The position numbers and the translations under genes are program-made. 35,764 bases of DNA from Leidyana gryllorum EB-2025a. Its lineage: Eukaryota; Protista; Apicomplexa. Where the stretch lies: assembly GCA_048772705.1 (NCBI GenBank), contig JBLWGC010000015.1, positions 1 to 35,764 on the forward strand, in the 5' to 3' direction. Below the pieces are notes generated by a model. It saw only the letters and a program-made list of their open reading frames with translations. It made no database searches and was not told the origin of the DNA. Shown here one piece after another: positions 1 through 35,764 of the stretch; the stretch's first letter is position 1; each line of letters begins with the position of its first letter.

Positions 1-40
1 CATTCTTCAGTTTTTTTGGAGGTTTGTATCGTTCAAGACA

Positions 41-2229
41 TCACAATGAATCAAGACCTGGGTCATTCTGAAAAAGTTCCTTGCTTGAAAGGAACTGCTC
101 GAACACGTGGCCCATCTCGTGTTCGCCTCCTTCGGGAATTTTGCTGATGAAGTTGTGGAACGCGTCCTCGAATCCTGCCGGATAATTGTAGTCGTGCTCG
201 GACGTAGGAAAAGGATCTTCGTTTATAGGCGCATCGCCCTCCATTAGGGTGCTCTCATCACGAGGCTCCTGCTTGATGCAGGGCGGGTCCAATGAGACGA
301 CTGGATCGTCACCCGGGCCTGCAAAGTAGGCTTCCGGCATAGTGTGATCAATATGTGGGCCTGAAAGTAAATCATTCGACGTCAGCTCAATATGCTGATG
401 ATGGTGATGATGAGCGCGATCGTTGTGATGCTCAGGCTGCTGCATCTGGAGACCTGTATCGGCGGAGTTCAATGTCTCTGGCAACGGCGGGAAGGCATCG
501 CAGGTAGAAGGAGTGGACGCGGCTCCCGCCGATTGATCCTTCTTTCCGTCGCGCTTTTCTTCCTGTCTCCGACACGCCTGAACCACTTGCTGCCATAGAT
601 GACAAACAAAAGCCATCTGAGACAGCTGCTGAACTGTGGCATTGCGCAACTCGGAGTACTTGAACCCGTGCTTTTGCAATAAAGTATCCTATAGCAAAGA
701 TACAATCTCAGTCTCGGTAACGAACGAAGAGACACTCACCATCTGTTGGGGAATCTGGTCGTGCAGACGGCGTAAGTGAGCGCGTAGCTGTTCACGACCC
801 TCTTTGCCAAGTGTAATCTTGCGATCTTTGCTGTAATCACAGATGACTTAGGACATCCAGTGCTCGCGACTTACTCGTATTCAATTTTCACAATCTTTCC
901 CTCTTTGTCTCGTTGCAGAACCATGTACTCCTTCTTCACATACTTGCGCTGTTGTGACTGGTTCGCTTTGAATTTGACAAACTTCTCATGAAATGGGCAT
1001 AGCTCCGCAGTCGTTCGCTCAACCTTTATACGAATCGCAACGTTCCATAAATCCCTGTTGAGTAGAGAAAAGGAGGTGTTCTGAGCCACTCACGTCTCTC
1101 TAGCCCACTCACCATTTATTCGCCAACTCCAAAAGCTGTGGGACCGAAGCTCCCTGTAACTGCCGCCCCTTGCAACCTTTCACGTTCAAACACGCGCGTA
1201 AAAGCTCACGACCTCCTTCACCAAGCGGGAAAGTTATCTTCGGCGAATAGTCGACGATCAACTGCCCACAAGTCAGTCAACCAAATCCTAACACGATATA
1301 ACCCTTACGCTGGCATATTTAGGGTTCATACGAAACTCGTCAATGTCATTCAACATCTTTAGATTCGCTTCCGTCAGAGCCGGTCGGGTGTTGTAGTCTC
1401 TGGCACTGTCTGAACTCGCATCACTCGCAGCAGATCTACGAGATCTCCCACCCGGGCTCGAGGGAACCGTTGACTGCCCAGATGGAGAGGGCGGGCATTC
1501 CACCTTAACCTCTTCCTCCTTCGACTTGATATTGAACGTGTCGCTATTCGCGCACACTGCTGTGTCTGCAGACAGGGAATAGCGATGTAAGCGGACCTTT
1601 GCCCTCCTACCTCTACTCAGTGGCCTTCCTGTTGCTACTGCTGAATTCGAGTTATTCGGTCTACTCGGCCCGAGATCCGGCGGCACAAGACCAGTGTAAG
1701 TCGAGTAGTCGTCGTACTCTGGTCCTGTGCTCTGCGGAAACTCAGTCGTGGGAGCACCCGGATATTCAGTCGACGCCATCAGATCTTCCGCTTGAGGATG
1801 CCAATACATCTCCTCGTCTTGCGCAGGTAAATCGTACGTATTGAAGAGGTTGCCACCATCGCCAAACCCTCCTCCAATGTTCTGTATGTCCATCAATGTC
1901 TCGAAGGTGCTGGAAGACGCACTAGGAGTCCCTGCCGAAGTAGATTCGTAACTGCCCATACTCGGACTCGGTCTTCGTTGATCTGCCCCTTCACCATTGC
2001 TCGATAAACGTCGCTTTCGGCTAGAATTTGGTAATACGCCATGTCCTATTCCTTGCCAAGCAACCTCTGGGAGCTGGGCAGGCCGGACATGGTCAACATT
2101 GGTGTATGGATGATAATCATACTCGTAAGCTCGGTAACAAGTCTGTGGAGGATACCACGAGCTGGAGACGCTTGAATTATTAAATTGGGATGTGAGATCT
2201 TGACTGTCACTCCGTCTCGTCCCACTCAT
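41..2229 (-). CDS. Putative nuclear/transcription-factor-like protein (~662 aa, 5 exons) with two copies of an unnamed helical domain
   Basis: GT-AG introns at 1262-1308, 1055-1112, 831-874 and 689-739 join ORFs 1288-2286, 871-1089 and 41-679 in frame. Ser/Pro/acidic low-complexity flanks, basic NLS-like SSRKRRLSS, poly-His run. Internal repeat LGxxGRExLRAxL...LxxA(S/T)VxQLxxxAxxxxLW. Confidence 0.75.
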
Positions 2230-2374
2230 CGTCTTGCTGTTTTGTCCACACCCAAAGTCAAAAACCCAGCATTGTCTCAGCCACAAATTTTTGGCACCGG
2301 GTCATAAAAAATCTGAACTTCTCCACAAAGCCGGCTGGAACCGAGCCAAAAAATCAGACACACATTGTGTAGAA

Positions 2375-3567
2375 TCAGTTGCTAGAGAATAGAAACTTCG
2401 CAGGTTGCACCACAAAGTAGTTGAATGTCTCCGCCATACGGTCTGCTATGTTTTCACCCAGTTGCTGGAAGCCTAGCTTATTCATACCCTCCAAACCATG
2501 AGATGCAACAGGGACTGGGAAGGTTCCGGGCCGATCCTCAGTGATGACCCATCCCGCATTGCTCGTACCTTCTTCTCTTTGTCTGGCGAGACGTGACAAT
2601 ACCTCATTGCGAGCCACCTCGAACCGTACATTCTCCGAGTACTGGATTTTGGCGCAAGCCACACGTGTTTTGGATGTACAGTGTAACACCACTGACTTTC
2701 CTCTAAGCTCAGACACAGGCGGGGAATAGGGGTCGCGGTTGATGCGGAACAGGAGGTCGTGTCCATTCGTGATCTGGACGGACTGCCGCATCGGTCTATG
2801 ATGGGGCTGAAAAATAGGAGCAGGGGCGATTCCAGTGCCCAGTCCAAAGGTGCTCGAACCTTCTTCTGTAACTTCGCCAAGAGCAGATCTGAGCAGATCG
2901 GCTAATGTCAGATTGGATCGTTGACAGTTGTAGCAGGGCTCGTGAGCTGGTTGACTGGGGGCTTGAGTTTGAGTGTGAGGCAAGGAGATGATCGGATTGG
3001 TGATGTTGAATGGGAGCACCCCATACTTGCCACTCAGATCACCCACCTCACAAGTGTACGGCACGCTTTGATATTGTCCAGGGTCACAGATATAATCCCC
3101 CCAAGCCTGACTGTTTGCGTTGCTGGGATTAGCACAAAGGCAGAATGGGTTCCCACTATCTGGACTGCAAGCAAGTGTCGGGTCGTAGTGGCCTCCGGTG
3201 TGGGGAGCTCCACAATTTTCCGGTCCGAGAGAGAAGAGCCCAAGATCATCATTCCACTGCTGATGGATATGGTACATGAGGCCAGTGCCTGGTCCGGTTC
3301 GGAAACAGGTGGCATCTTCCAAGATGAAGGGTGTCGGGTTCTTTATCCGAACTCGGACTATGTTCCAGTCCTGATAAAAGGCCCACAGCGCATCAATACT
3401 TTCATCGCGAATCTCGGCAATTGCGAAAGGGGCAGTATCTGGGAACAATATGGCATAATCGCACCCGAAAACATACCAGCATGATGGGATGGTACTATAT
3501 TGAAAGGACCTGGGTGAGCATTAGTCAACCCGACAAGAACCACAGCAATACAAGTGGGCGTACGCAT
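2375..3567 (-). CDS. Secreted Cu-only (Cu/Zn-fold) superoxide dismutase-like protein (~384 aa, 2 exons)
   Basis: Signal peptide MRTPTCIAVVLVGLTNA, intron 3439-3476 (GTATGT..CCCAG). Motifs YHIH, C..TGGHYDP, CEVGDLSGKYG and SVVLHC..TRVACAKI match the SOD_Cu fold. Confidence 0.8.
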
Positions 3568-3626
3568 GGCCCGAAACGTGTTTGTAAATGCGCGTCTCCA
3601 ACGTTCCGAGTGTGTGCACACGCTGC

Positions 3627-5441
3627 CTACCTCTTCTTCCTCAGAAGTGTCGCTCCAAACGCCCCCAGGAAGGGCGCGACTCTGCATCAGCGTGAAATTG
3701 GACCAGATGCGAGTCCTTACTTTACAAAATGTACTTGACATTCGCCATTCGAACCATAGTTCACGTTGTGTTGTATAGCCGCCAAATAGTGGGGTAATTC
3801 CAGATAATAACCAACGAAAACCAATCTGCTTGAAATGTACGGAAGATTGAGGGGTACCTTACCTTCGGCATTTGTGGATCACGGCGTGTAAATACGCGAG
3901 CTGGGCAGCATTGAAGGTTACCATTGATAACAAGCTCTTGGCAACATCAGCCTCTGATGGTTGCACTCCATCGCAATACACTCCTCGCCGTTTGCCATCT
4001 TCAGTTGGGACATCACGATGGCTTTCGCTCGAAACATATTCAGAGGAAGGAAGGTCGCTATGAGTCTGAATGGACCCGGGATGGCTTTGACCTGATTGGC
4101 ATCCTTCGAAGAGTGTGGCCTCAATATCTTCGTCGAACTTGGTCAAGGCATCACGACATTTGAGCCCTTTGACATTGGTGAACGAGCGAGGTAGGGACTC
4201 AAGATCAGTGTCCTGAGGGTGGTCGAAGTCATTCTTGTGATTCAAGGCTTGACGACTCCCAAAGTCACTGAACAATGGTGCTTGCAATTCGATTGAAGCT
4301 TTGCCAGCAGACGAGGGCATATGATCCAATGATTCTTGAGACGCAGGGTGAAATCGTGGAGAATCGGTCGTAATGGCTTGCATCTTCCCCAACGTTGAGG
4401 CGACCAGTGACCCTTTCAACCCAATCAAACTCGCATCGCCCCCATAGATATCGGCCACCAGCATATCGACAGTGGACTGGTCTCCTCTTTGAGCGAACAA
4501 AAATGCATCAAAAGGCGTTGAGGGGGACTCGCAGAGCAATTTGACCAATCCAACAAAGGTCGAGCAACCAATGGTAGACCCTCCAACTCGGATGGATTCG
4601 GTGGCGCTCGAAACTTTGTGGAAAGAGACTCCAGATTTGAGGTTCACAAGCAGATACGGGTAGAAATCTTCGGCTTGTTCGGGTGTTAAAACTCTGCATG
4701 ACAGCAAATCCACACGATCATGTTGCCAAAGGCTTACTCGGAATGATATTCGGTGGTTGGGGGCAACGGTCCGCTATCCGTGACCCCTTGATGCGTTCTG
4801 AGAGTGTCTTGAGTAGTGTGTGTGGCGAGTCTTACTGTGTATAGTGAAAGATGGTGTTGGGCAGAGTCTTGACTAATAGATCAATGGACCGAAGTACGCA
4901 ATCAAGCTCTCGTACGCGGACAAAGTTTATGCGCAGCGGCTTCTCCCGGTCCAAGTTGAAAGCGTCAAGTTTTGAGGTTGTAGCGCATATGAGGTCTGGT
5001 GCAGCCGAGCCTGTTATATGTATAGGAAAGCCGTTTTCGATTAACGCAGGCTCAATGTGTTCGCATATCTCAGCAATATGGCGCAAGGCCTGTTGGGGTG
5101 GTATGAAATTGCTGAGAGGGAGGCGGGAGGTCGCTTACAAGCGCTGTCAACGGCTCTGCCTGACTGGAATCGAAGAGCGCACAGTACACACGAGCATGTT
5201 TGCCTGCTTCAGGACGGTCGAAGACCCATGGCGTGCCCCAAGTTGGAGCATTTTTCAGGAAGGATAAAAGTACATCTTCGTATGGGGATTCGGAGGAGGC
5301 TGGGCTGGGTTGGAGACGACTGAATTCGTCGGAGTCTGTGGTCACCCCAATAACATCAACAGGGAGTATTCTCTCGTCCGAGAGACTGGCTGCAACTCTG
5401 ATGATTGAACCCGAAACATCAACCCCCAAACGATTCCCCAT
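3627..5441 (-). CDS. PANK: Type II (fumble) pantothenate kinase family, degenerate PanK2-like (6 exons)
   Basis: Spliced protein contains GVDVSGS, ELDC, YPYLLVNLKSGVS, RVGGSTIG, GDQSTVDMLVADIYGGD..IGLKGSLVASTLGK, DVAKSLLSMVTFNAAQLA, RLVFVGYY and PFLGAFGA. Five GT-AG introns; stop TAG at 3627-3629. Confidence 0.85.
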
Positions 5442-5453
5442 CGAAGCAAAAAA

Positions 5454-8315
5454 TCAGTCGAAGATGAGCTGTTGTTGGTGATGATCTCTTTTCTTTGGTA
5501 CTCCTTGCTGCCCTCGGCCCTCGAAATTAATCGTAGCATTGGGGATTACCGCTCTCAGAAAGGCGAAGGCGTCCGCTTCTGGTGGAGCGGTCTGATGCCG
5601 GCTCGGTACCTGCGGTATCCCCCACTCCTGACTCCCTCCCACCGGGTACAGATGGTGTGAAGGCTGCGATGGAACAGTGGGAGGCGGAGTATGCCTTCCT
5701 CCCAACGGAGCAGGTCCTCCCCGAGACATCTCAAACGACCCATGCGCACTGATGGGTGTGTTGTGGCCGCGGATACAATGCTTTAAACAAAGAATGGACT
5801 TACGTAGAGGGGTTCTGCCATTGGTGCGAGAGCGGAACGCGCTGGTGTTGCTGCTGTGGCTGTTGCTGTGATACTTGTGACGCGGCCGGGTGTTGCGGCT
5901 GGTGTTGTTGCGCGCGGGCTCTGAACTCAGCTGTCAGTCGACTTAGCTGTTCCACCATTGTTGGGATACCCGCAGACATACCTCCACCTCTTTGAGATTG
6001 CGTTGGGAGAGGTGGTGCCGCATGGGGGGGTTGATAGTGATGTTGAGCCATGGGTCGGCTCTGTTGCGACCGAACCATGGCTGCTTGCAGTAGATCATAG
6101 CGCAGCTCAGCTCCACGGCCATTGAGGAGATGATCAATTCGGCGCACAGCCTCTGCACTTGCTTCTGTTATATGTGATTGAGAGGTATATTGATGAGATG
6201 GCTCAGGGGGCGGTCGTGGACGCCTCGAATATATCCCCGCATTACCTCTGGTGTCCGAGAAGTTAGGCTGAGGAGCGAACTGTGTGAGATACTGAGGCGG
6301 AGAAAGTGTTTGTTGATATACGCGTGAAAGTGAGGATCTCACCGATTGGGATGCTGTTTTGAGCTCAAAGACTGAGGATTGTTCCGGTTCGTCAGGGAAG
6401 AATGAATCTTGTTCAGGTCCCGCACCCTCCCAAGCACCTAGAATATGCGTCCATGCATCTCTGGTCCAGGACGTATCAGCTGAGGTGGGTGCGGGCGGCC
6501 TGGGCGCCCATGAAGTTGGTGGATCGAGAGTCGTAGTTTTGGGTGGAGACGTTGGCCGGGGTGCGACAAGGTCGGGAGGCGGCAAGAAGACAGTCATGCC
6601 CTTCTTTTGGCATCCAATTTTGGCGTCAGGTTGGAGGACAGGGGGAGATGTGGGGGGTTCTGGAGGAGGTGGTAAGGTTTTGTTCTCCAGGAACGGAGGT
6701 GGCGATACAGCCACATGAGATATAGATTTGACTTTCGGGGGTGCTGAAGAGGGTGGCGACGAATCCAACTGAGGAGGGGGAGGAATGAGGTGGAGGTTGA
6801 CAGTTAGGGGAGGGGCACTCTCACTGCTGCTGTCTGCAACAGGAGGTGGAGGAGCAGCACTGATGGTCGGGGAGGAGGAGGATTCTTCGGTGCTGACTGC
6901 AGCAGCTGACATAGACTTCCGTGTTTGCTTCTTCTCGTCTCCCTTGCACGAAGGCTGAGTAGTCGTCGTGGGCCGTGTCAGGGCCGGGAAGGCTTGATCT
7001 TCTTCGACAGTAGCCGGTGGGGGAGGGGCCTGAGGAACCTGCCATTGCCGTCGAGGAGCTATCGGAACCTCCTCATCAGACGATCCCGCTACCGCGTTCG
7101 CAACCTCAGTCACTCCCCGCAACTCCGCCTGCTGATCACCGACAAAGGTACCGGGAGGAAGCTCGATATTCATCTGCAGCAGCCCTGCTGCCGTTTTACC
7201 AAACAGACTTTCGAGGCAAGGATTATTTACAGCTTCCGCAATTAACGATTCCGGCAAGTGGATAGCCCGTCCACTCAATGCTTTTCTGGTAGCCTTCCAA
7301 CAATATCTGTGCGGTTAGTCTCACACATCGAAAGCTGTCGCTAACCATTACACTTACTTTGGACTCTTGTCCACAGCGCAGTGGATGAATGTGCACCTGT
7401 CGTTGGTACATGGCACCCCCCGCAGTGTTTGAATACAGTGATGCGCCGCGCCCAACTGGAACCGCATCGAGCGAGCGCCTGGTTCCGAAGCATTCGCAGC
7501 ATACTTGGCAATATCACTTGCAATCAGACCAGGCAATTTCTGCGAGTGCAACACCATTTGTTTAGCCAGTTGAGCATCACACTTTGACACTCAAATGTGT
7601 AATAGTTACCGACCTGCTGAGCAAAAGTAGTGTTGTCCGCGCGGGCGAAACTGACAAAGGCTGTGTTGCGTTCCGGTGAAGGCTTCACAGCCGCCACTAC
7701 AATGGATATCAGTCTGCCATACTTCCCCAAGTACTGGAAACTCGAAAGCGTCTGCGGGGGGGGGGACATTGCGACCTTCGCCCAGTACCTTTCACGGCTT
7801 TACCTGAGCATTCAGGAGATGCGGCGGGCAGTTATAGAGCCGACACACCAGCGGCTGCCTGAATCCGCGTGGGAGCGAGATCTCGGGGTCGTCATCTGCC
7901 GAGCGAGCGGGCCCAGTGCCTCCGTTCGTACCTGAGAGGTCGTCATAGTCCTCGCACGGCCACTCACTGGAGCGCGCGGACTCCCCCTCCAGTGCTCGCA
8001 GTCGCTCCTCTTCCGCTGCAGCTGCCTCGCGCGCCTTTCTATGGGACACTGGACCGTCAGAACAGGGCAGCACCAACCTGACTACGGAGATCGGGGCCCT
8101 CCGATAGAGAGCCTCGTCATATTCTCGTCGACATTGGGGGCACCTGTTATTTTCCTCCTGTCGTATGCGCCGAAGGCACCATAGACAAACCTGCGTGTGT
8201 GTGCTCGCCGTTCCAATGTGTGGTTCTTTACTTGGAAGTCACAAGGGCAAGGCAGAAGTGCCAAGTCCGTTTCGTCCATGCGCTCGAGGCATATTGGGCA
8301 CTCGGGGGCGCACAT
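5454..8315 (-). CDS. NOT4: CCR4-NOT subunit NOT4-like RING E3 ligase (RING, divergent RRM, CCCH finger, Pro/Gln-rich tail; about 8 exons)
   Basis: CPICLERMDETDLALLPCPCDFQ|VCLWC...CPQCRREY is the C4C4 RING of Not4. FQYLGKYG..AFVSF is RRM-like, and HCIQTLRGVPCTNDRCTFIH is the zinc finger. Last intron 5749-5803 leads to stop TGA at 5454-5456. Confidence 0.85.
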
Positions 8316-8519
8316 GTCAACTACTTTTTGCCTGGCTTTTGAGCCTGATTTACTTCGAGAGAAGACTCTTACCGGTCTCGTGAGCCCATTGTCGACACGA
8401 TACTAGCTAGTCTCCGCGATGTTTTCTATCTACGCTTTTCCGGAAATGTATGACAGGAGTGACAGACAACCAATCTTGTCTGTTGTGCATCGAGCAGGAA
8501 GTTTACAGAGTCAGCTAAT

Positions 8520-9278
8520 ATGCGTACCCAACAGTTCCTCGTCTGTGTTGCACTCGCGGCTGCTAAGCCCAATATTTTCCCTGTGCCCCCCATCCTTGGC
8601 GAGTTGCAAGAGGTCTTCGGGTTGACCGTCACTCCGCCCAAACCTGTTATTTCGAGCCGAATCCCCTACTTGAACTGGTTGAACTTCGGACCAGCTGAAC
8701 CAACCGCCACCCAGGATACAGAATTGGAGGGTCAACAAGCTGCTGCTGCCGAGCCCCCCTACAGAGTCACGGCTAGCGGACAATATGCCACCCCTCAGGA
8801 CTTCGCGCGTGCGCTCGTTCAAGAAGGAGGCGTTCCGCCCACCATGGCCACCGCTATAGCGGAGAGCACAGCCACTCTGAATGCCAACATGGTCTCCACC
8901 GCTCGTGCCATGGCCTCCCTGCTCGACGTCCTTTATGATGCTTCGCCGAGACCTCGTGCTCTTGCTCAACCCGTTCTGCGCGGTGTTGAAGCTGCTGGGC
9001 GTTCTATTCCTCAGCCCCTTGTTACTGCCTTCACTGACCTCATCGTGCAAATGGGCGAGCTGGCAGCCAACACTGTTGACGCTGTCAGCGAGGGACCGGC
9101 TCTTGCATTCCTCACCCTACCTTCCGAAGAGCTCAGTGTCGGTGCCGCGAATACTCTTGCCGCCATCAGCCCATTGGATCCCCAAGCATTCTTGGAGGGA
9201 TATCAGGCCCCTGGGCAAGCTGTTGAAGGCGAGCAATACGAGGCTGAGTACGAGGAGGATGCTGCTGCCGAGGAATGA
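8520..9278 (+). CDS. Secreted hypothetical protein (252 aa, single exon, Ala-rich helical, acidic tail)
   Basis: Uninterrupted ORF, signal peptide MRTQQFLVCVALAAA, strong C/T third-position bias, AT-rich 3' flank. Confidence 0.75.
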   Translation: MRTQQFLVCVALAAAKPNIFPVPPILGELQEVFGLTVTPPKPVISSRIPYLNWLNFGPAEPTATQDTELEGQQAAAAEPPYRVTASGQYATPQDFARALVQEGGVPPTMATAIAESTATLNANMVSTARAMASLLDVLYDASPRPRALAQPVLRGVEAAGRSIPQPLVTAFTDLIVQMGELAANTVDAVSEGPALAFLTLPSEELSVGAANTLAAISPLDPQAFLEGYQAPGQAVEGEQYEAEYEEDAAAEE

Positions 9279-9918
9279 CCGAAGCGTCTCAAATTCAGTA
9301 TATTTTGTTTTTTAGTATTTCTGATCGAATATAAACGCTAGTCGCAATCGCGGCCGTATCGACAAATACCCTGCAGAAATGTTTTATCATCTCAAAACAC
9401 TGTGCCAGTTGTAAAACACATGCCACACACTCGACCGTCCTCCGCAAAGAGCCATCATTGTCAGTCAATGTGTCTTGTGTCGTTGGAGCTGAAGTAGATT
9501 ACGCTGGGATGTGTCTCTGTACATGTCAATGTGTATGTTTCAAAGGGAAGACCCCATCTTCGATCAAAGCCTCATGGCTCACGACCCCCCATGCTTTCAA
9601 GGACGTGGAAGATCGGTCTTTTTACTCTTGCACTTTGAGTAATGGCAGCACGTCAGTCAACCGTGGAAGGCGACCGGACGCCACACATGCCACGGTCCAA
9701 CCGAGTAAGAAATCTAAGAACCTTTCCGGACATGGCTGGTTGGCTCACAGCCGTGTATCTTGCGTCCCTTAAGTATGGACAATGCTGTTCGCCTTTGAAC
9801 ATGTGGATGAAGCATTTTTCCTATTTGGTCGCTATGTTTGTCACATTCAGAGAATGTAACCACCAAAGACTCAGTCTGCCTTCGCATCGAAAGAGGTAAG
9901 GTACTCTCTTCCGGGACG

Positions 9919-10929
9919 ATGGCCTTCACCCGTGCAATTTTCCTTGGCGCTTACTTGCCCTCTATCGTTCTGGCCCAACAGGGGCTCCTCTCTCTATTCA
10001 CTCCGCCGGTCCTGGAAGGTGCTGCAGCGGATGTTGAACAAACACCAGACTCTGCAGCAGCGGCTGTGGAACGGCTCTTTGGCCTTCCTTTCACCGACCT
10101 GCTGAAAATGCCTAATGGTCAGCCATTGACGGCACAGAACCTCCTAGCAGACCTGACGAGCTCGAACAATCCGATCAATGGGGCCATTCAAGCTGTGTGG
10201 CAAGAGTCTATCGATGCTAGGAAAGATTACTTGGCTGCTTTGTCCACGTTGATTGACGCTCCCTCTCAGGCGTTCAGATCAATGGCCGAGGAAGCAGAGA
10301 ATACAAAAAATCCTATCGGATCCCTCTGGCTCCGGCCCACTTCAGGCCTCCTGCAGCTCCTATCGTTCCCTCCGAACCTCATTTTGCGGCCTGCCAAAGC
10401 TGCCCTTGAGACAGAGGAGACTTTCCTGCACAGCACGGAGGCTGCTAACCCGGCCGAAATGTCGGGTCAACAAGCCCCTTCTCCGCTCCGCATGGTTGGG
10501 AATGGAATGCTCAATCCGATTAGATTGTTGATTCAGCCACTTCGCGTAGTAGAGAGTGTGTTCGGCAGAGCTTCTCGTGCTGCAGCGGGCGCACTTCATT
10601 CACTGGCTGAGGAGGAGAATGCGGGCGAGCCAGCCTCTCCTCCCGCTGACACAGAGGAAGAAGATTTCGAGCCGCAAAACATTGGGCCTCCGGGCACTGA
10701 GATTGAAGGCCAAGAAGTGGGCTTGAAGGCAGAGCCATTCTGGCCCGCACAGGATCCAGTGGAAACAGTACTGCTACCTGAGGCGGTGGATAAGGACCCC
10801 CCAGATGAGCCGCCGACGAACCCTCAGGTCGAAGCTTTGAAAGAGAAGATCAAAGCACAGCTCCGGGAGAAGGTGCTGAATGCTTGGGCTTCCTCGCTTG
10901 AGAGAGAATTCAGTTTGGAAGACGAATGA
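9919..10929 (+). CDS. Secreted hypothetical protein (336 aa, single exon), probable divergent paralogue of 8520-9278
   Basis: ORF 9838-10929. The ATG at 9919 gives signal peptide MAFTRAIFLGAYLPSIVLA. Local similarity to the upstream gene. Confidence 0.7.
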   Translation: MAFTRAIFLGAYLPSIVLAQQGLLSLFTPPVLEGAAADVEQTPDSAAAAVERLFGLPFTDLLKMPNGQPLTAQNLLADLTSSNNPINGAIQAVWQESIDARKDYLAALSTLIDAPSQAFRSMAEEAENTKNPIGSLWLRPTSGLLQLLSFPPNLILRPAKAALETEETFLHSTEAANPAEMSGQQAPSPLRMVGNGMLNPIRLLIQPLRVVESVFGRASRAAAGALHSLAEEENAGEPASPPADTEEEDFEPQNIGPPGTEIEGQEVGLKAEPFWPAQDPVETVLLPEAVDKDPPDEPPTNPQVEALKEKIKAQLREKVLNAWASSLEREFSLEDE

Positions 10930-10975
10930 CTTTTTTAATCGCCTATCAACTTTTTGACTGCGAACATCGCACGGA

Positions 10976-12227
10976 ATGATAGATCTACATGAAGTAAAGT
11001 CCGTACCCGGAGTGAAATCCAGTCTTGAAGAGGCATCTACTGAGGAAACTCTGGTCAACGAAGATCTTAGTACGATGACCGTGCGTAAACCACTGCATGA
11101 GGAAGCTGTAACAGAACCGTGCGCATCTCTAACGACCACCAAGTCCCGACAATCTCCCAAATCAGACTCCTTAGCCGACCACTTTCGGTCCAAAGATACC
11201 AGCAGCGTGCCTTCCTCCACCGGAGAGTTACCCAAGGTGTGGATGGAGATGGCAAGCAAGATTCGCCAAGCCGTAAAGACCCGACACACTGCGTCGCCGC
11301 ATTGTCAATCCACCCCCCGCCCCGAACCTTCGGCTAAACCGCCGCCGACTTCCGACTACATCCTTCACATTACAGACGAAATGCGGGAGGTCACTGAAGT
11401 CACCATGCAACGAGGTGACTTGACCCACAACAAGGCGGAAATCTCGCTGAATGAACTGATGAGTGCGGTACGTTGCAGTCGGACCCCGATACCTCACACA
11501 CACGAACATAATTGATCGAACGCATGGAAACACCTAATGTCTCTGTTTCCGAAGATTAGCACATGCTCTTGGGTACATTCTATTCGCAGGTTCAGAAATA
11601 CAATGAGTCCGATATTGAAGGACAGCGCGTTGACTTAGCTGGAATACTTCAACGAACTTATATTGTGCGCAAGGACGAGGTCTCTGCAGACCTGTATTTA
11701 GAAGGTTTGAAGCCTGCGGAAATACTGCGATTGCAAGGTTCGGAGCGTCGGTATCAAAGGATGATATCAAAGAACATGCCATTATTCAAGAAGTTGCGTG
11801 CGGCAGATGATTTGGAGCAGGATGTGCCCAATGGACTGGCGATTGAGTTGCGGGGATCTATGGCGTAAGCGTGTGTTTAAGGCCTAACGGCGGTCATAGG
11901 TGTTTGCAGAATGGCATTGAGTATGTTGGTGGGGCTATTCACCTCTTTCTTTTGCGGTTACTTTGGAGGCCCCTACGTGGGAGCGGATAGCCAATGGGCG
12001 GTAAGAGTTGTCGCGGCACGTTGGAGGTGATGATATACATGTCCTGGTCACAGAGAGCAGTGCTGGGTTTGGTCTTCACGATTGCCTTCCTGGTAGTGGA
12101 GATTTCCCTCATCTTAGTTCGGTACTCTAAACTCGACAGACTACAAGATTTGCGAAGGAAACGTAAGGAGCGGCGCAAAGAGCTCGCGCGACGGAGATAC
12201 GAAGAAAGTTCTACTAAGGAAACATGA
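10976..12227 (+). CDS. VMA12: VMA12/TMEM199-like ER V-ATPase assembly factor (4 exons)
   Basis: Introns 11468-11559, 11865-11909 and 12001-12053. RLQGSERRYQRMI, then two TM helices (MALSMLVGLFTSFFCGYFGG; RAVLGLVFTIAFLVVEISLILVR) and a basic tail, typical of the Vma12 family. Confidence 0.65.
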
Positions 12228-12253
12228 TACAGACTAGCTAAGCGTTACAATCA

Positions 12254-14702
12254 TTATTGGAAGTCGGTCCTTCGTCGCTTGGCGGACTCACCACCGCCCA
12301 CATCTGCGTCAGCTGGGCGCTTACCTGGGTTTACGCTAGTGAGTAGTGAGTCGGAGGCTTCACTGCTCGTCGCAGGCATCGCTCCAACCCGCGACTGAGT
12401 CAATATGAATAGACAAGAGTCTTCGCCGTTGCGATTTCTTACCTGACGCCCGATCCGTATCTCAATGTTGTCGGTGGGACTCTTCTGGTGAAGTCGAAGG
12501 TCTCCGGCTGTAGCCAATACCAAGATGTGTTTCAGAGTGACGGCAGCTTGAATGCGAGTGCACCGACTCGGTGGAATAATTTCCGAGAATGTGGTATAGA
12601 CATCTTCAACGGGGGTGAGAGCGGCAGCTGCCTTGTTGTGCAGTAACTTTCCAATGAAACTGGAGAAGATGAGATCTGTGGGCAGAGGAAGGCAGTATGG
12701 GCGAACTTACCAGCGGAGGGTCCAAGTGTTAACTTCGTAGGCGCTTTCAGCACTCGTTACGGTCCCACGGGTGCCAACAGAAGGGACAGCTGGTTGAGGG
12801 GGTGACTCTCCCGAGCCGCCTGCGCTCTCGAAGGGAAGGGGAGAGGAAAAAACAGGGTGTTCGGCTGGGGTACCAGCAGCTTCCGAAGGAGCGGCGCCCA
12901 CCAACCGAAGTATACTTGAAATGTCATTACTTGAGGAGACGGAATCCAAGCGACAAGCGAAATCAGCAGTGGGGGGCTTCTCAGCCGAATCCACCACCGA
13001 AGAGTCCAGATTGTCAAAACTCATCTCGGAATCGCGATGACGACGACCGGGGTGATGAGGAGTGAGTATGGGAAGGTCGCCCATCGTCTCGCCGAGACTG
13101 CCGGCTCCGGTGATAGATTGCTCTGGTCGCACAGACCCGGTATCATCCTCCCAGCGAAAGACTTTGGAGTGGAGCATCCTAGATTTGATCGCCACCTGGA
13201 ATCTCTCTTCGAGCGATCGACACATCGCGGCGGTGAAGGGTAGCCATAGTGCGGGGATTGTGGTGGAGGCGCGACAGTCAAAGGTACGCGCTGGATACTC
13301 TGTTGAAGGGAACTTGTACAATACTCCGCCTCCTTCTGCGCATCTTACCGAGACATCCATTGCCTTCCACCAAACGGTGCTCGACCACCGATATGTTCTC
13401 GTCCCACAACGGTAGAAGTCGTTTTTCTTTGGACAGTGCGTCCTTCTTGCCAGTCTTCACGTGCTTCAGCTGAGCCTTGTCCTCGGGGGCGCCTGCTAAC
13501 CTATCAGAGAATAAGACTTCTTGCGCCGCCTGTTCTTGTTCAACTTCGCTCCTCCGTCTCAATCTGACAGAGGCGCCACCGTCGTTCTGTGGGCGGGCAG
13601 TCAGAGGATGCGCGAACAGCACTTCCTCCTCTTCGTCTTCCTCCGGCGCACTCTCAACCGGGGGCTCAGGCGCTCTGGGAGGCGTCACACCCAGCGGGAC
13701 CTCAACTCTCGGGGAAAGCTCGGGTACTGAGGGTATACTCGGGGACGCCCCCCCAGCGAAGAAAGCACTAATGTCATCACCCTCGTCTTCGACGATCAGA
13801 CCGTCCGGAGGGTCTTCTTCGTCCATCATCGATTCATCAGCGAGTGGTCCCGTCTTCAAACTGCTGTCCATCTGCGTCCATCATTGCATTGAGTGGAATC
13901 TCCTCCCTTCCTCACTTCTGATTGCAACAGAGACATCAGATTCTCTGTCTCCGGGTGGCACAGCCAGCTCATGTCCAGCTGGGCCGGGCGCTTCTCCAAT
14001 AATTGGAGGAGTTTGCGGGCCGGCTCAGCTGCGGCCGCGAGACCTTGAGGACGACCCCGAGGTAGAGAGCCCCCTTCTCGGTACTCTTCATCGCTGCCGT
14101 GCTCCGAATCTGTGTCGTCTTCAGCGGGACCTTCGGGGACGGGTCCACCGGTCCCACCCTCAGCACCCGTGGCAACAGGGCGACGCGTCCGCTGCGGTCG
14201 GCGTTTAGGACGCTCTTCGACCGACTCTTCCATGCCATCATCGACGGCATGGGCAGCGCGTAAAGGTTGGCGAACGGTGTTCTGCTCGATGACCTGCTCG
14301 GTTTCGGATTGTGTTACGCGGAGAGTGCCCTCGCGATTACGCGACTGAGGTACATACCTTCTGCAACATACTCTTGATTTGTTCACCAAAGCCTTCAATG
14401 TTCCAGTAGAGGATCTTACACAGGCCCAGAAGGATGGTCCCAGTTATCCGGGGATTGGTGAACAATAGGAAGAGGGGGTTTTCATTCTGTGGATGTTTGG
14501 GAGCCGGAGTGGTGCCGGCCTGTGTGGCTGCGAGTGCAGCTTGTATGATCTCGTGACAATCTTGGAGAACTTGGGGGGACAACAGAGGAATTCGATCCTT
14601 TGCGGAATGGGTTGGTAGCACACCCGCATTCCAGATCCGCCCAAGCGGTGCTGACACGCGTTCTGTGTATAATTGTGTGTGTAACACGCTTACTGGAGTC
14701 AT
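12254..14702 (-). CDS. RAD21: Cohesin alpha-kleisin RAD21/REC8 family (6 exons)
   Basis: N-terminal PLGRIWNAG...PRITGTILLGLCKI (Rad21/Rec8 N domain), long acidic/Pro linker, and C-terminal winged helix TFSEIIPPSRCTRIQAAVTLKHILVLATAGDLRLHQKSPTDNIEI. RAD21 versus REC8 is not resolvable by eye. Confidence 0.8.
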
Positions 14703-14831
14703 TGAAGCACGCAGGACGCGTAGTTGCCGCCATTGCGCGAGTTTGACTGCTTTTCCTCAAACGAAGAAAAGTGTTGGGTTTAAGGGTTGTGAATTAACAC
14801 CTAAAGTTGTGTTGGTTGTTAGAGCACAAGA

Positions 14832-15392
14832 ATGAAGGTTATTGCTGCGACTTTGTTGACCGCTCTCGCTGCGGGTGAGACGATCATGGAATGGCTGCTC
14901 AGCGGGGAACGCATTAGCCCCGAGCTGACCATGTCGCATGAGATTGCTGTCAAGATGGACCGACAACGTTTGAGCGGTCTTCTAGCCCAGGCTACAGGAG
15001 GATTGGTTATGGTCTTGCCGACCAACGACGCCTGGCTGGAGAAGATGGACCTTTACGAAAAGCTCATGGCCAACACCGCTGCTGCTGCCAAGCTGCGAAA
15101 TGACGTAGTATTCGCTGCAGGTGGTGAGATGGACCGAGTTGGAGGCTTTGATACTCTTCTTGAGTATGCTGAACAGAACGATGGTGTGGTGGATACCGCT
15201 TTCGGTACCCCCATCAAGATTGAATCTGACGGCAAGGCTTGCATTGCCGAGTACGACTCTGATTGGAATCTTGTGACTTCTCAGTGTTCCAATTTGCGTC
15301 TTCCTCCTCTGATGTTCGAGGATGGATCTTTGTACTTCACCGACAAGATTATTCTGCCAGACATCTTGGCCGAGGAAGCTGGCCTTGCGTGA
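14832..15392 (+). CDS. Secreted single fasciclin (FAS1)-like domain protein (186 aa)
   Basis: Signal peptide MKVIAATLLTALAAG. MVLPTNDAW resembles FAS1 H1 (TVFAPTNxAF) and DGSLYFTDKIILP resembles H2 (NGVIHVIDxVLLP). Confidence 0.7.
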   Translation: MKVIAATLLTALAAGETIMEWLLSGERISPELTMSHEIAVKMDRQRLSGLLAQATGGLVMVLPTNDAWLEKMDLYEKLMANTAAAAKLRNDVVFAAGGEMDRVGGFDTLLEYAEQNDGVVDTAFGTPIKIESDGKACIAEYDSDWNLVTSQCSNLRLPPLMFEDGSLYFTDKIILPDILAEEAGLA

Positions 15393-15574
15393 GCCTATCT
15401 ATTGCATAAACCAATATCGACTTAATATTCATCTAACCCTTACAACTGATCGTTAAGCCGTCGATTGTGGAAGCTCCGAGTACAACAGCTTCCGCATCTC
15501 ACTTTAGTAAACACTCAGCGCTTCATGATTGAGCATGTTCGAGCATGCGGACGTGTCTGGAGTGATCTTCCAGA

Positions 15575-16763
15575 ATGCACGCTGCAGTGAGGAAGTTGTG
15601 GACGAAGGTGTCCAGTCGATCAGCATCGAAGGAGATGACAGCTGGGTCCAGCGGTGACTTTAAGTCAGTCATCTCCAGAGATCGCTTGGCTTTCAAGCGG
15701 ACAATTGGAACAGGTGGGCTCTGGAAGAGAGACTGCCGACTACTTTTGCCCCAGGTTCATTCGGACGGGTCTATATTGCGGATGTCTTGGCTCGGCGGGA
15801 CTCTGATCCCAAGACTGTGGCTGTCAAACGGCTGACAAAGGCAACCCTCATCAAACAACAGCAAGTAGAACATATTCAATCGGAGAAGGCCATATTGCAG
15901 TCATTGCACCACCCATTCTGCGTTCAGTTATTGGGACACTATAAAGACGATGCCTATCTCTATCTGGTTTTGGAGCTCGTCGAGGGTGGGGAATTCTTCA
16001 CTTTCTTGCGACGCAAGCATGTGGTGGACTTTGACGCCGCCCAATTCTACGCTGCACAAGTAACGCTGATCTTCGAGTATTTACACGGACGGAACATCGT
16101 GTATAGGGACTTGAAGCCCGAAAATCTCTTGTTGGATGCCACTGGCTATCTCAAAATGACTGATTTTGGCTTTGCCAAGATCTGTCCTTATCGCACATAT
16201 ACCTTGTGTGGGACTCCTGAGTATATGGCTCCTGAGGTGCTCATCAACAAGGGCCATGGCAAAGCAGTTGATTGGTGGACTCTTGGAATTCTAATTTACG
16301 AGATGGTGTCGGGTTATCCCCCTTTCTATGACGAGGAGGTCATGAAGATCTACGAGAAGATTTTAGCCGGAAAGATCGTCTTCTCCCGCACCTTTGATAG
16401 GTAAGGTCACTCAAGTGTCTGGCTATCTTTGACTTGCTGCCACTTCTGTAGTCGAGCTAAAAGTTTGATAAAGAGACTGCTGGCACACGACTTGACCAGA
16501 CGATACGGAACACTGAAAGGTGGAGCTGAGGACGTCAAACAGCACAAGTTTTTCCACGGATTCGACTTTGTTAGTCTGTATCACCGCCAGACGCCTGCCC
16601 CCGAAGTGCCGGCTAAAAAGGTATGTGACAAGACCTTGAGGTCAGCCACTTTCATGTGTGTCTTTCGTGTGTGCAGGGCAATGAAGCGTTCTCTCATTAT
16701 GCCCCCGAGACGCATGAGGCCGAAAGGGTTATAGGGGCTGACGACCCTTTTTTGGGTTGGTAA
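15575..16763 (+). CDS. PKAc: cAMP-dependent protein kinase catalytic subunit (~346 aa, 4 exons)
   Basis: Introns 15714-15754, 16401-16451 and 16621-16676. Motifs GTGSFGRV, VAVK, YRDLKPEN, DFGFAK, TYTLCGTPEYMAPE, GHGKAVDWW; C-terminus DDPFLGW. Confidence 0.95.
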
Positions 16764-17062
16764 AGTGGAGGGACTGCGCAACACATCATTGAAAAATAGA
16801 TTCTGCGATGGCAGTGCAAGTGGGTCGTCGTCAGGCAGACTGGTGGGAGGCCGACCTGTGTTCATTTGTATGCTTCCCGTTTTCTGTTATTGTGTCACAG
16901 GCCACAGTAACTGATATCGAACCAAGAAATTTGGTGTTCGTCACAGGAGGACTGAGAATGTTTGCTCGTCCAATCGTGCGGACCCCCTTTTCACGCAAGC
17001 GTGTAGGCACGTGCTCAGGGTTTAGTCTAGGGATTGAACGATTGTGCTCTCAATGTCATACT

Positions 17063-18432
17063 TCATTCAAGTCCGTGGGGTTTGCCCGACAAGAAATCGG
17101 TCATGCCTCCGGATGTAGGGTTCTCACCCACATCCACAGTGGCTTCAGGCACCGCATTGGCATCATCGGCTTCCTCGTCAACGACAACTTCTTCGCCCAG
17201 CCATTTGATGCGAACTCCATCCATAAATTGCCCTATTGAGAGTTGTTGATCAGTGTACACGACACGGCACGGCTTGGTGGGTGCTTACCTTCTCTGTAAA
17301 CGCCTCTGCGGCTATAGTACTTCGCTCGACCATTTTCGAGCCCATTTTTCCACTGACCTTCGTATTTGCGTCCATCTGGCCAAGTCATCACACCGAAACC
17401 ACTGCTCTTGCCATTTTCGTAGTGCCCTTGATACACTCTTCCATCAGTGAAGGTGAGTTTACCCTCGCCAGTTTGAGAGCTGCGTTTCCACTGGAATCGA
17501 CGAATTGAGAGAGATTGGCGACAACACATCTTTCATCTCACCTCTCCCTCGTAGACTTTGCCGTCGGCCCAGCGATATACACCATAACCTTCTATTTCGC
17601 CATTTTGGAATTCTCCCTCGTAGATGTCCCCATTGGGCGCGGTTAATCGACCTTGGCCATGCTGACGTCCTTTCCTGCACATCGGTTGTGAGAGGCAGTG
17701 GGGCGGAGGGAATATTACTCACTTGTACTCGCCCACGTACTCCATTCCGCTGCTTTGAATCTCGCGGCCACGGCCTTCTCGGCGGTCCTCCACGAAGGGG
17801 CCAAAGTACTTGGATCCATCAGCAAAGCTGTAAATACCATATCCGCAAGCTTTGCCCTCAACAAAAGCTCCCTCGAGTTTAGAGCCATCTTTGTTGGTGT
17901 AAATACCATATCCTACGGAATTACAGACGTTTCGAGGCAGTGTTCAGGGGGGCGGAAGGAGCAGTCTGGAGAGGGAAGGGGGTTTACCATGTGGTTTGCC
18001 CGCAACAAACTCTCCCAGATAGGAAGAACCATCAGCATAGCTCAGTTTGCCTATGCCGTGCTGCTTGCCGTTTTGCCATTTGCCGCGGTATTTCACCCCT
18101 TTGGGGAGCTCAACTTCATGGTCGGTCTCGTCGAGTTCGAAAACACGGCCGCCAAGTGCGTCCGAAGGGAACTCGAGCTCCATGGCCGAAGGAGCGGCGG
18201 CGGGTTCCGCAGCAGGCGCGGTCTCCACTTCCGCCACAGGCGAGGCGTCCGCTTCACCAGCGGTCTCTGACTTTTTGTCGCTGTACGCAGTGGGAGACTC
18301 GCCAGGGGTAGTGGCATTGTCGCCGGCATCCACTTGCGACCGCGGCTTGGTTTCGGGAGCAGCAGGTTCCTTTCCAACGCCAGCTCCGGTGGGGAGCTTG
18401 ATGTCATCAGGTTTAGAGCTACCGCACCCCAT
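17063..18432 (-). CDS. MORN-repeat protein C (N-terminal MGCGSS acylation motif; 5 exons)
   Basis: About 9 repeats of YxGxWxxGxxHGxGxLxxxDG after removing 4 GT-AG introns. Confidence 0.85.
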
Positions 18433-18500
18433 TCTAGATAAGCGGCGAAAGAACTAGATCGAAATTTGAGTGATCCGCGGGAGACACTAAACTAAATTGT

Positions 18501-19712
18501 TCACACAGGTGGACCATCATCAGTGCGTGCGGGCAAGGGTTCTATTGGGTCACACTTGATTGGTTTGTCCGACAACCACTTGACACGAACGCCTTTCATC
18601 CAGGTCCCTGTTTTATCCCAGTGATCAAACAAACTATCCCAGCCAACAAAAAATCCTCACCTTCACGATACTCGCGGTCACTGGCGTAGTACTTGGCATT
18701 GCCGTCCACTTCACCTTGGTAGAACTGCCCATGAACTTGCACACCATTGGCATACTGCAAAACACCGCGCCCGTTCGGCCGACCTGAGCGGAATTGGCCC
18801 TGGTAAATCTGACCGTTGGGCCACCACTGAATCGCCTTGCCTTCTTGGACGCTCTTAACCCACTGTGTTTGTGCCCCATTTAGTCCAGTACCACCCCAAA
18901 CCAGGTCACTCACCTCGCCTTCGTATTTGCGGCCATCAGCCCACCAGTATGTGCCTTGTCCATCCAGCAATCCTTGTTTGAAGTTGCCAATGTACACGTC
19001 ACCAGCAGCTGTGGTCATCTTTCCCAGACCGGTCTTATGTCCCTCGACATAGTTGCCAATGAACACAACGCCATCAGGTTGGACCTCCTTGCCTCGACCA
19101 TTACGCTTGTCGTCTTTGAAATGTCCCAAGAATCTGCCACAACGACATTTTAGATCCTCTCCAGCGCCGGAGGACTTACACAGTGCCATTCGAAAAGACA
19201 TATTTGCCATAGCCGCAGGCTCGACCATTGACGTACTCCCCCTGATAGGTGGTGCCATCTTTGGCCTTGAAGTATCCCAGACCGTTTGGTTTCCCATCTT
19301 CAAACTCGCCAGTGTATGTCGTGCCATCGGGGTACGTCATCAAGCCAACTCCGTGTTGTTTGGTGGCCTTCCATTCACCCTTATACTTCATACCCTTAGC
19401 GAATTCACGCTCCTCAGCATCCTTGGGAACTTCGATCTTGCGGCCCTTAAAGGGGTCAGCCTCGAAGTCATCGCGGAAGGGATCATCCATGTCTACAGCT
19501 TTAGCCGCCACTGGAGCTGTCTCCTCCTCCTCGTCTTCGTCGTCCTCCTCCTCATCTTCGTCCTCTTCTTCCTCGTCTTCGTCCTCCTCGTCTTCCTCCT
19601 CCTCGTCTTCGTCTTCTTCCTCTTCCTCCTCGGCCTCTTCGTAGTCCTCGTCGTCCTCCTCAGGCTCTGCGCCGTGCAGAGGCTCGTCTATTTTCTTGCG
19701 GTAGATCGGCAT
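18501..19712 (-). CDS. MORN-repeat protein B (poly-Glu/Asp N-terminus; 4 exons)
   Basis: ORFs 19176-19712 and 18596-19327 joined by GT-AG introns. The last exon ends ...DDGPPV with TGA at 18501-18503. About 9 MORN repeats. Confidence 0.85.
19520..19660 (-). repeat. Imperfect GAG/GAC/GAA trinucleotide tract encoding poly-Glu/Asp
   Basis: (TCC/TCG/TCT)n on the + strand, encoding EEDDEDYEEAEEEEEEDEDEEEEDEEDEDEEEEDEDEEEDDEDEEEE in MORN-B. Confidence 0.9.
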
Positions 19713-19864
19713 GGACGAGTTACGTTACACCAAAATGTGTTGACACCACCACGACATGCGGCGGATGGAAGGGTCGTTCGTCGAATGTTGGTATATTGCA
19801 AATCAGAAATCACAGAATATCCAATGTAGCGCTATGCGGCCCGACTTTGACTGACGAGGGGTCC

Positions 19865-21278
19865 TCATTCGAAATCTTTCTTCGAGAAGAAGTCATCCAA
19901 ACCTTGCACGGCAGCCGATGGACGACCTGTGTCGTCAACTTTAGAGGATTCCAGGGCTTTGGCTCTCTCTTCCTCTTTCTTTATCCTCTCGAGCACTTCT
20001 GGATCCTTCATGGGATCGTAGTTGTCCAGAGTGTGCCACTCAGGCTCGAGGAACCGAACCAAATTGCCCTCTTTGAACATAGCTTCTCGGTAATGCATTC
20101 TGTCTTTATAGAACTTGCCGACACCATTCTGGACATTATTCGCCCATTGACCTTCATACTTCCTTCCATCCGGCCACTCCAACAAACCATCGCCCTGGAT
20201 TTTGCCCTTCTCGTAATGCCCGATGTAACGGCGACCATCCGGCCATTGGAATATACCATAGCCTTCTTGATGGCCTCTCACCCACTGATTTGATACTTAT
20301 TGACACACCACTTTGATGACAACTCACATTTCCGTCGTACCAGCGGCCGTCGCCCCACTCGTACTTCCCTTGGCCATGAATCAGACCCTTATCCCAATAA
20401 CCCTTGTAGTGTTCGCCATTGTTCACCCGCAGTTCACCCTGACCATGCTTCAACCCGTCCCTGCTCAAAAGATATCGAAAGCGCAGGAATCAGTAAACTC
20501 ACGCAAAATTGCCCACATAGGTGGCACCAGAGACCTGAATCTCTTTACCACGACCGCTCCGCTTATCTCTCGAGAAATTGCCGTAGTAAATGGACCCATC
20601 TTTGAACTGGTATCGCCCATACCCATCAGCCATCCCGTCGATGAACTCTCCCTGGTACTTGGCCCCGTCCTTCGCAGTATAGGTACCAAGACCTCGAGCT
20701 TTCCCATCTTTGAATTGACCGACATAGGTAGAGCCATCAGGATAAGTGAGTTTTCCCACGCCATGAGGACTGCCATCCCGCCACTGACCTTTATACAGAC
20801 AGTTACGCTCGATCGCGGTCTCCTTGGCATCCGAAGGAACCTCAAACACTTTGCCATGCAGCGGATCTAATCGGAAACCGTCTTCATCAAACTTGCGCTC
20901 CTGGGGCGTCACGGGACTCGCTGCTTCCGCAGCCGCACCCACTTGCGTCATCGGGGGCAACGCGCCCCCCGCCAGTGGCGAAGCTGCTATATTGAGCATG
21001 CTTTTAGAGTCAGCTCGCTTCACTCCAGAACTCAGACTTCGACTCAAACTCCTCCGAGCTGCCTCGGCAACCGGCCCAGTCTGCGCAGAGTAAGCACATG
21101 TGATGACGATCAAGAGGTCCAAATGGTCGCCTACCTTGCCCTTGAGTTCTTTCAAGTCATCCTCGGGATTTTCAGATCTCTTCGGTGGCAGAGTTGGATC
21201 CTCCACGGGCTTCTCCGGAGGATCGAAATTGTTGTCTTGCCACGTGTTAGTGTCTGCTTTCTTGCAGGCGTTACCCAT
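19865..21278 (-). CDS. MORN-repeat protein A (N-terminal MGNAC acylation motif; 4 exons)
   Basis: ORFs 20499-21278, 20154-20468 and 19865-20281 joined by GT-AG introns; 9 full plus 1 partial MORN repeats. Confidence 0.85.
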
Positions 21279-21326
21279 AGGTTTAGTTAAATGTGTCGTT
21301 CCACTCTACATGCATCGCACACAGGG

Positions 21327-22729
21327 TCAAACCTCAATCGACTGTTGTGGCGTTAGGCTCCTAGGCATCAATTCAAATGCTTCGAAAGCCACCTCAGGAT
21401 TGGGTCTGTCATTTCCATCACGCACGAAGAATATTTCTTGCTTCTTGAAGTACCTGTAGGGGCACAGAGCGATGTGTTTGCAGAGACACGTGCGATAGAC
21501 GCGAACGTACCGTCTATCATCTTCGTCAACTAGCACCAAGTTGATGACGTATCGAACCGAAAAGACATTGTGAATGTTCTCATATGTTGGAGTCAAATGC
21601 AGCCCCTTCAGGAACATCCTCACGGGTACCGACTCTCCTGATCGAGAGGCTGGCTGTGGCCGTGAGTCAATGACACCACACTCACCTTTGGCTGGTGTCC
21701 CATCCATGAGCTCAAACTTGGTAACGATAGAGTTCTCGTACAGTACCGGCGCATTGTTTGAGTTGACCACTTGCTGCTGAGTGGAAGGCTCATACCCACC
21801 GTGATGATCGGCCTCCCAAGTCCCGCCGCCATTGAAATAGGGAGTTACTCCGCCTACGGTTTCTTGACGGATGAGGTCCAACTCCATGTGTTTAATGCGC
21901 AGTCTAACTGCACTGAAGTGAACCTGCAATGGACGAAGTGGCTTTGTGGGGAGCGAGTTTGGAGAAGGCATGATTTACCTTTCCTAGGATGCACCCATTC
22001 AGCGAGTGTACACCACTTTTTAGCTGTAACTCAATGTGGAGGCACTCCTCAATACCGACCTGTGGACACAAATTGGATCGGGGATTCCACATCTTACATC
22101 AATGCGAACGGGAGTGGGTGGCACGGGTGGTGCCTTCTGGTTGTGGACGACAAAATCGACTTCGCGAAATATGGTTCTATTATAGGGACGAATGAGTGTC
22201 AAGCGAAGGAAGTATCGCAACCGCACGTTGGTGCCGTAATAAGTTTCATGCGGCATATCGCCAGCCTTAAACTTCCATTCATAAGTACGGGGATCCTGCA
22301 GAATACCTTCCCATACCATTTCCACACTCTTCTTGCAGCCTGATCCCACCTGGAGGTTCCAGGTCTTTACTCATACTGAGGAAGTCGCTCTCCTTGGGAC
22401 CCCTCCCGGACTTCATCTCGATCCGTCCAATCATTTCTATCTTAAGCCCGTGATGCTCAATGGCCTTGCCCGGTTTGAACTGCACAGCCGCGACTCCGGA
22501 TATATCATCACCATCCTGAGGATCGTTGTGTGGCGAGGCGGTGGTATATCTGGCCTCACTTGGAACACCAGACCTTTGTCTGAGGGCCTGTCATATGAGA
22601 ATGGAGCTCGAATGCCACCAGGCTTCTTATGTACAGCTAGATCCACTGTCACAGTCGGCTGCCCTCCAAATAAAGATGCCAGCTGTGGGTGGAGTAACAC
22701 GAGTGCCTGATATCATTTTTACTCACCAT
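21327..22729 (-). CDS. VPS26: Retromer subunit VPS26 (8 exons)
   Basis: ATG immediately followed by an intron (ATG|gtgagt). Motifs IEHHGLKIEMIGRIE, DLEPPG, ETYYGTNVRLRYFLR, VGIEECLHIE, IKHMELDLIRQET, KFELMDGTPAKGESVPVRMFL, FSVRYVINLVLVDEDDRRYFKKQEI. Confidence 0.95.
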
Positions 22730-22762
22730 ACTGTGTCAAAGAATAAGTGGTGAATTTTGGAC

Positions 22763-23792
22763 ATGGTGGCCATCCATCTCGACCCCCTAATATGTACCTG
22801 GATGTTCTTCCCCGTGGTGGGATTGACATTGGGAACCATATTACTGCGACAAGGGATGACTATGCTGTTCAAGAAACCTGGAGAGGTCGCTGGGGGCAAT
22901 CCTATGATGCCGGGAAAAGCTCCGACTCTGGCTGAGGTTCACATTGGGTGAGATTTGACTGTGTTATCTCCTAGAGTGGTGGCTCAGGAATGTGACTACT
23001 GCCTCGAAACTCACCCGAGCCGCTTCGGTGATGATGACTCCGGCCAGTCTGCTGGCGCGAAGACGCTATTGGGTCGGCAAGGAGGAAGACGGCAAACTTT
23101 GTGACCCTCCTGAGATTCCTCAGCAACCTCTGCAGGCAATGATGAGTGCTGGTAAGTCAGGTGCTTTCTTTTGTAACGCGTTGTGCCACTACAATTTGCT
23201 GCCGCAGACCCATCCCAAATGGCCGGTTCCATGATGCACCACATGTCGTCATTGGTGTTGAACGGTGGGTTGGCTTATCTCATTAGCTACCTGTTCTCGG
23301 AGTCGGTTGTGGGCAAGACCCCCTTCCCGCTCACCGACACGTTCAAGCCCCTGCTACAACGCGGAATGGACGTGCCAGACCTCGACGCCTCGTACATCTC
23401 GGCTCTGTCGTGGTACGTTCTGATATTGTTCTGCAGTTCAAGCTTCACCTTCTTGCTGGGGAAATTGTTTGGCGGCAGTGAGTGTTTGTTGCCCGATCGG
23501 TCCCTCGTACGATGCCTTTTCTGTAGTGGGGAAGATGAACATGTTGGCAGCGATAGATCCTATGATGGGGATGGCAATGGGCGGTGGGGGTCAGGGGGCA
23601 CCGCTCCCCGGTCTTTTCGGGGGAGAGCCCACAAAGCAGTTTGGGCAGGAGGCAGATTACTGGAAAATCCTGGTAAGCCAGAGAAGGATGAGAGATTGTC
23701 TCGGCGGTTGAATTCAATTGTGTCTGCAGCCTCAAAGACCTTTCCTCCCAGAAGCCGAAAAACGAGCTCTGGCTGTGTTAAGTAGATCATGA
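22763..23792 (+). CDS. EMC3: ER membrane protein complex subunit 3 (~275 aa, 5 exons)
   Basis: Introns 22948-22987, 23152-23207, 23478-23526 and 23673-23729. Motifs LDPLICTWMFFPVV, KTPFPLTDTFKPLLQRG..DLDASYISALSWY, KQFGQEADYWKI; stop TGA at 23790-23792. Confidence 0.9.
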
Positions 23793-26700
23793 GCATCAAG
23801 AATGTTCTTATATGTTGTTGTCTGTGGCTAGTTAACGCTGTGGAACTGTACACATATGATCCAATATGTTTCCCGACTGAATTGAACACATCAGTGTCGC
23901 AGAATACCGTCATCAATGACGAGGATTCCGATCACCTCAAGATCCCTGTCCTCACGGAATTAGCAGCTCTGGACCAAGACTCCGCATTCCAGGTTCTCAG
24001 CTACCGCGAATTCAAGACAATGACTGAGGACCCCACAGACCGCACCGGCTATTTGGTCCAACTCACGAGCACTGGGAACCACCCAGTCTTGATAGTCCAG
24101 GGCCACCGTCAAAGCCTACTCTCGCTCGAAAAGCTGATGAGCAGCATTACTGCGATTCAAACTTCCAGACTACGCTTCCTAACGCAAATGGACCTCCAGG
24201 ACCGCTTTGTACAGTGCTCTGGGACTGTTGGACCCATATACCTCGCTGCCTTTGAGGAACAGCCAACAGACGTCAGTATGACTGTCTTCCTGAACCAATT
24301 CACTTTCGTCAGGAGATCGCTGGAGCACATCAGTCGGACTTTGCAACGACAGATTGTGAGAGACTCACCCCCGGGCTCGAACCCCAACCCTCGACCACGT
24401 ATTGTGCTCGTCGGCTACTCGATGGGAGGGTTTGTGGCTGCGAATGTGGCCGTTCACTGGCTCGTCGATATGGTTAGAAGCTGTACCACCACCACGGGAG
24501 GGATTCTGATGCCCGTCGACTGTGATGCCGGGTTTGTGGAGCGTTGGCCGTTTGACATTGTCACTACCTTCACCGTGTCTTCGCCGCTCCTCCAAGCTCC
24601 CAAGGCTTTGGGTTTGACCTGGGAAGCCATATATCAGGACGTTGCCCAACACATGATGGAGGTTGAAAGAAAGCTGAGAGTCGATTGGTCGCATACCTTC
24701 CCATTTTTCATCCACTTCTGTGGCGGCCAGAGTGATCCGCATGTTCACTGCGCTGTGTCTGGTTTCTCGTCACCCTATGACTATTTGGGGGGTAAATTCT
24801 CTCTACAGTTTCCAATGCTCGACATATTGGGCATCACTATAGTGGACACCGAGAGCGGTACATATGAACCTCTCCAAGATGTGGACTTCTTACATCGCAT
24901 ATTCTCGCCTGCTATCCTCTATGCTGCGCAGTTGGACATGTTCAAGTCATATTTGGGTATTGACTGGCAGTCGCGATTCGCCCGCACGTCGGATCTGAAC
25001 TATGTGATATATGGGCTGCTCTTCAACATACTGCACGACAGAATAGCCGAACCGGTCAGTGTGGCTCAAGGCGAACGCAGCTACAACTTTGCCTACATGA
25101 TGAAGCGATGGAAGCTGGATGGGGATATGTCTTTGGAAGAGACCTATCGTCAGCAGGTCAAAATCATCAAGACTCTTTTCCCTTCGCGGGGTATCGCATC
25201 CATCAACCCGGATGACTACAACCCTCTTGAGATCTTAGCCCGCGTATTTCGACTGCAGCCGGATTTGATGAGGAAAGAAGTTATCTGGGGCCCGAAGATT
25301 CCCTTCGTACCCTCAAGTCACCTAAGCCAAAGCCTTCCCCCGCTGAATGTTTCAGATACCACTCTGGAGCACCTCAGTGTGGACATTGATCTCTCGAGCG
25401 GGACCTTCTTCACTCTCGCTAACGTTCCAGAGAGAATCATCTCTTCGCCTCACGCCATACAGGTTCTGAGGATCCCGGTGGAAGCGTACAGCGACAGCAC
25501 GCGGCGTCTACTCGGTGGCGGTCAGAGAGCTGTCATGACGGTTGGGGCTTTGGCCGACCCGGAAGTGGATAGTTTGCTCATGTATTGGGTCTACGGAGAC
25601 TTCACGACCATTCAGAGTCGACGAGACTGCAAACTATTGCGCATGGAGGCTTTGGAAAGCTACTCTAACACTGTTGACTTTCCGAGCGGCAGACAAGAGC
25701 AGCTCCGGATGTTCTTGGGATTCTTCCCACTCCCGATAGGCTCGGCCGAGCTGTCCCAGAATTCGAACCACTCCGTCGGCTTAGCCTTCCAAACCCTCAC
25801 CACCAGTCCACTGTACATTTCCCTGAGATTGTCGGTGGGAGAGTATGCTGCTCGTGACTGGATCAGCCGAGCGTTCAATCCTTGGGGCTACTGGCCTGTC
25901 ATGACAGTGACAGCTGCCACTCGTTGGCGCGTACCCACGTTCGGGCAAGATGTGGAGACCCTCGAGGACAATCGATGGCAGCCTTTGCGACTCCATTCAC
26001 ACAATTTCGCATTTATAATCAACTACGAAGGGAGAGTGTCTCTCCCTTCCGCGACCTCGTGTGTCTGGCAGTGGTCCGACGCAGAGAGCCCTCTGATCCG
26101 CAAGTGTTCGACTCAGTTCCGTCCGAGGCGAGAGACCGAAGGTCGGGGAGAATGGACTCTTTACACGAGAGAGCGCTGGGCTACGGGAGTGCAGTCTCTC
26201 CAAGAGATCCAACAACTGCGAATGGGGCCCGCTCGATTGGACCAGAGGAGTTACGGACCCAAGCCGCTGCCAGAGTATGACAACTCCACTGTGGGTCAGC
26301 CTTTGGACACGACGCAGCGGATTCAAATGTACGAAAGCGCCGCGAAACGCGAGTTGATCACCACGATTGACCACCTGATCAAAGGGCAATGGCTGCCACT
26401 GGTCACTTACAGTATGTTATTCACTCTGTTTCTGCTCGGATTCAATCGGGTGGCGATGGCTTATTGCTCCCGACAGACCTTCGTGCCCACCCATACGGCG
26501 CTGGTAGCTCCCTCACGAGATGCTAAGCACATCATCAAAGGTTCTCTGACGGCCTTGGCTTATGTCCTGTTCCCTCCACGGAAACCCGGAATGCTCAGTC
26601 TGTTGGCGCAGACATGGCGACGTATGTGGCCAGCCGTCATAGTTTTGATTATCTGGGCGATCCTGCTGACGGTTTTGGGGAGTGAGTCAAAGTTTTGGTG

Positions 26701-27932
26701 TTTGACGTTGAGATCCCCCATTCCTGTCAGATTTGCATAGGAGTTCAACGAATCTGGAGGCTGCTGCAATGGAGTACGAAGTTCGAGATCTGTTCCAGGA
26801 TCTACCTGGGATCGGTGTTTTTGGGATGGTGCTCTCGATCTGCTCTCTCACGTACATTGTCATATGCTTCGGCGGCTTGGCGGGTACAATGGTGGGTTTT
26901 CTGTGCTGGAATTGGATCAGCTTTGTCGGATTGTGTGGCAAGTTGTCGACTTGGAAATATCCACGGAGAGGGACGTGGATGTGGATCGGTTGCACTCTTG
27001 TGTTGAGCATCCTGAGTTTGACCTTTTGCCTCTTTGTACTCTTCCTCATGCCGACGTTCGCCATGATGTTCAGTACAGCGGGCATTTTGATTTTGCTTAT
27101 GGTGCATAATCTCCTCAAGATATCTCATTCTTCTCGTGGAGAAGCAGACCCGGCGCTGCCTGAGATACGGGAGCTCGTAACCCCTCGTCTTTGGACGTTG
27201 CAACGGACCTCCATCCTGCTGGAGGCCAGCTTCTTGATCGGTTTGTGCATATTTGGATCACTGCATCTTTGGTCCCAACTGCACATTGGGTGGCCCGCCA
27301 AGTACGGATACTCCAGCTTCATCTCCGCCCTCTGGGCCACTGGGCCTCGCCTGATCTATCGCAAGGATTTCTCCACCTATCTGCTGACTCTTGGGGCGCT
27401 GATGGATCTGTACATCGTCCCCTTTTCTGCCGCTGCCCTCGTCATTGGACACGGATGCCACTACGCCCGACGACGAGAGGTCAAATTCCAGATACGACGA
27501 CTGGAAAGAGCTCGCAGAAAAACCGTCTCCGCCCTGCAGTTCATGGAAGCTGCTCGCGGAACCCACATACTGGAGGAACACGGAGACCTCTTCAACAGCA
27601 TGGCCACTCCAGACGGCGATCAACCAGTCGCTGAGATCACCACCACAGCCGTGAGCGAGCTGTCGAGCGATCAGACCTTCGCACTGCGCTTGAGCAAGGC
27701 AGCCTTGGGAGCGGATCGAGACCGTAATGTTTGTTCCACCGTTGGTGTTCTACTTTGCCTGACTTCTGTGGGGGGGCTTCTTGCCGTAAGGTAAGCAGCA
27801 AATCGACCCGCCACCAACACTTGATCCACATATTTTTTCAGGATGACGTCCCTTAATATGGTACTCGTCCCCTCTGTTATCGGTTTGCTGCTGATGACAG
27901 GAATGGAGATTTACATGACCATCATGCGCTAA
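23789..27932 (+). CDS. PGAP1/Bst1-like alpha/beta-hydrolase multi-pass membrane protein, copy 1 (~1347 aa, 3 exons)
   Basis: Signal peptide; PVLIVQG, IVLVGYSMGG (GxSxG), TVSSP, CGGQSDPHV; C-terminal multi-TM region. Introns 26682-26730 and 27791-27841. The GPI inositol-deacylase assignment is by motif and architecture only. Confidence 0.7.
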
Positions 27933-27963
27933 TTTAGCTAGCCTTAGTTAGTACCCGAAAAGA

Positions 27964-30900
27964 ATGATGTGGCGATCATTGATTATTTGTATAACTTATG
28001 TATTTGCACTACCCGAGCGCTATCCCGTACAACACGGTGACCCTCAATGCTTTGTGTATACAGAGATCGCGGCACACCATCGTCTCCCCGGGCTAGAAGA
28101 AGTTGAACCCGGAGATGCCGACGAAGAAGGAGGAGGGCCGCCACCCCGCTATGTACCTCGTACACCTGAACCTGTACAGGCTGCAGACCTCTTGAGTGCA
28201 TTCAACTTGACATGGGCCGAACTTCCTCCAGAGTTGCAACAGCTAGCATTATCGAATATAACCTCCCCCTTATTCCCAGCATATGCAGACGAAATAGCAA
28301 GTGAGTATCTGGGATCCCGAAGACACCTGGTGGAGCCGCTAGTCAAACTCACTAAGCCTGAGTTTGCTGATCGGACAGAAAGCGAGTCCCGACGCTGGCC
28401 CGGCTCGCTCGTTCAATTAACATACACCGGACGACAACCATTATTGCTTGTCCATGGCGATCGCAAGACGATGGCAAATTTGGAACGTTGGGTAACCTCC
28501 ATCCGAGCTATCGCACACGCGCGAATGGAGTTCGAACGACTGGCCGGTTTGCGCGATAGATATGCGGGCTGTGAAAGTACCATTGGGCCGATCTTCCTGG
28601 CTGCCTTTGATGGTCAACCAGTGCTGCAGAGCATCAACCTGTATTTGAATCAGGTGGCTGCCACTATGGACTCCCTGGTTTACATAGCCGACATTGTGAA
28701 AGACGCTAGTCACCGGCATGGTCATGTCGCGCCTCGTCCGCGCATTCTTATCGCTGGCTACAACATGGGTGGTACTGTAGCGTTCCATATAGGGACAGAT
28801 TTTCTTCTCGATTTATCCCGGCATTGTGATGTATATGAGGATGGCATGTTGATACCAAAAGCTTGTGATGTCGAGTTTCAGGACAAATGGCCATTCGACA
28901 TTATTGGTGTAATGACCGTGTCGAGCCCGATCCGTCAACACCCTTATCCACTGAATCTGGCGTGGGGTGGTCTATTTACCGATCTGATCAACAAAGTGGA
29001 ATCAGCTCTGGATCATCTTAGTGTGCATTGGGGCCGAATGATTCCTTTTTTCCTCCACTTCTGTGGCGGTCAAAGTGATGCCCAGCTACAATGTATTATC
29101 TCTGACTTGGCCGGCATCCGAGAAGCTGGACTTGTGACCAAAGCATCAATGTCATTCCCCGCTGTGGATCTGATGAACTCTCCCACCACCAATTTGGAGG
29201 AGTTTGAGATTCTGAAAGACGTCAATTTTCTGCATCGTGTCCTCTCCCCGCTGATGCTGTTCGTCAGCCGGGTGAGTGTTCTCCAATACTATCTCGGAGC
29301 CGACTGGAGGACGAGGCTGACCAGACCTCAAGATGTATACGCAGCTGTGGTCCCATTGGTATTCTATCTGATGCACAAGAACATCGCCGAGCCGATCTCC
29401 AAAGTTCAGGGTGAAAGGAGCTATAATATCGCTCATTTTATCAACAGAATGCGGCTTTGGAATGCCACTACACCTGAAGAAGCATACGAAGACTGTCTGC
29501 GTTTCGTACTGGTGATGCTTCGGTCACAAGCTCTGTTGGTGATTGACGTCGAAACCAACAGCCCACTGGATTTGTTGGTCAAACTGTTCCGTACAATGCC
29601 AGCGCAGATCAGTCGATCATATATGTGGGGATCATACACTCCATTCGCTAATACTGGACTTCTCACTGCCGACGAAAGTGGCACCGTTCGAGTCGATCCT
29701 GGTCGTCTCGACAGTCGCTCTATTTCCGTTGACATGTCAGGAGCCACGTTGGTTCATATAAATGATCCGGTCGAGACCCTCCATATGGATGTACACAGTA
29801 TTGTCATTCTGGAGCTTGAGGTCACTGAGTACAGTCAAACAATTACGCTCGAAATGCTGGTGGATCCGGAAGTAGAATCAGTGGTGGTGAGGGAACGAAG
29901 AGTATTTGCTGACACACAGTGTGTTTCGTAGATGTACTATGTGTATGGCTCAGCGGATGACAATGGACCCGATCTGTCCCAGATGAAGGTTCTGGCACTG
30001 GTAGACAACGCCGAATGCCCCAACACGGTGCAGTTCCCGAGTCGCAGAATTGAACAGCTAAGGCTGCTGACGAGCATTGTCCCGGTGCCAAGTAGACTGC
30101 CCAACGCCACAGCACTTGTGGGCATAGCTCTGACGGTTATGACTCCCTCCGACATTGTCATACTGGGCAATTCTAACCCAAGTCTCCACCTGACCGCTGA
30201 TTGGATAATGCGGAGTCTCCCATCCTGGGGCCCCTGGGACATCATTGACGTTGCGGCCACTACCGAATGGCTGATCCCGCTGCACGGAGCTTCGGTTGAG
30301 GATCTCGAGGACGGAGGGTGGGAGCTTCTTAGAATTCACTCTCACAATTTTGGGTTTCTGATGAATGCTGCCGGAAGGGCAGTGGTGCCAGCGGCCAACC
30401 AATGCAAGTGGATATGGGATATTGCCACCGATCCTCTTCTTCGGAGATGTGAAATGAGATTTGCGCCCCGAAGATCCACATATCGGCGCCAGGAATGGAA
30501 AATGTACTCCAAGTTGACTTGGCGTCAGCACGAGAGGGGTAGGTTGGTTCCAGACTACGTACCTGAAGCAGGTGCTAACGCAAGTGCAACGGCGACCCAA
30601 CCCCTTCAAATGACAAACGATGTGACTCTGGCGGCTGTCTCCATTCAAAACTACTTTCAACTGAAGAGAGACACGCTGGTTCGGTACCACGGACTCACAG
30701 TCCTCTCCTTCATCGCATGTACACACATCTTGTTGCTGGGATTCAATCTGGTAGCGTATGCGTATGCCACTCGAGGAACGGGGGTCAGTATGAAATTTGT
30801 ATCGTTGGAGGGAGATCTCAACGTGAATCGCATAATGCGGCGCTTTGTAACCTGTTTGAGCTACACACTCTTCCCGCCTCGGAAACCTGTCGCCCACAGT

Positions 30901-32240
30901 CTCGTTGCCACCATTTGGCGCCGAACGTGGCCGGCACTCGCCGTTCTCACAGTCTCCTTGGCATCAATCCTAGTCTGCAACAGTAAGTTGATCAATAGTC
31001 GTGGCTGCCTTCACCACTCTCACGTCTCTTCTTCCCAGCCCGCCCCCTTCGCGAGCCCAGCGGAAGGTACTTGGGTACTCGAGATTTGTTCGAAGACTTC
31101 AATATTATCTCTGCCACGCTTCTCATTTGGTGTCTTGTGGCGGGGTCACTGGTTGGAATCAGCACAGTTATCGGCCTTTTCGCGTTGCTCATAACTGGTA
31201 CCATTCAGGGGTGGAAGTGGGCGCAAGCCAACTTGGGCTACTGCATACCACATGTCTCGTTGGGTAGTCTACGTGAAACAACCCGTGTTGCGCGTTACAT
31301 TATCGCTGCTCTGATCTGTATAATACTCACAATACTGTGGCCTTCGGTATTACTGATGATCGCTGATGTTTTGTTGGCGGGACTGCTCACACTGTACTTC
31401 CTCACGGCCCCGCTGCCCACCGACTCAGCTTTGCCCAGCATGGCTTTGGTTGAGAAACGGGTATGGACTCTGGAAGGCACTATGATATTACTAATGCTAA
31501 TGATTGCGGCCGATTTGACTGCATACATCGGCTTCTACGTTGTGAACCAGATGAGTTTGGGAATAAGGCCGAGATTTGGCTACCGCAATATGTGGACAGC
31601 TGCCTGGGCCGAGAGCGCTGGCTTACTGGGCCATCGAGGAGTGGTTTCGACCCGGTATCGATGTGCAGTTTTCATTGATTTGTATCTGGCTACAGTACCC
31701 ACCTTCGTATTGGCCTTGTTGGTGACGAGGTGGGTCAGGAGACAGTTCAGTGGATCAGCCAGAGATCTCCAAATCGGTCTTGAAACTAAACTCTCGAGAT
31801 TGTCAGACGCTTTGGATCTGGACGCTCAGCAAGCGCTCGTCGAAACTACGACGGGCCGCGATACATCCATTGAAGGCCCCATGCACTCACAGAGCGAGGG
31901 CTCGATCCTGGCAGGACTGACGAGTCCCGAAAAGCTTGTTAGCTCAGACTCGTCCGTGGAGAATGAGGGGTCGATGCAGAACCCAGCTGGAAGCCTTGTG
32001 ATCCCCGATGAGACGGAATTGACCCGACGAGAGGCCTCGCTCGAAACTTTGGTGGTGTTGGCCCAGAAGAATGCCCATGAACGACATCAATCAGCCATAT
32101 TCGGAGGTCTGGTGGCAGTCATCGGCATGGCGAGCCCCTACTTTATTCGAGCAACGGGACTGATGTACACTGAGATGTCACTCATTGTCGCCGTCCTGGT
32201 GATGATCGTTCACAGAGTCGTTTTTGAATGGGTGGGATGA
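27964..32240 (+). CDS. PGAP1-like multi-pass membrane protein, copy 2, with nucleophile Ser replaced by Asn (~1391 aa, 3 exons)
   Basis: Colinear paralogue of copy 1 (WPFDI, PFFxHFCGGQSD, QGERSYN, RxHSHNF, LFPPRKP), with ILIAGYNMGG. Introns 29887-29931 and 30983-31038 join three ORFs in frame. Confidence 0.7.
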
Positions 32241-32293
32241 ATGAGTGGCTGCCTGCCTGCCTGACACTCTCTCCCACCCCCAATAGTCAGTCA

Positions 32294-32309
32294 GACACAC
32301 ACACACACA
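32294..32309. repeat. (AC)n microsatellite upstream of APE1
   Basis: acacacacacacaca in the 192-nt spacer, which also carries (gcct)3. Confidence 0.8.
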
Positions 32310-32432
32310 TAGTTAGTTGAAGGCCAGATCATGATGACGAGATAGGGCCGATGACGTTGGGTAGGGGGAGCGAGAGGGAGACGGCGTCGCCCCATTAGTC
32401 AATAGGAATATTCACGAGGGAGAGTTATAGCA

Positions 32433-35119
32433 ATGCCCCGTCCGGCCGCCGCCCCGAAGGCCAAGGAAGCCTTAACCACCACCAAAGCTGATCGTCCCCA
32501 TACACCTGAGACCGCAGACACCAATGAAGAAATACGCCGTGCCGAGGCCACCGAACCCGAATCGGATCTCGACGGCGATAAGAAACAACGCCGTGTAGCT
32601 GCTGCCCCTAAGCGCAGCAAGAGTGGAGGAACAGCCGCCGCCACCAAAGACAAGACCAAATCAAAGAAGGCGTCGGCTAAAGAAAGTGCCCCCCCGGCTT
32701 CAACGGAATCTGCCGAGGAGGCTGAAGAGCCGACTACCGCAGCCTCAGTCCCGGCTCCCACCAGTGCTGCCGCACCAGCTGCAAGCGGCAAAGTCAAAGG
32801 CGCGGGAGCGAAAAAGTCTGATGGTGACGCTGGCAAGAAAGCGGAGTCGGCTGCGGCCAAGAAGAGCGGGAGTGAACCTGCTGCTGCTGCTGCTGAGGGT
32901 AAGACTCGCAAACGACAGGCCGAGCCCGATGCCGCTGGTGCCGCGGCGGTGAAGCCCACCAAGAAGCGTCGTGGCAGTGATGTCGACGATGATTCAACTA
33001 CTACTAAGATCGCGCCTTCCAAGGAAGATCCTACGAAAGCCACTGCCAAAGAGGAAGCCTCGAAGGCTACCAAGACAAAGAAGCCCAAGGCGGAGCCCTC
33101 TGCCGCTTCTGCGGAGTCATCGGAGGTCGCAGCCACTGAAACCAAGAAGGCCAAGCGGCAGAAGTCTACCGCCGAGCCGTCAAAGCCCGCCGAGGCAGAG
33201 AAGGAGGGTCCCGCTGCGGCAGCCAAACCCAAGAAAGCTGTGCAGCGCAAGGGCAGTGTTGAAAACGTCGAGCCAGTGAAACAGCCAAAGAAGATTGGGC
33301 GTAAGGGCAGCGTGGCCAGTGTGGAGAGCATGGAGGCTGCGAGCAGCACCAAAGCAGCGGCTGAAACCGAAGGCGGCAAGGCGAAGAAGGGCGGTCGAAA
33401 GGGGAGTGTGAGCAGCGTGGAGATGGAGACTGACCCGGCGACCAAAGATGAGACTACTAAGAAAGCCCCCAAGAAAGCGGCGGGTAGGAAGAACAGCGTG
33501 ACGAGCACAGAAGTTGTTGACGAAGTGCTGACCAAAGCCGCACCCGCTAAGCGGAAAGGAAGTGTCACTAGTGTGGACGACAGTGAAGCCAGCACCACCA
33601 GGAAAGTGACGAAAAAGAAGACTCCATCAGCAAAAGGCGAGGAACCAGCTTCTAAGAGACGGCAGTCTTTGGAGGCGGTGGAGGAAGAGGGAGCGGGCAC
33701 CAAGCGGAAACGCGCAGCACCCAAGCAGTCCAAAAACACGGAGGACAAGTCTGCTGAAATGGCATCGGGAGAAGAACCCGCACAGAAAAAGAAGCGGGCG
33801 GCTAAAAAGGCCGAGGAGGAGGAGCCTGCTGCTGCTGCTGCTGCGACCACCGAGAAGAAGTCCAAGAAACGTCCGAACGCAGACGCCTCCCCAGCCACCA
33901 AAAAGGCCAAGTACGATGCTCACGTCGATGGAAAAGGCCCCGCACTCGACGACAAGTGGGAGGAACAGTTGAGGGAAGTCCCTTGCGTCGAAGGGGAGTT
34001 GAAGATCGCTACCTGGAATGTGAATGGCCTCCGAAGTGTGCTCAAGAAGCCCAAAAACAACACCGAGGATTATGAGGGAGATCTTCAAGCGTATCTGGCT
34101 GTCGAAGCACCTGATGTCTTGTGTTTGAACGAGGTGAAGGCAGATGATGAAGTGTTCTCCGGTCTTCTTGACCACTTCCCCGAGTATCACGCGGAGTTGG
34201 TCCACAGCGACAAAAAAGGTACGTCAATGCTTCAAGACGACTCATTTCCTCCCAGGATATGCTGGCGTTGCAATTTTGGTCAAGAAGAAAGACGGCCTCA
34301 ACGAGAAAGTTGAGGAGAAAATCGAGGGCATCGGCGAGGAGGAACACGATAGCGAAGGGCGCACCCTCACTCTTGGTACGATCAGCTTTTCGTGTAATCC
34401 ATTCCATCCAAACAGTGTTCCCCGGCTGCTGCGTCGTCGCCAGCTACGTGGCCAACGCTGGACAAGGCCTCAAACGCTTGGACTACCGGATTGAAAAATA
34501 CGACAAGGCGCTTCAGTGAGTTCCGAATCGCCGAGCGCGCACCAATCGTCCCCTCAGCACTTTCCTGAACGGGCTGCGAGACAAGTACAAGAGGCCTGTG
34601 ATCTGGTGTGGTGACCTGAATGTGGCATACGAAGAGATTGACATCTGGGACTCCAAACACAACCAGAAGAGTGCTGGACACACACCTGAAGAGAGGTATG
34701 ACACGCAAATCAGCTGGCCCGTCGGCTTTCAAACACAATCGTAGGGCATCGTTCGGCTCATTCCTGGAGGACGGGACTTGGATCGACGTCTGGCGCAAAC
34801 GCAACCCCGACATGCGTCGTTACACCTTCTGGCCCACACGGTGAGCGGTTCTTCCGTCCTCAACCTCCTAACAAACCAATTAACCATTCCAGGTCAACCC
34901 GCAGCCGAATCGATAACTTGGGCTGGAGACTGGATTATTTCATCACAACTAAGGATCTAGAGGACAGCATTACTGGTGCGCACATCCGTGACAAATTCAA
35001 AGTGAGTTGGCTCATACGACGACTGTGCACACGACGCCCTCCTCCTCCTCCTCCAGGGATCGGATCACTGCCCCGTGTTACTCACAGTCAAGAAAGCTAC
35101 ACTTTTTGATAAGCTGTGA
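32433..35119 (+). CDS. APE1: AP endonuclease of the APE1/ExoIII family with a ~520-aa Lys/Ala-rich N-terminal extension (7 exons)
   Basis: Motifs LKIATWNVNGLRS, PDVLCLNEVK, KKGYAGVAIL, DSEGR, YVANAG, PVIWCGDLNVA, YTFW, GWRLDYF, GSDHCPV. Six GT-AG introns; stop TGA at 35117-35119. Confidence 0.93.
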
Positions 35120-35254
35120 TATATGACCGACTGATGAATCATCGCAACACAGCTTACTGTTCAGAAACTCATTTAGGCACACGTTTTGTGTTGGATGGAA
35201 GTCGTTCGTTTCGATATAGGGACTCATATTAATGCAAAGGCTATCAGTTACGAG

Positions 35255-35764
35255 CTAAGACTGCATTGACTTGCGTGTCGAAGTGGCTGCTCGTTTCACA
35301 AATTGACCCTTCTCGTTCCTCATGGGTAGAGTCGCCTTTCTCTTGGCTACTGCTGAAGTGCTCGCATTCACAACATCCGGTGTCTTCTTCGCGGAAGTAG
35401 CCACAGGTGCTGCCACTGACGCACCACCCGCAGCCTTTTGCCGTTTTGCCGCACGAGTCATCGTCCCTCCACTGCTTGCAGCTCCAGGAGTGCTAGCACG
35501 CTTCTTAGGTATCGTTGGGGCCGGTGTGAAGGACGAAGCCGCCGCTGCAGGAGTCGTCGCTGCAGTAGCGGTTGTCGCACTCGCACCTCCTCCCAACTCC
35601 TCATCGCTATCAGATTCCTCCTGGACTAATCTCCGCTTTCTTTTGCGTCTGCCCACATCGGAACCAGTTGGAGTAGCATCTCCTTTGGACATCGTTGCTG
35701 GTGACGGGGAGCTAGTTACATTGGAAGCCGTTCTCGTGATGGAAATGCTTCCGGCCGTGTAGAC
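35255..35764 (-). CDS. 3' end of a low-complexity basic Ala/Thr/Lys-rich protein (partial, runs off the window)
   Basis: Frame is open from the window edge to TAG at 35255. NLS-like RRKRKRR and an RNEKGQF motif. Confidence 0.6.
   Translation of the reverse strand, partial: VYTAGSISITRTASNVTSSPSPATMSKGDATPTGSDVGRRKRKRRLVQEESDSDEELGGGASATTATAATTPAAAASSFTPAPTIPKKRASTPGAASSGGTMTRAAKRQKAAGGASVAAPVATSAKKTPDVVNASTSAVAKRKATLPMRNEKGQFVKRAATSTRKSMQS

Follow-up and report, generated by a model that had tools for sequence, protein, structure and literature searches.

How do two spliced nuclear genes come to share the letters of a stop codon and a start codon, and does such an arrangement point to coupled translation of the bacterial kind? 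The question is raised by a locus in the window (the whole stretch of DNA analysed here, 35,764 nt, from a gregarine assembly of 15.5 Mb in 237 contigs), where the gene for the ER membrane insertase subunit EMC3 runs directly into a gene for a PGAP1-like protein. On the forward strand, positions 23784-23792 read AGATC-ATG-A, with the PGAP1-like ATG at 23789-23791 and the EMC3 TGA at 23790-23792, the coordinates that an earlier, sequence-only reading of this DNA had given. The 4-nt ATGA overlap between the two genes (23789-23792, + strand, a spacing of -4) is real.

Gene models on either side of the overlap

The EMC3 gene was modelled as five exons on the forward strand that together encode 275 aa without an internal stop. 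Exon 1 (22763-22947, ATG at 22763) was defined by the open reading frame and by blastp to the orthologue P0119, and exon 2 (22988-23151) by the reading frame and the P0119 alignment. Exon 3 (23208-23477) carries the PF01956 core (Pfam EMC3_TMCO1, E 5e-17), and its best matches are gregarine EMC3 proteins (57-69%), one of them from Gregarina sp. Poly 1. The best matches of the PKA gene are apicomplexan, and the DNA most likely comes from a eugregarine. Exons 4 (23527-23672) and 5 (23730-23792, 20 codons plus TGA) were placed by orthologue alignment. Introns 1 (22948-22987, 40 nt, phase 2) and 2 (23152-23207, 56 nt) are supported by splice-site scores and by matched positions in the relative L011, and intron 3 (23478-23526, 49 nt) by splice-site scores and a similar position in L010 and L011. 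Intron 4 (23673-23729, 57 nt, GTAAGC...TGCAG) has no counterpart in L010 or L011 and was placed by its splice-site scores; among 73 predicted introns of 37-64 nt, its donor ranks at the 38th percentile and its acceptor at the 93rd, as scored with PWMs that include this locus's own sites. Homology searches were queried with single exons or ORFs, and joined spliced models were used only for translation, hydropathy and one local comparison with four orthologues.

In local blastp, P0119 covered residues 3-275 of the EMC3 model at 48.6% and ended at exactly the same last residue. Four gregarine EMC3 orthologues have C-termini that align with the exon 5 peptide. The PF01956 match, the end-to-end orthology and a C-terminus of orthologous length identify the gene as EMC3, which is single-copy in the genome; the sole other PF01956 match, on contig C230, is probably TMCO1. 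The stop at 23790-23792 is secure because the C-terminus encoded by exon 5 is orthologous, the intron 4 acceptor is strong and EMC3 is single-copy. The earlier proposal that EMC3 ends at this TGA after intron 23673-23729, with its usual C-terminal length, agrees with the C-termini of the orthologues. Retention of intron 4 (stop at 23711) was rejected, as the conserved C-terminus is then lost, and so were the alternative acceptors at 23737, 23751 and 23754, which are out of frame and lose it as well.

The downstream gene, PGAP1-like A (23789-27932, + strand), encodes 1347 aa in three exons (23789-26681, 26731-27790 and 27842-27932), and its introns were confirmed in the relative L015. A signal peptide of 17 aa ending in V-N-A (23789-23839, + strand) is predicted from hydropathy and from a match to the paralogue, PGAP1-like B. 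The first Met is followed by Met at residue 78, and a hydrophobic signal-peptide core (hydropathy 2.5, against 2.8 in the paralogue) lies behind Met1 and not behind Met78. Moreover, the N-termini of A and B align in register. The start at 23789 is therefore well supported, and a start at Met78, with no signal peptide, was rejected. Hydropathy and alignment alike bear out the claim that this Met is needed for the signal peptide, that the paralogue has one at the same place and that the next Met comes about 78 codons later.

PGAP1-like A carries GYSMGG at residue 209 and about eight C-terminal TM segments. This G-x-S-x-G-G motif with a multi-TM C-terminus is that of a PGAP1/Bst1-like hydrolase, and a lumenal hydrolase role is predicted; GPI inositol-deacylase activity and a place in the ER would be expected of a true member of this family. 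The Pfam PGAP1 match of A itself (E 8.8e-5) fell below the cut-off, while that of its homologue on L016 passed. Scanning with HMMER returned seven relatives, of which the named ones come from gregarines; a word-based homologue search with a PGAP1-like exon gave no match, and a PDB sequence search gave no meaningful match to a solved structure.

PGAP1-like B (27964-32240, + strand; introns 29887-29931 and 30983-31038) encodes 1391 aa. As the sequence-only reading had it, B begins 31 nt behind A, whose stop ends at 27932. The spacer (27933-27963, + strand) holds TAGCT..CTTAGTTAGT..AAAAGA elements that are also found in a 56-nt spacer of L015. In B the motif is GYNMGG, the nucleophile Ser being replaced by Asn, and the B stop codon also reads ATGA, opening a dead-end ORF of 27 aa. 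A TAG-ATG at 29929-29934 was considered as a second junction and rejected, as it lies in intron 29887-29931.

Frequency of overlaps expected from composition and packing

The overlap was set against the composition and packing of a sample of ~98 kb, comprising the window and pieces of contigs C1 and C2. Gene-finder runs merged neighbouring genes, and genes and gaps were therefore curated by hand; the null model is based on these ~98 kb of hand curation. The sample contains no ATGA overlap between real genes other than that of EMC3 and PGAP1-like A. ATGA nevertheless stands at 7 of the 35 other curated stops (20%), where the ORFs that it opens are dead ends of 3-27 aa. In this list of 35 the MORN2 stop is off by one base and the entry at C2 32854 is an intron (true stop 31511); neither reads ATGA either way. 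ATG occupies 1.5% of positions downstream of stops, and ATGA at the stop itself is about 13 times as frequent as that chance. It is frequent there because TGA serves at about two thirds of the stops. At an offset of -1, ATG occurs at about 5% of stops that have no close neighbour. The argument that ATGA is a hallmark of coupling loses its force in a genome where a fifth of curated stops already read that way.

Spacers are short as well. Six of the 18 other tandem pairs in the ~98 kb are separated by 60 nt or less, and tandem spacings include -4, 12, 31 and 37 nt in the window's genome and -1, 3, 25, 38 and 56 nt in relatives. If spacers of all lengths down to zero are taken to be about equally common, some 7% of tandem pairs (95% range 2-17%) should stand at -4, and the probability of at least one ATGA overlap in ~12 tandem pairs is ~0.6, both from a rough null on a small hand-curated sample. 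On the same assumption, some 60-600 ATGA overlaps are expected genome-wide; composition predicts a -4:-1 ratio of 2.7-3.8. In neutral simulations (PMC3887535), overlaps of 4 nt are the most frequent, followed by those of 1 nt. Because ATGA is common at stops and a third of tandem gaps are so short, one overlap per window is to be expected, and the count of -4/-1 overlaps, one in ~98 kb, is within the compositional expectation. On this rough null, the EMC3/PGAP1-like overlap is not above chance for this genome.

Neighbours of EMC3 and PGAP1-like genes in relatives

The downstream neighbour of EMC3 is a convergent gene in L010 and a convergent GST gene in L011. In L012/L013 an MFS transporter gene lies 38 nt behind EMC3, and the two genes share one contig in two runs of one relative, SRR10829749/50. 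That single EMC3-MFS contig fits a bicistronic mRNA equally well. In the L011 species (run SRR31860986) the PGAP1-like gene is found on a separate contig, L016, where it starts 3 nt (12 nt if the second Met is used) behind the stop of an RFC small-subunit gene. The RFC start, which is backed by WVEKYRP after a 35-nt intron, is itself overlapped as TAATG by the stop of a gene that we take to be CorA/MRS2-like by its GMN motif; Pfam on a short piece of this gene did not confirm the identity. A -4 overlap of called genes at 3524-3527 of L016 was discarded as an intron-derived calling artefact, the real gap to PKA being ~25 nt.

As three relatives have other genes after EMC3 and the PGAP1-like gene lies elsewhere in the L011 species, the pairing is lineage-specific and its partners are not conserved. 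The check proposed earlier, conservation in sister species, thus went against the pair: EMC3-PGAP1-like adjacency is absent in the relatives compared. The same comparison contradicts the suggestion that an ER insertase subunit is functionally paired with ER proteins, since the neighbour of EMC3 differs in three relatives and the PGAP1-like gene of L016 follows RFC. Because an independent TAATG overlap was confirmed in L016, stop/start overlaps are a gregarine trait and not a property of the EMC3/PGAP1-like pair. The earlier suspicion of an unusual operon-like or overlap-like feature in this genome holds for the lineage as a whole.

Probable explanation: tight gene packing and overlapping transcription units

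In this lineage the distance between neighbouring genes falls as far as zero, for tandem as for head-to-head pairs. EMC3 stands head-to-head with VPS26, identified by a Pfam Vps26 match (E 1.4e-13) in exon 22098-22319, whose start codon (22727-22729, - strand) is directly followed by an intron. The arrangement is conserved: the distance between the two ATGs is 33 nt at this locus, 28 nt in L012 and 13 nt in L011. Contig C2 holds a further divergent pair, whose start codons are separated by 27 nt. Coupled translation is inapplicable to such pairs, and head-to-head gaps of 13-33 nt are too short for two promoters and their leaders; transcription must therefore start within or against neighbouring genes. 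Spacers too short for promoters and UTRs, those of head-to-head pairs included, place this genome among the compact ones. The L012 contig, which is probably RNA (intronless EMC3, transcript-like ends), reaches over the VPS26 ATG into the first intron of VPS26.

We consider that the locus is probably explained by extreme gene packing with separate overlapping transcripts, and not by bacterial-style coupled translation. A rearrangement would have put the PGAP1-like gene behind EMC3, after which the spacer would have been lost; a TGA preceded by A would have offered a ready-made ATG, leaving the exact ATGA geometry as a by-product of composition. PGAP1-like A would have a transcription start of its own within EMC3 intron 4 or exon 5, intron 4 being a candidate site for the internal promoter. 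The last ATG upstream of 23789 lies in intron 4, 101 nt before it, and exon 5 provides an AUG-free leader region; an AUG-free leader of up to ~100 nt could be scanned normally from the cap. The EMC3 mRNA would end within the PGAP1-like coding region and may sometimes read through, as in Cryptosporidium. Counting against an internal start site, no promoter motif was identified upstream of 23789. Also unfavourable, in C. parvum (PMC11761812), are the few inter-cistron regions that are chromatin-accessible and the internal monocistrons that may lack promoters of their own.

Alternative explanations

Ribosomes that end EMC3 on a bicistronic or polycistronic mRNA might instead restart at the overlapping AUG, and the near-zero gaps of gregarines might be kept for that purpose. 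We regard this as unlikely. A TURBS-type element is a UGGGA motif complementary to 18S rRNA, located shortly upstream of the stop. No such UGGGA was found near the EMC3 stop: in the spliced mRNA there is none within 640 nt of the PGAP1-like AUG, and the nearest TGGGA lies 642 nt upstream. The motif sought is the calicivirus type, and a variant may match the 18S rRNA of this organism. The geometry is ideal for reinitiation, with stop and start within 20 nt, but a eukaryotic ribosome ordinarily depends on a dedicated element to restart behind a long ORF (PMC10275272). Yeast can nevertheless be made to reinitiate with no cis-elements (PMC11952965). Further in its favour, the three-gene run on L016, in another gregarine, shows a TAATG followed by a 3-nt gap, and in both species the PGAP1-like gene sits close behind an upstream neighbour (-4, +3) that is not the same gene in the two. 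In the related C. parvum, 201 polycistrons join genes with unrelated functions (PMC11761812). The frequency of overlaps, however, shows no sign of an excess over composition, and the partners are neither conserved nor subunits of one complex, unlike those of prokaryotic overlaps (PMC10666635). It is likewise doubtful that eugregarines routinely translate the downstream cistrons of spliced polycistronic mRNAs by reinitiation without a viral-type element, near-zero and negative spacers being a lineage-wide coupling device. If true, this would break the rule by which restarting after a long ORF requires a special element in eukaryotes.

It is quite improbable that a polycistronic precursor is trans-spliced, or cleaved and recapped, into EMC3 or PGAP1-like mRNA; because the ORFs overlap, one precursor cannot yield both. 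Co-oriented runs with tiny gaps are consistent with such processing, and the strong intron 4 acceptor at 23729, 60 nt upstream of the ATG, has the position expected of a trans-splice acceptor. That acceptor, however, is fully accounted for by cis-splicing, and precursor processing cannot account for the head-to-head gaps. Moreover, no spliced leader was detected in C. parvum (PMC11761812).

The separate start might not exist at all if alternative splicing joined EMC3 in frame to the hydrolase, through an intron at 23673-23785 or one at 23782-23831, the latter removing both stop and start. The gene finder proposed both in-frame joins; the intron at 23782-23831 is, at 50 nt, of modal length, and a protein joined through 23673-23785 would have a coherent topology with the signal peptide as its fourth membrane segment. 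Acceptor 23785, donor 23782 (GTAGAT) and acceptor 23831 nonetheless all score below every one of the 73 confident introns, the first intron (113 nt) is outside the 37-64 nt range, and the second would delete the signal peptide. Furthermore, EMC3 exists in one copy, whose last residue is the orthologous one, and the paralogue and homologues of the hydrolase are free-standing with N-termini of their own. We hold such a fusion to be very improbable.

Least probable is a bicistronic mRNA read by internal entry at a hypothetical IRES, or by leaky scanning of the green-algal type, which is effectively refuted because the spliced EMC3 ORF contains 24 AUGs ahead of the PGAP1-like AUG, and in algae one extra AUG suppresses ORF2 (PMC11291117).

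Meaning of the locus and comparison with known systems

Extreme packing with separate transcripts would place promoters and poly(A) signals within coding exons. Gene finders will fuse such neighbours, as the one used here did. No description of stop/start overlaps in gregarines was found in the literature searched, of which coverage is incomplete, and an intron-rich apicomplexan lineage whose genes abut or overlap through their stop and start codons is apparently undescribed for gregarines. The EMC3/PGAP1-like locus is a single case among many, without a particular functional logic; it is the lineage-wide packing trait that merits dedicated study. Such loci are natural tests of whether and how translation reaches an ORF that follows a long, AUG-rich one, a question raised by the polycistrons of C. 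parvum.

Among known systems, viral TURBS reinitiation (caliciviruses, influenza B; PMC10275272) resembles the locus in having an AUGA overlap after a long ORF read by a eukaryotic ribosome, whereas the EMC3 stop is without a nearby UGGGA and a single mRNA is hypothetical. Prokaryotic -4/-1 overlaps (PMC6728339, PMC10666635) have the identical ATGA geometry, with -4 commoner than -1. In prokaryotes, however, spacings of -4 and -1 greatly outnumber any other and occur preferentially between genes for subunits of complexes, while here gaps are mostly positive, partners are shuffled and the genes are spliced. The bicistrons of green algae (PMC7896298, PMC11291117) are nuclear genes, as here, and some of their loci have an overlapping stop and start; they depend on leaky scanning past an AUG-poor first ORF, in contrast to EMC3 with its 24 AUGs.

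Cryptosporidium parvum (PMC11761812) is an apicomplexan relative with co-oriented, unrelated genes, as at this locus, and with no trans-splicing. Its polycistrons were demonstrated by long reads, whereas the gregarine locus is known here from genome sequence, and stop/start overlaps are not described in the passages cited. By analogy, the gregarine locus may share the coexisting polycistronic and monocistronic RNAs of C. parvum (PMC11761812, PMC12246861). In the microsporidia Encephalitozoon cuniculi and Antonospora locustae (PMC2803860), as here, spacers are too short for signals, control elements are displaced into neighbouring genes and the partners are unrelated. Overlaps of coding sequences are rare in microsporidia (9 are left in E. 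cuniculi after re-annotation) and their genes are intron-poor, in contrast to the intron-rich 15.5 Mb considered here. By analogy, the nearest match to the working of the locus would seem to be the microsporidia, with their displaced signals and overlapping transcripts (PMC2803860).

Gene spacing and order around EMC3

The head-to-head arrangement of VPS26 and EMC3 is kept in the window and in two relatives, with 33 nt between the start codons in the window (22727-22765), 13 nt in L011 (2560-2578), the EMC3 contig of the SRR31860986 gregarine, and 28 nt in L012 (7-40), from Logan SRR10829749. An intron donor directly follows the VPS26 ATG in the window and in L012. EMC3 lacks introns in L012 and lies 38 nt from an MFS transporter gene on this single contig (L012:1-2554). 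The same EMC3-MFS contig was recovered from SRR10829750 (L013), with transcript-like ends in both runs, and we regard it as a candidate transcript pair, either bicistronic or overlapping.

The synteny of window 15575-21278 with L016:1-3380, a second contig of the SRR31860986 gregarine, comprises PKA convergent with tandem MORN-repeat genes. Unlike this block, the neighbours of EMC3 and the PGAP1-like gene are shuffled between the two. A run of three genes, CorA/MRS2-like, RFC small-subunit and PGAP1-like, was also observed on L016 (Logan SRR31860986). The CorA/MRS2-like stop and the RFC start share bases in a TAATG (L016:6737-6741), and the PGAP1-like ATG follows the RFC stop by 3 nt (L016:7962-7970).

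Within the window, 12 nt (5442-5453) separate the end of a NOT4-like RING/RRM gene (8389 to 5454, minus strand, identified by eye) from a pantothenate kinase (Fumble) gene. A secreted protein (2375-3570, minus) carries a CEVGDLSGKYG motif and had no Pfam match at E 0.01; it resembles copper-only or Cu/Zn superoxide dismutase-like proteins. Elsewhere in this Leidyana genome, two V-ATPase proteolipid (subunit c) genes with similar intron patterns lie in tandem on the minus strand (contig C2, 43710-45238).

The PGAP1-like paralogues and their spacer

Intron positions differ between PGAP1-like A (23789-27932, plus) and B (27964-32240, plus). Because GYNMGG in B replaces the GYSMGG of A, B is probably a pseudo-enzyme. 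The spacer between them (27933-27963) contains TAGCT..CTTAGTTAGT..AAAAGA. This element is retained in the paralogue spacer of another relative (L015, before 2144), yet the coding DNA of L015 is only about 64% identical to the window. It is a candidate promoter or 3'-processing element. TAGCTA, the Plasmodium AP2-O site, also occurs in the window upstream of 8389, upstream of 8520 and in the convergent gap at 12228-12253.
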